Source of the DNA: Halorussus marinus
GTDB taxonomy: Archaea > Halobacteriota > Halobacteria > Halobacteriales > Haladaptataceae
Assembly: GCF_004765795.1 (NCBI RefSeq)
Contig: NZ_SBIV01000010.1
Span: forward strand, 1 to 64,000
Length of the DNA: 64,000 bases
Direction of reading: 5' to 3'
Shown here: positions 1-64,000 of the stretch, in pieces
Position numbering within the stretch: position 1 is the first letter of the stretch
Layout of the letters: every line of letters begins with the position of its first letter
The notes under the pieces: generated by a model
What the model saw: only the letters and a program-made list of their open reading frames with translations
Database searches by the model: none
Told to the model about the DNA's origin: nothing
Made by a program: the position numbers and the translations under genes

Positions 1-70
1 CTAGTAGCGCGACGAACGCGACTACCAGCAGCCGCAGCACAGATTTCTTCCGTATTGTTTGGTGTGTCAT
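1..70 (-). CDS. N-terminus of a secreted/membrane protein (runs off the left edge)
   Basis: Hand translation from ATG at 70 gives MTHQTIRKKSVLRLLVVAFVALL..., a basic n-region plus hydrophobic h-region. It lies 50 bp downstream of the surface protein gene on the same strand. Confidence 0.7.
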   Translation of the reverse strand, partial: MTHQTIRKKSVLRLLVVAFVALL

Positions 71-120
71 CTTGTTGAGTTACCCCCAAATAAATTGGAA
101 GTCAAGTGGTGCTGCGGTCG

Positions 121-3100
121 TCAGTTGATCAGCCGAGGCCGGTCGAACGACTGCGACTCGGTGTACCAGGTATCCTCGGTCGCGAAGACCCAGTAGGCCT
201 CACCGGGGTTGAAGTTGCTGACCGTGATGTACTGGTATCCGTTGCCAACCTGGCCGTAGACAGCAGTCGAGCCGGAGACGCCGTCGGACACACTAGCGAG
301 CGCTTCGTTAGTGTTAGCGGCCTGCTGACCTTCCTGCCACTGGCCGACGAGGTTCCAGCCCTCTTCGAGCTGGGTGGCCTGCGGCGTGCCGCCGTCGTCG
401 TAGTCGCTCCCGCCGACGACGTTGTTGACGTTGACTTCGAATTCGGCGGACTCGTTGAGGGTCACGATGTACCCCTGGCCGCCCTGCATCGCGTCGAAGT
501 CCTGCTTGTCGTCAGGCTTCGCCGGGTTGTAGGTCTGCCACTCGCCGCCGTCGTAGGTCATGATGCTGTCGACGTTCTCTTCGCCGCCGAGCTGCGTCAC
601 GACCTCGCTGGCGGAGAGCTCACCGGACGCGGCGGGCACGGACACGAAGTTCGCGCCGGCCGAGAGCTGACTTTCGAGGGTAGCGACCTCGGTGTGTCCC
701 GTCGTGTCGTCGAAGTCGCCGAATCTCTCGTGGACGCCACTGGTGAACGTGACGTTGGGTGCGTCACCGGTCTGCACTGCTCCATCCACGGTTACCCTGA
801 GTTGGTTCGGCGCGGTCGGGTGCACGGCCAGAACGTTCTGAGTGTCGACGCCTTCGACGCTGGCGTCAATCTCGTCCGGCTCTTCGTGGATCGAGACCGG
901 CTCGTTGAACTGGACGTCGATGTGGGTGGTGTCACCGTCGTAGCTGGCGATCTCGGCGTCGACCGGCATCGGGTCGTTCGCATCAACGGCAGTCGAGCCG
1001 AAGTAACCCCAAGCGGACTCACCGCCAACCGCAGTGATGTCCTCCGCGGAGACATCGTAGTCACCGTCGCGCGGGACCTCGTACGTCGCTTCGTACGTGT
1101 AGGTACCGTCGTCGTTCTCGGTCTCCTCGAAGTGGTCCTTGTCGAGAGTCACGTCGAGGTTCTCACCTTCGACGACGAAGTCCTCCGACGAAAGGCGGAT
1201 CGCCAGTGAGTCGACTTCCTCGTCCGCGTCGAAGCTGACAGTGACGTTCTGACCGTCAGCCGAGACGTCTTCGGAGTAGACGTTGAACCCGACTTCGAAG
1301 ACGACCGAATTTTCGATCTCCTTGCCCACGGAGTCGGTCGCGTTGGACCAGATGTAGTCGTTTTCGCTGAGAGCCTCTGCGGTCACGTTCTCTTCGAGCG
1401 TGAGCGTGGCCATGAGGTTCTCTTCGTCGTACTCGACGCCGACGATTTCGTTGTTCTGGTCGCTCTCGTTCTTGTAGGTGAAGTTCGCCGTGGTCAGGTT
1501 TCCGCCGGAGCCGTTGAAGACCTGCTCGGAGAACTGCACCGTGATCTCGTTCGAGCCGTTCGTCGTCATCGCGGGACCGAGCATCTTCGGCGCGTCGCCG
1601 TCGGTCAGGTTGACGCTGACGGACGAGTTCACGCCGTTGCTGAGATCGTCGGTACCGCTAACAGCGTTGATCTGGACGGACTCGTTGTTCAGGTCGGCCG
1701 GCTGGACGACCTCGGTCGTGTGGATCGTGTAGGTCGTGCTCGCGTCACCGTCACCATGATCGGAGATGGAGACGTTTTCACCGTTGAACTCCGCGCTGGA
1801 GACCGGCTCGTTGAACGAGACGACGATTTCGTCAGTGCCCGCGTTCGTCTTGGCGGACGTGACATACGGACTCTCGGTGTCCTTCTCGACCGTGGCGATC
1901 ACCGAGTCGGTGTGCCCCTGAGCCGAGAGGTCTTCGACCTCGACCTTGATGCCGAGGTTGTCAGTGTCCGAGACCGTCGAGAGGTTGAGTTCCGTACTCA
2001 GGTCGAGGTTCTCACCCGGACCGACTTTGCTCTGCGAGTCGTTGATGTCCGCGTTCCCCACGACCGACACGGTCACGTCGACCGTCTCGGACGTGGTGAT
2101 GCTGAGACCACTGTACGGGTCGACGTTGCCGTTGTTGACATCGGCCGCGCTGTCGAGAGTGACCGAGGGACCGGTCGAGTCGCTCAGCGCGACAGCCTCG
2201 GTGCCGACGTTCGCACCGCCAGCGTCCTCGATAGCGCCCTGGCGGGCGTTGACGAGGTCGGTGCCGAGGGCCGAAGCGTCGACAGCGTCGTTGAGTTCGA
2301 GGGTGACGTGCGTCTTGCCCTCGTCCATGTACGAGCCCGTGACCGCGTCGATAGAGCTCGCACCGGCGTCGTTGTCGTCCTGATACGCGAAGTCGTCGGT
2401 GGTGAACGTTCCGTCGTCACCAACCGGGGAGACGCTCTCGTTGAACTCGACGACGACGGTGTTGGTACCGGCGTCAGCGTCGACGGACGTGATCTTCGGG
2501 AGGTACTGGTTGACGTGGAACGTTCCAGTCTCGTTGCTCGCGGCCTCGCCGAGTTCGCTGTCGGACGAGAGCGCGACGTAGTACCCGCTACCGTCGACTT
2601 CGGGAATTTCGAGCTTCTCGTCGATGTTGTCAGCGGGCTCGACGTCGCTTGCCGAGCCGAGGTCGGCGACGTGGACATCGCCGTTTGCGTTCTCTTGGTA
2701 GAGGTCGAAGCTGACAGTGGTGTTGACCTGGTCCTCGTAGTCGTACGTTACGGTGACGTTGTCACCGGGGCGCACGACGTTACCAACTTCGTCGACGGAG
2801 ACGTCGTTGATGTCGGGACCCTCGTCGTTGATGACGACGTAGGCTTCTTTGGTCTGGGTGCTGTTCTCGTTGCCGGCACTGTCGGTGACAGTGACGTTCA
2901 CCGCGTACGCGCCGTCAGTGAGGTTCGCCGAACCGCTATCGTAGTCGTCCAGGTCGATGGACAGCGACTTGCGCGTGTTATCGTCGACGTACTGCGAGTC
3001 GTCGATAGTGTACGCGTAGTCGTCACTCGAACCGTTGAGCGTGACGACGACCGACTCGGTGTTGTTCTCGTAGTAGTCGTACGTCACGTCGAGCAGTTCG

Positions 3101-4914
3101 TCGGACGCCGTACGGACCTCGCTGTTCGGCTTCTCGATGTCGAGCTGGCCGGGCGCGATGTCGTCGATTTCGACGACATCAGTCACAGTCGTATTGGCAC
3201 TGTTACCGAGCGAGTCCGTCACGTTGACCGTGATATTGTAGGTGCCGTTAGTGAAGCCCTGACCGCTGAAGCTATCAGCCGACGCGTTGTTCAGCGTGAG
3301 AGTTTCGGATCCGTCACTATCTGCGAGAACGGTGTAGGTCGCGTTGTTACCGTCACCGTCGGCAAACACGACTTCAACGGAACCGGCACCCATGTTGGGT
3401 TCGTCGAAGCTGTAGTCGACAGTGAGGGAGTCACCAGTCCGCTTGTACTGAGTTTTGGTCGGACTGTCGAGAGAGACATTCTTCGGAGCCGTACCGTCAA
3501 CGTCGAGAGCGCCCTTTTGAACGTCCGTCGCCGTGTTACCTGCCTCGTCCGTCACCGTGACGGTGAGGTTGTAGGTATCAGTACTCAGCCCCGTCGTGTC
3601 GAGGATGATCGAGTTGACACCAACATTCGTAGTCGTGTTGGTAGCGTACTCCTGCCCATCCAAGGTGAGAGCGGCCTTTACCGATGCGACACTGGATTCA
3701 GCATCGCCAGCAGTAAAGGTCGCGTTGACACTAGTCCCGGGCGCAACCGGAGAGGATTCTTTGATACCTTTAGCTGTTGCGGTGGGCTTTTTATCGTCAA
3801 TCCGGAGTGCGTTTGCTTCCTCAGCACTACCAGTTAGACTGCCCGATGTGGAATTTGTCTCGGCTACGATGTCGTAAGTGCCGTTGGATAGCGCAGTCAG
3901 ATCATCGATTGTGACTGAGCTGAAACTTTCGATATCCAGCTTCGTAATTTGGTCAGATCCATTCTCCACAGTGATGTCCACAGAGTTGACTTTATTTGCT
4001 GCGGAGACTTCCACAGTAAGGCTGTCACCACTCTGTAGAATCGCTTGTGAGCTCTGTGTCGGCGAATCAATAGTAACCGGCGGTGTATACGTCACCGCGT
4101 CACTCTTGGTCTTCTCATTCCCGGAGAAGTCAGTAGCAGTGACGGAGACATCGTTATTTCCGTCGTTCGCGGACACGCCCGAGCCATCAGACGGAATCTG
4201 GAAGGTACCGTTGTACGTCTTATCGTTAGACGTAGTCAGTTCCTCCGACTCTCCGAAACCGAATGCACTGAGGTCCGTCGTGACCGTATCGACACCTGCG
4301 TCGGCGTTGTCAGTGGCATTCGCACTGACGTAGAGCGTGTCACCGTCGGTGACGGTATCGTCACCGGCATTGTCGCGCACGGTGACATCGGAGACGGTCG
4401 GCTGAGTGTTGTCGATGAAGTTGAAGTTCGCCGTTGTGCTCTTGCTCGTATCGCCGCTGGTGATGTCATAGGAGACGGAACCGGTGCTGGTCACGCTACT
4501 GGTGTCGTACGTGACATCAAACGAGATCTCGGTAGCGCCGGTCTGGCCGCCATCTGCGAGCGATACTTCGGCCGTATTACCAGCCTGTGAAACTCCGGGA
4601 TCAAGAGACACTTTGTCTGAGTTACCTGTTGCGGCGTTATCAACCTGCTTGATTGTAGCACCTTTGTCAGTTGCCGTCGACAGGTCGACAGTAACAGTGT
4701 CCGTATTGCCGGAGTCAATTGCTATATCGAACGATACTGTTTGTGTGGTCGTACCTTCACTGATGGGGACGTTCCCCGCGCTCCCGCCAGAGAGCGATTC
4801 CGTGTTCGCAGCCGCAGTCCCCGCGAACGCCACGGTGCCTCCGAAGACGGAGACGACCATGAGCGCCGAGAGGAAGACGGCGCGAAGCTTGTCGCGTGTT
4901 TGTTCTCTAGTCAT
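121..4914 (-). CDS. Large secreted surface glycoprotein with repeated Ig-like/beta-sandwich domains
   Basis: Haloarchaeal surface-protein signal peptide (RDKLRAVFLSALMVVSVFGGTVAFAGTAAA). D/T/S/N-rich, with repeated 'Y.I.V.VTD.AGN' and 'V.FNE.V' units and many N-x-S/T sequons. ATG 4914 preferred; GTG 4932 is an alternative. Confidence 0.9.
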   Translation of the reverse strand: MTREQTRDKLRAVFLSALMVVSVFGGTVAFAGTAAANTESLSGGSAGNVPISEGTTTQTVSFDIAIDSGNTDTVTVDLSTATDKGATIKQVDNAATGNSDKVSLDPGVSQAGNTAEVSLADGGQTGATEISFDVTYDTSSVTSTGSVSYDITSGDTSKSTTANFNFIDNTQPTVSDVTVRDNAGDDTVTDGDTLYVSANATDNADAGVDTVTTDLSAFGFGESEELTTSNDKTYNGTFQIPSDGSGVSANDGNNDVSVTATDFSGNEKTKSDAVTYTPPVTIDSPTQSSQAILQSGDSLTVEVSAANKVNSVDITVENGSDQITKLDIESFSSVTIDDLTALSNGTYDIVAETNSTSGSLTGSAEEANALRIDDKKPTATAKGIKESSPVAPGTSVNATFTAGDAESSVASVKAALTLDGQEYATNTTTNVGVNSIILDTTGLSTDTYNLTVTVTDEAGNTATDVQKGALDVDGTAPKNVSLDSPTKTQYKRTGDSLTVDYSFDEPNMGAGSVEVVFADGDGNNATYTVLADSDGSETLTLNNASADSFSGQGFTNGTYNITVNVTDSLGNSANTTVTDVVEIDDIAPGQLDIEKPNSEVRTASDELLDVTYDYYENNTESVVVTLNGSSDDYAYTIDDSQYVDDNTRKSLSIDLDDYDSGSANLTDGAYAVNVTVTDSAGNENSTQTKEAYVVINDEGPDINDVSVDEVGNVVRPGDNVTVTYDYEDQVNTTVSFDLYQENANGDVHVADLGSASDVEPADNIDEKLEIPEVDGSGYYVALSSDSELGEAASNETGTFHVNQYLPKITSVDADAGTNTVVVEFNESVSPVGDDGTFTTDDFAYQDDNDAGASSIDAVTGSYMDEGKTHVTLELNDAVDASALGTDLVNARQGAIEDAGGANVGTEAVALSDSTGPSVTLDSAADVNNGNVDPYSGLSITTSETVDVTVSVVGNADINDSQSKVGPGENLDLSTELNLSTVSDTDNLGIKVEVEDLSAQGHTDSVIATVEKDTESPYVTSAKTNAGTDEIVVSFNEPVSSAEFNGENVSISDHGDGDASTTYTIHTTEVVQPADLNNESVQINAVSGTDDLSNGVNSSVSVNLTDGDAPKMLGPAMTTNGSNEITVQFSEQVFNGSGGNLTTANFTYKNESDQNNEIVGVEYDEENLMATLTLEENVTAEALSENDYIWSNATDSVGKEIENSVVFEVGFNVYSEDVSADGQNVTVSFDADEEVDSLAIRLSSEDFVVEGENLDVTLDKDHFEETENDDGTYTYEATYEVPRDGDYDVSAEDITAVGGESAWGYFGSTAVDANDPMPVDAEIASYDGDTTHIDVQFNEPVSIHEEPDEIDASVEGVDTQNVLAVHPTAPNQLRVTVDGAVQTGDAPNVTFTSGVHERFGDFDDTTGHTEVATLESQLSAGANFVSVPAASGELSASEVVTQLGGEENVDSIMTYDGGEWQTYNPAKPDDKQDFDAMQGGQGYIVTLNESAEFEVNVNNVVGGSDYDDGGTPQATQLEEGWNLVGQWQEGQQAANTNEALASVSDGVSGSTAVYGQVGNGYQYITVSNFNPGEAYWVFATEDTWYTESQSFDRPRLIN

Positions 4915-4970
4915 TTTTGTTTTGTTTGACACGTTTAATGTGCCCCGGCTGGGGAGATATCCAGCCTACG

Positions 4971-4994
4971 TACTGTAGGCACATACTGTCGGTA
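4971..4994. promoter_or_regulatory. Candidate operator, copy A of a 24-bp motif (TACTGTAGGCACATACTGTCGGTA)
   Basis: 18/24 identical to copy B at 5919-5942. Lies between a minus-strand TTTATA box (~5008-5013) and the surface protein start. Confidence 0.55.
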
Positions 4995-5134
4995 TATAGG
5001 CAGAGCATATAAAGCTATGGAAGGGATACATTTCAGAAGCTCTTAAGTAGAGAAGCCTTTGCGACCCCTGCCATCTTAGAGTCGCCTAAACCGGAGACGG
5101 GGGTCAGTAGTTCTGATGTCTTATGTTACAGAAA

Positions 5135-5425
5135 TTAGAGGTTTCCGTCTAATTCAGCTCTGATTAATTCCTCGAACTCCTCCGTCTGACCGTACGTTTC
5201 CCGGTGGTCGAGCACGATCCGCCCCTTCTGAGTGACCTCGTACAGACCGCTGTTTTCCGCGGGGCCAACACGCCGGACCAACCCCAAGCTCGACAGGTGC
5301 GGGAGCCGCGTGTTGATGTATCCGCGATTCTTATCGAGGATCAACGCGAGATTCTGGGCCGTATTTCGGCCCCGATCGTCGAGGATTTCGAGAATCTCGA
5401 AGTCCGTCGGCTTCGCGAGCTTCAT
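5135..5425 (-). CDS. Winged-helix transcriptional regulator, phiH1 repressor-like
   Basis: TDFEILE...RNTAQNLA...NRGYINTRLPHL...GLVRRVGP..NSGLYEVTQKG, a small haloarchaeal wHTH pattern. Confidence 0.8.
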   Translation of the reverse strand: MKLAKPTDFEILEILDDRGRNTAQNLALILDKNRGYINTRLPHLSSLGLVRRVGPAENSGLYEVTQKGRIVLDHRETYGQTEEFEELIRAELDGNL

Positions 5426-5464
5426 CGGTCTCGCTCCGCGAAATTGCCTGAGTGCCGATGCATA

Positions 5465-5488
5465 TACTATAGCTACCTACCGATAGTA
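5465..5488. promoter_or_regulatory. Candidate operator, copy C (TACTATAGCTACCTACCGATAGTA)
   Basis: Same TACT-N6-AC-N-TAC-N5-GTA frame, 40 bp upstream of the wHTH at 5425. Confidence 0.45.
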
Positions 5489-5561
5489 TTCGGTGAGATC
5501 GTACAAAAGGGTTGTGAACGGGAGAAAGAGAGTAGACTTCGAAAGTTTGGAGATCGAGCCC

Positions 5562-5861
5562 TCAGCTCTCGTCGCGTTCTTCCAGAAGATTATCGATTTC
5601 GGCGTCGAAGTCAACGTCCTCGGCGTGATACTTCGATCGGTTCTCCGCCACGGCTCGCCCCTTCTCGGTGATGACGTAGAGCCCGCTGTTGGGGGCCGGA
5701 CCAACCCGCTCGACGAGTCCGTAATCGGCCAAAACCGGCAATCGCGTGTTCACGTAGGCGCGGTTCTTATCGAGTTCGTGAGCCAGATTAACCGCGTTAT
5801 CGCGTTTTCCGTCGGCGAGGGCCGCCAAGATATCGAAGTCTGTAGGCGTAGTGAGTTTCAT
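5562..5861 (-). CDS. Winged-helix transcriptional regulator, paralog of 5135-5425
   Basis: MKLTTPTDFDIL...NLA..LDKNRAYVNTRLP.L...GLVERVGPAPNSGLY, colinear with its neighbour. Confidence 0.8.
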   Translation of the reverse strand: MKLTTPTDFDILAALADGKRDNAVNLAHELDKNRAYVNTRLPVLADYGLVERVGPAPNSGLYVITEKGRAVAENRSKYHAEDVDFDAEIDNLLEERDES

Positions 5862-5917
5862 TAATATACGCTACGTTGCGCTCCAGCGTATAAAGTCGGT
5901 TGATGCCAGCGACAAAA

Positions 5918-5943
5918 ATACTGAGAGTACATACTTTCAGTAT
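5918..5943. promoter_or_regulatory. Candidate operator, copy B; imperfect palindrome ATACTGAGAGTA-CA-TACTTTCAGTAT
   Basis: 12-bp arms with one mismatch, upstream of the wHTH at 5861. Confidence 0.6.
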
Positions 5944-6018
5944 GGAACCGACGAGCGATCGATTCGACCGCTAGAACGGAGGGCAAGGGAGTCTAGAAGT
6001 GGTAGAGTAGGCGCTCTC

Positions 6019-6303
6019 TTAGGATGTATCGGGCGAGTCCTGGAACTCGGCTCCGTCGGTTGCCTGCGCAGCGAGTTCGAGATGTTCGATGATCCGTTCG
6101 TGTTCTTCGATCGCTCGTTCGATGTGCCGGCACATCTCTTCGGAGTCTCCGTCCGCATCAGCATGATAGGTGTAGAGAAGGTGCTGTTCGAAAGCACGGG
6201 AAGAGTGAGCGTTCGCATCGAGTAATGACTTGGCTACGAGCCACTCCCAGTTCTGCCAGTCGTCGCCGTCGGATACCTCTTCCAATATATCGCGTTTGGC
6301 CAT
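6019..6303 (-). CDS. Small acidic hypothetical protein
   Basis: 94-aa acidic, helical-looking ORF with ATG start and an AT-rich upstream region; no recognised family. Confidence 0.6.
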   Translation of the reverse strand: MAKRDILEEVSDGDDWQNWEWLVAKSLLDANAHSSRAFEQHLLYTYHADADGDSEEMCRHIERAIEEHERIIEHLELAAQATDGAEFQDSPDTS

Positions 6304-6487
6304 GTGTCATCAAGTGAACTCTACTCACATATAAAATATTGTCTTTCTGAAATTTAAGCATCGCATACCTCCGCAATTTAAATGGGAAGAGTCATCCGGG
6401 GGAGAACACTACCGACATGGAATCGTTTTAACTATCAATATATTTCGAATCGAAATTCTATTACTGGTACCGCCGCATTCGACGGAC

Positions 6488-8620
6488 ATGGAAACGGTTT
6501 GTGCGAGTGATTATCACGACATCGTACAGGTCGCCGACCCGAGAGTCTCGCCCGACGGCGAGCGAGTCGCGTTCGTTCGGAAGGTACCGAGCGACGACGA
6601 GGAGTACGAGGCGACCGTCTACGTCGTCCCGATCGGCGGCGGCGAACCCCGGCAGTTCACGGTCGCCGAGGGAGTCGACAGCAGTCCGCGGTGGAGCCCG
6701 AGCGGCGATCGGCTCGCGTTCGTCAGCACTCGGGGGGCCGACGACGGCCGCCCGCAACTGTGGGTGATGCCGACCGACGGCGGCGAAGCCCGGCGGGTCA
6801 CCGACGTGGCGGGCGGCGTCTCTCAGATCGCGTGGTCGCCCGACGGGGACAAGATCGCGTTCGTCCAGCAGGCGACGGCCGACGACCGCGAGACGGGTCG
6901 GGACACCGGGCTCGACGGCGAGGAGTACGAGCCCGACCAGCCCGACCCCCGCGTCATCGACCGGATGGTCTACCGGGCCGGCGAGCGGTACTTCGACGGC
7001 CGGCGCGATCACGTCTACGTCGCGGACCTGCGAGCCGACGGTGACGGCTCGGAAGCCGCGAGCGGTCGGTCGCCGCGAGCGGCCGTCCGGCGGCTCACCG
7101 ACGGCGACTACGACCACACGACCCCCGAGTGGGGCGACGAGTCGACGCTGTACTTCGGCGTCCGGCGCACCGGCGATCCCGACGACAACATCGACCTCGA
7201 CGTCGTGGCCTACGACCTCGACGCCGACGGGGAGGCCGAGACCGTGGTCGAGACCACCGCGTGGGGCCCGATGCTGGCGGCCACGGGCGACGGCCGGATC
7301 GCCTACGCGGAGACCCCCGAGGAGAACGCCACGCTCCGACAGACGGAACTGAAGGTGATCGACCGCGAGACCGGGACCGTTACCACCCCGACCGAGGACC
7401 TCGACCGGACGCTCTCGGCGGACGTGTCGGTCCAGTGGGGCCCCGACGAGTCGGAGCTCTACTTCTCGACGCCCGACGAGGGCGACGTCGCGGTCTGGCG
7501 CGCGCCCGGCGACGCGAGCGCCGCCCCCGAGCGCGTGGTCGCGGACGGACACGTCTCGGGCGGGTCGGTCGGCGCGGACGCCGTGGCGTTCGTCAGGTCC
7601 GAGTGGGACCACCCCGGCGACGTGTTCGTGACGACGCGGGCCGGCGCCGAGACCAGACGACTCACCCGCGTCAACGCCGACTACCTCGACGACCGGGCGA
7701 TCGGTCGACCCGAGGAGATCCGCTTCGAGAACGAGTCGGGCGAGCAGATTCAGGGTTGGGTACTGACGCCGCCGGACTTCGATAGCGCGGCGTGGAACGC
7801 CGCGGAACAGTCGAGCGGCGACGAGCCGCGAGACCCCGACGAGCAGTACCCCCTCGCGGTCGAGATCCACGGCGGTCCCCACGCGATGTGGTCGACCAGC
7901 GGGACGATGTGGCAGGAGTTCCAGGTGTTGGCGGCGCGGGGGTACGTCGTCTTCTGGTCGAACCCCCGCGGGTCGACCGGCTACGGCGAGTCGTTCATGT
8001 CCGCGGTCGGCGAGGGCGGCTGGGGGCCGGTCGCCGCCGAGGACGTGCTGGCCGGCGTCGACGACGTGGTCGACCGGGAGTACGTCGACGCGGACGACGT
8101 GTTCGTCACCGGCGGGAGCTACGGCGGCTACATGACGACGTGGCTCGTCGGCCACACCGATCGCTTCTCGGGCGCGGTCAGCCAGCGGGGCGTCTACGAC
8201 CTCAACAGCTTCTACGGGTCGACCGACGCGTTCAAACTCATCGAGTGGGACTTCGACGCGACGCCGTGGGACGACCCCGAGTTCCTCTGGGAGAACTCCC
8301 CCGCGGCGTACGCCGATCGGGTCGACACCCCGACCCTGCTCGTCCACAGCGACGACGACTATCGCGTCCCGGTCAGCAACGCCGAGATGCTCTATCTCAT
8401 GTACAAGAAAAACGGCGTCGAGACCCGGCTGGTCCGATACCCCCGCGAGGGCCACGAGCTCTCGCGGAGCGGCGAGCCCGGCCACGTCGTCGATCGGCTA
8501 GAACGCATCGTCCGGTGGTTCGACGGCTACTCCGATCACCGCGACGTGGCGCCGGCGCTCGAACGCGGCGACGAGGGGCTGTCGGCGAGCGAGGACGATC
8601 CGGAGGCGAACGGCGAGTAG
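6488..8620 (+). CDS. S9 family (prolyl oligopeptidase/acylaminoacyl) peptidase
   Basis: N-terminal propeller repeats (WSPSG, WSPDG), IHGGP, nucleophile elbow GGSYGG, D(Y)RV and EGH catalytic motifs. Confidence 0.93.
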   Translation: METVCASDYHDIVQVADPRVSPDGERVAFVRKVPSDDEEYEATVYVVPIGGGEPRQFTVAEGVDSSPRWSPSGDRLAFVSTRGADDGRPQLWVMPTDGGEARRVTDVAGGVSQIAWSPDGDKIAFVQQATADDRETGRDTGLDGEEYEPDQPDPRVIDRMVYRAGERYFDGRRDHVYVADLRADGDGSEAASGRSPRAAVRRLTDGDYDHTTPEWGDESTLYFGVRRTGDPDDNIDLDVVAYDLDADGEAETVVETTAWGPMLAATGDGRIAYAETPEENATLRQTELKVIDRETGTVTTPTEDLDRTLSADVSVQWGPDESELYFSTPDEGDVAVWRAPGDASAAPERVVADGHVSGGSVGADAVAFVRSEWDHPGDVFVTTRAGAETRRLTRVNADYLDDRAIGRPEEIRFENESGEQIQGWVLTPPDFDSAAWNAAEQSSGDEPRDPDEQYPLAVEIHGGPHAMWSTSGTMWQEFQVLAARGYVVFWSNPRGSTGYGESFMSAVGEGGWGPVAAEDVLAGVDDVVDREYVDADDVFVTGGSYGGYMTTWLVGHTDRFSGAVSQRGVYDLNSFYGSTDAFKLIEWDFDATPWDDPEFLWENSPAAYADRVDTPTLLVHSDDDYRVPVSNAEMLYLMYKKNGVETRLVRYPREGHELSRSGEPGHVVDRLERIVRWFDGYSDHRDVAPALERGDEGLSASEDDPEANGE
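7045..7080 (+). repeat. Partial/variant copy of the in-frame palindromic element
   Basis: Hairpin CGGCT-CGGA-AGCCG followed by CGAGCGG-N7-CCGCGAG; encodes GSEAASGRSPRA inside the S9 peptidase. Confidence 0.5.
7783..7833 (+). repeat. 51-nt double-hairpin element in frame within the S9 peptidase
   Basis: TAGCGCGG-CGTGGAACG-CCGCGG-AACAG-TCGAGCGG-CGACGAG-CCGCGAGA, colinear with 47328-47378. Confidence 0.75.
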
Positions 8621-8789
8621 CGCGACGGCCGGTCCCCTGCGATGTTGTCTCACACCGAGGGCCGTTTCCGACCCCCCGAACGATCGGGCAGATCGGGCGA
8701 CTGCGACGGGCCGTTCACCTGAAACGAAGGGGTTCGATCGGGGCGAACCGCGGGTCGCGACCGATCGGTCGGTCGGGGCCGGCGGTGTG

Positions 8790-9011
8790 TCAGTCGACGA
8801 TGATGTTCGAGTCGCCGTCCTCGATCACGGTCGGGTCCGGCTCGGGCTGCATCTCCGCCTCGTAGCGGTCGATCCAGTCGGCGAAACACTCGGGACAGAG
8901 ACGCTGGCTGTCGATCTGCGACCGGTCGACGGTGAGTCGGACCGTGCGCGCCAGCGCGTCGGAGACGTCGTCGCCGCAGTCGTCGCACGGGGCGGCGTCC
9001 TCGCTTCCCAT
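8790..9011 (-). CDS. Small CPxCG-related zinc-finger protein (73 aa)
   Basis: MGSEDAAPCDDCG...RLCPECF: two CxxC pairs, acidic. Confidence 0.8.
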   Translation of the reverse strand: MGSEDAAPCDDCGDDVSDALARTVRLTVDRSQIDSQRLCPECFADWIDRYEAEMQPEPDPTVIEDGDSNIIVD

Positions 9012-9103
9012 GGTCGGGCGGTGTCGCGGGCGATATTTAGTTGTTCGCGTCCGGGCCGCGCCGACACGGCCCGGCGCGACCGGCCGGGTTCCCAAGCCTT
9101 TTG

Positions 9104-9117
9104 ACTGACTAGTCAGT
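9104..9117. promoter_or_regulatory. Perfect 14-bp palindrome ACTGACTAGTCAGT, candidate TetR operator
   Basis: Ends 15 bp before the TetR ATG at 9132. Confidence 0.7.
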
Positions 9118-9131
9118 AAGTCCGATAACGA

Positions 9132-9731
9132 ATGGACGACCGACCGACCCGAGACATCCTCGACGCGACGTATCTCGCGCTCTGCGAGCACGGCTTTGCC
9201 GACCTGACCGTCCAGGACATCGCCGCCCACACCGAGACAAGCAAGGCGACGATCCACTACCACTACGACAGCAAGCGAGACCTGTTCGTGGCCTTTCTGG
9301 CGGACCTCTACGAGGGCTACACCGACCACATGGACGGGGTGACCCGCGAGTCGCCCCGCGAGGAGCTTTTCGCGCTCGTCGAGGCCTCGCTCGAAGAGGG
9401 CGACGACGTGCCGGGCGTCGACTTCCGGACCGCGATGCTCGAGATCAAGGCCCAGTCGCCGTACGACGACGCGTTTCGAGAGCGACTCCGGGAGTTCGAC
9501 GACTACCTGTTCGAGCGCATCCGATCCGTGGTCGCGGCCGGCATCGAGGCCGGCGAGTTCGACGACGACGTCGACCCCGACCGCGTCGCCGAGTTCCTGA
9601 CGACCACGATCTCCGGCGCCCACACCCGCCGGGTCGCGGTCGACCACTCGCTCGACCGGCTCCGCGAGACGCTGATCGAGTACGTCGAGCGAAATCTGGT
9701 CGCCGACGAGACGGCCGAGGTGAGCGCCTGA
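9132..9731 (+). CDS. TetR/AcrR family regulator
   Basis: ILDATYLALCEHGFADLTVQDIA...SKATIHYHYDSKRDL HTH. Confidence 0.92.
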   Translation: MDDRPTRDILDATYLALCEHGFADLTVQDIAAHTETSKATIHYHYDSKRDLFVAFLADLYEGYTDHMDGVTRESPREELFALVEASLEEGDDVPGVDFRTAMLEIKAQSPYDDAFRERLREFDDYLFERIRSVVAAGIEAGEFDDDVDPDRVAEFLTTTISGAHTRRVAVDHSLDRLRETLIEYVERNLVADETAEVSA

Positions 9732-11155
9732 TGGGCGTCCTCGACTCGCTGTTCCGGGGCCGCGAGGAGTTCGACCTCACGTCGGGCGACGTGGGCAAGC
9801 CCCTGTTTTTCCTGTCGCTTCCCATCGTCGTCACCAACCTCTTTCAGACCGCGTACAACCTCGCGGACACCTTCTGGCTGGGCCAGTACAGCACGAACGC
9901 GCTTGCGGCCATCAGCTTCGGCTTTCCGATGGTGTTCCTGCTCATCTCGCTGGGGATGGGGCTGTCGGTCGCCGGTAGCGTCCTCGTCGCCCAGCACACC
10001 GGCGCCGACGAACCCCGGGAGGCCGAGTACGCCGCGTCCCAGACGGTCACGTTCGCCGTCATCGCCTCGATCATCCTCGGCGGGATCGGCTACGTCTTCG
10101 TCGAGGAGTTCCTCGCGCTCCTCGGGGCCTCTCCCGACGTGCTCCCGATGGCGACCAGCTACATGCAGGTCATCTCGCTCGGGCTGGTGTTCATGTTCGG
10201 ATTCTTCGTGTTCATCTCGCTGATGCGGGGCTACGGCGACACCATCACCCCGATGCTGGTGATGTTCGGGTCGGTCGTGCTCAACATCGCGCTCGACCCG
10301 TTCCTCATCTTCGGCTGGGGGCCGTTCCCCGAGCTCGGCATCGAAGGGGCCGCCATCGCGACCGTCTTCTCGCGGGGGCTGGCGATGGCGGTCGGGCTGG
10401 CGGTCATGTTCCAGGGGACGCGGGGCGTCCAGATCAACCTCCGGGACATGGGGCCGGACTTCGAGTACCTCCGGCGGCTCCTCCGCATCGGGCTTCCGGC
10501 CTCCGTCGAGGGGACCGGCAGGGCGCTGTCGATCAACCTCCTGCTTTTCATCGTCGGGATGTTCCCGACCACGGTCGTCGCGGCGTACGGCATCGGGACC
10601 CGGGTGTTCTCGGTCATCTTCCTGCCCGCCATCGCGGTGGCCCGCGGCGTCGAGACCATGACGGGCCAGAACGTCGGGGCCGACAAGCCCGACCGCGCGG
10701 CGCAGGCGGCCGGGCTCGCGGCCAAGGTGATGTTCGGCGTGCTCACGGGCGCGGGCGTCGTGGTCTGGTTCGGCGCGGGCGCGATTTCGAGCGTGTTCAC
10801 GACCGACCCCGAGGTGGTCGCGGTGTCGGCGGAGTTCCTGCGATACGTCGCGCTCTCGTTCGGATTCATCGGGATCATGCGCTCGTACACCGGGAGCTTC
10901 CGCGGGGCGGGCAAGACCCTGACCGCGGCGGCCATCTCGGTCCTGATGCTCGGATTCATCCGACTGCCGATCGCGTGGTTCGCCGCCGGGCCGCTCGGCG
11001 AGACGGGCATCTGGCTCTCGTTCGCCATCTCGAACGTCGCGGGCGCGGCGATCGCCTACGCGTGGTACCGCCGGGGAACGTGGCGTGACGCCGACCTCAC
11101 CGAGACCGAGGTCGCCGACGACGACGAACCGGGGGTCGCGGCCACCGACGACTGA
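9731..11155 (+). CDS. MATE family efflux transporter
   Basis: YNLADTFWLG, RGYGDT.TP, NIALDP motifs; about 12 TM segments; TGATG overlap with TetR. Confidence 0.93.
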   Translation: MGVLDSLFRGREEFDLTSGDVGKPLFFLSLPIVVTNLFQTAYNLADTFWLGQYSTNALAAISFGFPMVFLLISLGMGLSVAGSVLVAQHTGADEPREAEYAASQTVTFAVIASIILGGIGYVFVEEFLALLGASPDVLPMATSYMQVISLGLVFMFGFFVFISLMRGYGDTITPMLVMFGSVVLNIALDPFLIFGWGPFPELGIEGAAIATVFSRGLAMAVGLAVMFQGTRGVQINLRDMGPDFEYLRRLLRIGLPASVEGTGRALSINLLLFIVGMFPTTVVAAYGIGTRVFSVIFLPAIAVARGVETMTGQNVGADKPDRAAQAAGLAAKVMFGVLTGAGVVVWFGAGAISSVFTTDPEVVAVSAEFLRYVALSFGFIGIMRSYTGSFRGAGKTLTAAAISVLMLGFIRLPIAWFAAGPLGETGIWLSFAISNVAGAAIAYAWYRRGTWRDADLTETEVADDDEPGVAATDD

Positions 11156-11200
11156 CCGCCGACCACGCGAACGCTTTTGTTGTGAGGCGTCGACGGTTCG

Positions 11201-12052
11201 GTGATGGAGGACCGCGACAGAGTCGCCGTCGCAGTCGGTAATCCCGACAACGTCGACCAGCTGGTGCGGACCGCGATCGACGTGGCCCGGGACCGCGGCG
11301 GCGAGGTCGTCGTGGTCGCGGTCCGGGTCACGCCCCGGGAGTCGCCGTTCGGGCTGTTCACCGACGAGGTCATCGCCCGTGAGTTGGGCGGCGAGCGCCG
11401 GGCGCTGCTCGATCGCGCGGTCGACGTCGCCTCCGGCACCGACGTTCCGGTCCGGGGCCGGCTGTTCGTCGCCGGCTCGGTGGCCGACGGCGTGCTCCAC
11501 GCGATCGACGAACTCGACTGTGGCTGTCTCGTCGTCGGATGGCAAGACCGCACCCGGGAGAACGCGATCCTCGGGACGAACGTCGACCGGATCGTGCGCC
11601 GGGCCGACGCCGACGTGCTCGTCGAGAAGATCGGCGCCGTCGCCGACGGGGTCGAGGCGGTGTTGTTGCCCGTCGCCGAGAGCCCGAACGCCGACCTCGC
11701 GGCCGCGGTGGCGCGAGCCATCGCGGCCGGCAACGACGCTCGGGTCGACCTGCTTCGGGTCGCCGACTCGCCCGCACAAGAGCCGGCCGCCCGCGAACTG
11801 CTCGCCGACGCGAGCGGACGCTTCGGGTCGGTCCCGGTCGAGACCGAGGTCCGGGTCGGCGACGTCGCCGACGCCATCGTGGCGGCGTCGGCCGACCGGG
11901 ACGTGACCGTCCTCGGGGCGACCCGAACCGGGCAGATTCGGCGGCGGGTCGTCGGCTCGACGCCGCGAGCGGTCGGGCGGCGCGCCGAGGGGTCGGTGAT
12001 CGTCGCGAAGAAGCGAACGCCGTCGCTGGTGGGGCGACTACTGGGGCGATAG
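11201..12052 (+). CDS. Tandem-domain universal stress protein
   Basis: Two Usp-like domains (ILGTNVDRIVRRA; VVGSTPRAV). Confidence 0.85.
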   Translation: MMEDRDRVAVAVGNPDNVDQLVRTAIDVARDRGGEVVVVAVRVTPRESPFGLFTDEVIARELGGERRALLDRAVDVASGTDVPVRGRLFVAGSVADGVLHAIDELDCGCLVVGWQDRTRENAILGTNVDRIVRRADADVLVEKIGAVADGVEAVLLPVAESPNADLAAAVARAIAAGNDARVDLLRVADSPAQEPAARELLADASGRFGSVPVETEVRVGDVADAIVAASADRDVTVLGATRTGQIRRRVVGSTPRAVGRRAEGSVIVAKKRTPSLVGRLLGR

Positions 12053-12067
12053 GGAGTCGGGCGCCGA

Positions 12068-12745
12068 TCAGGCCGTCCGGAACGCCCGGTCGCCCGCGTC
12101 GCCGAGTCCGGGGACGATGAACCCCTCGTCGTCGAGGTGGTCGTCGATCGAGACCGTCAGCAGGTCGGCGGTCGGGAACTGCTCGCCCACCCGGAGCAGA
12201 CCGTCTGGCGCGCTGACCGCCGAGAGCACGAACAGGTGCTCGGGGTCGGGCTGTTCGTCGGTGATGCGGTCCATCACCGCACACATCGTCGAGCCGGTCG
12301 CGAGCATCGGGTCGGCCACGATGACGGTGTCGTCGGCCGTGATCTCGGGGAGTTTGACGTAGTCGATGGTGATCGGGAACTCGCCGTCGTCGTTCATTCC
12401 GGCCTCCTCGTCGCGGCCGGCCGAGATGACTCCCTGCTTGGCCCGGGGGAACGCCTTCAACAGCCCCTCGACGAACGGGGTCGCGGCCCGCAGAACGTTG
12501 ATGATGACCACGTCGTCGAGCCCCTTGACGCGCTGGCCGGTCGTCTCGGTCAGCGGCGTCTCGATCGAGACGTACTCGGTCTCCATCGCGCCGTCGATGA
12601 TCTCGTAGCCGCAGATCCGGCCGAGCTTGACGAGGCCCTTCCGGAACGCGACCTGTTCGGTCTCGACGTCTCGGAGATTCGAGAGGGTGTCTTGAGCGAG
12701 CGCGTGCGTGATGAGCTTGGCGTCCCCGCGGTCTTCGATGGTCAT
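12068..12745 (-). CDS. upp: Uracil phosphoribosyltransferase
   Basis: [26 protein letters not shown] motifs. Confidence 0.96.
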
Positions 12746-12810
12746 GTCTGTGCGTATGGCGGTGACGCGGGGGCTTATCTCTTAATATGGCGAGCCGCCC
12801 CGGCCGAACG

Positions 12811-12990
12811 TCACCGAATCACGAGGTGGGTCACCACGGCCAGCAGCGCCGCGACCGCCGCGATCGTCTGCCACTCGTAGGCCAGCACGTCGAGAAACGA
12901 CAGCCCCCAGACCACCGCGACCGCGAAGAGGCTCGACAGCACGAGGTTCATCGCGGCGAGCACGCGCGGGTCGCCCTTCGAATCGGTCAT
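12811..12990 (-). CDS. Small 2-TM membrane protein (59 aa; not in the ORF track)
   Basis: Hand translation MTDSKGDPRVLAAMNLVLSSLFAVAVVWGLSFLDVLAYEWQTIAAVAALLAVVTHLVIR*; GC-rich third positions. Confidence 0.75.
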   Translation of the reverse strand: MTDSKGDPRVLAAMNLVLSSLFAVAVVWGLSFLDVLAYEWQTIAAVAALLAVVTHLVIR

Positions 12991-13075
12991 CCGGCGGGTA
13001 TCGCGGCCCGATCGACTTATCTCTTGCCCGACACGGCCGGTAGACCGAAGGTCGCGGGCGACGACTCGACGGCCC

Positions 13076-13393
13076 GTGCTGGAGAACGATCGGGGAGAGG
13101 CGGTCGATCCGGTGCCGTTTCTGGTGGTGGCGACGCTGGGCGCACTCGTCTGCTACAGCTTCGGACCGGGGTACCTGCTGGCGTTCGGGGTCGGGGTGGC
13201 CGAAGGGCTCGCGGTCTCGACGGTCGCCGCGCTCGCCACGACCGCGGTGGCCTACCACCGGTTCGTCCGGACCCGCCGGCCCGAACACCGGGGCGAGATC
13301 CCGGCCGAGGCGCGAGTCCGGCGACTGCTGGTGGGGGCGCTCGCGGTCGCGGGCGTGTTCGTGCTCCTGTCGGTGCCACTGCTCGGACCGTAA
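13076..13393 (+). CDS. Small membrane protein (3 TM)
   Basis: Three hydrophobic stretches; start codon uncertain. Confidence 0.65.
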   Translation: MLENDRGEAVDPVPFLVVATLGALVCYSFGPGYLLAFGVGVAEGLAVSTVAALATTAVAYHRFVRTRRPEHRGEIPAEARVRRLLVGALAVAGVFVLLSVPLLGP

Positions 13394-13424
13394 CGCTTTC
13401 GGGCCGGCGTTCGTAGGGCCGACG

Positions 13425-13832
13425 ATGCGCGAAGTCGAGGCCACGACGTTCGTCCCGGAGTCGCCGACGGTCGTCCGACGGGCGCTCGCGCCCGCGGCGG
13501 TGGTCGAGTACGAAGGGAGCTTCGACGTCCGGGGCGTCGAGGAGACCGACGACGGGTGGACGGTGACCGCGGGCGCGCGCGGCCTGACCATGCACCTCGA
13601 CTTCGAGGAGCGCGAGGACGGCCTCGCCTACCGCCAGCGCGGCGACGGCGGCCCGTTCGACGCGATGGAGACCACCGTCTCGGTCGAGCCCGAAGACGAG
13701 GGGAGCCGCGTGAGGATGCGGTCGCGGGTGAGCCTCGGCCTCCCGCTCTCGGCGGTCACCGACCGCGTGGCGGCGTGGAAGCGACGCGGCGAGCTACGAC
13801 GGGCGCTCGACGCGCTCGCGGCCGACCTCTGA
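13425..13832 (+). CDS. SRPBCC/polyketide cyclase-like protein
   Basis: GPFDAMET, beta-rich core and C-terminal helix typical of START-like folds. Confidence 0.7.
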   Translation: MREVEATTFVPESPTVVRRALAPAAVVEYEGSFDVRGVEETDDGWTVTAGARGLTMHLDFEEREDGLAYRQRGDGGPFDAMETTVSVEPEDEGSRVRMRSRVSLGLPLSAVTDRVAAWKRRGELRRALDALAADL

Positions 13833-13935
13833 GTCGCAATCGCGGCGTCGCCGGCGGCTCGGCGAGCCGCGGGTGCTGAGACCCGGGACCGACCAACGGC
13901 ACCCTTTTATCGCCGGGACGATTTCGTGATAAACG

Positions 13936-14232
13936 ATGACACTTGCCGACCGAATCGCGACGTTCCGAAGCCAGGTGGAGGAGTGGCTCCACGGCCTCTA
14001 CCACGGAATGATCGAGCACCCGGCGTTCGAACTCGTCGAGAAGGAGGCCGAGGACACCGAGGACGCCTTCATGTTCGCGTGCTTCGCCGACGCGTTCGGC
14101 ATCCCGAGCCCGGCCTCCTACTACACCGCCGAGCTCCTGCCGTACCTCGGCGACGAGTTCGAGCAGTGGGAGCGCCGGATGTGGGACCGCGAGAGCCTCA
14201 TCGAGCGCAAGGGCCAGCAGTACCACTTCTAA
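13936..14232 (+). CDS. Small CstA/ArsA-associated protein
   Basis: FMFACFADAFGIPSPASYYTAELLPYL..EFE.WERRM; ends 1 bp before the ArsA-like ATG. Confidence 0.8.
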   Translation: MTLADRIATFRSQVEEWLHGLYHGMIEHPAFELVEKEAEDTEDAFMFACFADAFGIPSPASYYTAELLPYLGDEFEQWERRMWDRESLIERKGQQYHF

Positions 14233-14233
14233 G

Positions 14234-15199
14234 ATGAACAAGTTCGTCTTCTTCGGCGGCAAGGGCGGGGTCGGCAAGACCACGGTGTCGTGTGCCTACG
14301 GCCTGAAGTGCGCCGACGCGGGCCTGGAGACGCTCGTCGTCTCGACCGACCCGGCCCACAGCACCGCCGACGTGTTCGACCAGCAGTTCGGCGACGACCC
14401 GCGGGCGGTCGAGGGCCGCGAGAACCTCTGGGCGATGGAGATCGACCCCGAAGAGGAGGTCGAGCGCCACATGATGGACATCAAGCGGACGATGACCGAT
14501 CAGGTGAGCGCCGGGATCGTCAACGAGATCGACCGCCAGATAGAACTGGCCCACCGGACGCCCGGCGCCTACGAGGCCGCGCTGTTCGACCGCTTCATCG
14601 ACGTGATGCGCGAGGCCGACGAGTACGACCGGGTCGTGTTCGACACCGCGCCGACCGGGGGCACTCTCCGACTGCTCGGACTGCCCGACTTCCTCGAAGG
14701 GTGGATCGCGCGCCTGCTGGAGAAACGCACAGAGAGCATCGATCTGTTCGAACGGGCGGCCATCGGCGACCGGGAGGCCCGCAAGAAAGCGAGCGAGGAC
14801 CCCATCATCGCGCGGCTCACCGAGCGCAAGGAGATGTTCGAGTTCGCCGGCGACACCCTCCGGAACGACGCCTCGTTTTACCTCGTGTTGAACCCCGACG
14901 AGCTCTCGATCCGGGAGACCGAGCGAGCGATCAAGGACCTGACCGAGTACGACCTCGGAGTCGCGGGACTGGTCGTCAACAAGGTCGCGCCCGCGCCCGA
15001 CGCCGGCGAGGACGGGACCGGCGCGCGCTACCTCCGGGAGCGCTACGAGAACGAGCGCGACCGCATCGACCGGATCCGCTCGGAGTTCGACGCCCCCGTC
15101 GTCGCCCGGATCGAACAGCGCGTCGAGGAGGTCAAAGGCGACCTGCTCGCGGAGGTCGCGGCCGAACTCGACATCGACGTCCCGACGGTGGAAGCCTGA
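14234..15199 (+). CDS. ArsA/Get3 (TRC40) family ATPase, single domain
   Basis: GGKGGVGKTT, STDPAHS, DTAPTG motifs. Confidence 0.93.
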   Translation: MNKFVFFGGKGGVGKTTVSCAYGLKCADAGLETLVVSTDPAHSTADVFDQQFGDDPRAVEGRENLWAMEIDPEEEVERHMMDIKRTMTDQVSAGIVNEIDRQIELAHRTPGAYEAALFDRFIDVMREADEYDRVVFDTAPTGGTLRLLGLPDFLEGWIARLLEKRTESIDLFERAAIGDREARKKASEDPIIARLTERKEMFEFAGDTLRNDASFYLVLNPDELSIRETERAIKDLTEYDLGVAGLVVNKVAPAPDAGEDGTGARYLRERYENERDRIDRIRSEFDAPVVARIEQRVEEVKGDLLAEVAAELDIDVPTVEA

Positions 15200-15381
15200 G
15201 TCGACAGCCAGAAAGTTTTCATCGGGAGCGTGTTCGGCCATATGACTCTTTTTTCGCTCGAAACGGAACGATACCGCTTCGGGCCGGCGTCTGACGGCGA
15301 TTTCGAACTGTCATTTCTAGCTAAAAATCAAGACAATCTTTAAGTCCCTATTTTCCGTGTCTCGGAGTGAGGCGACATACC

Positions 15382-17124
15382 ATGGTACAAGTAATGTGGC
15401 TGGTGGTTTCGGTGCTCGCAATATTCACCGTGGGGTACTTCGGGTACTCCAGATACCTCGCCCAGTTCGTCGAACTGGACGGGGACAAAGAGACGCCGGC
15501 CCACAAGTACGAGGACGGACAGGAGTATGTACCGGCCAAAAAGCCGGTGCTGTTGGGGCATCACTATTCGAGTATCGCGGGCGGGGCGCCCATCGTCGGG
15601 CCCATCACGGCCGGACTCATCTGGGGTTGGGTTCCGGCGCTGCTGTGGATCGCGGTCGGGAACCCCCTGATGGGCGCGGTCCACGACTTCGTGTCGCTGT
15701 CGGGGAGTCTCCGACACGAGGGGAAGTCGATCGGGTACATCATCGGCGAGTACATCGGCGACGACGGCAAGAACATGCTGCTGTGGTTCGCGTTCCTGAC
15801 GATCATCCTCGTCGTCGCCGTGTTCGCGTTCGTGGTGGCGCTGGTGTTCCAGGAGTTCCCCAGCGCGGCCACCGCGAGCATCCTGTACATCGGGCTCGCG
15901 TTCGTGTTCGGGGTGTATCTCTACCAGCTCGACGGACCGTTCATCCCCGGGACGATCGTGTTCGTTGCGGGCGTGTTCGCGAGCGTCTGGGTCGGGATTC
16001 AGTACCCCATCGCGCTGAGTCAGGGGACGTGGATCCCCATCGTGCTGGGCTACGCGTTCGTCGCGAGCGTCCTGCCGGTGTGGATGCTGCTACAGCCCCG
16101 TGACTACCTCTCGTCGTTCCTGCTGTACGCCGGCGTCGGCGGCGCGCTCCTCGCGATCATCGTCGGGACGCTCATCACCACGCCGTCCCAAGCGCTCCAG
16201 ACGAACATCCCGGCCTACAACGGGTTCTGGGGTAGCGACTCGTTCGGCGTCGTGAGCCCGCTGTTCCCGATGCTGTTCGTCACGATCGCGTGTGGCACCA
16301 TCAGCGGGTTCCACTCGCTGGTCTCGTCGGGGACGACCGCGAAGCAACTCAACAAGGAGACCGACGCCCGGCTCATCGGCTACGGCGGAATGCTCGGCGA
16401 GGGACTGCTCGCCGTGGTCGCGCTGTCGGCGGTCGCGGTCGTCGGCATCACCCCCGAGGGCGCGACCGGCGGTATCGGGCTCGCACTGCCGAACTTCGCG
16501 GAGGGCGGCGGCATCATGCTCACCAGCTTCGGCATCCCCGTCGAGTACGGCGCGCCGTTCATGGCGCTGGTCATGGTGAGCTTCCTGCTCACCTCGACCG
16601 ACACCGCGCTCCGACTCGGTCGGTACATGCTCGAAGAGATCATCGGCACTCCCGAGTCGCAGGTCGAGGAGGTCGCGACCAACCGCTACGCGAACGCCGG
16701 CTTCCAGTCGCTGGTCGCGTACGGGCTCATCGCGTCTGGCACCTGGACGCCGCTCTGGCAACTGTTCGGCAGTGCGAACCAGTTGCTCGCGGCGCTCGCG
16801 TTGCTGACCGCGACGGTGTGGCTGGCCAACTGGAGCGCGAACAAGCAACTGGTCAGCACCGGCGTGCCGATGGCGATCATGTCGACGATCACCATCCTCG
16901 CGCTGGTGTACCTCCAGTACTACCAGAACCTCTACCAGGGCATCATCCTGGGCGAGTCGTCGACGGCGCTGTGGTCGCTGGTGCTCCAGATCGCCATCGG
17001 GACGGTGCTCCTGGTGTTGGCGCTCGCACTGCTCCGGAAGGGGTACGGTAACATCCAGCAGGCGCGGCGCGGTCGGGCGGGTGCGCCCGCGACCGACGGC
17101 GGCCGACCGCAAGAAGACGACTGA
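15382..17124 (+). CDS. cstA: Carbon starvation protein A family transporter
   Basis: HHYSSIAGGAPIVGP, LLQPRDYLS, TIACGTISGFHSLVSSGTT, YGGMLGEG, LFGSANQLLA. Confidence 0.95.
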   Translation: MVQVMWLVVSVLAIFTVGYFGYSRYLAQFVELDGDKETPAHKYEDGQEYVPAKKPVLLGHHYSSIAGGAPIVGPITAGLIWGWVPALLWIAVGNPLMGAVHDFVSLSGSLRHEGKSIGYIIGEYIGDDGKNMLLWFAFLTIILVVAVFAFVVALVFQEFPSAATASILYIGLAFVFGVYLYQLDGPFIPGTIVFVAGVFASVWVGIQYPIALSQGTWIPIVLGYAFVASVLPVWMLLQPRDYLSSFLLYAGVGGALLAIIVGTLITTPSQALQTNIPAYNGFWGSDSFGVVSPLFPMLFVTIACGTISGFHSLVSSGTTAKQLNKETDARLIGYGGMLGEGLLAVVALSAVAVVGITPEGATGGIGLALPNFAEGGGIMLTSFGIPVEYGAPFMALVMVSFLLTSTDTALRLGRYMLEEIIGTPESQVEEVATNRYANAGFQSLVAYGLIASGTWTPLWQLFGSANQLLAALALLTATVWLANWSANKQLVSTGVPMAIMSTITILALVYLQYYQNLYQGIILGESSTALWSLVLQIAIGTVLLVLALALLRKGYGNIQQARRGRAGAPATDGGRPQEDD

Positions 17125-17146
17125 TCGACCGACGGCGCTTTCTTTT

Positions 17147-17779
17147 TTATCGCCAGAGCGACCGGACGAGCCGCTCGACCAGCCCGGGCTCGGCCTCGGG
17201 GACGGCGTCCCAGAGCCGGAAGGCGGCCGCCGCATCTGCGTTCGTGCTGGCGACGAGTCGCTCGCGGTCGGGGGCCGCGACGACGAGGTTGAGCTCGTAG
17301 CGGCCGTAGAAGCCGAACTTGATGAGCGTCCGGTCGCGGAACCCCTCGACGAACTCCCGGACCGGGTCGGTGAGTTCGGGGACGACGAGGACGAACGTGA
17401 ACTCGGTCTCGAAGTGCTCCTCGTCGGCGACGATCCAGTCGTCGGCGAGGTCGTGGCCCAGTTCGACGAGCCGTTCGAGTTCGGGAACCGTCGCGGCGTC
17501 GGCCCGGCGCGCGAACAGGTGCTCTTTGGCCTCGTGGTTCGCGTAGTTGAGCGCCGGGTGGAACAGCTGTTTGCGATTCTCGACCCGAACCTCGCCGTAG
17601 AGGTCGAAGCGCTCGCCCCGGACCCGGTAGCCGTTCTCCAAGTCGAAGCTGTACATCAGCCGATCGCTCACGCGGTCGAGGTACTCGTCGTCCCAGTCGG
17701 GCACGTCGTCGGGGACGGCCGCGTCCGGGACCCCGTCGGAAGCGACCGGCTCGTCCGGACCCCCACTACTTTCGCTCAT
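17147..17779 (-). CDS. Conserved-type hypothetical protein
   Basis: Acidic 210-aa ORF starting MSESSGG; ATGA overlap with the cupin gene. Confidence 0.75.
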   Translation of the reverse strand: MSESSGGPDEPVASDGVPDAAVPDDVPDWDDEYLDRVSDRLMYSFDLENGYRVRGERFDLYGEVRVENRKQLFHPALNYANHEAKEHLFARRADAATVPELERLVELGHDLADDWIVADEEHFETEFTFVLVVPELTDPVREFVEGFRDRTLIKFGFYGRYELNLVVAAPDRERLVASTNADAAAAFRLWDAVPEAEPGLVERLVRSLWR

Positions 17780-18150
17780 GCGTCCGGATCGTAGGGGTGG
17801 ACGTCGTCGACCGCCGGCGCGCCGACCGCGAGAACCCGAAGCGTCTCGGTCGCGTCCGCGGGGTTGAACGCCCGCTGGGGGCTGTCGGGCTCGACGACGA
17901 ACAGTTCGTCCTCGTCGGCGACCAGTTCGCCGTCGGGAGTCTCGACGTGGAGCGCCCCGGAGACGACGTAGAACAGTTCCTCCTGGTCGTCGTGGTAGTG
18001 GTACGCCAGCGGAATCTGGTCGCCGGGGGCCGCCTCGTAGAGGTTGACCGCCGCGTTCTCCAGCCCCGCGAGGTCGCCGAGCGCGCGCTGGACGCACGGT
18101 CGATCGGGCGTCGGGTCGACCGACGACGGGTCGATGACGTGGTATCCCAT
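17776..18150 (-). CDS. Cupin domain protein
   Basis: YHYHDDQEELFYVVSG cupin motif 1. Confidence 0.85.
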   Translation of the reverse strand: MGYHVIDPSSVDPTPDRPCVQRALGDLAGLENAAVNLYEAAPGDQIPLAYHYHDDQEELFYVVSGALHVETPDGELVADEDELFVVEPDSPQRAFNPADATETLRVLAVGAPAVDDVHPYDPDA

Positions 18151-18291
18151 GTGTGACCACAGTTCGCAGGAGTTTAAATACCCTCGGACGCCGAGAGCCC
18201 CCGCGGGCGCCTCGCGGGCCGGCCGCGCGAGCCCTCGAAACCGCCGAAACCTTAAGAGTCGACGCGTCCAACGATCGGACACGACTCACAC

Positions 18292-18519
18292 ATGGACGAC
18301 AAGCGAACCGAGGCGTGTGGTCGGTGTTCGATGACCGCCGTCGTCTCGATGACGACCGACGACGGCGAGCGCGAATCCGCCGGGCACAACCCCTTCGACG
18401 GCGAGCGCATCGAGGTCGAGGAGGCCGAGTTGAAGGCGGTCAACCGCCACGTCGTCTTGCTCGGGCGGCTCAAGCGCCGACTCGACGAGATGGCGACCCG
18501 GCTGACGTACGGTCGCTGA
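18292..18519 (+). CDS. Small hypothetical protein with a CxxC
   Basis: ACGRCSM...NPFDGERIEV; upstream TTAAG box. Confidence 0.65.
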   Translation: MDDKRTEACGRCSMTAVVSMTTDDGERESAGHNPFDGERIEVEEAELKAVNRHVVLLGRLKRRLDEMATRLTYGR

Positions 18520-18537
18520 GGGCGGTTCGACCCGGCC

Positions 18538-19920
18538 TCAGCCGCCGCCCACCGCGACCGACAGGTTTCGCTCCGCGACGGTCACGTTCGTCCCGCGCAC
18601 GAACTCGTCGGGGCCGGCGAGCACGACCGTCCACTCCTCGCCCGGCGACCGGACGTCGATCGTCGCGCCGTCGACCGTCCAGGTCCCGTTCGCGGCGGGC
18701 GCGCGCGCGTCGAGCGACGCCGCGAACGCCGCGGCGAACTCGCTGGCGTTCGCCGCGTCGTCCCACCGCAACGCCCACACGTAGCTCGCGTTGCCGGACG
18801 CGCGCCGGAACGTGTACAGCGTATCGTTGCCCCAGCCGGCGGCCCCGCGGACGGCGCGCGACTCGCCGAGCCCGTTTTCGAGCGCGGTCCGGACGAACGC
18901 CTCGCCGAGGGTGTCGGTCCCGACCTGCCGCCAAGCCGACCCGGTGGCGTTCGCGGTCGCGGGGAGCGACCGGGCGGGTTCGGCTCCGGGCGGGTAGCCG
19001 TGGAGCACCTGTTCGCTCGTCCGGGGCGGTCGCTCGTAGACCGCCGCCAGCCGGGCGGGCGAGTCGATCCGGCTCGCGACGTAGCGGTGGCCGGCGATGT
19101 ACTGGCGGTTCGCGTACCGCTGGCGGCTCCCGGGCGCGAGCCGGCGGTCGTACGCGGTGTAGAACTCGGAGTTGAGCCGGTCGCCGTCGGCGTAGCGCCG
19201 GAGGTACGCGTCGGTCGCGAACACCGCCGCGCCCTCTATCACGCTCCGGACCACGAAGCTGGTGTCCGTAGTCGATCGCGGGAGCGCGCGCCGGAGTTCG
19301 GCGCTCCGGCGGTTCTTGAACTGGACGTAGTGGACGTACTCGTGGGCCAACACCCACTCGATCGAGGCGGCGGTGTGGTTCGCCGGCGGGTACAGCCGGA
19401 TGCCGCCGAACAGAGTGGTGATGCCGTTGGGAATCCGGCGGCGCTCCGACCGGGTGAGAGTCGACTCGAACTCGACGCCCGCGAGCTTCCAGAACCGGTA
19501 GAGATGAGGTCGACGGTCGGGGTCGGCAGTCGTGTTGTCCGTCGGAGTCTCGTCGGTCGCGTCGGTAGCCGTCGTCTCGTTGTCGAACCGGTCGACGACG
19601 TGTACGTACTCCGGCGGGGTGACGTTGGTGCCGAGAACGCGCTGGACGCGGGCGAAGACCCGCGTCTGGTTCACCGGTAGCGGCGCGCCCCGGGCCTCGA
19701 TGGTGTCGTCGTCGCTGTCGGCCGTGCGAGTCTCGCCCGTCGTCGTTTCGGCCGGGTCCGACGCCGTCGGCTGTTCGGTGGCGGTGCCCGGCGCCGCCGT
19801 CTCGGAGGGCCGGTCGGCGACGGCACGCTCTTGGTCGCTGACAGCGGTCGGGGCGGTACAGCCGGCGGTCACCAGCAACGCGGCGACGAGTAATGTCGCC
19901 GTCCGGGAAGACGCGGCCAT
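18538..19920 (-). CDS. Lipoprotein with HExxH zinc-metallopeptidase motif (Hvo_1808-like surface protein)
   Basis: Lipobox VTAGC, LAHEYVH...IEG, PPRTSEQVLH, DTLGE, AAGWGND. Confidence 0.85.
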   Translation of the reverse strand: MAASSRTATLLVAALLVTAGCTAPTAVSDQERAVADRPSETAAPGTATEQPTASDPAETTTGETRTADSDDDTIEARGAPLPVNQTRVFARVQRVLGTNVTPPEYVHVVDRFDNETTATDATDETPTDNTTADPDRRPHLYRFWKLAGVEFESTLTRSERRRIPNGITTLFGGIRLYPPANHTAASIEWVLAHEYVHYVQFKNRRSAELRRALPRSTTDTSFVVRSVIEGAAVFATDAYLRRYADGDRLNSEFYTAYDRRLAPGSRQRYANRQYIAGHRYVASRIDSPARLAAVYERPPRTSEQVLHGYPPGAEPARSLPATANATGSAWRQVGTDTLGEAFVRTALENGLGESRAVRGAAGWGNDTLYTFRRASGNASYVWALRWDDAANASEFAAAFAASLDARAPAANGTWTVDGATIDVRSPGEEWTVVLAGPDEFVRGTNVTVAERNLSVAVGGG

Positions 19921-19921
19921 G

Positions 19922-20932
19922 TCAGGCGGTCGTCGTCTGATCGGCGGTCGTGTTTCGGGCGGTCGTCTCCTCGGTCGTCGTGTTCAGTTGGTCGTCGAGC
20001 GAGACGGCCGTCTCGGCCGCCGCCGGGAGTTCGACCGACACGTCGTCGCCGTAGCCCGAAAAGCGGAGCCGGAGTTCCTGGTGGAGGTCCATCTCCTGAC
20101 CGCGGACGGACACGGTGGAGTTGATCGACGTGTCGGACTTGACCGGGAGGTGGGTGTCTTTCGCGATCCAGTACGTGACCGAGACGTTCTCGACCGTGCC
20201 GACCTGCCTGTTGGTCACGTTGGCCGAGAGGTTGGCGTACCGCTCCGGATCGGGGGCGGCCCTCAGGACGTAGGTTTCGGTACCGTCGACCGTCTGTTCG
20301 CCCACCAACTCGGCGCTCGAGATGTTCAGGAGTTCGCGCTGTCGGGTGAGCGTGTCGAGGGCCGACCACCGCTGGGAGAAGTTACCCGAGAGGTTCTGGC
20401 GGACCCACTTCGAGGAGAACGTCCGGGTGAACTGCGGGCTCCGCTGGTAGAGCGTCCGATCCACCACGTAGGTCGAGACGGTGCTCGACCGGCCGGCCAC
20501 TCGGGCGGTCCGGTTGATGCGGAGTTCGCGGTCGAGTCGGTTCACCGCGCCGGTCGAGTTGGTGACCGTCCGGCGCCGGACGTTGTTCGACGAGACGACG
20601 GTGTCGATGTGGGCGCCGATGCGGTACGTCTCGACGTCGGCCATCGCCGAGACGCCGGTCCGCTTGACAGCGGTGGCGTTCGCCGACGACGCGGAGATCG
20701 TGTCGTCGGTCGCGGCGGAGTCGGTCTGCGTCTCGGTAGCCGCGGTCGCGTCGGTCGCGGCGGAGTCGGTCGCGGCGGAGTCGGTCGCGGCGGAGTCGGT
20801 CGTGGTTTCGAGGTCGGTCGTGGTTTCGAGGTCGGTCGTGGTCCCGGGGTCGGTCCCGCCGCCCGAACAGCCCGCCAGAACGACGAGCGCGGCCAACAGG
20901 AAGGCGATGAACGCGTTCCGTGGACGTGACAT
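19922..20932 (-). CDS. Lipoprotein with Thr-rich linker and LolA/LppX-like beta domain
   Basis: Lipobox LAGC, TTTD repeats, VTYWIAKDTHLPVK, FSGYGDDVSVELP. Confidence 0.82.
   Translation of the reverse strand: MSRPRNAFIAFLLAALVVLAGCSGGGTDPGTTTDLETTTDLETTTDSAATDSAATDSAATDATAATETQTDSAATDDTISASSANATAVKRTGVSAMADVETYRIGAHIDTVVSSNNVRRRTVTNSTGAVNRLDRELRINRTARVAGRSSTVSTYVVDRTLYQRSPQFTRTFSSKWVRQNLSGNFSQRWSALDTLTRQRELLNISSAELVGEQTVDGTETYVLRAAPDPERYANLSANVTNRQVGTVENVSVTYWIAKDTHLPVKSDTSINSTVSVRGQEMDLHQELRLRFSGYGDDVSVELPAAAETAVSLDDQLNTTTEETTARNTTADQTTTA
20750..20842. repeat. Coding tandem repeats: 15-bp unit x3 (TDSAA) and 18-bp unit x2 (TTTDLE)
   Basis: GTCGGTCGCGGCGGA x3, then GTCGGTCGTGGTTTCGAG x2; one further 15-bp copy near 20705-20719. 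Confidence 0.9.
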
Positions 20933-21172
20933 TCGGAAAGTGGTCGGTTCCTGACAGCATAAAAGCTCCGATTGCGCAACCGACGCGACGTTCACGCGCC
21001 GGATCGGCGGGAGAGTGACATCCCAAACCGCCGGAGGACGGAACGGGGCATCGATAGCCCGACTCTCGCGGCCGGGGCAGGCGAGCGCCCCGCGTCATCG
21101 GTAGTCGCTACGGCGGGGCGCCGGCGAGGGACAAAAGATAAACCCGCCCGCGCCTTACGGTCGCCGACCAGA

Positions 21173-21859
21173 ATGGAAGAAAGCGTTTCGGGCTTCAAGC
21201 TCCGCGGGAACTGGGGCGACATCGTCGAACACGGGGAGCGCATCACCGAAGCCCTCCGCGAGGCCGACGCCTCCGGCGACGCGTACGAGGAGTGGGACGA
21301 GTGGCGACCCAAGCACCACGAGCGACTCGGCGAGGACGTCTCGGAGAAGACCTCCGAGCAGGCCTCGGTCGCCGAGGGCAAAGGCGAACAGGAAGGAAAG
21401 GCTCCCGACGACGACCTCAAGACCGCGGGCGAGAAGATCAGCGAATCCTACGAGAAACTCGAAGAGGAGAAAACCGACGAGGCCGTCGACAAGTGGCAAG
21501 ACTCGGTCAACTACGTCGCGCGGGCCGCCGACTCCGCGAGCCGAAAGGCGATCCGGAAGGTCGAGGACACCGTCTACCAGAAGGTGATGACCCGGCTCGC
21601 GCCCTACTACTTCGACAACGACCTCATCAGCGCCAACGTCCAGCGGGTCGGCCGCGGCGACGGCGAACCCGAGTTCGTCTTCGAGGTCAACGTCAACGAC
21701 GACGACCTCAAGGAGATGGTCTCCGAGAAGCTCGCGGACTACGAGAGCGAGATCGACCGCTGGCACGTCGACACCGAGAAGCGCACCGACACCGTCGAGG
21801 CCGCCGAGGGCGTCGAGCCTCCGGCCGAGCCCGAGGAGTCGACGCCCAACACGAACTGA
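21173..21859 (+). CDS. Conserved haloarchaeal protein (DUF5828-like)
   Basis: MEESVSGFKLRG.WGDIVEHGERIT...PYYFDNDLISAN; highly acidic. Confidence 0.8.
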   Translation: MEESVSGFKLRGNWGDIVEHGERITEALREADASGDAYEEWDEWRPKHHERLGEDVSEKTSEQASVAEGKGEQEGKAPDDDLKTAGEKISESYEKLEEEKTDEAVDKWQDSVNYVARAADSASRKAIRKVEDTVYQKVMTRLAPYYFDNDLISANVQRVGRGDGEPEFVFEVNVNDDDLKEMVSEKLADYESEIDRWHVDTEKRTDTVEAAEGVEPPAEPEESTPNTN

Positions 21860-21942
21860 CCGCCCGGGCGTGCCAACGGGCTCGCACGGAGAGTTCGGCC
21901 GCAGGCCGGTACACTATTCTATCGCCGGTGATAGGTTGAGAT

Positions 21943-23130
21943 ATGGTCGCGAGCGGCGTCGTCACGTTGGTAATCGCTGGCATCGCTAGCCTGTTCATGG
22001 CGTGGGCCATCGGCGCGGGATCGTCGGGGTCCACCCCGTTCGCGCCGGCGGTCGGCGCGAACGCCATCTCGGTGATGCGGGCGGGGTTTCTGGTCGGACT
22101 GCTCGGGTTCGGGGGTGCGGTCTTGCAGGGCGCAAGCGTCTCGGAGGCGGTCGGGACCGAGCTCATCGGCGGCGTCGAGCTCACCGCGATCGCCGCGACG
22201 ACGGGGCTGCTCGTCGCGGCCGCGCTGGTCGCGTTCGGCGTTTTCACCGGCTATCCGATCGCGACCGCGTTCACCGTCACGGGCGCCATCGTCGGCGTGG
22301 GGCTGGCGATGGGCGGCGAGCCCGCGTGGGCGAAGTACCGCCAGATCTCGGCGCTGTGGATCCTGACCCCGTTCGTCGGGAGCGCGTTCGCCTACACCAC
22401 CGCCAAGCTGCTCCGGTCCGAACGCACCGCCGAGCGGGTCGTGATCCCGCTTCTGGGCGGGTTCGTCGGCCTCATCATCGCCAACATCAAGTTCGCGATT
22501 CTGGGACCGGGCGACGCGAGCCGGTCGATCGCCCAGAGCGCCGCGGCGAGCCTCGACCTCGCGACGGTCGCGGGGCTCGATCTCGGACAGGTCCTCGCCT
22601 CGCTCGCAATCGGCGGGGCCGCCGCCGGGTTGCTCTTCGCGGACGTGAACAGCGACCTCGAAGCCGGACAGCGTCACTTCCTGCTCGCGCTCGGGAGCCT
22701 CGTCGCGTTCTCGGCCGGCGGATCGCAGGTCGGGCTCGCCATCGGACCGCTGGTCCCGCTGTTGGACCCGTTCGAGATCCCGCTGGTCCCGGTGCTGGTC
22801 GGAGGCGGACTCGGCCTGCTCGCGGGTTCGTGGACCGGTGCGCCCCGCATGATCAAGGCCATCGCGCAGGATTACTCGGCGCTCGGGCCCCGGCGCTCGA
22901 TCGCGGCGCTCATCCCCTCGTTCGCGATCGCGCAGGTCGCGGTCTTTTTCGGGATTCCGGTGTCGTTCAACGAGATTATCGTCAGCGCGATCGTCGGGAG
23001 CGGCTACGCCGCGGAGGGCGGCGGCGTGAGCCGCCGGAAGATGGGCTTTACCGTGCTCGCGTGGCTCGGCTCGCTGGTGTTGGCGATAGCGGTCGGCTAC
23101 GGCGCGTTCGCGGCGATACGGATGGTGTGA
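21943..23130 (+). CDS. PiT-family anion/inorganic phosphate transporter
   Basis: FAPAVGANA and FSAGGSQVG repeats, GIPVSFNE; multi-TM. Confidence 0.85.
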   Translation: MVASGVVTLVIAGIASLFMAWAIGAGSSGSTPFAPAVGANAISVMRAGFLVGLLGFGGAVLQGASVSEAVGTELIGGVELTAIAATTGLLVAAALVAFGVFTGYPIATAFTVTGAIVGVGLAMGGEPAWAKYRQISALWILTPFVGSAFAYTTAKLLRSERTAERVVIPLLGGFVGLIIANIKFAILGPGDASRSIAQSAAASLDLATVAGLDLGQVLASLAIGGAAAGLLFADVNSDLEAGQRHFLLALGSLVAFSAGGSQVGLAIGPLVPLLDPFEIPLVPVLVGGGLGLLAGSWTGAPRMIKAIAQDYSALGPRRSIAALIPSFAIAQVAVFFGIPVSFNEIIVSAIVGSGYAAEGGGVSRRKMGFTVLAWLGSLVLAIAVGYGAFAAIRMV

Positions 23131-23160
23131 GAAGACCGATCGCAGTCGGGACGCTCGCGG

Positions 23161-24564
23161 TCACCCCTCGGTTTCGACGCCGTCTTCCAGTTCGGATTCG
23201 GCGTCGCCGTCGACTTCCTCGCGCTCGGCCGGGTCGAGTTTCGTCACGCGGGCCTTCATGATCCGGGTGTTCTCGACCTGATCGACGTGGAGGCGGACCC
23301 CGTCGTAGGTGATGTCTTCGCCCTCCTCGACCAGCCGGCCCGCTCGGTTGAAGATGAACCCCGCGATGGTCTCGAACTCCTCGCCCTCGGGGAGATCGAT
23401 GTCGAGTGCCTCGTTGACCTCGTCGATGTTGAGTTCGCCCTGCACGATGACGGTGTCGTCGTCGACGTACTCGACCGGCTCTTCTTCCTCGCCTTCGAGG
23501 ATGTCGCCGACGATCTCCTCGACCATGTCCTCCATCGTCACCAGCCCCTCCGTGGTGCCGAACTCGTCGATGACGATGACCATCTGCATCCGGTTCTCGC
23601 GCATCTCGGTCAGCAGTTCGTCGACGTTCTTGCTCTCGGGGACGTGGAGCGTGGGCTGGATGACATCTTCGAGCGAGAGGTCGTCGTTCTCTCCGTACGT
23701 GTTCTCCCGGACGAGGTCCCGGATGTGGATGATGCCGATGACGTTGTCGAGGCTCCCCTCGTAGACCGGGACGCGCTCGTGGCCGCTCTGGACCAGCGTC
23801 TCGATGGCCTCGTCGATGCTGGCGGTCTTGGACACCGCGGTCATGTCGAGTCGCGGGGTCATCACCTCCTTGGCGATGGTGTTGTTGAACCGGAAGATGC
23901 GCTGGAGCATCTCGCGCTCGTCCTCTTCGAGGACGCCCTCGCGCTCGCCGGTCTCGATCATGTCCTGAATCTCGTCGCGGGTGACGTACGAACTCTCGAT
24001 TGCCGACCCGCCGCCGGTGACCTGATTGATAACGCGAGTGAGATAATCGAAGAAGACGACCAGCGGGAGCAGGAAGTACTCGGAGTACTTCAGGGGTCTG
24101 GCGATGCGAAGCGACCACGACTCGGTGTTCTCGACCGCGTAGGACTTGGGCGCGCTCTCGCCGAACAGCAAGACGAGCGCGGTGATGCCGAAGGTGGCGA
24201 CCGCGACCGCCTCCCCCTGCGAGAGGTGGAACGCGAGCACCCCGGTCGCGATCGACGACATCGCGATGTTGACGATGTTGTTGCCGACCAGAATGGTGAC
24301 CAGCAGTCGGTGGGGGTCGCTCTTGAGCGCGGCGACGGTGTCGGCGCCCGGCATCCCGTCCTCGACCAGCGCGTCGACCCGGTGTTTCGGGAGCGAGAAC
24401 ATCGCGATTTCCGACGACGAGAAAAACGCCGAGAGCCCGATGAGAACGAGGATAGCGACTGCTCCGAGCCACGTCAGGAGCCCCTCCGTGAGGGTGACCC
24501 CGAGGATCTCGGCGGCGGGGGTCGCCTGCGCGAGCGCGAGTAGGGGTATCTGGGGAGACACCAT
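23161..24564 (-). CDS. CNNM/CorB ('hemolysin') family: DUF21 + CBS pair + CorC domain
   Basis: FFSSSEIA, LFGESAPKS, VMTPR, VIDEFGTTEGLVTMEDMVEEIVG. Confidence 0.93.
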   Translation of the reverse strand: MVSPQIPLLALAQATPAAEILGVTLTEGLLTWLGAVAILVLIGLSAFFSSSEIAMFSLPKHRVDALVEDGMPGADTVAALKSDPHRLLVTILVGNNIVNIAMSSIATGVLAFHLSQGEAVAVATFGITALVLLFGESAPKSYAVENTESWSLRIARPLKYSEYFLLPLVVFFDYLTRVINQVTGGGSAIESSYVTRDEIQDMIETGEREGVLEEDEREMLQRIFRFNNTIAKEVMTPRLDMTAVSKTASIDEAIETLVQSGHERVPVYEGSLDNVIGIIHIRDLVRENTYGENDDLSLEDVIQPTLHVPESKNVDELLTEMRENRMQMVIVIDEFGTTEGLVTMEDMVEEIVGDILEGEEEEPVEYVDDDTVIVQGELNIDEVNEALDIDLPEGEEFETIAGFIFNRAGRLVEEGEDITYDGVRLHVDQVENTRIMKARVTKLDPAEREEVDGDAESELEDGVETEG

Positions 24565-24677
24565 TTAACAGTCCATCTTCACAGTCGGAAGGATTAACTC
24601 TTTATTCTTTTCCCCGGATAGGACTTCGAACTGCCGGGAGCGAAGACCTTACACCCGCTTCGGTCCAATCGTCGTCT

Positions 24678-24947
24678 ATGAGCCACTCGACCGACGATCC
24701 GTCGATCACCCTGTATCGCTTGCAGGCGTGTCCGTACTGCGAGCGCGTCGTCCGCAAACTCGACGAGTACGGTCTCGACTACCGATCGCGGTTCGTCGAG
24801 CCGATGCACAGCGACCGCAACGCGGTCAAGCGCGCCAGCGGCAAGCGGTCGGTCCCCGCCATCGTCGACGAGTCGACCGGCGTCACGATGAGCGAGAGCG
24901 GGAACATCGTCGAGTACCTCGACCGGACCTACGGAGGGGCCGAGTAA
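24678..24947 (+). CDS. Glutaredoxin-like protein
   Basis: CPYC, SVPAIVD, MSES..IVEYL. Confidence 0.9.
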   Translation: MSHSTDDPSITLYRLQACPYCERVVRKLDEYGLDYRSRFVEPMHSDRNAVKRASGKRSVPAIVDESTGVTMSESGNIVEYLDRTYGGAE

Positions 24948-25459
24948 TGGTCGAGTTCGACGTCGTCGACCTCCCCGAGACCGATCACGTCGCCGAGGGC
25001 GACACCGCGCCGGACTTCACTCGACCGCTGGTCACCGACGAGTACTGGGAGGACGCCGCGCTGTCGGACCTCGCCGAGGAGGGGCCGGTACTGCTCGTGT
25101 TCTACCCGATGGACGGCGCCTTTCCCGCGACGTACGTCTGGAACGAACTGCGCGACCGGGCGTGGGAGGACGACTACGACGTGACGGTCGTCGGCCTGTC
25201 GATCTCCGACCCGTACGCCCACAAACAGCTCGTCGAGGAGCGCGGGATGGACTACCGGCTGTTCTCGGACCCCCAGAACGGGGTCGCCGAGTCGTACGGC
25301 GTCGTCCACGACCTCGACGGGATGGCGGGCGTGAGCGAGCCCCGGCCCGCGGCGTTCCTGCTCGACGAGGACCGGACCGTCGAGTACGCGTGGGTCGCCG
25401 AGGAGTGGCCCGACTTCCCCGACTACGACGAGATCGAGGCGGCGCTCGACGCCGCGTAG
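24947..25459 (+). CDS. Redoxin/peroxiredoxin-fold protein lacking cysteine
   Basis: GDTAPDF, VLLVFYP, LFSD, RPAAFLLD; TAATG overlap with the glutaredoxin; no Cys in 170 aa. Confidence 0.85.
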   Translation: MVEFDVVDLPETDHVAEGDTAPDFTRPLVTDEYWEDAALSDLAEEGPVLLVFYPMDGAFPATYVWNELRDRAWEDDYDVTVVGLSISDPYAHKQLVEERGMDYRLFSDPQNGVAESYGVVHDLDGMAGVSEPRPAAFLLDEDRTVEYAWVAEEWPDFPDYDEIEAALDAA

Positions 25460-25507
25460 CGTTCTCGACCGACGCGCCTTTTTCGCCCGGACACGAACCG
25501 TCTCCCG

Positions 25508-26113
25508 ATGAGTCTCGACCCCGAGGACGTCGACCGGGCCGCGACCGCGATCCGGAACGGCGAACTCGTCGTCTACCCGACCGAGACGGTGTACGGGCTC
25601 GGCGCGGACGCGCTCGACGAGTCGGCGATCGAGCGCGTCTTCGAGGCCAAGCGGCGGTCCCGCGACAAGCCGGTGTCGCTTGGGGTGCCCAGCCCGGACG
25701 CCGCGCTGGAGTACGTCCGGGCGACCGACCGCGAGCGCCGGTTCATGCGGGAGTTTCTGCCCGGACCGGTGACCGTGCTCTGCGAGAAGCGCCCGACGGT
25801 CCCCGACGTGCTGACCGCCGGGCGCGACCGGGTCGGCGTCCGAGTGCCCGACCACGAGGACGCGCTGGCGCTCCTCGAAGCGGTCGCCCCCATCACGGCC
25901 ACCAGCGCGAACGTCAGCGGGCGACCGAGCGCGACCCGCGCCGCCGAGCTGGACGACGAGATCCGCGAGGCCGCCGCGGCGGTGCTGGACGGGGGCGAGA
26001 CCGGCGGGACCGGGAGCACCGTCGTGAACGTCGAGACCGACGAGATCCACCGACGCGGACCAAGCGCCGACCGGATCGAGTCGTGGCTGGCGACCGACTC
26101 AGAGGCCGAGTAG
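25508..26113 (+). CDS. L-threonylcarbamoyladenylate synthase (YrdC/TsaC domain only)
   Basis: YPTETVYGLGADA, K.R...KP, PGPVT, TSANVSG. Confidence 0.93.
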   Translation: MSLDPEDVDRAATAIRNGELVVYPTETVYGLGADALDESAIERVFEAKRRSRDKPVSLGVPSPDAALEYVRATDRERRFMREFLPGPVTVLCEKRPTVPDVLTAGRDRVGVRVPDHEDALALLEAVAPITATSANVSGRPSATRAAELDDEIREAAAAVLDGGETGGTGSTVVNVETDEIHRRGPSADRIESWLATDSEAE

Positions 26114-26779
26114 CGACTTCAACGAGCGCGTTTTCACGCCACACTCTGCTCGGTACTCGCAGGGCTCGCACTTGGCGTCGTCGCCGAGCCGGGGCGGCGG
26201 GCCGTCGAGCGCTCGCACGGTCTCGACCGCGCGCCGATAGGCCGCCTTCCGGCGGGTCGTGAGGTCGAGTTCGCGCACGATCCCGTGGCCGGGGTACTCC
26301 GCGAACGCGCGTTCGACCGACCGCTCGCGCTCCCACGACAGCGCCTTCGCCGCCGCGACCATCCGGACCGACTGGGGCTCCCAGACCCCTTGTTCGGGCG
26401 GCGACCCCGCGAAGACCATCGACGGCGCGGGCGCGAGCTCGGACGCGTCGAACTCCAGCACCTTGTGGACGACGCCGCGACACTCCCGCCCGTCGAGCAG
26501 TCGCTCGCGGCCGGTCGGCGCGCGGAGTTCGGGCCACGCCGCCGGGAACCGCTCGCGAGCGCGTTCGAGGTTCCGGCGGAACGCCGCCGGAGTCACCGCG
26601 ATCGGGAGGTCGGCGAGGCTGTCGTCGGACGCCCCGAGTAGCTCCTCGTACCGGAACGCGAGGTTCCGACAGTCGGCCACCTCGTCGGGAACGGACCGTT
26701 CGTCCTCTTTTCGCCGGTAGTAGAGCTTCCGCGGGCAGTAGGCCGCGGTCGCGAGGTCGCTGAAGGCGATGGGTGACAC
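26099..26779 (-). CDS. Solo Cas4-like Fe-S protein with degenerate nuclease motifs
   Basis: N-terminal YCPRKLYY plus C-terminal CEPCEYRAEC; no other cas genes or array in the window. Confidence 0.8.
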   Translation of the reverse strand: MSPIAFSDLATAAYCPRKLYYRRKEDERSVPDEVADCRNLAFRYEELLGASDDSLADLPIAVTPAAFRRNLERARERFPAAWPELRAPTGRERLLDGRECRGVVHKVLEFDASELAPAPSMVFAGSPPEQGVWEPQSVRMVAAAKALSWERERSVERAFAEYPGHGIVRELDLTTRRKAAYRRAVETVRALDGPPPRLGDDAKCEPCEYRAECGVKTRSLKSLLGL

Positions 26780-26949
26780 GCCGCGAGTTGCCCCCGGCTT
26801 CGGATTTAAATGTACGGACGAAAGGAGGAGGAGGAGGAAACGGCAGACAGCGACATTAGCTCACGCCGGATTGCGGACGCTCGGTTCGGGGGACCTCCGT
26901 CCAGCAAACAACACGACAGCGCGCCGAAGGCGCACACACCGACGATTCT

Positions 26950-27127
26950 CCCGCGAGCGAGGAGCCCTCGGCGAGTGCCCGAGCGGACCGAGGGCGCGAG
27001 AGAGGGGGTGAGGACGTGTCGTCGAGAGCGGAGCGACCGACGGCTCGGGAGAACAAGGTTCTCCCGGTGTTTTTGACCGAGCGTTTGCAAGGGCGGCGCG
27101 TTTATGCGCCGCCCGCAGGAAAAGGCC
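26950..27127. repeat. Structured intergenic region with GC-rich hairpins (REP/MITE-like)
   Basis: CGGGAGAAC-AAG-GTTCTCCCG (27046-27066) and GGGCGGCGC-N6-GCGCCGCCC (27091-27114). Confidence 0.5.
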
Positions 27128-27730
27128 CTAGAAGGAAACGTTCGTCTCCATCCCCTCGGTGGCGTCGTCGAGCCCGTCTTTCTGCATCTCTTCGGTCATC
27201 CGGTCCGAGAGCTCCCGGTCCCGGAGGACGTTCTCGAACTCGTCGGTGAACCGGTCGTTGACCGTTCGCATCTCCCGCTTGGTCTCGATGATCCGGCGGT
27301 AGCGCCGGATCGTCGACTCGCTCACGTCGAGCGCGTCGGCGCAGTCGGCGGTCGAGGCCTCCTCGTCGAGGAGTTCGCGGAGTTCGTCGAGGTCGAACGG
27401 GGCGTCGGCGTCGGCGTCCCGGAGGAGGTGGAGGTCGACTCGCGCGCGGGCGACCGTCTTCCCGAGGGAGGCGTCGCCCAGTTCCCGGGCGATCTCGGCG
27501 TCCGAGTCGCCCGCGTAGTAGCCGCGAACGACGGTGACGAGCTCCTCGTCCGAGAGCGTCGTCCCGAAATCGTAGCGCTCGCGCATCTGGGCGACGACGG
27601 CTTCGAGGCGCTCGTGCAGTTCCGTCTCCGAGCTCAGCGAGCCGTGGGTCTCCTCCTGGCGCTCGGTGACGGTAGATTCGTCGGTGACATCCATGAAGAT
27701 GTCCCGGAGTTCTTCGGTTTTCTCGTCCAT
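27128..27730 (-). CDS. HTH-containing protein resembling haloarchaeal 'conditioned medium-induced protein 4'
   Basis: MDEKTEELRDIFMDV..., SDAEIARELG and CADALDVSESTIRRY HTH-like segments. Confidence 0.75.
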   Translation of the reverse strand: MDEKTEELRDIFMDVTDESTVTERQEETHGSLSSETELHERLEAVVAQMRERYDFGTTLSDEELVTVVRGYYAGDSDAEIARELGDASLGKTVARARVDLHLLRDADADAPFDLDELRELLDEEASTADCADALDVSESTIRRYRRIIETKREMRTVNDRFTDEFENVLRDRELSDRMTEEMQKDGLDDATEGMETNVSF

Positions 27731-27793
27731 GCCCTCTGATTTCTGCCGGACGCGTCCTCGGGTTAAAAGCCTGTCGCCGACGGCCGACCGGAT

Positions 27794-27823
27794 CGTCAAC
27801 CGAAGTTTTGATTTCGGTTGACG
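27794..27823. promoter_or_regulatory. BirA-type operator, CGTCAACCGAA-N8-TTCGGTTGACG
   Basis: Perfect 11-bp arms; contains GTCAAC-N16-GTTGAC, matching the BirA GTnAAC-N14/16-GTTnAC consensus; 15 bp upstream of bioY. Confidence 0.8.
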
Positions 27824-27837
27824 GCCCAGCCACGCCC

Positions 27838-28419
27838 ATGAGTACGGACACGGCGTCGGTCGAACTGGTCGGCGAAGAGGCGGTCGAGAACGTCGCGCGC
27901 GCGGCGCTACTCGCCGCGCTCACGGGCGCGTTCGCGTACGTCTCGTTCCCCAATCCCGTCTCGCCGGTGACGATCAGCCTGCAGGTCCTCGGCGTCTTCC
28001 TCGCGGGACTGCTCCTCGGGCCGGTCTGGGGCGGGCTGTCGATGGTGCTGTATCTCGCCGCGGGCGCGGTCGGCGCGCCGGTGTTCGCGGGCGGGTCGAG
28101 CGGGATCGGATCGCTGGTGGGCCAGAGCGGCGGCTACCTCTGGTCGTACCCCGTCGCGGCCTTCGTCGTCGGCGCGATCGCCCACGGCGGGCTCGTCATC
28201 CGGGATCCCGCCGAGCAGAGTCTCGTTCGACTCGTGGGTGCGATGGTCGTCGGCACCGCGATCATCTACGCGTTCGGGACGATCGGGCTCTCGGTCGTAC
28301 TCGGACTCTCGCTCCGGGAGGCGTTTCTCGCCGGCGCGGTCGCGTTCATCCCCGCCGAAGCGTTCAAGATCGCGGCCGCGATCGGCATCGTCCGGAGCGA
28401 CCAGATCGCCGCCGAATAG
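27838..28419 (+). CDS. bioY: Biotin transporter S component
   Basis: SLQVLGVFLAGLLLG, YLAAGAVGAPVFAGG, GGYLWSY. Confidence 0.92.
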   Translation: MSTDTASVELVGEEAVENVARAALLAALTGAFAYVSFPNPVSPVTISLQVLGVFLAGLLLGPVWGGLSMVLYLAAGAVGAPVFAGGSSGIGSLVGQSGGYLWSYPVAAFVVGAIAHGGLVIRDPAEQSLVRLVGAMVVGTAIIYAFGTIGLSVVLGLSLREAFLAGAVAFIPAEAFKIAAAIGIVRSDQIAAE

Positions 28420-29124
28420 ATGATCGAGACCCGCGACCTCGTGCATCGGTACGGCGACGACGGGCCGCGGGCGGTCGACGGCGTCTCGCTCGCGATCCCT
28501 GACGGCGAGTTCGTCCTGCTGGCGGGCGCGAACGGGAGCGGCAAGACCACGCTTGTCCGTCACTTCAACGGCCTGTTGGCGCCGGATTCGGGCGAGGTGC
28601 TCGTCGAGGGCACGCCCGTCGGCGAGGACCTCGTCGGCGCCCGGACGACGGTCGCGATGGTGTTCCAACAGCCCCGCGACGCGTTCGTCGCCGCGACAGT
28701 GGGCGCCGACGTTGCGTTCGGCCCCGAGAATCTGGGACTCGCCCGCGCGGAGGTCGACCGCCGGGTCGGAGACGCCCTCGATGCGGTCGGGATGGCGGGG
28801 CGGGGCGACGAGCGCATCGGCGAGCTGTCGGGCGGCGAGCGCGAGCGAGTCGCGATCGCGGGCGCGCTCGCGATGGCGCCCGATCACCTCGTGCTCGACG
28901 AGCCGTTCACCGGGCTGGACGCCCCGTCCCGCGAATCGGTAGTGTCACACCTCCGCGCGCTCAGCGAGTCGGGCACCGGGGTCGTGGTCGTGACCCACGA
29001 CCTCCGGGACGTGTGGGACCTCGCCGACCGCGTGGTCGCGCTCGCCGACGGGCGGGTCGCGGTCGACGCGCCGCCGACCGACGCCCGCGACCGCCTCGCC
29101 GACCTCGGAGTCCGGGCGCCGTGA
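28420..29124 (+). CDS. ECF transporter ATPase (BioM-like)
   Basis: GANGSGKTT, LSGGE, LDEP motifs. Confidence 0.92.
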   Translation: MIETRDLVHRYGDDGPRAVDGVSLAIPDGEFVLLAGANGSGKTTLVRHFNGLLAPDSGEVLVEGTPVGEDLVGARTTVAMVFQQPRDAFVAATVGADVAFGPENLGLARAEVDRRVGDALDAVGMAGRGDERIGELSGGERERVAIAGALAMAPDHLVLDEPFTGLDAPSRESVVSHLRALSESGTGVVVVTHDLRDVWDLADRVVALADGRVAVDAPPTDARDRLADLGVRAP

Positions 29125-29828
29125 CCCTCTCGTACCGGCCGGACGACACGTTCGCCCACCGGCTCGACCCCCGGGCGAAACTCGGGTTTCAGGCCGCGTT
29201 CGCGCTGGCGGCGTTCGCGCACACCACGCCCCGCGGCCTGCTCGCGCTGACCGGCGTGACCGCGGTCGCGCTCCGGGTCTCGGGCGCGTCGGCCCGCGAG
29301 GCGATGTGGGCCTATCGGTTCGCGCTCCCGCTCTTGGCGGCGGGCCCGGTGTTCGCGGCCGCGACGCTCGGCCCGCCGTGGGTCCGCCCCGCCGAGGGTT
29401 TCGACACCGCGCTGGCGAGCTACCGGGTGGTGCTCGTGTTGCTCGTGAGCGCGGCGTACCTCCGGTCGACGCCGGTCCGGGAGTCGCGGGCCGCGATCCA
29501 GCACCTCGTGCCCGGGCGGGCCGGCCAGTTTCTCGGCGCGGGCGTCGGCTTCGTGTTCAGGTTCTTCCCCGTGCTTCGCGGGGACCTCCGGCGGATCCGG
29601 GACGCCTCGGCCGCCCGACTCGGCGGCGAGCAGTCGGTGGTCGACCGGATTCGGCGGGTCGGGGTCGCCGGGCTGGCGCGGGCGCTCGCGCGAGCCGACC
29701 GGTTCGCGGTCGCGCTCCGGGCGCGGTGTTTCGCGTGGAACCCGACGCTCCCACACCTGTCGCTCTCGCGGACCGACGTGCCGGTGATCGCCGCGTCCGT
29801 CGCGCTCGCGGCGTGGGCGGTGGTCTGA
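29121..29828 (+). CDS. ECF transporter T component (BioN-like)
   Basis: HRLDPRAKL, AARL and LRARCF X-R-X motifs; GTGA overlap. Confidence 0.88.
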   Translation: MTLSYRPDDTFAHRLDPRAKLGFQAAFALAAFAHTTPRGLLALTGVTAVALRVSGASAREAMWAYRFALPLLAAGPVFAAATLGPPWVRPAEGFDTALASYRVVLVLLVSAAYLRSTPVRESRAAIQHLVPGRAGQFLGAGVGFVFRFFPVLRGDLRRIRDASAARLGGEQSVVDRIRRVGVAGLARALARADRFAVALRARCFAWNPTLPHLSLSRTDVPVIAASVALAAWAVV

Positions 29829-29894
29829 CCGGAAGCTGTTCACGTTCTTATAGTATCGGATCGAACTATCCCGGAAGCCGTGGTATTTGGCCCC

Positions 29895-30353
29895 ATGGGG
29901 CTGTTTCGGGGGACTAAACTGGCAGTCGTGGGCGCTCTCGGTGCGGTGATCGGGTGGTGGATCGACGCCGAGGGAACCGTCCGGCAGTACGAGTCCGTCG
30001 AGTGGCTACTCGAACGCCCGGCGCTCCGGGGAGTCGTCTTCGAACACGCCGCGCTGGTCGACTGGAGCGTCGGCGCGTTCGTCGCCGTGGTCGCGATCGA
30101 CCTGCTCGGAACGATCGGAGCCCGAAACCGAGACGAGACGGTCAGTTCGACGCTGGGCGTCGGAAAGGGCGTCGTCGCGGTCGGGGCGGCCGTCCTCGGA
30201 GCGAGCTACGCCGACGCGCTGTTCGGGGCGCTGGTTCGGCGCGCGCCCGCCGCCGCCGAGTTGGTCCGGACGTCTCTGGGCGGCGAGGCGGCGTTCGGCT
30301 TCGCGGTCGGGCTCTGGATCGGGGCGGTGGTCGCCGACGAGGCGCGACTCTGA
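29895..30353 (+). CDS. Hypothetical membrane protein
   Basis: About 4 hydrophobic segments. Confidence 0.6.
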   Translation: MGLFRGTKLAVVGALGAVIGWWIDAEGTVRQYESVEWLLERPALRGVVFEHAALVDWSVGAFVAVVAIDLLGTIGARNRDETVSSTLGVGKGVVAVGAAVLGASYADALFGALVRRAPAAAELVRTSLGGEAAFGFAVGLWIGAVVADEARL

Positions 30354-30439
30354 AAAACGATAAACTCGAAGTCTGTTTTTCGAAGGTGGGAGCGTCCGAG
30401 TCGGTAAAACTTAAGCGAATCCTGTCCACCGTGTAAGGC

Positions 30440-32566
30440 ATGGACAACTTCGTCGTGATGCAGGCGGGGAGCGAGGTCACCCGCCCGACGTTCTGGAGGA
30501 TCGGCCACATCGGCGAGGCCATCTTCTACTACCTCGCGTTCGTGGCGATAGCCATCTTCGCGTACGGCGTCTACGACCGGTTCGCCACCTACGCTCGGGG
30601 GACCGAATCGTGGTTCGACCGCCTCGACGGGCTGGCCGGTCGGGTCGGGTCGGCCGCGAAGATCGTCTTCTCGAACGAAAAGCAGTTCGATCGGGACCTC
30701 TACGCGGGCGTGATGCACGCGTTCATCCTCTGGGGGTTCCTGACGCTGCTCATCGGGACGACCATCCTGATGATCGACATGGACTTCTGGACGAAGCTGT
30801 TCGGGCAGGACTCCTTTTTCGTCGACGAGTTCTACCTCTCGTACTCGCTGGTGATGGACGCGATGGGGCTGTTGTTCGTCGTCGGAGTCGGGATGGCGAT
30901 CTACCGGCGCTACTGGGTCCGGAACGGCCGGCTGTGGGGGAAACACACCTCCGCCGAGGACGACCTGTTCGTCTGGACGCTGTTCTTGCTCGGGGTCGGC
31001 GGCTACGTCACCGAGGGCGTCCGCATCCTCGGCACGAGCGCGACCCGCGACGTCTCGTTCGAGACCGTGAGCTTCGTCGGCTGGTTCGTCTACGACGTGT
31101 TGCGAGTCGTCGGCGTCGACGCCGAGATGGCGACCGCCGCCTATCCCGTGGTCTGGTGGTCCCACGCGCTGCTGGCGCTGGCGTTCGTCGCCGCGATCCC
31201 GTACGCCAAGCCGTTCCACATGATCTCGTCGTTCGCGAACGTCGTGACCCGCGACGAGAAGGCCGGCAAGCGGCTCCCGGGCGTGCCCGACGACGCCAGC
31301 CCCGAGGAGATCGGCCACGGCTCGATCGAGGACTTCTCGTGGAAGGAACTGCTCGACCACGACGCCTGTACCAAGTGCGGCCGGTGTTCGTCGGTCTGTC
31401 CCGCGAAGGCGTCGGGGCGCCCGCTCGACCCCCGGGACGTGATTCTCGACCTCAAGCAGTACCGCGAGGACCTCGACGCGGGCCGCACCGAGGAAAAGCC
31501 CATCGTCGCCGACGGCGGGAGTTCGGTCGTCGCCGCCGAGACGATGGAGTCGTGCATGTCGTGTATGGCCTGCATGGACGCCTGCCCGGTCGAGATCGAA
31601 CACGTCGAGCAGTTCACCCAGATGAACCGTCGGCTGACCGAGTCGGGCCAGATGGACCCCAACGTCCAGGACGCGATGATGAACGTGTTCCAGAACGGCA
31701 ACACGTTCGGCGAGCCCGACCGCAAGCGCCCCGACTGGGCCGACGACCTCGACTTCGAGGTGCCCGACGCCCGCGACGAACCCGTCGAGTACCTCTGGTA
31801 CGTCGGCGACTACCCGAGCTTCGACGAGCGCAACCGGAAGGTCGCCCGGTCGCTGGCGACCATCTTCGAGGAGGCCGGCGTCTCCTACGGCATCCTCTAC
31901 GACGACGAGCAGGCCGACGGCAACGACGTGCGCCGGGTCGGCGAGGAGGGCCTCTACGAGATGCTCGTCGAGGACAACGCCGCCGCCATCGCGGACTGCG
32001 AGTACGACAAGATCGTCTGTACCGACCCCCACAGCTACAACACCTTCCAGAACGAGTACCCCGAGTTCGACGCCTGCGAGTGGACCGCCGAGGACGTGTT
32101 CCACTACACCCAGATCGTCGAGGACCTGTTCCGGGATGGCGCGCTCGGGCTCGCCGGCGACGAACTCGACTACACGGTCACCTACCACGATCCCTGTCAC
32201 CTCGGGCGGTACAACGGCGAGTTCGAGGCGCCCCGCGAGATCGTGGCGGGGACCGGCTGTACGCTCGACGAGATGCCCCGCAACCGCGAGGACAGCTTCT
32301 GCTGTGGCGGCGGTGGCGGCGGGCTCTGGATGGACTTCGACGAGGACCCCAAGCCGAGCGAGGAGCGCCTGCGGGAGGCGCTCGAAGACACCGACGCGGG
32401 CGGGGCGGTCGAGAAGTTCGTCGTCGCGTGTCCGATGTGCATGACGATGTACGAGGACGGCCGGAAGACCGGCGGCTACGAGGACGACATCGAGGTAGTG
32501 GACGTCTCGGAACTCCTCGTGGAAGCCATCGGCGCGAAAGACCGCATCGAGGTCGCGGCCGACTGA
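30440..32566 (+). CDS. Membrane-bound Fe-S oxidoreductase (FadF/HdrD-like: NarI-like TM + 2x[4Fe-4S] + CCG domains)
   Basis: CTKCGRCSSVCP, CMSCMACMDACP, YHDPCHLGR, FCCGGGGG, ACPMC. Confidence 0.92.
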   Translation: MDNFVVMQAGSEVTRPTFWRIGHIGEAIFYYLAFVAIAIFAYGVYDRFATYARGTESWFDRLDGLAGRVGSAAKIVFSNEKQFDRDLYAGVMHAFILWGFLTLLIGTTILMIDMDFWTKLFGQDSFFVDEFYLSYSLVMDAMGLLFVVGVGMAIYRRYWVRNGRLWGKHTSAEDDLFVWTLFLLGVGGYVTEGVRILGTSATRDVSFETVSFVGWFVYDVLRVVGVDAEMATAAYPVVWWSHALLALAFVAAIPYAKPFHMISSFANVVTRDEKAGKRLPGVPDDASPEEIGHGSIEDFSWKELLDHDACTKCGRCSSVCPAKASGRPLDPRDVILDLKQYREDLDAGRTEEKPIVADGGSSVVAAETMESCMSCMACMDACPVEIEHVEQFTQMNRRLTESGQMDPNVQDAMMNVFQNGNTFGEPDRKRPDWADDLDFEVPDARDEPVEYLWYVGDYPSFDERNRKVARSLATIFEEAGVSYGILYDDEQADGNDVRRVGEEGLYEMLVEDNAAAIADCEYDKIVCTDPHSYNTFQNEYPEFDACEWTAEDVFHYTQIVEDLFRDGALGLAGDELDYTVTYHDPCHLGRYNGEFEAPREIVAGTGCTLDEMPRNREDSFCCGGGGGGLWMDFDEDPKPSEERLREALEDTDAGGAVEKFVVACPMCMTMYEDGRKTGGYEDDIEVVDVSELLVEAIGAKDRIEVAAD

Positions 32567-32795
32567 CCCCGCGGTCCGATCCCGCGGGGCGTCCGTGTTC
32601 TACGACCCGCGCCGAAGCGTCGCCACTCCGGAAGAGACGTCCGAAAAAGACCGCGCGTCCCGGCGCGCGGAAGTGCGCCCGCGTGGAGTTTCATTGCATG
32701 GCACGCGATGAAGCTGGCACGCGAGCGCGACCGTTGCTACGGTTCGAGCGTTGTTATGTCTGACGCCTCTGCGAACGTCGCCGAAGCGCCACCGC

Positions 32796-33509
32796 CTACA
32801 GGAAGCCGAGGAACCCGATCTCGACGGCGTACAGCGCGGCGGCCGCGAGCCACGTCTGGAAGGCCAGCGTTCCCACCGCTGACAGCACCACGAACTCCCA
32901 GTCGCGCATCTCCGCGAACCCCGCCGGGACCGTGAGCATCCCGCGGGTGAAAAGCAGGGCGTTGCTCACCGGCACGACGATCCGACCCCACCGCTGGAAC
33001 CAGCCGTCGAACCGGTCGAGTTGGCCCTCGTCGATCCGGAACCAGCGTTTGCCGAGGAGGTACTCCCGGCCGCCCCGCTTGGCGAGCAAGAAGAGGGCGT
33101 ACTGGCCGATCGTCGCGCCGACCACCGCGACGAGGATGACCGCCGCGATCGACGAGAGGTCGCTCGGGCCCTCCGCGAGCAGGGTCACCCCGAGCGGGAC
33201 CAGACTCTCGCTGGGCGCGAAGTACAGCAGCATCGCGCCCTCGAGGATCAGGATCAAAAACAGCGCGAGCAGTCCGTACTGGTCGAGCCACTGGCGGGCG
33301 AGCTCCTCGTTCCCGATGAAAAAGAGACCGACGCCGACCACCGCGGCGAGCACGATGCCGACAGTCAGCAACAACAGCCCGTTGTCCGCGAAAAATTCCC
33401 GGATCCGACCGGTGTCGGTCGCGTTCGACAGCACCAGCCCCGCCAGAAGGAGGGCGACTCCGGAAGCGAGCGGCACGTCTGCGACCAGCGCGAGCGAGGA
33501 CACGTCCAT
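32796..33509 (-). CDS. DedA family membrane protein
   Basis: LEGA..YFAPSE, GATIGQYALF, WFQRWG, VPAG. Confidence 0.85.
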   Translation of the reverse strand: MDVSSLALVADVPLASGVALLLAGLVLSNATDTGRIREFFADNGLLLLTVGIVLAAVVGVGLFFIGNEELARQWLDQYGLLALFLILILEGAMLLYFAPSESLVPLGVTLLAEGPSDLSSIAAVILVAVVGATIGQYALFLLAKRGGREYLLGKRWFRIDEGQLDRFDGWFQRWGRIVVPVSNALLFTRGMLTVPAGFAEMRDWEFVVLSAVGTLAFQTWLAAAALYAVEIGFLGFL

Positions 33510-33591
33510 CAGCTACCACGTCAGTGCGGGCGATTAAATGCGTTGTGACCGCGAACGATGCGGTTTTGGGACCGGGGCCGCAAGGGCCGAT

Positions 33592-34578
33592 ATGAATCTC
33601 ACCGACCGACCGCGCCGGCTCCGGCGCGACGGCGTCCGCGGGATGGTCAGCGAGACCGACGTGACCGCGTCGGACCTCATCGCGCCCGTCTTCGTCGACG
33701 CGACGACCGACGAGCGAGTCCCCATCGAATCGATGCCCGGCCACGAGCGCGTCCCCGTCGAGGAGGCGGTCGCGCGCGTCGAGGAGGTGCGCTCGACCGG
33801 GGTCGAGTCGGTGATGGTGTTCGGGATCCCCGAGTCGAAAGACGAGCGGGGCACTCGGGCGTGGGCCGACGACGGCGTCGTCCAGGAGGCGACCCGCCGG
33901 ATCGTCGACGACACCGACGCCTACGTCATCACCGACGTCTGTCTCTGTGAGTACACCGACCACGGCCACTGCGGGGTTCTGGAGGAGGGCGCCCGCGACG
34001 GCGCCGACCCCCGGCTGACCGTCGAGAACGACGAGACCCTCGATCTCCTCGGGAAGATCGCGGTCTCGCACGCCGCGGCCGGGGCCGACATGGTCGCGCC
34101 CTCGGGGATGATCGACGGGATGGTCGGGGCGATCCGGTCGGCGCTCGACGACGCGGCGTTCCGGGACGTGCCGATCATGAGCTACGCCGCCAAGTACGAG
34201 TCGGCGTTCTACGGCCCGTTCCGGGACGCCGCCGACGGCGCGCCGGCGTTCGGCGACCGCCGACACTACCAGATGGACCCCGCCAACAGGCGCGAGGCGA
34301 TGCGGGAAGTGCGCCTCGACGTCGAGCAGGGCGCGGACGCGCTGATGGTCAAGCCGGCGCTCCCGTACCTCGACGTCGTCCGGGACGTTCGCGAGGAGTT
34401 CGACCACCCGGTCGCGGCGTACAACGTCTCGGGAGAGTACGCGATGCTCCACGCGGCGGCCGAGAAGGGGTGGCTCGACCTCGAAGCGGCGGCGCTGGAG
34501 TCGCTGATCTCGATCAAGCGCGCCGGGGCTGATCTGATCCTGACGTACTTCGCCGAGGACGTGGCCGAACGGCTCTGA
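33592..34578 (+). CDS. hemB: Porphobilinogen synthase
   Basis: RPRRLR, DVCLCEYTDHGHCG, YAAKY.SAFYGPFRDA, MVKPA. Confidence 0.97.
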   Translation: MNLTDRPRRLRRDGVRGMVSETDVTASDLIAPVFVDATTDERVPIESMPGHERVPVEEAVARVEEVRSTGVESVMVFGIPESKDERGTRAWADDGVVQEATRRIVDDTDAYVITDVCLCEYTDHGHCGVLEEGARDGADPRLTVENDETLDLLGKIAVSHAAAGADMVAPSGMIDGMVGAIRSALDDAAFRDVPIMSYAAKYESAFYGPFRDAADGAPAFGDRRHYQMDPANRREAMREVRLDVEQGADALMVKPALPYLDVVRDVREEFDHPVAAYNVSGEYAMLHAAAEKGWLDLEAAALESLISIKRAGADLILTYFAEDVAERL

Positions 34579-34929
34579 GAGCGCCGGGAACAGAGCGCTT
34601 CTCCCGGCCGTTCGGATGGGTGCTCACGCGCGAGATGCTCCGACGCCGACCGCCTCGCGCCGGCGATCCCGGTGGACGAACGGTCGGAAGTCGACCGGTC
34701 GACCGGGGCGTTTCTGGACGGAATACAGCCTTATATCGGTAGTATCCGATTATGTATCTCACGGGCGTCGACCGACCAGATTAATTTTTGTATCATCTCA
34801 ACGCGTATCCTTATGTAGCGCTTTGCCGTCACGATATATCGTAATGCAACAACCGAATGCAGAAGAATACGAGATATTCCTGCACAGTCGTCCAGACGAT
34901 TTGGTCGAAGTGCCGGCCGAGGTGAGAGA

Positions 34930-36594
34930 ATGACGGCCGCGCCGATGCAGGTCGACCCCGAGGTGCTGGCGAACGGCGTCAACCTCGTGTGGGTGTTGGT
35001 CGTGTCGTTTCTCATCTTCTTCATGCACGCCGGCTTCGCCATGCTCGAAGCCGGGCAGGTGCGCTCGAAGAACGTCGCGAACCAGCTCACGAAGAACCTC
35101 CTGACGTGGAGCGTCGGCGTCGTAGCGTTCTTCTTCGTCGGCGCCGGCCTCTCGTCGGTCGTCGGCGCGGTCACCGGCGCCGGCGAGGCGGCCGCGTTCG
35201 CCACGCTCGACGGCGGGGATCCGAACGCGTGGGTCGACTGGCTGTTCGGGGCGGTGTTCGCGATGACCGCCGCGACCATCGTCTCGGGGGCGGTCGCGGG
35301 CCGCGTGAAGCTCCGGGCGTACGTCTCGTACACGCTGTTGCTCGCGGCGGTCATCTACCCGGTCGTCACGGGGTTCACCTGGGGGCTGGGCTTTCTCGAA
35401 CAGCTCGGGTTCACCGACTTCGCCGGCGGCATGATCGTCCACGGGATGGGCGGGGTCGCCGGGCTGACCGCCGCCTACGTGCTCGGCCCGCGGCTGGAGC
35501 GGTACAACGACGACGGCTCGGCCAACGTCATCCCCGGCCACTCGCTGACCTTCGCGGTTCTCGGGACCCTCGTCCTCGCGTTCGGCTGGTACGGCTTCAA
35601 CGTCGGCACCGCCGCGACCGTCTTCGCGGTCGAGGACGGGGCGCTCGCGCTCGGCGACTTCGCGTACGTCGGCCGGGTCGCGCTCAACACCACGCTCGGG
35701 ATGGCCGCCGGCGCCGTCGGCGCGGCCGCGGTGTCGCTGTACAAGACCGAGAAAGTCGACACTCTCTACGTCGCAAACGGCCTGCTCGCCGGGCTGGTCG
35801 GCGTGACCGCAAGCGCCGACCTCCTCACCTGGTACGGCGGGATCGCGTCGGGCTTTCTCGCGGGCGCCCAGCTACCGATCGTCTTCGAGTTCGTGGAGAC
35901 GCGGCTCAAGATCGACGACGTGTGTGCAGTGTTTCCGGTCCACGGCTCGGCGGGGATGCTCGGCGCGATCCTCCTGCCGTTCTTCAGCGTCGAGGGGTTC
36001 ACCGTCGGCCAACTGATCGCGCAGGTGGTCGGCGTCGGCGTCATCACGCTCTGGACGGTCGCGGCGACCGGCGCGGTGTTCGGGCTGTTCCGCGCGGTCG
36101 GGCAGGCCCGCGTCTCCCGCGAACACGAACTCGACGGCCTCGACAGCGCCGAGCACGGCGTCGACACCTACCCCGAGTTCGGCCGCCCCGACGTGACCGA
36201 GGGCGGAGCCAACGCGGTCCGGACCGACGGGGGCGAACTCCCCAACGCCGGCGAGATCAAGCTGGTGACCGCCGTCGTGCGCCCCGATCGCCTCGGGGAG
36301 GTCAAGACCGCACTCGCGCGGGTCGGCGCACCGTCGATCACGGTGACCGACGTCTCGGGCCGCGGGAGCCAGCCCGCCAAGACCGGCCAGTGGCGCGGCG
36401 AGGAGTACACGGTCGACCTCCACCAGAAGGTGAAAATCGAGTGCGCGGTCGCGGACGTGCCCGCCGACGAGGTCGTCGAGGCGATCCGGGAGGCCGCCGA
36501 CACCGGCGAGCCCGGCGACGGGAAGATCTTCGTGCTTCCGGTCGAGGACGCGGTGCAGGTCCGGACCGGCGCGCGCGGGACGGAAGCGGTGTAG
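34930..36594 (+). CDS. Ammonium transporter fused in frame to a C-terminal P-II (GlnK) domain
   Basis: Amt motifs [25 protein letters not shown], then [13 protein letters not shown]...GRG.Q...RGEEY...[11 protein letters not shown], with no stop between. Confidence 0.93.
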
Positions 36595-36665
36595 TCGCGA
36601 CCGCTCGCTTCGGCGACGACCGTTTTTTGCCAAAATCTATGACATCACGTCCGTGATCGGGCCGT

Positions 36666-37061
36666 GTGTCCCGCGATCGAGCGACCGCTCGCGACCGCGA
36701 TCCCGCCCCGGCCGACGAGCCGAGCACACGCCGGAACGTTCTGATCGGGGCCGGTGTCGCCCTCGTGACCGCGCCACTGTTGCCGTTGGCCCCGCTCTGT
36801 GGCGGCGGGGTCGCCGGCTACCTCGAACGATCGGACCTCGCCGGGGGCGCGCGGGTCGGCGCGCTCTCGGGCGGCGTCGCCGCCGTCCAGGTGTTCCTGA
36901 TCGCGTGGTTCGTCGTCAGTTTCTTGTTCGTCGGGTTCGCGCCGTTCTTCGCGATCTCGACGGTGTTCGCCGTCGCGATCGCCGGCGTCGTCGCGGCCTA
37001 TCTCGTCGTCGCGGGCGCGCTCGGTGGCGCGGCCGGCGCGTACCTCCGACGCGAGCGGTGA
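36666..37061 (+). CDS. Small membrane protein (DUF5518-like)
   Basis: GGGVAGYL, GARVGALSG, GALGGAAG. Confidence 0.7.
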   Translation: MSRDRATARDRDPAPADEPSTRRNVLIGAGVALVTAPLLPLAPLCGGGVAGYLERSDLAGGARVGALSGGVAAVQVFLIAWFVVSFLFVGFAPFFAISTVFAVAIAGVVAAYLVVAGALGGAAGAYLRRER

Positions 37062-37123
37062 CCGACGCGCCCGGTGCGGACGTGCCACTTTTTTAACGTC
37101 GTGTCGAGACCGTTCCGGTAACC

Positions 37124-37768
37124 GTGTCCGACGCCGACGGAGAGATCCCACTGTCGCCCGAGTCGCTCGACAGCGGAACGAACGTGCTCGTCGCCGGAGA
37201 GCCCCTGACGAGAAAGCGCTCGGTGATGGTGGAACTGCTGGACACGCCCGATCGGGGAGCCATCCTCGCTTCGACCAAACAGCCCGCGGCCCGGCTTCGC
37301 GAGGAGTTCGGCCGGCGCTACGACGCCGACGAGTGGGAGCTTCGGTTCGTCGACTGCGTGACCAAGCGCCGATCGATCGACGCCGTCCGGGAGACCGAGA
37401 CGACCCGGTACGTGACCGATCCCGGCGACCTCACCGGGATCGGGATCGAGTTCTCGGGGTTCATGCGGGAGTTCTACCACAGCGACGACATCGGCCACGC
37501 CCGGCTCGGGTTCGACTCGCTGTCGCCGGTGCTCATGTACGCCGACATCCGACGGGTCTACCAGTTCCTCCACGTCATCACCGGCAGGGTCGCGAGCTCC
37601 GGCTTCGCGGGGGTGTTCACCCTCGACACCGTCGGGGGCGACCGGCAGGTCGCAAAGCAGTTGACGCAGGTGTTCGACGCGGTCGTGGAGGTCCGAGAGA
37701 CCGACGACGCCACCGAACTCCGGGTCCGGGGCGACGACTTCGGTCCCCGGTCGTGGACGCGGTTCTGA
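37124..37768 (+). CDS. Inactive RecA/KaiC-like (RAD55-like) domain protein
   Basis: NVLVAGEPLTRK (degenerate Walker A), PGDLTGIGI, FDSLS, VFDAVVEVR. Confidence 0.78.
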   Translation: MSDADGEIPLSPESLDSGTNVLVAGEPLTRKRSVMVELLDTPDRGAILASTKQPAARLREEFGRRYDADEWELRFVDCVTKRRSIDAVRETETTRYVTDPGDLTGIGIEFSGFMREFYHSDDIGHARLGFDSLSPVLMYADIRRVYQFLHVITGRVASSGFAGVFTLDTVGGDRQVAKQLTQVFDAVVEVRETDDATELRVRGDDFGPRSWTRF

Positions 37769-37773
37769 GCCGG

Positions 37774-38214
37774 TTACTCGTCCTGGAGGTGCTGTTTCGC
37801 CAGATCGACCATCGGAGACTCGCGCCGGTCGAAGACGAACGCGAGCCCGGACCACTCCCGGTAGGGAAAGTGTGCGACCTGCACGTTCTCGTACCACCGG
37901 ATCGTGGCGTCGAGACTCCCGAAGTCGAACAGCGGCTCCTCGCGGGGCGGGTCGCCCAGCCCCTTCATCACGAGGGTCTCGATGCGGGCTTCGAGTTCGT
38001 CGTCGGTGTGGCGCTCGCGGACGTCCTCGCGGACGAACAGCACGTCCGACTCGTCGGCGCTGAACCGGACCGCGAGCCGGAGCGGGGCGTCCTCGCGGTC
38101 CCGGAGCTGGTGGATCAGCTCGCGGATGTCGTCGTTGACGTCGGCCATCTCGTCTTCGATCTCGTCCAGTTCCTCGTCGAGGTTCTCGCGGGGGTCCTGT
38201 GGCGCGTCGACCAT
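37774..38214 (-). CDS. Conserved-type haloarchaeal hypothetical protein
   Basis: Acidic; [25 protein letters not shown]. Confidence 0.7.
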
Positions 38215-38329
38215 GTCGTTGAACGGACCGAGACGCGGTCGAGACATAACAGTTGGTGAAACCCGCGCCCGTCTCGGCCGGGTCGCCGAGACAGAAATGG
38301 ACTTCACGCAGGAGTCCGAACCACCGTCC

Positions 38330-39670
38330 ATGCACGACGATCGCTCGCGTGAACTGTACGACCGGGCGCTCTCGGTCCTGCCGGGCGGGGTCAGCTCCCC
38401 CGTCCGGGCGACCCGCCCGTACCCCTTCTTCGTCGAGCGCGGCGACGGCGCACACGTCGTCGACGCCGACGGCAACAAGTACGTCGACTACGTGATGGGC
38501 TACGGCCCGCTCTTGCTCGGCCACGATCTGCCCCAGGCGGTCGAGTCGGCGATCCAGTCCCAGCTCGCCGACGGCCCGATGTACGGCGCGCCCGCGGAGG
38601 TCGAAGTCGAGCTCGCGGAGTTCATCGCGCGCCACGTCCGGAGCGTCGAGATGGTCCGGTTCGTCAACTCGGGGACCGAGGCGACCACCTCGGCGGTGCG
38701 GCTCGCGCGCGGGTACACCGGCCGGGACAAGATCGTCGTGATGCAGGGGGGCTACCACGGCGCCCAGCCCTCGACGCTGGTCGAGGGCAAGTCCGGCGGG
38801 ATCGGCTCGCCCATCTCCGACGGCATCCCAGAGGCGTTCGCCGAGGAGACCATCACCGTCCCGTTCAACGACGCCGAGGCGGTCCGGGCGGTGTTCGAGG
38901 AGCGCGGCGACGAGATCGCGGCCGTCCTCGCCGAGCCGATTTTGGGCAACTGCGCGTCGGTCGGCCCGGTCGAGGGGTACCTCGAAACCCTCCGGGAGGT
39001 CACCGACGACCACGGGGCGCTGTTGGTCTTCGACGAGGTGATGACCGGCTTCCGGGTCGGCGGCCTCCAGTGTGCGCAGGGGAAGTTCGGGGTCGAACCC
39101 GACCTCACCACGCTCGCGAAGGTCATCGGCGGCGGCTTCCCGGTCGGGGCGGTCGGCGGCCCCGCAGAGATCATAGAGCAGTTCACCCCGACCGGCGACG
39201 TGTTCCAGGCCGGGACGTACTCGGGCCACCCGCTGTCGCTGACCGCGGGCCTCGAGACGCTCCGGTTCGCCGCGAAAAACGACGTGTACGACCACGTCAA
39301 CGAACTCGGCGAGACGCTCCGGAGCGGCCTCACCGACATCCTCGAAGACCGCGCGCCCGAGTACACCGTCACGGGCCACGACAGCATGTTCAAGGTCGTG
39401 TTCACCCGCGAGGGGCCCCGCGACCCCGAGGGCCAGTGTGAGGCGGGCTGTCGACAGGACCCCGACTGTCCGCGGTACGACCACTGTCCGAAGAACAGCG
39501 CCGACGTCGACGCCGCAGAAACCGAGCGCTGGGAGCGGCTGTTCTGGCCCGCGATGCGCGAGCAGGGCGTGTTCCTCACCGCCAACCAGTACGAGTCGCA
39601 GTTCCTCAGCTACGCCCACACCGAGGAGGACGTCGAGGAGACCCTCGAAGCCTACAAGGAAGCGCTTTAG
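38330..39670 (+). CDS. hemL: Glutamate-1-semialdehyde 2,1-aminomutase
   Basis: [48 protein letters not shown]. Confidence 0.96.
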
Positions 39671-39719
39671 CCGACGGTCGTGCGACATCGGTTTACCGAT
39701 CGGCTCCTAACCACCCGAT

Positions 39720-40175
39720 ATGAGTTCCGGCTACGCGCGCAGGACCGACGGCTCACACCACTGGTACTGGGTCGCGGCCATCCCCGGAGCGTTCGTCCTC
39801 TGGCTGGCGACGCTCGCGTGGCTCGCCGTCGCGTCGTCGTTCGAGGCGTTCTCGTTCGGGACGCGGATGATCGAGCTCTCGATGGTCGCGCTCGGCGTCC
39901 CGTTCGCCTTCCTCACCGCCTACTTCCCGGTGGCGGTGTACCGCGACGCCAGCTACGTCGACCGGACCAGCGGCAAGTGGGCGCCGATGCCGATGCGCCA
40001 GGCGCTGGCGGCCCTGCCGGGGCTGGCGTTGCTGGTCGTCACCGGGATCGCGGTGGTCCTCACGTCGGGGAGCCCGGTGGTCCCGATCATCGTGGGGTTC
40101 GTCGCGGACGTGCCGTTCGCGGTGTACTACCTCCGCAAGCGGAGCGAGCGCGTCGGGGTCCCCGGGTTCCCGTGA
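39720..40175 (+). CDS. Hypothetical membrane protein
   Basis: Four TM segments; PVAVYRDA..V; start uncertain. Confidence 0.7.
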   Translation: MSSGYARRTDGSHHWYWVAAIPGAFVLWLATLAWLAVASSFEAFSFGTRMIELSMVALGVPFAFLTAYFPVAVYRDASYVDRTSGKWAPMPMRQALAALPGLALLVVTGIAVVLTSGSPVVPIIVGFVADVPFAVYYLRKRSERVGVPGFP

Positions 40176-40181
40176 GCCGGC

Positions 40182-41354
40182 TCAGAGCCCGAGGTCGAGC
40201 GCGCGGTTCGTCACGAGGACCGTGAACCCGGTCGCCATCACCGCCGACAGCAGGCCGAACGAGACGCTCCAGCCGGCGAAATCCGCCAGTCCGCCGACCA
40301 CGACGCTCCCGGTCGCGCCGAGGAGCATGTACACCGTCCGGACGAGGCCGAACCCCGCGCCCCGCTCTTCGTCCGAGAGCTTGTCGATGAACCGCGACTG
40401 GACCGGCGCGCCCCAGCTCATCGCCACCCCAGCGAGCACGACGCCGACCGCGAACGTCGCCAGGCCCGACCCGAGCGCGAGCGTCCCGTACCCGAGCACG
40501 CCCAGTCCCATCGACAGCGACGCGGCCGCGTCCCGGTCGAACCGGTCCGAGAGCCACCCCATCGCGGGCTGGGTCGCGCCGTGGACAACGAAGTACAGCG
40601 AGAACAGCGCGCTGGCGGTCGTCGCGGTCAGCCCGTGGTGGACTTCGAGGAACGTCGGCAGAAAGGAGGCGGTCGCCTGCCAGGTGAACGCCCCCGCGAC
40701 CGCCAACACCGTGGTGTAGGCGATCTCGGGTCTGGCGAGCAGTTCCGCGACGGGTCCGAGCGCGAACCGATCGCGCATCGGCTGGTCGGGACGGGTAGGC
40801 TCGGTCGGGCGGACCCTGGCGGCGAACGCGACGAACGTCGGGGCCGCCACGACGGCCCCGAGCAAGAGCGCGGGCCGCCAGCCGTACCGGGCGGCGACCG
40901 CGGCGGCCGCGACCGGGACCAGCAGGCCCGCGAGCGGGCCGCCCGCGACGTGGATGCCGATCGCGCGCCCGATGTTCTGGAAGTGCTTCGAGATGAACGT
41001 CGTCGCGACGCTGTAATGGAGCCCCGCCGCGCCGCCGAGGGTCACCGCGAACACCGCGAACGCGGGGTACGACGGCGAGGCCGCGAGCAGTAGGCTCGCC
41101 AGCGTCGTGAGCCCGACCGCGGTCAGGATCACTCGGCGCTCGCCGTACCGGTCGCCGAGGACGCCGCTCGGAAACTGCGCGAGCGCGTAGGCCGCCCACA
41201 TCCCGGAGAGGGCGATCCCGACCCCACCGGTCGAGACGCCGAACGAGTCGGTGATGTCGGGGACGACCGGGCTGATCGCCAGCCGGGCCGCCATCGTGGC
41301 GAAGAACGCGACGGTGGCGAGCGCGAGCACTGTGTTGCGGTATCGCCACCTCAC
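40182..41354 (-). CDS. MFS transporter
   Basis: Motif A GVLGDRYGERR and GWLSDRFDR; GTG start inferred. Confidence 0.9.
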   Translation of the reverse strand: MRWRYRNTVLALATVAFFATMAARLAISPVVPDITDSFGVSTGGVGIALSGMWAAYALAQFPSGVLGDRYGERRVILTAVGLTTLASLLLAASPSYPAFAVFAVTLGGAAGLHYSVATTFISKHFQNIGRAIGIHVAGGPLAGLLVPVAAAAVAARYGWRPALLLGAVVAAPTFVAFAARVRPTEPTRPDQPMRDRFALGPVAELLARPEIAYTTVLAVAGAFTWQATASFLPTFLEVHHGLTATTASALFSLYFVVHGATQPAMGWLSDRFDRDAAASLSMGLGVLGYGTLALGSGLATFAVGVVLAGVAMSWGAPVQSRFIDKLSDEERGAGFGLVRTVYMLLGATGSVVVGGLADFAGWSVSFGLLSAVMATGFTVLVTNRALDLGL

Positions 41355-41445
41355 TGGTCGTCGGTTCGGCCGGCCCCCCGAAGTGGTTTTCGAGTCCGGC
41401 AAGGGCGTCGCCGCCCGCCCGGAGACGGACAGAAGCGGAGACCCC

Positions 41446-41961
41446 TCAGCGAGGCCACAGCGGCGTCTCGATGCCGCGGAGCGACGCGGCGACCTTCGCC
41501 GCGTACAGCGCGACACCGACGAGGAGCCCCGCGACGCAGACCAGATACGCCTCGGTCGGCGAGAGCACTCCGAGGAGCGGATTCGCCGGGAAGGGGTAGA
41601 AGGGCCGGACGTCGGCGTACAGTGTGGCGTCGAGGGCGACGTGGGCGTACACCCCGGTCAGGGCGGCGGCCGCGACGCCGACCGTCGAGCGCGGTTGGGC
41701 CAGCCCTACCGGTCGGAGAGCGCGGTTCACCCCGGGCTTGGCGACGAAAGCGAGGACGGCGAGAGCGGCCGCGAGGAGCGTCCCGACCGCGAGCGTGTGG
41801 AGCGGACCGTGAATCGGCCCCGAGAGGACGCCGAAGAACACCAGTACCGCGCGGGCGTCGACGACGACGTTCGCGGCGAGAAACGTCGGGAAGTCGAGCC
41901 ACCGGAAACAGAGCAGTCCGAGGCCCGCTCCGACGCCGAGATGCAACGGCGTGAAGGGCAT
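41446..41961 (-). CDS. Membrane-bound metal-dependent hydrolase-like protein
   Basis: MPFTPLH, HGPLHT, HVALD, PFYPF..NP. Confidence 0.75.
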   Translation of the reverse strand: MPFTPLHLGVGAGLGLLCFRWLDFPTFLAANVVVDARAVLVFFGVLSGPIHGPLHTLAVGTLLAAALAVLAFVAKPGVNRALRPVGLAQPRSTVGVAAAALTGVYAHVALDATLYADVRPFYPFPANPLLGVLSPTEAYLVCVAGLLVGVALYAAKVAASLRGIETPLWPR

Positions 41962-42060
41962 ACGCCTGACACGTCTCCGGAGCCACTTGTATCGGGGCGT
42001 TCCGAGCCGACGACGGGGGATTGCGAAGGTGGTTTCAACCTCGGACGCGGACACTCGGGC

Positions 42061-43197
42061 ATGAGCACACGCGCGACCCAGATACGCCTCGCCACGCGGG
42101 GGTCGGACCTCGCCCGCCGGCAGGCCGCCGAGGTCCGAGCCGCCCTGGAGGACCGGCGCTTCGAGGTCGAACTGGTCGAGGTCGAGACGACCGGCGACGA
42201 GATCCGGGACGAGCTCATCCACCGGCTCGGCAAGACCGGGGCGTTCGTCCGGAGCCTCGACGAGAAGGTGCTGTCGGGGGAGCTCGACGGCGCCATCCAC
42301 TCGATGAAGGACATGCCGACCGACCACCCCGACGACCTGATCGTCGCGGCTATCCCCGAGCGCGCCAGCGCCAACGACGTGCTGATCACGCCCGACGGGG
42401 CGACGCTCGACGAACTCCCCGACGGCGCGGTCGTGGGCACGTCGAGCCTGCGCCGGAAGGCACAGGTGTTACACCGCCGGCCCGACCTGACGGTCGAACC
42501 GCTCCGCGGGAACGTCGACACGCGAGCCGAGAAGCTACTCGCGCCCGCCCTGCAGGCCGAACACGAGGCTCGGACCGAGGCCGAGAAAGAGCAACGTAGC
42601 GCCGAAGCGATGGCGAAGAAGGGCCACAAAAAGGAGTACGAGGGCGAGTTCGACCGCACCGTCGAGGAGTGGTTCAACGACCTCGCCGAGGTCGAGCGCC
42701 GGGCCCTAGAGCGGGAGGTCGATACCGAGTACGACGCGATCGTGCTCGCGCAGGCGGGACTCGAACGCAGCGGGCTGGCCCACCACCTCGAGTACGCCGA
42801 GCTACCGACCGGCGAGTTCGTGCCCGCGCCGGGGCAGGGCGCGCTGGCGGTGACGACCCTCGACAGCGAGCTGGCGGGCGACGTCAACACCGTGCTCGAC
42901 CACCCCCGAACGCGGGTCGAGACCACGGTCGAGCGAACCGTTCTGGCGGAGCTTGGCGGGGGCTGTGTCGCCCCGATCGGCGTCCACGGCCTGATTCAGG
43001 GCGAGGGCGTCCACGTCGACGTGCAGGTGTTCTCACAGGACGGCACCGAGAAGATCGAGGCGACCCGCGATCTGCCGGTCGAGAACCACGTCTCGGCCGC
43101 CAAGGAGCTGGCGGCCGAGCTCCGCGAGCGGGGCGCGGCCGAACTCATCGAGGCCGCCCAACGCGACGAGCCGGCGCCGGAGGGCAAGCGGGAATGA
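42061..43197 (+). CDS. hemC: Hydroxymethylbilane synthase
   Basis: LATRGSDLA, HSMKDMP, GTSSLRR, LRGNVDTR, PAPGQGA, GGGCVAPIG. Confidence 0.96.
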   Translation: MSTRATQIRLATRGSDLARRQAAEVRAALEDRRFEVELVEVETTGDEIRDELIHRLGKTGAFVRSLDEKVLSGELDGAIHSMKDMPTDHPDDLIVAAIPERASANDVLITPDGATLDELPDGAVVGTSSLRRKAQVLHRRPDLTVEPLRGNVDTRAEKLLAPALQAEHEARTEAEKEQRSAEAMAKKGHKKEYEGEFDRTVEEWFNDLAEVERRALEREVDTEYDAIVLAQAGLERSGLAHHLEYAELPTGEFVPAPGQGALAVTTLDSELAGDVNTVLDHPRTRVETTVERTVLAELGGGCVAPIGVHGLIQGEGVHVDVQVFSQDGTEKIEATRDLPVENHVSAAKELAAELRERGAAELIEAAQRDEPAPEGKRE

Positions 43198-43937
43198 GCC
43201 GGGACGTTCGGGTCGCCGTCTTCCGCCCGGACGACGAGCGCCTCGACGACGCGGTCGAGCTACTCGACTCGCTGGGCGCCGACCCCGTGGCCGACCCGAT
43301 GCTCGAAGTCCGGCCGACCGGGGCGTCCCCCGAGCCCGGCGAGTACGTCGTCCTGACGAGCAAGACCGGCGTCGAGCTGGCGGCCGAGGCGGGCTGGGAG
43401 CCCGGCGACGCCGCGGTCTGTGCCATCGGATCGAGCACCGCCGACGCGCTCCGCGAGCACGGCTACGAGGTCGACGTGGTCCCCGATGAGTACACCTCCG
43501 CGGGGCTGGTCGCGGCGCTCGAAGACCGGGTCGACGGCGCGCGCGTCGAAGTCGCCCGGAGCGACCACGGGAGCGCGGTGCTGACCGAGGGGCTCGCCGA
43601 GGCCGGCGCGGACGTCCACGAGACGGTGCTCTACCGGCTCGTCAGACCCGAGGGCTCGGGCGAGTCGGCCGCGCTCGCGGCCGACGGCGACCTCGACGCC
43701 GCGCTCTTTACCTCCTCGCTCACGGTCGAGCACCTCCTCGACGCCGCCGCCGAGCGCGGCGTCCGCGAGGCCGCCGTCGCGGGGCTGAACGACGCCGTCG
43801 TCGGCGCGATCGGCCCGCCGACCCGCGAGACGGCCGAGGCCGCCGGCATCGAGGTCGACGTGGTGCCCGAGGCGGCGGACTTCGAGGCGCTCGCGTGCGC
43901 GGTCGTGGAGGCGGCCGCCCCGACCTACCACGAGTAG
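43194..43937 (+). CDS. hemD: Uroporphyrinogen-III synthase
   Basis: LTSKTGV, AIGSSTA, FTSSLTV, AIGPPT; ATGA overlap with hemC. Confidence 0.92.
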   Translation: MSRDVRVAVFRPDDERLDDAVELLDSLGADPVADPMLEVRPTGASPEPGEYVVLTSKTGVELAAEAGWEPGDAAVCAIGSSTADALREHGYEVDVVPDEYTSAGLVAALEDRVDGARVEVARSDHGSAVLTEGLAEAGADVHETVLYRLVRPEGSGESAALAADGDLDAALFTSSLTVEHLLDAAAERGVREAAVAGLNDAVVGAIGPPTRETAEAAGIEVDVVPEAADFEALACAVVEAAAPTYHE

Positions 43938-44046
43938 CGCCCTCGGCCGGGCCGGCGACGGCCGACGCCCGGCGAACACCCCGAGGGCGGCAGAGTCGCG
44001 ACACCGTACCAAAGACCTTTACAGCCGGATTCGGGACATTAAATCG

Positions 44047-45429
44047 ATGGACAGCACCGCCGGAGAGCGGGTCTACTACGTTATCAGCGACCTCCACATC
44101 GGCGGGGACGAGCAACTGGAGGAGGTCGAGTTTCTCGACGAACTGCTCGGCTTCCTCGAACGGCTGGCCGAGACGGACGAGAACGCCGAGCTGGTGATCA
44201 ACGGCGACGCCTTCGGGCTGTGGGAGTTCACCTCGGTCGACGGAATCGAGAAGTTCGACGTCCTCGAGGAGACCTACCCGGCGCTGTTCGAACAGCTCCG
44301 GGCGACCGGCGAGAACGTCCAGATCACGCTGTTGGCCGGCAACCACGACCACGAGCTCGCGGCCTACGACGCGTACGTCGAGCGGTTCGCCGAATACAAC
44401 GTCGAACTCGTCCAATCGGAGTCGATCACCCGTCGCGTCGGCGAGCGCACGATCCACTTCGAACACGGCCACCAGCGCGACTCGAACAACCGGATCGACG
44501 ACTGGGAGAACCCCAACGCCACGCCGCTCGGATACTACTACAACACGCTCGTTACCAGTCGGGCGGGCAAGCTCTCCGAGCGGGGCCGGTACAACTGGCT
44601 GAAGGACGTGCAGGCGGTCACGCCCACCGAGCGGATGCCGGTCTGGCTGTTCTCGAAGTACTTCTACCGGGAGATGAATCCCCTCCTGCGGTACGCGCTC
44701 GTCCCGTTCTTGTTGCTGTTCAACGTCAGCGCGCTCCTCGCGGTGCTCGCGGGGCTCGATCTGGTCGGGGTCTGGTCGATGCCCGTCGACTCGCTCGCCG
44801 GGTTCCTCGCGCAGTTCGGGGCGGCCGGGACGGCGGTCTACCTGCTCCTCGTGGTCAACGTGGCGGTCACCGGACTCCTGTTGCTGGTGGGCGTCCCGCT
44901 GTATCTGCTCCGTCGGGACATCAGACAGACCATCGACCGCTTCGGCGTCTTCGAGACCGAACTCACCGTCGACGCCGAGGCACCCTACGAGGAGGCCGCC
45001 CGCGAGATCTTCGCGGAGTCGCCCGAGACGGCGATCTTCTGCTACGGTCACACCCACCGCCCGTCAGTGGGGTCGGTCGGCGACGGCCTGCTGGTCAACA
45101 CCGGGACGTGGCTCAAGCGCCTCCACCGCCGCGACGGCGTTATCGGGGTCCTGCCGCCGGTGTTTTACCCGTCCTATCAGCTGTGTGCGGTCCGCATCGC
45201 CGCCGAGTCCGAGGGCGTGGCGGTCGAGTACGAGGAGATAGAGAAGCCGAGCCCGAGCCCGGAAGAGCTGACGCTCACCGAGCGTCTGCTCACCCTCGGC
45301 CGGAAGCCGAACCCCGACCTGCCCGACCGAGCGGTCGTCGAGAACGAAGCGCCCGATTCGACGCCCGACGTCGTCGAGACGGTCGAGCGAAGCGAGCGCG
45401 GAGCCGAGCGGCCGCGGACCGATAGCTGA
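44047..45429 (+). CDS. Calcineurin-like metallophosphoesterase with internal TM segments
   Basis: SDLH, NGD, GNHD, EHGH, GHTH, NTGTW. Confidence 0.88.
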   Translation: MDSTAGERVYYVISDLHIGGDEQLEEVEFLDELLGFLERLAETDENAELVINGDAFGLWEFTSVDGIEKFDVLEETYPALFEQLRATGENVQITLLAGNHDHELAAYDAYVERFAEYNVELVQSESITRRVGERTIHFEHGHQRDSNNRIDDWENPNATPLGYYYNTLVTSRAGKLSERGRYNWLKDVQAVTPTERMPVWLFSKYFYREMNPLLRYALVPFLLLFNVSALLAVLAGLDLVGVWSMPVDSLAGFLAQFGAAGTAVYLLLVVNVAVTGLLLLVGVPLYLLRRDIRQTIDRFGVFETELTVDAEAPYEEAAREIFAESPETAIFCYGHTHRPSVGSVGDGLLVNTGTWLKRLHRRDGVIGVLPPVFYPSYQLCAVRIAAESEGVAVEYEEIEKPSPSPEELTLTERLLTLGRKPNPDLPDRAVVENEAPDSTPDVVETVERSERGAERPRTDS

Positions 45430-45463
45430 GGTTTATACGTAATACCGACCAAGCCCCTCTCGA

Positions 45464-46885
45464 ATGGCTTGCGCTGGTCCCGTCCCCGCCCTCGCGGAGC
45501 GCGCCGCGGCGTGTGCCGGCCGCCTCCGGGGGGCCGACGACGTGCTACTCGCGTCGCACATCGACGCCGACGGCCTGACGAGCGCCGCGATCGCGGCGTC
45601 GGCGCTCGAACGCGCCGGAATTTCGTTCGAGACCGTCTTCAGCAAACAGCTCGACGCCGAAGAGCTCGCGGCCATCGCGGCGACCGACTACGACACCGTG
45701 CTGTTCACCGACTTCGGGAGCGGCCAACTCGATATCATCAGCGACCACGAGGCCGCCGGCGACTTCACGCCGGTGATCGCAGACCACCACCGGCCCGCCG
45801 AGGCCGAGACCGAGTTCCACCTCAACCCTCTCCTGTTCGACATCGACGGCTCCTCGGAGCTGTCCGGGGCGGGCGCGAGCTACGTGCTCGCGCGGGCGCT
45901 CGAACCCGAGGCGGGGGACAACCGCGATCTGGCGGCGCTCGCGGTCGTTGGCGCGGTCGGCGACATGCAGACCACCGACGGCGAGCTGGTGGGTGCGAAC
46001 CGCTCGATCGTCGAGGAGGGCGTCGCGGCCGGCGTCCTCGAGACGAGCACCGACCTCGCGCTGTACGGCAAACAGACCCGCCCGCTCCCCAAACTGCTCG
46101 AGTACGCCAGCGACGTCTACATCCCCGGCGTCTCGAACGACCAGAACGGCGCGATCCGGTTTCTCGACGGGCTCGACATCGACCTCAAGGCCGACGACGG
46201 CGAGTGGCGCCGGTGGGTCGACCTCTCGGACGACGAGCGCCAGACCGTCGCCAGCGCGCTGGTCCAGCGCGCCGTCTCGAAAGGGGTCAGCGCCGACCGG
46301 ATCGACGGTCTGATCGGGACCACCTACACCCTCACCGACGAGCCCGCCGGGACGGAGCTTCGGGACGTCAGCGAGTTCTCGACGCTACTGAACGCGACCG
46401 CCAGATACGAGCGCGCAGACGTGGGGCTGGCGGTGTGTCTCGGCGACCGCGGGGCCGCCCTGGAGCGGGCCCGGACGCTCCTCGCGAACCACCGCCGGAA
46501 CCTCTCGGAGGGCCTCCAGTGGGTCAAAGAGTCGGGGGTCACCCGCGAGGACCACGTCCAGTGGTTCCACGCCGGGGATCGGATCCGCGAGACCATCGTC
46601 GGGATCATCGCCGGGATGGCGGTCGGGGCCGACGGCGTCGAGCGCGGGACGCCGATCGTCGCCTTCGCCGAGAAGAACGACGAGGAGGTGAAAGTGTCGG
46701 CGCGCGGAACGCCGTCGCTCACCCGGCGCGGACTCGATCTCTCGGCCGTGATGGGCGAAGCCTCGCGGGCCGTCGGCGGCGACGGCGGCGGCCACGACGT
46801 GGCCGCGGGCGCGACGGTGCCGAAGGGGACCGAAGAAGAGTTCCTCGCGCTGGCCGACGAACTCGTCGGCGAACAGCTGTCGTAG
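45464..46885 (+). CDS. DHH/DHHA1 family RecJ-like exonuclease
   Basis: HIDADG, TDFGS, ADHH, GAVGD, GGGHDVAAG. Confidence 0.92.
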   Translation: MACAGPVPALAERAAACAGRLRGADDVLLASHIDADGLTSAAIAASALERAGISFETVFSKQLDAEELAAIAATDYDTVLFTDFGSGQLDIISDHEAAGDFTPVIADHHRPAEAETEFHLNPLLFDIDGSSELSGAGASYVLARALEPEAGDNRDLAALAVVGAVGDMQTTDGELVGANRSIVEEGVAAGVLETSTDLALYGKQTRPLPKLLEYASDVYIPGVSNDQNGAIRFLDGLDIDLKADDGEWRRWVDLSDDERQTVASALVQRAVSKGVSADRIDGLIGTTYTLTDEPAGTELRDVSEFSTLLNATARYERADVGLAVCLGDRGAALERARTLLANHRRNLSEGLQWVKESGVTREDHVQWFHAGDRIRETIVGIIAGMAVGADGVERGTPIVAFAEKNDEEVKVSARGTPSLTRRGLDLSAVMGEASRAVGGDGGGHDVAAGATVPKGTEEEFLALADELVGEQLS

Positions 46886-47157
46886 TTCTACGCCACGATC
46901 CCACCGTGCGAGGCCGCGACTGTCGCGACGTTTCTCGGGGGTCCTGTCGATCGACGCCTTCCGACGCCGGCCTCCGGACGAGGTTCGGGCACGCCGCCGA
47001 AGATACGACGACCGCACGATAGCGTCGCGGCGGGCGTACGCATCTCGATTTTATATCGCGATATGGAGTTTATTACAACGATCGAACACCGTCCCGGCGT
47101 CCGGTGCGATCGCCCCGCACCGGCCGACTTTTACCCGCGCTGGTCCAACGCCGACGT

Positions 47158-47532
47158 ATGGCCGACTTCGACCCGGAGCGGTTCGAGGACAAGTACGCGA
47201 ACTACTTCAACGAGCTCCAGAAGGCGTACAAGAACGCCTTCGAGCGGATGAACGACCGGTACGACTCCGAGCTCGTCCACGCCATCGACCAGCAGGTGCT
47301 CAACGAGAGCGAGCCCTTCTACGAGAGTAGCGCGGAGCGGAGCTCCGCGGACGATTCGAGCGGGCGGAGCCCGCGAGAACACGACGGCGAGTTCCGCGTC
47401 GAACTCCCCGAGAACCCCGCCGACCGACTGCAGGGCGTGCTCGTCGACGAGGAGAAACTGGACGAACTGCTCGACGTCTACGTCGAGACGATCGAGACCG
47501 AACTGCGCCGCGTGTTCGATTTCGAGAAGTGA
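47158..47532 (+). CDS. Conserved haloarchaeal protein (DUF5783-like) carrying an in-frame insertion
   Basis: MADFDPERFEDKYANYFNELQKAY...SELVHAIDQ.VLNESEPFY. Confidence 0.8.
   Translation: MADFDPERFEDKYANYFNELQKAYKNAFERMNDRYDSELVHAIDQQVLNESEPFYESSAERSSADDSSGRSPREHDGEFRVELPENPADRLQGVLVDEEKLDELLDVYVETIETELRRVFDFEK
47328..47378 (+). repeat. 51-nt double-hairpin element in frame within the DUF5783-like gene
   Basis: TAGCGCGG-AGCGGAGCT-CCGCGG-ACGAT-TCGAGCGG-GCGGAGC-CCGCGAGA, colinear with 7783-7833. Confidence 0.75.
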
Positions 47533-47683
47533 GTCCCTCGCGAGTCGTGGCCGTGGCCGCTCGGCGCAATAACAGTAGTTGGTAGGACGATTTTTTATTC
47601 GACGGGTCGAAACCGTCCGTTCAGTACAGGGCTGTACTGGGCGTTGCACTTAGTTCCTCTTTCAACGCGACCAGTGCTATCCG

Positions 47684-48049
47684 ATGAGCGAATTCGAGCA
47701 GTAAGACGAGAACTGAGCGAAGCGGGATACCCCGGATTCGAGTTTCGATAACGGGGAAATCGTCCTCGGATCTCTCCGGTTTGTGGGTGGTCGGGAACTA
47801 CCGCGAGACGGGAAACTCAACCCAGAGAGTCTCCCACGGCCGTTTCGGATTGTCGAGTGGCTACCACTCGTTTCGGCCACGCCGGCCGACCCGGAGTACG
47901 CCCCGGATATAATCCACGGGATTGCAGAGAAACACGGGCTAAAGGTCGTGATCATCGGCGTGGACGAAGCGCAGGTCCGGATCACACTCTGCGATCCCAC
48001 TGATGAGACTCGGGCAGAGTCGCGATTAGCGACTTCCTTGGGGATTTAG
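47684..48049 (+). pseudogene. Possible degraded gene in a lower-GC patch
   Basis: ATG 47684 is in frame with ORF 47783-48049 but interrupted by TAA/TGA; a shifted frame reads VRRELSEAGYPGFEF. Confidence 0.35.
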
Positions 48050-48240
48050 CCACTCCAGCCCCATATCTATTCTGAGTAACTAAACCGGACTACCAGCCTT
48101 GGTAAATCACATGGCGCTATATAGAATTGTCGAAGTGGCGCTACGTTTCGCCGAACGGAAAAGAACACGCGAGATACGGCTCGAAGCGCTTCTGGATCGG
48201 AACCCCAAACAGAGTAGCTGAACCGGGTCGCGGGGTCGTC

Positions 48241-48882
48241 TCAGTCGGACGGGCGGCGCGTTCGTGCTCCTTCGGCGTCGGCGGGAGCGAGAGACGGATA
48301 GACGAACGCGGCGATCGCTCGCTTCGCCTGTTCGGGCGCGTCGTCGTGATCGAGAGAGATCCTGCGGGCGCGAGCGGCGTGGATGACGTCGGTGATGAAC
48401 TGAGAGGTGTCCTCGACGTCGACCGCGCGAAAGCTCCCGCGCTCGATGCCTGCCCGCAGGACGTGCTCGATGTTGCCCCGGATGACCTCGTAGTGTTCGT
48501 TGAACGCCTCGCGGTGGGCCTCGTTGTGTTGGGCCTGGGCGAACAGTTCGTGGTACACCTTCATGCGCTCCCAGTGGTCGAACCTCTCGCCGAGTTCGGG
48601 GCCGAGAAGACACTGATCGATCCGGCCGTCCAGCGCCTCCCACGGGTTCTCGTCGTCGCCGAGTTTCGACTGGCTCTCGTACTGCCCGATGAGGTACTCC
48701 AGAAACGACGAGATGAGGTCGTGTTTCCCGTCGAAGTGGTAGTGGATGAGCGTCCGACTCTTCTCGAACTCCTCGCCGATGTCCCGGACCCGGAGGTCGG
48801 AGTAGCCGTGCTCGCTGAGCGCGCGGAACGTGGCCTCCATGATCGCTTCCCGCGTGTCGGGGGCCGTCTGCGAGGCGGTCAT
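48241..48882 (-). CDS. TetR/AcrR family regulator
   Basis: IMEATFRALSEHGYSDLRVRDIG...SRTLIHYHFDGKHDL. Confidence 0.9.
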   Translation of the reverse strand: MTASQTAPDTREAIMEATFRALSEHGYSDLRVRDIGEEFEKSRTLIHYHFDGKHDLISSFLEYLIGQYESQSKLGDDENPWEALDGRIDQCLLGPELGERFDHWERMKVYHELFAQAQHNEAHREAFNEHYEVIRGNIEHVLRAGIERGSFRAVDVEDTSQFITDVIHAARARRISLDHDDAPEQAKRAIAAFVYPSLAPADAEGARTRRPSD

Positions 48883-49124
48883 ACCCCTCACTACGCGCGA
48901 GGACCCTAAAGATCCGTGGAGACGAAACGACGCGGCTGTGCGGGCGAGGCCTGTCCGATCGTCGGGACGGACTGAGAGGGCTCTCGCCGGACAACTCGAA
49001 AGCGTCGCGGCGCGAGACTCGCCTCGTGGGGCTCGAAACGGGATGCCAACCGTTCGTCCTCGACTCGACCCGTCGGAGTCTCACCGCGCGCCGTCGGGAC
49101 GTTGGGGCTCGGCCGTCAAGTATC

Positions 49125-49140
49125 TTTACCAAATGGTCAA
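49125..49140. promoter_or_regulatory. Imperfect palindrome TTTACCAAATGGTCAA, candidate operator
   Basis: In the AT-rich promoter zone about 30 bp before the pirin ATG, divergent from TetR. Confidence 0.4.
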
Positions 49141-49171
49141 TCTTATCCCGGTCGAGCGCCTCCTCACAGCC

Positions 49172-49921
49172 ATGACATCGCGCGAGGCTACCGACGGACG
49201 AGTCGGGCCGGTCGCCGGCCAGACGGTCCGACACGGGACCGGCGTCAACTCGAATCGGGCCTTCCCGACGGACGCCCATCCGACCCACCTCGACCCGTTC
49301 GTGCTGTTCGAACGGTTCTACATCGACCCCGAGAAGGGGTTTCCGATGCACCGCCACGAGGGGTTCGAAATCGTCTCCTACATGATCGAAGGCGGGATGG
49401 ACCACGAGGACTCGCTCGGCGTCGAACACACCGCCTACGAGAACGAGGCGATGCGGATCACGACGGGAAGCGGCATCCGACACTCGGAGTTTCCCGCCGA
49501 CGGCGCGGCGTGCAACGGGCTCCAGTTCTGGGTCAATCTCCCGCGCGCGGACAAAGACGCCGACCCGGACTACGCCGACGCGACCACCGACGAGCTCCCG
49601 ATCCGCGAGCTGGACGGCGCGACCGTACGGACCGTCGTCGGCGACGGCTCGCCGATCGAACTCCGCACGCCGATGGAGTACCTCGACGCCCGCGTCTCCG
49701 ACGGCTGGACGTGGGAGCCCGACGAGGAGTGGACCGGCTTCGTCTACGGCGTCGAAGGCGCGGGGACCGTCGACGGAGACGCCTTCGGCGAGGGCGACGT
49801 ACTGCCGGTCGCGGACGGCCGGAGCGTCCGACTGGAGAGCGACGAGACGCTCCGGGCGGTCGCGGTGGCGGGGCGACCGCACGGCGAACCCATCCGACAG
49901 CGCGGCCCGTTCGTGCTCTGA
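49172..49921 (+). CDS. Pirin family protein
   Basis: DPFVL, GFPMHRHEGFE, HEDSLG, GSGIRHSE, LQFWVNLP, GPFV. Confidence 0.93.
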   Translation: MTSREATDGRVGPVAGQTVRHGTGVNSNRAFPTDAHPTHLDPFVLFERFYIDPEKGFPMHRHEGFEIVSYMIEGGMDHEDSLGVEHTAYENEAMRITTGSGIRHSEFPADGAACNGLQFWVNLPRADKDADPDYADATTDELPIRELDGATVRTVVGDGSPIELRTPMEYLDARVSDGWTWEPDEEWTGFVYGVEGAGTVDGDAFGEGDVLPVADGRSVRLESDETLRAVAVAGRPHGEPIRQRGPFVL

Positions 49922-50023
49922 ACTGGCCGGGTCGGCGCCGCAAGCGCCGCCGGGACCGTCCGGGGCCCGCGGGCCGGGAGGGTGAACCAAAGGCCTAAGA
50001 CCGCGGACTCCCTATCGGTCACC

Positions 50024-50389
50024 ATGAGCACGGACACTCAGGACGACGGGAACGACCTCGAAGAGCGGGTCACCAACTTCCTGCGGCGCAACTTCCCCCA
50101 GATCCAGATGCACGGGGGGAGCGCGGCGATCCAGAACATCGACCGCGAGACCGGAGAGGTCCACATCCAGCTCGGCGGCGCGTGCAGCGGGTGTGGCATC
50201 TCGCCGATGACGATCCAGGCGATCAAGAGCCGGATGGTCAAAGAGATCCCCGAGATCGAGCAGGTCCACGCCGACACCGGCATGGACGCCGGCGGTCACG
50301 GCGGTGGCGGCGGCATGAGCCCGTCGTTCCCCGGCGAGACCACCGACGACGGCGACGACGACGACGAGGGACCGCAGGCCCCGTTCTAA
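50024..50389 (+). CDS. NifU/NfuA C-terminal domain protein
   Basis: PQIQMHGG, LGGACSGC. Confidence 0.9.
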   Translation: MSTDTQDDGNDLEERVTNFLRRNFPQIQMHGGSAAIQNIDRETGEVHIQLGGACSGCGISPMTIQAIKSRMVKEIPEIEQVHADTGMDAGGHGGGGGMSPSFPGETTDDGDDDDEGPQAPF

Positions 50390-50482
50390 GTCCGGATTTC
50401 CGGGCCGAAACGGCCTCGTTCTTCGCGTACAGACCGGCTAACATCAGGATATTTATCCCGTCGCGGGTTGGACGGTGTTCGT

Positions 50483-52009
50483 ATGACCAACGACGACGCC
50501 GCGGGGAACGTCGTGTTCGTGGTCATGGACACGGTTCGCAAGAGCCACCTCTCAGTCTATGGCTACGACGAGCCGACGACGCCCGGCCTCGAGCGGTTCG
50601 CCGACGAGGCCGCCGTCTTCGAGCAGGCGGTCGCCCCCGCGCCGTGGACCCTACCCGTCCACGCGTCGCTGTTCACCGGGATGTACCCGAGCGAACACGG
50701 CGCGAGCCAGGAGAACCCCTATCTGGAGGGCGCGACGACGCTCGCGGAGTCGCTCTCGTCGGCCGGCTACGAGACCGCGTGTTACTCCTCGAACGCGTGG
50801 ATCACGCCCTACACCCACCTCACCGACGGCTTCGACGATCAGGACAACTTCTTCGAGGTGATGCCCGGCGAGTTCCTCTCGGGGCCGCTGGCGAAGGCCT
50901 GGAAGACGATGAACGACAACGACTCGCTCCGGAAGGTCGCCGACTACCTCGTGAGCGTCGGCAACAAGATCCACGAGTACACCGCCTCGGGCGAGGGCGC
51001 CGACTCGAAGACCCCGCAGGTGATCGACCGGACCATCGAGTTCATCGACGACGCCGACTCCGAGTACTTCGCGTTCGTCAACCTGATGGACGCCCACCTG
51101 CCCTATCACCCGCCCGAGGAGTACAGGGCGGAGTTCGCGCCCGGCGTCGACTCCACCGAAGTGTGCCAGAACTCCAAGGAGTACAACTGCGGCGCCCGCG
51201 AGATCGACGACGAGGAGTGGACCGCCATCGAGGGGCTCTACGACGCCGAGATCCGCCACATCGACGCCCAGCTCCAGCGGCTGTTCGGCTGGATGCGCGA
51301 GAACGACGAGTGGGACGACACCATGGTCGTCGTCTGCGCCGACCACGGCGAACTCCACGGCGAACACGGCCTCTACGGCCACGAGTTCTGCATCTACGAT
51401 CCGCTTGTCAACGTCCCGCTGATGGTCAAACACCCCGAGGTGGACGCCGAGCGCCGCGAGTCCCAGCAGGTCGAACTGCTCGACCTCTATCACACCGTGC
51501 TCGACCACGCCGGAGTCGACGCCGACCGCGCGACCGTCCCGCTGGACCGGACGCGGTCGCTCCTCGACGCCGACTACCGTGAGTTCGCCGAGAGCGACGC
51601 GGGGGCGGCCCCGGGGAGCCACCCCGGCGACGGCGAGTACGCCTTCGTGGAGTACTACCGCCCCGTCGTCGAGCTCAAACAGCTCGAACAGAAGGCCAGC
51701 GACGCCGGGATCACCCTCGACGAGGACTCGAGATTCTACTCTCGGATGCGGGCCGCCCGCCGCCCCGACGCGAAGTACATCCGCAACGAGCGCATCGCCG
51801 ACGAGTTCTACCACCTCGATTCGGACCCCGGCGAGCGCGACGACGCGCGCGGAGCGGACAGCGACGAGGAGGTCGAACTCGAAGCCGCGCTCTCGACGTT
51901 CGAGGAGAGCGTCGGCGGCGAGTGGAAGGCGGTCGACGACGAGGACGTGCTCGGCGAGATGAGCGACGACGCGAAAGACCGCCTGCAGGATCTGGGGTAC
52001 ATCGACTGA
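50483..52009 (+). CDS. Sulfatase-like (alkaline phosphatase superfamily) protein
   Basis: MDTVR, APWTLPVHASLFTG, DAHLPY, ADHGE, LYGH. Confidence 0.88.
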   Translation: MTNDDAAGNVVFVVMDTVRKSHLSVYGYDEPTTPGLERFADEAAVFEQAVAPAPWTLPVHASLFTGMYPSEHGASQENPYLEGATTLAESLSSAGYETACYSSNAWITPYTHLTDGFDDQDNFFEVMPGEFLSGPLAKAWKTMNDNDSLRKVADYLVSVGNKIHEYTASGEGADSKTPQVIDRTIEFIDDADSEYFAFVNLMDAHLPYHPPEEYRAEFAPGVDSTEVCQNSKEYNCGAREIDDEEWTAIEGLYDAEIRHIDAQLQRLFGWMRENDEWDDTMVVVCADHGELHGEHGLYGHEFCIYDPLVNVPLMVKHPEVDAERRESQQVELLDLYHTVLDHAGVDADRATVPLDRTRSLLDADYREFAESDAGAAPGSHPGDGEYAFVEYYRPVVELKQLEQKASDAGITLDEDSRFYSRMRAARRPDAKYIRNERIADEFYHLDSDPGERDDARGADSDEEVELEAALSTFEESVGGEWKAVDDEDVLGEMSDDAKDRLQDLGYID

Positions 52010-52021
52010 CCGCCCGCGTGC

Positions 52022-53047
52022 TTACACCGAGTCGACGCCGACGACGCTCACCACGGCGCCCCCGATCCCGATCGGAACCCAGTAGATTGCCCCCCGAAAG
52101 AGGATGACGGCGGCGAACGCCGTCTCCCAGCCGACCCCGATCCCCGGGAGACTCGAGAGGAGCGTGACCAACACCGCCTCGATCCCGCCCGCGCCGCCCG
52201 GGAGCGGCGTGACCCCCGCGATCGCGCCGACCGGAACCACGAACAGGAGCACGTCGAACGGGATCGGCGAGCCGATGGCGACGAACGCCAGCCAGAGCGC
52301 GATCATCTGGAACACCCACCCGAGCGTCGAGGCGCCGAGGGTGAGCGCCAGCCCCCGCCGGTTGGTCGCCACGCGCTCGATCGAGTCGAAAAACTCCGAC
52401 ACCCGGTGTTCTATCTTCTCGGGGCTGAGCGCGACGTCGACCGGCAGGACGCGCGAGACCCACTCGAGGGCGGGCGCGAGCACACGCGCGACGGTCCGTC
52501 GGAGCGCGCTCCGGTGGCGCCACCCGAAGAACGCCGCCACCGGGACCGCGACCGAGAGGCCGACGATCGCGGCCGTGGCGATCCGGAGCTGGCGGCCAAA
52601 CGACGTCTGGGTCGCGTAGAACCCCGCCCCGAGCAACGAGAGCGTGATCGAGGGGACGAAGTTGAGCGAGTCGACGCTCGCGATGGCCGCCAGTCCGCGC
52701 TCGTACTCGGTGTCGGCCACCTTCGAGATCAACAGCGCGGTAACCGGCTCGCCGCCGGCCTGTCCGAACGGCGTGATGTTGTTCGAGAACATCGCGCCGT
52801 TCAGGACGAAAAACGACTTCGCGAACGAGATGTCCGATCCGAGAACGTGGAGGACCGTCCGGAGGCCGTACCCCCAGGCGGCGAGCCACCCCAGCGTGGC
52901 CGCGACGAGCAACGCGACCGTCTCCGGGTCCGCCTGCCGGAGCTCGCGGAGCAGGTCCTCGACTCCGACGAAGTAGAGCAACAGCCCCAGGATGGCGAAG
53001 GTGCCGAGGAATCCGAGCGCGGTTGTGCGCAACTGCGCGCCGTTCAT
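52022..53047 (-). CDS. Lysylphosphatidylglycerol synthase TM / flippase-like membrane protein
   Basis: NNITPFGQAGGEP, TPLPGGAGGIE, FR...YW. Confidence 0.85.
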   Translation of the reverse strand: MNGAQLRTTALGFLGTFAILGLLLYFVGVEDLLRELRQADPETVALLVAATLGWLAAWGYGLRTVLHVLGSDISFAKSFFVLNGAMFSNNITPFGQAGGEPVTALLISKVADTEYERGLAAIASVDSLNFVPSITLSLLGAGFYATQTSFGRQLRIATAAIVGLSVAVPVAAFFGWRHRSALRRTVARVLAPALEWVSRVLPVDVALSPEKIEHRVSEFFDSIERVATNRRGLALTLGASTLGWVFQMIALWLAFVAIGSPIPFDVLLFVVPVGAIAGVTPLPGGAGGIEAVLVTLLSSLPGIGVGWETAFAAVILFRGAIYWVPIGIGGAVVSVVGVDSV

Positions 53048-53126
53048 GGGCGATGCTTGCCGCCTGCACTAATCAGTATGTCGGAACTCCCGCTCGAAAC
53101 GCGGGCGAGAGCCGCTTCGCGCCGGG

Positions 53127-54032
53127 TTAGGGGCGGCTTTCGGCGTTGGCGTCGGCCCACGCCCCCAACAGGTTCGCCAGCGTTCGGTTGACCGGGGCCG
53201 CGACGCCGAGTTCGTCGGCGTGGGCCGCGACGTGGCCGTTGATCGCTTCGACCTCGGTGTGGCGGCCGGCGAGCACGTCCTGGAGGGTCGAGGACGCGTT
53301 CTCGGCGGTGTCGGCCGCCACCGCGTCGAGCGCTCGGACCGCGTCGGCGTCCGAGAGTTCGATCCCGGCGGCCCGCGCGACGCGGGCGGTCTCGCGGGCG
53401 GCGTCGGTCGCGACCGCGCGAGCGGGACCGGACCGAACCCCGCCGTTCTGCGTCCGGGCGAGCGCCGTGGTCGCGTTGATGCCCGCGTTGACCGCGAGCT
53501 TCCGCCAGCGCCGGCGGGGCATGTCGTCGGCGACGGTCGTCTCGATGCCGGCCGCCCGGAAGGCCCGCCCCGCCTCGTCGGCGACTTCGGCGGTGCCGCC
53601 CCCGCGGGGGCCGAGGACGACCTCGCCCTCGCCGGTACACGCGACCACGCCCGGCCCGGTCAGGCGCGCGCCGTAGGTCGCGGTGCCGGCAAGCACCGGA
53701 CACTCGAGGCGGTCGGCGAGGATCGCCTCGTTTCCCATCCCGTTCTGGAGCGAGAGCGCGGCGTCGAACGCGCCGGTGGCGAGCGCCTCGGCGGCCGCCT
53801 CGGTGTCGAACGCCTTGACCGTCACCACCGCGAGGTCGGCCCCGAGGCCGGTCCCGTCGGTGGTGGCCGCGGGCGAGACCGAAAAGTCGTACGTCCCCTC
53901 GACGCGGAGTCCCGACTCGCGGACGGTCGCGACGTGGGGGTCCCGGCCGACGAGCGTGACCGCGTGCTCGCGGGCGAGCAAGCCCCCGACGAGGCTCCCG
54001 AGGCTCCCCGCACCGAAGACGACGATCTCCAT
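53127..54032 (-). CDS. panE: Ketopantoate reductase
   Basis: FGAGSLG, TVKAFD, LQNGMG, WRKLAVNAGIN, SSTLQD, TEVEAING. Confidence 0.92.
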   Translation of the reverse strand: MEIVVFGAGSLGSLVGGLLAREHAVTLVGRDPHVATVRESGLRVEGTYDFSVSPAATTDGTGLGADLAVVTVKAFDTEAAAEALATGAFDAALSLQNGMGNEAILADRLECPVLAGTATYGARLTGPGVVACTGEGEVVLGPRGGGTAEVADEAGRAFRAAGIETTVADDMPRRRWRKLAVNAGINATTALARTQNGGVRSGPARAVATDAARETARVARAAGIELSDADAVRALDAVAADTAENASSTLQDVLAGRHTEVEAINGHVAAHADELGVAAPVNRTLANLLGAWADANAESRP

Positions 54033-54152
54033 GTCCGAGCCTTGTGCTCGCGGGTAGAAAAGTCGCCCCGTCTCGGGTCCGCGCGAGTGGCCGTGGCGGG
54101 CGAGGTCGCTGGTAGCCCAACCGTTAACCCGCCGAGTCCCCGAGGGCGGGGC

Positions 54153-55181
<1,029 letters not shown>

Positions 55182-55203
55182 GGCGAGGTCGGTCGGCGGC
55201 CGC

Positions 55204-55542
55204 TCAGTCCTCGGTCCAGTACATCAGCGCCTCCTTTGGCTCCCCGCAGTTCGGACACTTCTCGGGGAGGCCGCCGTCGATCTCGCCCATCTCGCCGCAC
55301 TCGGTACACCGCCACATCAGCTCCGCCTCGCCGAAGTCGTGGCCCGCGCGGGCGTGCTCGACGCTGAGTCCCTCGACGCCCTCGCGAGTCGTCACGAAGA
55401 ACCCGCCCTCCTCGAACCCCCGGATCGTCCCGAGCTCGGTCCCGTCCTCGTCGTAGACGGTCGCGCCCAGATCGAGCCGCATGATCGCTTCCTCCGCCTC
55501 CGGTTCCCCCTCCTCGGCCGGCGTTTCACCTTCCCCACTCAT
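55204..55542 (-). CDS. Small protein with PRC-like N-part and rubredoxin-like C-terminus
   Basis: WRCTECG...PEKCPNCG.PKE. Confidence 0.85.
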   Translation of the reverse strand: MSGEGETPAEEGEPEAEEAIMRLDLGATVYDEDGTELGTIRGFEEGGFFVTTREGVEGLSVEHARAGHDFGEAELMWRCTECGEMGEIDGGLPEKCPNCGEPKEALMYWTED

Positions 55543-55667
55543 GGGAGAGGCTACGCTCTCGGACCTGATAAACTTCCTCGCCCGAAAACGGATCGGCGAC
55601 CGACCCGAACGCTCGACCCGTCGCGTCGAACCGAAAAAGACCGACTCCGAGGCGAGTCCGCCGGGCC

Positions 55668-56582
55668 TCAGGCGATCTCGTCGTACTGCTCGGAGAGCTT
55701 GTCCGCGGCCTCACCGAGCTGTTCGCGCTCGAACTCGGTGAGGTCCCACTCGACGACCTCCTCGACGCCGTCGGCGCCGAGCTTCAGCGGCACGCCGAGC
55801 GCCACGTCGTCGTGACCGTACTCGCCGTCGAGCTTGATCGAGCCCGGCAGTACCTCGCCGGTGTCGCGGACCACGGCCTCGACCATGTGGCCGACGCCGG
55901 TCGCCGGCCCCCACTCGGTCGCGCCCTTCTTCTCGATGACGTTCATCGCACTCTGCTGGAGCTCTTCGAGGATCTCCTCTTTCTCCTCGTCGCTGAACTC
56001 GGGGTCCTTGCCGTTCGCGCGGACCTTCGAGAACACCGGCACCTGAGCGTCGCCGTGCTCGCCGAGGATCGTCGCCTCGACGTTCCCGACCGGCTCGTCG
56101 AACCGCTGGCTCAGCACGTAGCGGAACCGCGCGGAGTCGAGCCGGCCGCCGAAGCCGATGACCTGCTCGCGGGCGCGGTCGCCCGTCTCGTAGAGGTGGC
56201 GGTTCAGCAGATCGACCGGGTTCGAGGTCGTGATGGTGACGAAGTCGTCGTTGTGCTCGGCGATCGAGGAGCCGATGTCCTCCATGATCGGAGCGTTGTC
56301 GCCCGCGAGGTCGATGCGGGTCTGGCCGGGCTGGCGCGGGATGCCGGCCGTGATGACGACCACGTCCGAGCCCTCGGTCGCGGCGTAGCCGCCCTGTCGG
56401 ACCGTGGTGTTCGCGTCGTAGGCCGCGCCGTGGTTCACGTCGGCGGCCTGCCCGACGGTGTCGTCTTCCTTGTCCGGGATGTCGACCAAGACCAGTTCGT
56501 CGGCGATGTCACGAAGCGCGATGTTGTACGCCGCCGCGGCCCCGACCGTGCCGGCCGCGCCGACCACACTGATTTTCGTCAT
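55668..56582 (-). CDS. mdh: Malate dehydrogenase (LDH-like)
   Basis: [39 protein letters not shown]. Confidence 0.96.
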
Positions 56583-56739
56583 ACCACCTGAGATACTGCC
56601 CGCAAATCGGTTAAGCGCTTCGAAACCTCGAAAAACAGAGAGGCCGGTTCCCGCGACGCGTCGGGCCTCGATCGGCGATGTCGGTCCCGCCACGGCCGCG
56701 AGCGCGACACTTTTCGGCCCCGACCGCCTTGTGGCACGT

Positions 56740-57456
56740 ATGAGCACGGACGACGGCGACGACGACGGATTCGACAAGGAGGCCGAGCGCGAGAAGCTCC
56801 GAGAGAAGTACGGGAAAGACAAGCAAGATCGGGAGTCGACCCAGCGGATGAGCGAACTCCTCCTCCAGGGCGCGACGATGACGGGCAAACACTGCAACAA
56901 CTGCGGAGACCCGATCTTCCGGTCCGACGGTCAGGAGTTCTGTCCGACCTGCCAGCACGAGGGCCAGCAGGCCCGGAACGCCGACGAGACCGAGCGTCCG
57001 GCGGGCGCGGACCGCGCCGACGCCCCGGGACCCGACGCCGGCGAGGTCGCATCCGGATCGGCCGGCGACCCCAGCGCGCAGTCGGGCGACGGCGAGCCGC
57101 GGGTCGAGATCGACGACGTTCGGGTCCCAGACGCCCACGCCGACCGGTCGGAGCTCCGAACCCCGCCGTCCCAGCGGGACCGAGACGCCGGCGCACGGGC
57201 GCCCGAGCGCGACCGGGATCGTGCCCGCGGGAGCGGTCGGGGCGCCGGCGACCGGGCGCAGGGCCGAGAGTCGACCCGAGATGCCACTGCGAGCGCGGGC
57301 GGTATCGACGCCGCGCGAGCCTCGCTGGTCCGAACGCTGAACGACCTCGCGCGGCGCGCGGAGGACGCCGACGACGTGGCCCGCACGCGGGACCTCCTCG
57401 GCGCGAGCCGCGAGGCCGCCGAGGCGCTGGCGGCGCTCGACCGGGCGAGTCGGTAA
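56740..57456 (+). CDS. Zn-ribbon protein, UPF0148/SSSCA1 (autoantigen p27) family
   Basis: [24 protein letters not shown]...FCPTC. Confidence 0.85.
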
Positions 57457-57477
57457 ATAGGCTCGAAGAAAACGCGG

Positions 57478-57753
57478 TTATCGCTCGCTCGTCTCGGCGG
57501 TCCGGGTCGCCCGCGAGCCGAGCGAGTCCGGCTCGAGCGGGGCGTTCCGGAGGCGCGCGAACAGCAACTCGACGTCCCAAGTCTCGGCCACATCGGCGGA
57601 CTCGTGCTGGGGCTCGCCGTAGAGGGCCTGTTCGTCGCGGGCGTCGCCCGGCTCGTGGCACGGCTCGCCGTACAGGCACTGCTCGTCGACCGGGCCGCGG
57701 TCGGGGTCGGCCCGCGAGCGCGCCGAACCGCTTCGGGAGGTGTCGAAGACCAT
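57478..57753 (-). CDS. Small hypothetical protein with an internal 17-aa duplication
   Basis: DEQCLYGEPCHEPGDAR / DEQALYGEPQHESADVA; TTAAG box about 27 bp upstream. Confidence 0.55.
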   Translation of the reverse strand: MVFDTSRSGSARSRADPDRGPVDEQCLYGEPCHEPGDARDEQALYGEPQHESADVAETWDVELLFARLRNAPLEPDSLGSRATRTAETSER

Positions 57754-57931
57754 ACCTACCGTACCGTATCGGCGCCCTTAACTGGGGGACGCCGTTCCGA
57801 CGAGTTTCGATCCCAAACGCGCGATTGAACCCCGACCGTTCGAACCAAGGCGCTGTTTCTACCCCCGGGGTCGGGCTGACCGTTCCGGAGAAACGAGTCG
57901 TTTCTCCCCCGGAGCGGGCCCCGACGGCCGG

Positions 57932-60346
57932 TCACTCGTCGTAGTCGCTACCGACGACCTCCCGAATGCGCTCGGCGGTGACCTCGCCGACGCCCGGGAC
58001 CTGTTTCAGGTCGTCCTCACGGGCGGTCATCACCGCTTCGACGGTCCGAAACTCCTCTAGCAACGACCGGGCGGTCACGGGCCCGACGTCGGCGATCGAA
58101 GCGACCACGTACTCCTGCTGTTCGGCCAGCGTCTTGCTCGCCTTCTCGCCGTGGACCGACACCTCCCTGTCGTCGGTCTCCTGCTCGCGGGTGGCGATCA
58201 CTTCGAGCAGGTCGGCGGTGTCGTCCTCGTCTCTGGTTCGGAGCACGCTCGCCCCGAAGTCGACCGCCAGCGACGACAGCGCGCCTCGGATCGCGTTCGG
58301 GTGGACGTTGCGCTCCTCGTAGAGTTCGCCGCCCTCGAGGATCAGGACCGGCCGAGCGTAGTGGCGCGTCGCGTCGCCGACCTGCTCGAACAGCGACCGG
58401 TCGCCGCCGGTCAGGGTGTCCAGAAAGTCCGATACGGACTTGCGCTCGACCACCACGCGGTCGCTGAGGACGTAGTCGCCGACCGAGAGGGTCTCGAGAC
58501 GGGTCTCGATCCCCTCGCGGGTCGAGAGGTCCCGCGCGATCGTCGAGTCGAGTTCGCGCTGGTCGGCCACGATCTCGACCGTCCCGTCGTCCGGGGCGGC
58601 CGTCGCGACCGCGCCGGCGTCGGCTTCGTCTGTTCCGCCGTCGTCGGGGTCCGCGTCGTCTGGTCCGTCGGCGCCGGCATCGCTCGACTCGTCGCTCGAA
58701 TCGAACGCCTGTAAGCCGGGCTCGACGTCGGTTCCCGAGGCTTCGGCCTCGCCGGCGTCGAAGTCCCCGAGCCGGCGCTGGGAGTCGTCTAACTCCGCTT
58801 CGACCTCGTCGGCGACGCCCTTGAGCTTCCGAAGTTCGTCTTCCATCTCGTCCTCGCGGCGCTTCGAGATCCAGAAGTACGCCTCGTCGCGGGTGTCCTC
58901 GGCGAGCAGGACCGCGACCTTCCCCTCGGCCTGCCGGCCGGTCCGGCCCTTGCGCTGGATCGATCGGATGGCGGTCGGGACCGGCTCGTAGAACAGCACG
59001 AGGTCGACCTCCGGTACGTCGAGGCCCTCCTCGGCGACCGACGTCGAGACCAGCACCTCGAACTCCCCGGCCCGGAAGCGATCGAGGGTCTCTTGCTGTT
59101 CGGTCTGGGTCATCCCGTCGCTTCCCTCCTTGTCGCCCTGCCCGACGAACCGCTGGGTGTCGAAGTGCTCGCCGAGGAACTCGGTGAGCGCCTCGGCGGT
59201 GTCCCGTGACTCGGTGAACACGATGACGCGCTCGCCGCCCTCGATCCCGAGCGTCTCGGCAATCCGGATCCGAGCCCGCGAGTACTTGGGGTGGAGGCCG
59301 TCGTAGCTCTCTGCTTTCCGCATCGACTCTTTGACTTTCGGCTCGCTCACGAACCGCTGGCTGGCCTTCGACGCGCCGGAGCTCCGGGCGGCGTTGCGCT
59401 GGCGCTCGAAGTACCGCCCGAGCGCCTCGACGCTCTGGGTCTCGACGTACGTCACCGCGGTCCGGAGCTTCCGGATCTCCGCCAGCGCCGACATCCCCTG
59501 ATATCCCTCCGACTGGTCGTTGTCGATGAGCTGTTGGAGCTCCGCGCGCATCTTCTTGATGTCGGTCTCCGAGAGGTCCGCGCTCGTCTTGCGGGTGATG
59601 CCGAGCTCCTTGAGCTTCGCGAGTCGGTCCTCGACCACCTCGTTGAGCGCGTCCCGAATGTCGAGTATCTCGTCGGGAAGCTCGACGCGCTCCCACTCGA
59701 CGTCGGTGTCGTGGGTGTAGGCGTCGACGTCGCTGTCGTCTTCGGTCATCACCTCGACGTTCTCGATGCCGAGGTTCTCACAGACGTCGAGGATCTCCTC
59801 TTCGTCGCCGCCCGGCGACGCGCTCATCCCGGTCACGAGCGGGTCGGCGGCGTCCTGGTGGTAGCGCTCGGCGATGTAGTTGTACGCGTAGTCGCCGGTC
59901 GCGCGGTGGCACTCGTCGAACGTGAGGTGGGTCACGTCCCGGATGTCGATCCGGCTCCCAACGAGGTCGTTTTCGACCACCTGCGGAGTGGCGACGACGA
60001 TCCGGGCGCGTTCCCAGAGGGCGGCGCGGTCGTCGGGGCTGACCTCGCCGGTGAACATCACGATGTCGTCGTCGGGGATCTCGAGGGCTTCCCGGTAGAA
60101 GTCGGTGTGTTGCTGGACGAGGGGTTTGGTCGGCGCGAGAAACAGGCTCTTGCCCTGCGCGTCCGCGAGCCGCTCGGCGGTCACCAGCAGGCTCACCGTG
60201 GTCTTGCCGAGCCCGGTCGGCAGACAGACCAGCGTGTGTGCGTCCTTGGCCGCCCCCGCAAGCTGGAGCTGGTACATCCGCCGCTCGATGAACTCGGGAA
60301 CGAGGAGCTCGTGGTCCACGTACTGCTGCTCGCCGGTGGTCGCCAT
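57932..60346 (-). CDS. hef: Hef helicase/nuclease (FANCM-like SF2 helicase + ERCC4 + HhH)
   Basis: LPTGLGKT, DECH, SAS, QRKGRTGR, GDY..ERK, tandem HhH. Confidence 0.95.
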   Translation of the reverse strand: MATTGEQQYVDHELLVPEFIERRMYQLQLAGAAKDAHTLVCLPTGLGKTTVSLLVTAERLADAQGKSLFLAPTKPLVQQHTDFYREALEIPDDDIVMFTGEVSPDDRAALWERARIVVATPQVVENDLVGSRIDIRDVTHLTFDECHRATGDYAYNYIAERYHQDAADPLVTGMSASPGGDEEEILDVCENLGIENVEVMTEDDSDVDAYTHDTDVEWERVELPDEILDIRDALNEVVEDRLAKLKELGITRKTSADLSETDIKKMRAELQQLIDNDQSEGYQGMSALAEIRKLRTAVTYVETQSVEALGRYFERQRNAARSSGASKASQRFVSEPKVKESMRKAESYDGLHPKYSRARIRIAETLGIEGGERVIVFTESRDTAEALTEFLGEHFDTQRFVGQGDKEGSDGMTQTEQQETLDRFRAGEFEVLVSTSVAEEGLDVPEVDLVLFYEPVPTAIRSIQRKGRTGRQAEGKVAVLLAEDTRDEAYFWISKRREDEMEDELRKLKGVADEVEAELDDSQRRLGDFDAGEAEASGTDVEPGLQAFDSSDESSDAGADGPDDADPDDGGTDEADAGAVATAAPDDGTVEIVADQRELDSTIARDLSTREGIETRLETLSVGDYVLSDRVVVERKSVSDFLDTLTGGDRSLFEQVGDATRHYARPVLILEGGELYEERNVHPNAIRGALSSLAVDFGASVLRTRDEDDTADLLEVIATREQETDDREVSVHGEKASKTLAEQQEYVVASIADVGPVTARSLLEEFRTVEAVMTAREDDLKQVPGVGEVTAERIREVVGSDYDE

Positions 60347-60423
60347 TCGACCCACGGTTGGTCGGCAAGCGATTAAAGGGTTCGCCTATCGGGGTGAAAG
60401 TGAAACGAGCGGCCGGAGGCGCC

Positions 60424-61008
60424 TCAAAACGTCACTTCCGGCAGGTGGCGCAGCGACAGGTAGATCACGACCGACGACCCCACCGGAATCGTGAGGTTAT
60501 CGTCGATGACGTAGCCCGCGACGACCGGCTTCGCGCCGTCGGCCAGCGTCGCCGCGAGCGCGCCGAGCACGGCCGCGACCACGGGAAGCCCCGAGAGGCT
60601 CGCGATCAGCACGCAGACCCCGAAAGTGAGCAAGAGCGTGTGGGTCGCTTTCACGCCGAGCTCGCCCGAACTCGCCAGCCCGCTGATCGGGTCCGCGATG
60701 GTGAGCATCAGCATCGCGGGGACGGCGACGCGGGGCTCGAACAAAAGCGCCGCCACGGTCATCCCGAACAGGTAGAGGGCGTAGCCCGCGAGGTTGTCGT
60801 GCTCGTACTCGCGGGTCAGCTCGTCGAAGATCCGCCAGTCGAGACCGACGAGCAGTCGGATCGTCTCCAGTCCGAGCGCGACGGCCGAGCTCGCCACCAG
60901 CAGAAGCTGAAGCTGGCGGTAGGAGACGAGGTCCAGCACGAACAGCGCCGGGTAGCCCGTGCCGCTGACGTGGACGAGCCGACGCTTGACCTCGCTCGAT
61001 AGCGACAC
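60424..61008 (-). CDS. Dolichol/phytol kinase-like (CTP-dependent polyprenol kinase family)
   Basis: EVKRRLVH, IADPISG, IDDNLTIP. Confidence 0.85.
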   Translation of the reverse strand: MSLSSEVKRRLVHVSGTGYPALFVLDLVSYRQLQLLLVASSAVALGLETIRLLVGLDWRIFDELTREYEHDNLAGYALYLFGMTVAALLFEPRVAVPAMLMLTIADPISGLASSGELGVKATHTLLLTFGVCVLIASLSGLPVVAAVLGALAATLADGAKPVVAGYVIDDNLTIPVGSSVVIYLSLRHLPEVTF

Positions 61009-61010
61009 AG

Positions 61011-62759
61011 CTACTGGTCTGGGGTCGGGGCGTCCAGTTCGCCGAACGCGAGGTCGCCGGATCGGAGGTCCGCGAGCAGGTCGGGCAGATCGTCGACCGC
61101 GACCCGGACCTGCTCGGTCGAGTCCCGCTCGCGGAGGGTGACGGTGTCGTCGTCCAGGCTGTCGTAGTCGACCGTCACGCAGAACGGCGTGCCGACCTCG
61201 TCTTGGCGGCGGTAGCGACGGCCGATGTTACCGGAGTCGTCGTAGGTGACGTCGAAGCCGGCCGCCCGGAGGTCGGCGGTAACTTCGCGGGCGGTCTCGC
61301 CCATGCCGTCTTTGTCCATCAGCGGGAAGACGCCGACGAACGTGGGCGCGACCTCGGGTTCGAGCGCGAGCCGAGTCCGGGCCTCGCCCTCGATCTCGTC
61401 TTCCTCGTAGGCGTGGTCGAGGACGGTGTAGATGACGCGATCGACGCCGATCGACGGCTCGACGACATGGGGCAGGACGTGCTCGCCGGTCTCTTTGATC
61501 TCGTCGACGCTGAAGCCGGTCTTCTCGACCGGGATCGCGTGGGTCTCGCCGTCGACCTCGACGGTCACCGTCTCGGCGTCGAAGGCGGTTCGATCCCGCT
61601 CGGCGAGCGTCTCGAGGGCGTCGGCGACGTCGCCGGCCGCGCCGCCGAACTCCGGGCCGAGGTAGCTCATGTCGGGGTCGACGGTGGCGCGCTCGACGAC
61701 CGTCGGCTCGTCGTACTGCTTGAACACCGTGAAGTCGTCGTCCGAGTGGTCGTCGTGCTTGCTGAGGTCGTAGTCGCTCCGATAAGAGTAGCCCGAGATC
61801 TCGATCCAGTCGCCGTCGACCTCCGACTCGGCGTCCCAGCAGTCCGCCGAGTAGTGAGCGAGCTCGCCCGGGAGGTGCTGGCGGAACCGGAACCGATCCA
61901 TGTCGACGCCGATCGACTCGTACCACTGCTTGCCGACACCCAGATAGTAGGCGATCCACTCGTGGACGATGCCCTCGTCGACGGCCTCCCGGACCGTCTT
62001 GGTGAGGTACTCGCCGTCCTCGCGCTCCTGCTCGTCTGCGGGGTAGAGGGTGAGCTCCACGTCGGCGACCCGATCGAGCGGCGGCTCGTCGGCCTCGGGG
62101 TCGACGAAGTGTTCGAGCTCGGCCTGCGTAAACTCCCGGACCCGGATGATCGACTTCCGGGGGCTGATCTCGTTGCGATAGGCCTTGCCGATCTGGGTGA
62201 TGCCGAACGGGAGCTGGTTGCGGGCGTACTCGGCGAGCTGGGGGAACTCCACGAAGATGCCCTGTGCGGTCTCGGGGCGCAGGTAACCCGGCGAGGAGCT
62301 ACCCGGACCGATGTTGGTCTCGAACATGAGATTGAACTCCTCGACCGACTGGCCCGCCAGTTCGGCGTCGCAGTTCGGACACCGCAGGTCGTGGTCGGCG
62401 ATGAGCGTCTCGACCTCCGGGATCGGGATGCTCTCGGCCTCCTCGATCTCGGTGTTGTCCTCGACGAGGTGGTCGGCGCGGTGGCTCTCGCCGCACTCGG
62501 GGCACTCGACGAGCATGTCGTCGAAGCCGTCGAGGTGGCCCGACGCCTCGAAGACGGGCTCGGGCAGTACGGTCGGCGCGTCGATCTCGCGGTGGCCCTC
62601 TCGCACCTGGAAACGCTCGCGCCACGCGTCCTCGACGTTCTGCTTGAGCGTCGCGCCCTCCGGGCCGTAGGTGTAAAAGCCCGAGACCCCGCCGTAGGCG
62701 CCGGCCGACTGGAAGAAGTACCCCCGGCGCTTGGCTAGCTCCACCAGGTCCCGACTCAT
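61011..62759 (-). CDS. glyS: Glycine--tRNA ligase
   Basis: YLRPETAQGIF, YRNEISPR, REFTQAE, VVEPSIG, GRRYRRQDEVGTP. Confidence 0.97.
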   Translation of the reverse strand: MSRDLVELAKRRGYFFQSAGAYGGVSGFYTYGPEGATLKQNVEDAWRERFQVREGHREIDAPTVLPEPVFEASGHLDGFDDMLVECPECGESHRADHLVEDNTEIEEAESIPIPEVETLIADHDLRCPNCDAELAGQSVEEFNLMFETNIGPGSSSPGYLRPETAQGIFVEFPQLAEYARNQLPFGITQIGKAYRNEISPRKSIIRVREFTQAELEHFVDPEADEPPLDRVADVELTLYPADEQEREDGEYLTKTVREAVDEGIVHEWIAYYLGVGKQWYESIGVDMDRFRFRQHLPGELAHYSADCWDAESEVDGDWIEISGYSYRSDYDLSKHDDHSDDDFTVFKQYDEPTVVERATVDPDMSYLGPEFGGAAGDVADALETLAERDRTAFDAETVTVEVDGETHAIPVEKTGFSVDEIKETGEHVLPHVVEPSIGVDRVIYTVLDHAYEEDEIEGEARTRLALEPEVAPTFVGVFPLMDKDGMGETAREVTADLRAAGFDVTYDDSGNIGRRYRRQDEVGTPFCVTVDYDSLDDDTVTLRERDSTEQVRVAVDDLPDLLADLRSGDLAFGELDAPTPDQ

Positions 62760-63604
62760 CGCAGCGCCTCCAGCAGATTGATGTCCCGGACGATGCCGGT
62801 GAGCTCGTCGCCGCTCACCAGCGGGATCTGCTCGATGTCGTTGCGGAGCATCATCTGGGCGGCCTCCTTGGCGGTCTTGGTGCCCGAGACGGTCACCACG
62901 TCCGCGGTCATGAACTCCGCGACCGGCGCGGCCGGGATCTCGACGTTCCGGGTCGGGAGGTAGCGCTTGCCGACCGCCTTGATCGACTCCCACTTCCAGT
63001 CGTCGTCGTCGTCGGCGATCGAGTCGCCGGTGTCGGCCTCGCCCTCGACCACGCGGGCCACGTCGATGATGTCGACCTCGGTCAGCACGCCGTCCATCTC
63101 GCCCGCGTCGTCGAGCACGACGGCGTACGGGAGGTTGGCGTAGTAGAGTTCGCGCTCGGCGACCGTCAGCGGCACCTGATCGTGGGTGGTGTTGACGTCG
63201 CGGGCCGCGAGGTCGCCGACCGCGGTGGACCCCTCGGCGTCGCCGTCGGCGATCGCCCGGATCACGTCGGTGACGGTGACGATCCCCTCGAGCCGACCGT
63301 CGACCACCGGGACCCGGCGGGTCCCCGATTCGACCATCAGGGACGCCGCCTCCTCGATGGTCGCGTCCTGCGTCGTGGACGGGACCTCCCGCATCAACAG
63401 CGCGAGCTGGTCCTCGTCGGGGTTCTCGATGAGGTCGTCTCGGGAGATGAGTCCGCGGAACTGCTCGCCCTCGTCGGTGTGTTTGATCACGGGAACAGAC
63501 GAGAACGACCGTTCCTGCAGGTATTCGAGCACGTCGTCGCGGGTGCCCGGAAGTTCGACAGTGACGACATCCGAGCGGGGCGTCATGGCTTCGCCGACGT
63601 TCAT
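62756..63604 (-). CDS. CBS domain protein (4 CBS)
   Basis: Repeated CBS motifs; ATGA overlap with glyS. Confidence 0.9.
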   Translation of the reverse strand: MNVGEAMTPRSDVVTVELPGTRDDVLEYLQERSFSSVPVIKHTDEGEQFRGLISRDDLIENPDEDQLALLMREVPSTTQDATIEEAASLMVESGTRRVPVVDGRLEGIVTVTDVIRAIADGDAEGSTAVGDLAARDVNTTHDQVPLTVAERELYYANLPYAVVLDDAGEMDGVLTEVDIIDVARVVEGEADTGDSIADDDDDWKWESIKAVGKRYLPTRNVEIPAAPVAEFMTADVVTVSGTKTAKEAAQMMLRNDIEQIPLVSGDELTGIVRDINLLEALR

Positions 63605-63705
63605 GTTCGCCGCGTACGGGTTGGGCCTTCTTGTAGTCTACGAACACGAGAGCGCCTCGACGCGCTCGCTCGGCGGGGCGGCTCGCGGAGAAACTGGGAG
63701 ACAGG

Positions 63706-64000
63706 TCACTCGTCGTCGGACGAATCGGCGCCGAAGTCGACCTCGTAGTCCTCGTAGCGGTGGGGGTTCGGGAAGAAGTGTTCGACCTCGTCGTGGCGGA
63801 ACGACGCGAGGTGGGTCTTGTCGAGCTTCTGGAGGTGGGTGTACATATCTTCTTCTTCGAGCGCGGTCTTGACCAGCCCCGGCGCGTGGCGCAGTTCGAA
63901 GTTGCCCGCGATCAGGATGGCCTGCTCGGTTTCGGGATCGAGCAGTTGGGTCACCATGAACACTCGGCCCTGCATCTCTTTGCGGAACACCCGGTACTGC
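63706..64000 (-). CDS. C-terminal part of a hypothetical protein (runs off the right edge)
   Basis: Open frame to the edge, acidic tail, typical codon usage. Confidence 0.65.
   Translation of the reverse strand, partial: QYRVFRKEMQGRVFMVTQLLDPETEQAILIAGNFELRHAPGLVKTALEEEDMYTHLQKLDKTHLASFRHDEVEHFFPNPHRYEDYEVDFGADSSDDE

Follow-up and report, generated by a model that had tools for sequence, protein, structure and literature searches.

The window, by which we mean the entire 64-kb stretch of DNA analysed here, carries two copies of a haloarchaeal DNA repeat of about 54 bases that forms two hairpins. The repeat family is specific to haloarchaea, order-wide and apparently undescribed: a literature search, with most subscription journals outside its coverage, returned no description of it, and the accessible portions of PMC7002104, PMC12306157, PMC12451642, PMC4615843 and PMC3116915 do not describe it. 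Taken as a whole, the observations are best explained, with a probability that we put at roughly 60%, by a short protein-less mobile repeat of haloarchaea that is filtered by selection within genes and handled in trans by an enzyme that reads the structure of single-stranded DNA.

The first copy (positions 7783 to 7833, plus strand; E-value 1.2e-14) lies in frame in the gene for an S9 family peptidase (6488 to 8620, plus strand; 710 amino acids, PF00326), to which it adds a net 51 nt, or 17 amino acids at a surface loop. The second, a full 54-nt unit (47328 to 47381, plus strand; E-value 3.1e-16), adds 18 amino acids in frame between two beta strands of a DUF5783 protein (47158 to 47532, plus strand; 124 amino acids). 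The original prediction was of two colinear 51-nt stretches of one pattern on the same strand and in the same phase, and this was confirmed: 7783-7833 and 47328-47378 are colinear and identical at 37 of 51 nt, share the sense strand and phase, and are the only two places in the 3.76-Mb genome where that exact pattern occurs. They encode the peptides SAAWNAAEQSSGDEPRD (copy 1) and SAERSSADDSSGRSPRE (copy 2). When copy 1 was slid over the whole genome on both strands, five placements matched at 32 of 51 nt, none at 33 or 34, and five, the copy itself excluded, at 35 or more (three at 35, one at 37 and one at 39); the genome has a GC content of 66.9% and many chance hairpins. That GC content, the acidic proteins and the named relatives mark the organism as a haloarchaeon. 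The predicted size of 51 nt holds for the net gain at copy 1, removal of which gives the spacing of the orthologs (132 versus 81 nt between anchors), but not for copy 2, which is a 54-nt insertion (the length difference to 26 of 29 orthologs is exactly 54 nt). Both predicted copies are real, and a third had been missed. It lies in the S9 gene as well (7031 to 7079, plus strand), is decayed or shorter, falls within a covariance-model match from 7021 to 7086 (E-value 1.4e-4) and encodes ADGDGSEAASGRSPRA; three relatives have other variants at its site.

The unit consists, in order, of TAG, hairpin 1 (8 bp with a 3-nt loop), a 5-nt spacer, hairpin 2 and 2 nt, and it is 54 nt long in 97 of 111 distinct units; lengths of 52-53 nt were seen in only three of the 111, all at non-coding loci. 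Hairpin 2 is longer than had been described, with a 3-bp base stem below a tandem G·A/A·G mismatch (the GA columns of the alignment being partly fixed by the chosen anchors) and an upper stem of 4-6 bp, and its base stem covaries, switching between TA and GC (96 versus 9 and 81 versus 17 among the 111 units). In copy 1, hairpin 1 (7786 to 7804, plus strand) has an 8-bp stem and a GGA loop and is preceded by TAG, and hairpin 2 (7810 to 7834, plus strand, the last base possibly belonging to the target) has a GTC/GAC base stem, the tandem mismatch and a 5-bp upper stem. The corresponding hairpins of copy 2, both on the plus strand, are at 47331 to 47349 (8-bp stem, GGA loop) and at 47355 to 47379 (TTC/GAA base stem, tandem G·A/A·G, 6-bp stem, GGA loop). 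The stems are kept by compensatory change. The first reported instance, CGT-GGA-ACG versus AGC-GGA-GCT in the nine variable bases, is as described, and double changes were found in 7 of 16 pairs of a 20-row alignment, which none of 500 shuffles reached and far above the slid controls; as related sequences can beat shuffles, the slid controls and the pair tables weigh more here. Single-stranded DNA gains stability from GNA loops and from sheared G·A pairs, and the loop of hairpin 1 is GNA in 77 of 124 collected copies. The earlier argument from the GNA triloop is nonetheless weakened, as the variable loop base is a synonymous third codon position and the loops are inherited.

If the repeat was inserted, orthologs should have empty sites, and the insert was indeed missing from 23 of 29 orthologs of the S9 peptidase and from 28 of 29 orthologs of the DUF5783 protein. 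At the S9 site, these 23 are 51 nt shorter, four orthologs have variants of their own (net 48, 48, 51 and 57 nt), another differs by an indel unrelated to the repeat, and the last yielded no extractable site. At the DUF5783 site, the remaining orthologs comprise one that is 57 nt shorter, one with an unrelated indel and one that is filled. The 17 residues are absent from the matching loop of a solved S9 homolog (8wt1), and the AlphaFold model of the DUF5783 protein places its insert between strands 52-56 and 78-82, with pLDDT below 50 at residues 62-66 and 70-74. Empty orthologous sites exist for all six strong copies in the source genome, the other four being those in the genes for a PUA protein (4 of 5 orthologs empty), a helicase (4 of 5 one unit shorter, the fifth with another indel), chorismate synthase (3 of 5 empty, two with another indel) and SAICAR synthetase (3 of 5 empty, two filled).

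The carriers of an insert do not form groups. On host-gene trees from which the inserts had been omitted, the distribution takes five changes for the five S9 carriers (well-supported branches require at least three) and four for the five DUF5783 carriers (at least two on the same basis), counts that are blind to gain versus loss; bootstrap trees uniting the carriers amounted to 0% for both genes. The five DUF5783 carriers, three of which were fished by pattern, belong to distant lineages and have one sub-variant at the identical base, and their flanks do not group. Recombination that transfers patches, more than one insertion at a hot spot or precise loss would each fit. Filled alleles may also be moving between lineages via homologous recombination.

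A covariance-model scan of the source genome for further structure-conserving copies gave eight at an E-value of 0.001 or below, far above background: the two in the window, one each in the PUA, AAA helicase, chorismate synthase and SAICAR synthetase genes, a 30-nt partial copy in the BtpA gene and one in the leader of the eL15 ribosomal protein. Together with the empty sites and the covarying stems, these additional copies support the proposal of an archaeal, non-autonomous, structure-conserving element that adds in-frame loops. All copies in this genome are diverged and give no sign of present activity. Across the order, the model matched at least 134 of 151 genomes with at least 1,354 matches, up to 35 candidates being scored per genome, and among 128 genomes from elsewhere in the phylum, many of them with lower GC, it matched none. 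A strict pattern run against 185,579 species genomes found 31 stretches, 30 titled Halobacteria and one titled only Methanobacteriota. The fourteen plasmid records that matched all come from haloarchaea, the matches lying under annotated genes that include merA, cobN, lysS and orc1/cdc6. INPHARED phages gave no match to the repeat; in IMG/VR, a loose pattern gave chance-level matches only (best E-value 0.007 in 80 loci), and three stricter patterns gave 0, 1 and 0 stretches, the one coming from a pattern that was one N too long. At the protein level, a profile of the insert peptide had no PDB match and 11 matches among 1.8 billion representatives, being too insensitive for counting carriers, and a single-peptide search gave only ankyrin noise.

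Five weaker or decayed candidates in the source genome, all sense, lie in genes for a FAD-linked oxidase, a RimK-like protein, adenosylhomocysteinase and a desuccinylase and in one further gene, recognised by eye as trpB. The eL15 copy (G000:C2:241419-241479) is decayed and sits in the variable stem-loop of the eL15-Euryarchaeota leader, the empty allele of which is matched by RF03144.

Among 150 distinct collected copies, 116 were genic and 34 non-coding or uncalled, and all 116 genic copies were in the sense direction with hairpin 1 in one phase; the collection consists of best-scoring matches, includes some orthologous sites and relies on a simple gene caller, and is not an independent sample. 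Under random stop-free insertion into the genome's own genes, between 20% (any site) and 44% (SGR^CG) of cases are expected to show this pattern. Read in the frame that is used, the insert is roughly neutral (net charge about 0) with 0.2 bulky hydrophobic residues; for the five other frames the figures are +1 to +3.7 and 1.6-4.2, and these frames are basic, hydrophobic or have a stop at the start. Non-coding copies occur in all four orientations of the flanking genes (11, 8, 5 and 4). The one exception in phase is the partial BtpA copy (G000:C3:264750-264810), which is read in another sense phase (RRHAPRTASG) and is absent from 5 of 5 orthologs. As genic copies are sense and in one phase, and as this is the sole neutral, hydrophilic frame, selection probably filters the insertions, and the frame rule probably reflects selection on the protein rather than aimed insertion. 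Very likely, the repeat inserts widely and purifying selection keeps those genic copies that are a multiple of three, sense and read as the neutral hydrophilic peptide S-A/E-x-R-S-S-A-D-x-S-S-G-x-S-P-R-E, which is predicted to be translated as a tolerated disordered loop; the frame filter and the position in loops are indirect hints of translation.

In the filled/empty pairs listed, the unit splits a codon after its second base, at junctions of the form purine-purine^C (GA^C, GG^C, AA^C or AG^C) that are clean and free of target duplication. Both hallmarks of MITEs, terminal inverted repeats and target-site duplication, are lacking. A 2-bp duplication of GA was considered and is ruled out, as none is seen where the junction is GG^C, AA^C or AG^C. 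The ends of the unit are not always precise: in places a codon is missing or extra (48, 51 and 57 nt at the S9 site). The target preference (S-G-R^C) is weak and largely mirrors codon bias. The base before TAG is A in 35 and G in 16 of 56 single copies, and a conserved target oligonucleotide of 4-6 nt was not found 5' of the unit. By mean percentile (0.41, 43 sites), targets did not clearly exceed their surroundings in structure, and a hairpin at the target is unsupported. The repeat itself is often the target: 45 of 119 copies are nested inside hairpin 2 of another copy, at GAR^CGG. In the clearest case (L112 versus C5), a relative has a 54-nt unit at GAG^CGG, within hairpin 2 of an older copy that stands alone in the source genome. 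Nested inserts span 32-43 residues.

With respect to movement, we propose that the unit would be copied as folded single-stranded DNA, and that a trans-acting cut-and-rejoin enzyme would read the shape of its hairpins. An activity of the HUH/Y1 type would fit best because there is no duplication, hairpins lie at both ends on one strand, the mismatch is strand-specific and self-nesting is exact. We rate the chance of such a mechanism at slightly below even. A bolder version, which we offer tentatively and hold to be rather doubtful, is that the repeat is a haloarchaea-wide 54-nt selfish element mobilised by a single-strand, structure-reading recombinase (not the IS200 TnpA) that would cut just above the tandem G·A mismatch, its sequence having been shaped to encode a salt-compatible disordered linker.

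Searches for the enzyme were negative where they were made. No Y1 transposase (PF01797, NF033573) was found in the source genome, and Pfam found no transposase among 55 ORFs of the window, in agreement with the original prediction that the window has no mobilising enzyme. Y1_Tnp is present in 89 of the 151 genomes of the order, in 14 of the 17 genomes without matches to the repeat versus 75 of the 134 with matches, so that there is no positive association. The covariance model had no real match at 37 loci (30 tnpA and 7 tnpB; best E-value 0.04), and the repeat was not beside the 7 TnpB-like loci. Pfam on 40 of 64 listed neighbours of non-coding copies identified mostly housekeeping genes and no transposase, integrase or HNH/HUH family, and closely spaced copies lie in ordinary genes. 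The suggested link to REP- or IS200-type HUH enzymes is consequently unsupported so far, and no linked HUH, RAYT or TnpA gene lay beside the repeat at the loci covered (the 40 neighbours and the 37 tnpA/tnpB loci). Separately, the sole gene for a DNA-structure nuclease seen in the window is a helicase-ERCC4 nuclease gene (57935 to 60346, minus strand), which we take to be Hef-like; nothing ties it to the repeat.

An unlikely alternative, though the best of those considered, needs no dedicated enzyme: the repeat might have spread by host recombination or repair (gene conversion, hairpin-templated end joining or transfer of patches between species), with GA microhomology at its ends. The unit does end in GA and the A of the left flank (35/56) is mostly part of a GA, yet many junctions (GG^C, AA^C, AG^C) share no GA. 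Host recombination is also in keeping with the varying junction lengths, with the one sub-variant in five distant DUF5783 alleles and with the failure to find a mobiliser, but not with the exact, repeated nesting in hairpin 2 (45/119) and the compensatory stem changes that alter the peptide, which point to structure-specific recognition.

By description, the nearest haloarchaeal class to the 54-nt unit is the set of SMRs and terminal-only PATEs of PMC3119063. In the accessible part of that paper, the Haloquadratum SMRs (SMR-A and SMR-B) are repeats of 80-110 bp with prominent inverted terminal repeats, the mobilisation of which is called enigmatic, and the terminal-only PATEs include 52-bp forms, PATE ends matching those of IS605. 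These elements resemble the present unit in being haloarchaeal and transposase-free, in lacking target duplication and in inserting into palindromes of other elements (PMC3119063, as available), and nested doublets of the unit (about 100-115 nt) come near the size of SMR-A. They differ in that in-frame insertion into host genes is unmentioned in the available text of PMC3119063 and that the ends of the unit are unlike IS605 ends; the unit may nevertheless be identical with a named HqIRS family (HqIRS40-43 or HqIRS55), these having been compared by description only. It is quite unlikely, in our estimation, that the unit is itself a terminal-only PATE, consisting of fused left and right IS200/IS605 ends and moved in trans by an ordinary TnpA. 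The size, the two hairpins on one strand and the lack of duplication are alike (PMC3119063, in the part consulted), as are the near-terminal palindromes without terminal inverted repeats, and Y1_Tnp is common in the order (89/151). On the other hand, the model had no match at the 30 tnpA and 7 tnpB loci, which represent a few IS families, and the palindromes there are unlike those of the unit; the distance from the cut to the foot of the hairpin is 19 and 10 nt in haloarchaeal IS605 ends (boundaries set by eye) versus 3 and 2 nt here; a target motif of 4-5 nt is missing; and the flanks of non-coding copies resembled IS605 ends in 2 of 23 cases versus 2 of 59 and 2 of 115 controls. On the IS families sampled, the PATE reading has largely failed. 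As to the SMR habit of entering IS605/PATE palindromes, the unit had 0 matches at the 37 IS loci and nests in its own hairpin 2, and sister units do sit in IS605 elements.

These sister units, double hairpins of 51-60 nt, were observed inside IS200/IS605 elements at ten IS605-type loci of relatives, in left-end regions and in frame in the tails of tnpB. A 2-bp direct repeat of CG flanks most of them, with ends of the CGTT/CGTC type, and their behaviour is like that of the SMR-A elements in the available description (PMC3119063). At another such locus (L319), a 47-nt unit resembling the 54-nt family sits in the right-end hairpin.

It is very unlikely that the element acts at the RNA level, as a mini-intron spliced by the archaeal bulge-helix-bulge endonuclease or through mobility via an RNA intermediate. 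Such an origin would account for the sense-strand bias (all 116 genic copies), and the top strand folds slightly more stably. But the bulge-helix-bulge intron is ruled out, fitting 0 of 52 junctions; Rfam had no match anywhere in the 64-kb window; non-coding copies occur in all four orientations; and a spliced element has no need of strict frame keeping. Chance similarity or a convergent protein motif, for which a 67% GC genome rich in chance hairpins and a low-complexity peptide might speak, has practically no probability left and is refuted by the empty orthologous sites, the covariation, E-values down to 1e-16 and the 0 of 128 genomes outside the order.

The structure-read mobile repeat that we favour can be set beside other known systems. 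By analogy, and as far as the consulted portions of the sources go, it appears to work like the Rickettsia palindromic elements (RPEs) and the Methanocaldococcus coding repeats (PMC2229807, PMC10969869) and like intragenic REPs (PMC3733652), being a member of none. RPEs, in the accessible accounts, are long stem-loops of 105-150 bp with terminal inverted repeats in one bacterial genus, and they too are palindromic repeats that occur intergenically as well as in frame within a wide range of unrelated conserved genes, no mobiliser being known for either (PMC2229807, PMC10969869); entry into structured RNA, here the eL15 leader, is another likeness in those accounts. The haloarchaeal family shows the dispersed in-frame copies in unrelated conserved genes with empty orthologous sites that mark RPE-like elements. 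It does not have the length, the terminal inverted repeats or the Rickettsia host of RPEs proper, but is a unit of about 54 nt with two separate hairpins on one strand, nests in itself and occupies a whole archaeal order. The coding palindromic repeats of Methanocaldococcus jannaschii (Suyama 2005) are archaeal and have an open frame fused into protein genes, according to the available text of PMC2229807; they belong to a different lineage and were compared by description only, the covariance model having remained empty in the 128 non-haloarchaeal genomes of this phylum.

GTAG REP/REPIN sequences go with TnpA(REP)/RAYT enzymes, and intragenic REP dimers are known, in the portions available of PMC8266576, PMC3733652, PMC3116915 and PMC6006769. 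In the accessible part of PMC8266576, the Stenotrophomonas REP is laid out like hairpin 1 together with its foot, namely TAG, a stem of 8 bp and a loop of 3 nt that begins with G. According to the part of PMC6006769 consulted, archaeal Y1 enzymes are of the IS200 subclass only. RAYT is reported to be absent from archaea. In contrast to REPs, the G of GTAG belongs here to the flank and is usually A in single copies, the tag is not invariant, both hairpins are read on one strand and form no inverted doublet, and the junctions are not CT; no linked TnpA(REP) gene flanked by repeats was found. In cyanobacteria, the small dispersed repeats (SDRs) of Nostoc are 21-27 nt long, structured and self-nesting, and we know of no enzyme for them. 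They resemble the 54-nt unit in being very small, structured and self-nesting, and differ in size and lineage.

The movement of protein-coding palindromic repeats has been an open question ever since the description of the Rickettsia elements, and the hosts of such repeats are difficult experimental organisms. The 54-nt family occurs in an order some species of which are amenable to genetics, its filled and empty alleles are defined to the base, and it brings a built-in target (its own hairpin 2), so that the mechanism of movement becomes directly testable. The phenomenon has precedent; it is the scale, the exact junctions and the tractable hosts that set this family apart. The repeat accounts for common odd insertions in haloarchaeal proteins (loops of the SGRSPRE type), and such indels are homoplastic and poor taxonomic markers. 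If the reading as a selfish element with an unrecognised recombinase is true, the family would be a steady source of new loops in haloarchaeal proteins, with filled alleles spreading between families.

Some further repeats and genes were noted. At eleven intergenic loci the unit is part of larger composite repeats (about 130-300 nt), the cores of which are almost identical at 4-5 loci per genome; one type has CGAGAAAAAAGGT at its end. The composites have the look of host elements in which the 54-nt unit is a passenger. The source genome also has intergenic hairpin-rich repeats at three places (G000:C2:388730, 413966 and 511919), two of which share an identical double hairpin that is related to the sister units in L314 and L334. 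Within the window, positions 121 to 6487 include lower-GC stretches (50-54% in gaps) and a 1,603-aa acidic, secreted-looking protein with no Pfam match, and two similar small DNA-binding-like ORFs (5135 to 5425 and 5562 to 5861, minus strand) lie directly upstream of the S9 gene.

Follow-up and report, generated by a model that had tools for sequence, protein, structure and literature searches.

A twin-hairpin DNA element lying in frame in haloarchaeal genes, with a probably recurrent landing site in DUF5783

Several gene-less repeats resemble the DNA element analysed here. The Rickettsia palindromic elements (RPEs) and the archaeal coding palindromes (Suyama et al., 2005) are treated in two reviews; according to the available parts of these (PMC2229807, PMC10969869), RPEs are gene-less palindromic repeats which lie in frame in unrelated conserved genes and are tolerated in loops of the encoded proteins. 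They measure 105-146 bp, form one long stem-loop, carry terminal inverted repeats and are confined to a genus. The second group, SMR-A and the PATEs, was described for the haloarchaeon Haloquadratum walsbyi. In the available part of that source (PMC3119063) these repeats are gene-less and cause no target duplication. SMR-A is about 110 bp long with prominent inverted ends and inserts, again without duplication, into palindromes near the ends of IS605-type elements. PATEs have their origin in IS605 ends and reach 20-50 bp beyond the palindrome; terminal-only PATEs of 52 bp occur in Haloquadratum, and in-frame insertion into proteins is not described in this part of the text. PATEs and other TnpA substrates possess a fixed targeting motif of 4-6 bp and an internal guide (PMC3119063, 10.1101/2023.03.14.532601, both in their available parts). 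The third group, the GTAG/CGTC REP elements associated with RAYT proteins, consists of short imperfect hairpins, some of them intragenic and in frame, which are likewise found without target duplication; these elements are bacterial and mostly extragenic, and the term "halo" is absent from the accessible text of the source (PMC3733652).

The window analysed here is the whole stretch of 64,000 nucleotides from Halorussus marinus (contig NZ_SBIV01000010.1), a haloarchaeon with a genome of 3.76 Mb and 67% GC. An in-frame element within a small gene had been predicted from the letters of the window. This was confirmed: the open reading frame belongs to the DUF5783 family, and the 124 aa of its product compare with 105-112 aa for orthologues without the insert (Table 1). 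The exact extent of the insert was obtained from orthologous loci, of which 30 were taken from 61 genomes and 28 were readable. A total of 24 loci were empty, three were filled (the window itself and L002 and L003, which carry the same insert in two genomes of another family) and one contained an unrelated shorter insert. All 14 orthologues read from the same genus lacked the insert. The alignment defines 54 inserted nucleotides that interrupt a Gly codon after its second base, without target duplication, and a metagenome contig (run X3) omits precisely positions 47328-47381. The original prediction had given 47328-47378 and had allowed for boundaries a few nucleotides farther out; its start was correct, while the true end lies 3 nt beyond, at 47381. 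Similarly, the low-complexity peptide had rightly been read as the insert, except that its first Ser is the altered Gly codon of the host.

Both predicted hairpins were present as written. Their GGA loops belong to the DUF5783 copy, the commonest hairpin loop of the family being GAA. Hairpin 2 has an additional co-varying pair, 47353:47380, past a bulge. Folded as DNA, the insert reached a z-score of -3.5, and 1 of 200 shuffled sequences folded equally well. The base directly 3' of the element (47382) is a C; 68 of the 78 young copies of the family share it. In an AlphaFold2 model of the host protein (56 rows, mean pLDDT 83) the insert forms a turn between the strands 52-57 and 77-82, with pLDDT values below 50 at residues 61-72. 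The insert is thus predicted to occupy a surface beta-turn in a low-confidence region of the protein, in agreement with the surface loop that had been suspected. A fold search of the model against the PDB retrieved nothing at an E value of 0.001. We regard the 54-nt insert as almost certainly a genuine copy of a mobile family.

Table 1. Features of the window that belong to the twin-hairpin element, its copies and their host genes.
Feature	Position	Strand	Basis or remark
Host gene, DUF5783 family, 124 aa	47158..47532	+	Open reading frame and Pfam match
Twin-hairpin element, 54 nt, in frame, +18 aa	47328..47381	+	Ends set by empty orthologues
Hairpin 1, 8-bp stem, 3-nt loop	47331..47349	+	
Hairpin 2	47355..47379	+	6-bp stem 47360-47374, tandem G.A mismatch, 3 more pairs
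Left junction, purine-purine, no duplication	47326..47327	+	
Copy 1, in frame, 51 nt (+17 aa in the S9 peptidase)	7783..7833	+	Stems differ from those of the DUF5783 copy
S9 peptidase gene with copy 1 and a degenerate copy	6488..8620	+	
Degenerate copy, in a second loop of that peptidase	7028..7083	+	Covariance model, E 5.6e-4

A first copy had already been seen in the window, and the insertion into the DUF5783 gene had been considered independent of it. This proved right, as copy 1 occupies a separate site in an S9 peptidase gene 39.5 kb away. The second loop of the same peptidase is a repeated landing site, too; a clearer copy was found there in one genome of the same genus (L346). With a covariance model, the genome yielded 20 matches at E values up to 1, 15 of them below 0.01, and the six best were all located in frame within genes. 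Plain repeat finding and BLASTN within the window did not detect the family because its stems vary. Two further observations concern other sequences of the window. A GA-rich mini-hairpin motif (45385-45412) lies in the final codons of a metallophosphoesterase gene (44047-45429) and is possibly the remnant of a related repeat. Short GC-rich, mutually similar sequences follow a TGA at 47530-47560 and at 55360-55395 and perhaps represent another small repeat.

Beyond what had been predicted, the family turned out to be order-wide. A pattern with fixed spacing gave 366 matches, which are spread over 175 of the 401 Halobacteriales genomes searched, and the reversed pattern used as control gave none. 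The covariance model was positive in 9 of 18 further Halobacteriales genomes and in 0 of 132 genomes of the phylum outside this order. Matches were obtained in 112 records of the genome collection, and all 80 titled ones are Halobacteria. Viral contigs gave no match, phage records none covering 80%, and the Rfam covariance models none up to E 1 for positions 47100-47700. Genomes with the element contain 1-9 strict copies, and 12-48 covariance-model matches each were counted in five copy-rich genomes. The element lengths of 48, 51 and 54 nt are all multiples of three, and among metagenome matches, for which variable gaps were allowed, the exact core length was kept in 67 of 74. The 149 copies with coding flanks fall into about 98 distinct host-site clusters, and the annotated host genes include merA and CobN. 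On six haloarchaeal plasmids (H3-H6, H8, H9) the element was observed within annotated mercury reductase genes. In a gene which we take to be PurK-like, one loop is filled in nine loci with compensatory stem differences (L070, L071, L103, L142, L145, L163, L168, L235, L078); other shared host sites hold 2-6 copies each.

Conservation resides in the hairpins. In an alignment of 66 copies 96% of the stem cells were paired, and 129 changes affected both sides of a pair, compared to 44.6 in shuffled alignments. Five pairs that the search pattern leaves free were examined with one copy per host site (98 copies); they are formed in 96, 93, 91, 92 and 77 of these, where independence predicts 44, 41, 53, 45 and 37. 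Co-varying stem changes alter residues, for instance Ala/Glu together with Ala/Ser. Invariant residues are those fixed by the search pattern and carry no information on conservation. A sister class (L267-L296, e.g., L291, L270, L272) is shorter by one base in the linker and by two in hairpin 2, hence its length is still a multiple of three. It consists of a 48-nt core with a 3-nt tail, has the left end and the GAG^CGG target in common with the main class, is expanded in some genomes and was found nested in longer intergenic hairpins as well as in frame within genes. At the site of copy 1, three genomes share one unusual left hairpin, which continues into a long right half in two of them and into a short one in the third (L341, L343, L044). 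Judged from the sequences, this hairpin swap points to re-templating or conversion between copies, because two frame-shifting indels must have arrived together.

The reading frame could be scored for 182 copies; 149 of them have coding flanks, and every one of these uses the same sense frame. A separate gene call for 193 copies placed 161 within genes, 160 of these in sense and in one frame, and 32 between genes; the lone antisense copy (L278:1311-1815) is in frame and belongs to the short class. Five of the six frames are free of stop codons in at least 176 of the 182 copies, and the junction motifs by themselves predict only 31-44% for the frame in use. Purifying selection is the simplest filter behind the single frame, because the used frame alone is acidic (D+E 0.21), rich in Ser and Gly and without large hydrophobic residues. 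A strand bias at the insertion stage is possible in addition: between co-oriented genes 13 intergenic copies were in sense and 3 in antisense orientation (p 0.02), although some of the 13 probably lie in missed genes.

For the analysis of junctions 78 young copies were used, defined by an initial T and a final AGA or ACA. Terminal repeats of 5 nt were found in none of them. Target duplications of 4, 3 and 2 nt were seen in 0, 1 and 9 of the 78, and nested insertions are exact. CG follows directly 3' in 66 of them, giving a junction consensus of purine-purine^CG. The site GAG^CGG was used by 38 of the 78, mostly at a hairpin foot that belongs either to hairpin 2 in an older copy or to a similar hairpin. 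Five copies, which may go back to one event, share a single hairpin as their site; it is similar to the sequence, presumably an IS605-type right end, that lies behind a TnpB gene in the H. marinus genome. The left 4-mers comprise 18 different sequences, and the hairpins start 2-3 nt from the element ends. The IS608 pairing rule, used as a test for an internal guide, fits at most 6 of the 78. Folding of target sites gave divergent results. The 25 real empty DUF5783 alleles showed a pairing at the cut of 0.65 versus 0.47 in controls, with a nominal p of 0.002 for related sequences. The 34 other young gene targets were no more hairpin-like than random in-frame control sites (0.44 versus 0.47, p 0.74), and this speaks against structure-guided targeting. 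The class of nested targets in this test was defined by its hairpin motif, which makes its p value circular. As a separate observation, the inner stems of haloarchaeal IS605-type end hairpins share the tandem G.A architecture of the element, not its sequence (L302, L304, L306; G000:C11 behind 65699).

The DUF5783 codon emerged as a recurrent landing site, a second point beyond the original prediction. Among the best 120 protein clusters, a ranking which favours filled ones, 36 had a recognisable insert at the codon and 81 were empty. In an even draw with a cutoff of E 1e-40, the recognisable filled allele occurred in 11 of 401 genomes from four families, plus two decayed ones; decayed copies are found in L259, L260 and L261. 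Three clusters carry further insertions within the insert. An insert at this codon was also seen in a divergent subfamily of DUF5783 (L262, L264; P0068, P0086, P0072, P0107, P0110), of which only the filled members would rank high enough to appear. In a tree of the protein flanks, the allele of the window is placed among empty relatives (38 empty, 1 filled), with Halorussus as the nearest named rows; this quick tree of 102 columns is poorly resolved and leaves out 2 of the 120 proteins, both with insert. The tree of the DNA flanks omits 3 of 46 parsed rows, namely one with an unrelated insert and two that were duplicates. On this tree the distribution of the 13 filled rows takes 9 changes to explain, and their grouping in one clade was rejected (AU p 5.4e-5). 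Across families the inserts are 0.90 identical, compared to 0.82 for their flanks and 0.75 for random pairs within the family. The insertion point is bordered to the left and to the right by about 20 well-conserved nt, and no excess identity indicating co-transfer was detected beside the junction: 0-21 nt to its left, identity was 0.83 between filled alleles, 0.87 between filled and empty and 0.91 between empty ones. All 12 full inserts contain the pair G26-C53, which occurs in 22 of 187 copies overall, 4 of the 22 being DUF5783 itself, and in about 10% of the copies at other sites; this sub-variant is also present in other genes (L061, L180, L096). From these sequence comparisons it is likely that the same codon was filled several times in unrelated lineages. 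Two readings are possible: a preference of the shared sub-variant for the DUF5783 site, or the homing of a single filled allele through conversion of the insert alone.

Our main reading is a gene-less mobile element that is pasted in without a scar, with a nuclease-ligase acting in trans on folded single-stranded DNA as the putative mover; we give it a probability of about 0.45. This mover is the best guess because of the scarless insertion, the paired hairpins with purine-rich loops and the tandem G.A mismatches. Tandem G.A mismatches stabilise hairpins of single-stranded DNA. The folded element would be the thing recognised and moved, and targets might be chosen partly by structure. The empty DUF5783 site may be a hot spot, as it can fold into a similar hairpin arm and encodes a tolerant beta-turn, and one sub-variant may favour sites of this kind. 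Selection would then retain only the frame that yields an acidic Ser/Gly linker; a bias towards the non-template strand may contribute. The nearly neutral peptide would leave copies to decay or to be re-templated by others. Searches with half elements, left-only and right-only, found no autonomous form. The left half alone was matched 36 times, in 24 of 301 genomes, and the 30 loci examined were mostly sister-class or decayed copies; the right half alone gave 5 matches. Against this mechanism stand the negative outcome of these searches and of those at TnpA loci (see below) and the fact that random draws from the pool of copies cannot yield 12 of 12 inserts with G26-C53, which common descent explains more simply.

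A rather doubtful but possible alternative takes up this point: the family is mobile, the DUF5783 site was filled once, and the allele spread between haloarchaeal lineages by homing-like, insert-only gene conversion. The uniform G26-C53 sub-variant, the insert identity exceeding that of the flanks, the conserved 20 nt on either side and the hairpin-half swaps at the site of copy 1 are in its favour, as is the efficient conversion of insertions in Haloferax (PMC8223754, available part). In the same part of that source, however, the conversion tracts measured span hundreds to thousands of bases, which weighs against conversion of the insert alone; co-converted flanks are absent, filled alleles being least alike beside the junction, and the divergent subfamily is filled at the identical codon. 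Old protein-level adaptation with vertical inheritance and many losses appears very improbable. The four families with a filled allele and a peptide composition typical of halophilic proteins would suit it. Had the original prediction been wrong, a segment conserved in the protein rather than in the hairpins would have been expected across distant orthologues. The insert was indeed found in distant orthologues (families f8, f10, f13), though in a patchy manner and without forming a clade; its family-wide conservation is at the level of the hairpins, and compensatory changes alter amino acids. Together with the 11 genomes that carry a recognisable allele and the decayed copies, this argues against vertical inheritance, and the DNA flank tree and the insert and flank identities bring this reading close to refutation.

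The two remaining explanations concern the mover. That the element is a terminal-only PATE, moved by the peel-and-paste reaction of an ordinary IS200/IS605 TnpA, is improbable. Two hairpins, the lack of inverted ends and duplications and the occurrence of TnpA in 160 of 301 genomes agree with it. The element was, however, not found beside transposase genes at the 39 TnpA and 7 TnpB loci sampled; 30 TnpA loci gave no match, and in the 16 others the best match lay outside the IS boundary. TnpA occurred at a similar rate in genomes that carry the element (72 of 134) and in those that do not (88 of 167; p 0.91, kin not independent), and Y1_Tnp was found neither in the genome of the window nor in three of the five copy-rich genomes. 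The varied left 4-mers, the rare fit of a guide and the distance of the hairpins from the ends do not suit TnpA, either. Insertion at the RNA level, by ligation into mRNA and reverse transcription, or removal of the insert by splicing can hardly be expected. The near-absolute sense orientation in genes and the intergenic lean are as it would predict, but one antisense in-frame copy exists and strict keeping of the frame would be needless for an intron. The archaeal bulge-helix-bulge is a 4-bp helix between two 3-nt bulges. This canonical structure is absent, since at most 2 of the 4 central pairs formed in all 78 junctions. We also offer, as an unlikely proposal, a transposase-independent homing micro-element. 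One 54-nt sub-variant would re-colonise a core-gene codon across families and in a paralogue without flank transfer; a look-alike hairpin in the empty site would guide it, and a host enzyme would move it. Paired indels would keep its length a multiple of three, hairpin modules would be swapped in place, and it would evolve as a selfish linker compatible with proteins.

Through this family, a common class of low-complexity Ser/Glu/Asp/Gly/Arg loops in the proteins of haloarchaea is explained as selfish DNA. It also calls for caution, as shared indels at one codon can be homoplastic in haloarchaea. Furthermore, the question of the mover of RPE-like coding palindromes and SMR repeats becomes directly testable with the twin-hairpin family, because its boundaries are exact, its filled and empty alleles occur naturally in hosts that are cultured and genetically tractable, and one of its targets is hit repeatedly. 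No description of the element was found in the literature searched, including the available parts of PMC3403918 and PMC7002104; an earlier one may exist, the Haloquadratum supplements being outside the search.

Like the RPEs, the element is dispersed in frame through unrelated hosts, with 160 of 161 intragenic copies in about 98 site clusters. Unlike them, it comprises 48-54 nt with two short hairpins and no 5-nt terminal repeat in any of the 78 young copies, occurs order-wide, uses one frame only and fills the same codon in several families. A MITE would show terminal inverted repeats (0 of 78) and target-site duplications (3 nt in 1 of 78). From the REP elements it differs by its missing GTAG tag, since it begins at the T and the preceding G belongs to the target (G in 41% of 133), a GTAG arising only where the target has G as its last base, and no element was found beside the Y1_Tnp loci sampled, as a RAYT partner would require. 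With SMR-A it shares the haloarchaeal hosts, the lack of genes and of target duplication and, in five of 78 young copies, the site of insertion, but neither size nor inverted ends. As in PATEs, palindromes lie near both ends, inverted ends are lacking and no duplication occurs; unlike PATEs, it shows no match to IS ends in the sampled loci, no fixed targeting motif and no internal guide, and it is inserted in frame into proteins. From the Haloquadratum HqIRS repeats it is set apart by description only, not by sequence identity. The element works like RPEs and SMR/PATE repeats, yet fails the size, terminal-repeat or IS-end tests of each.
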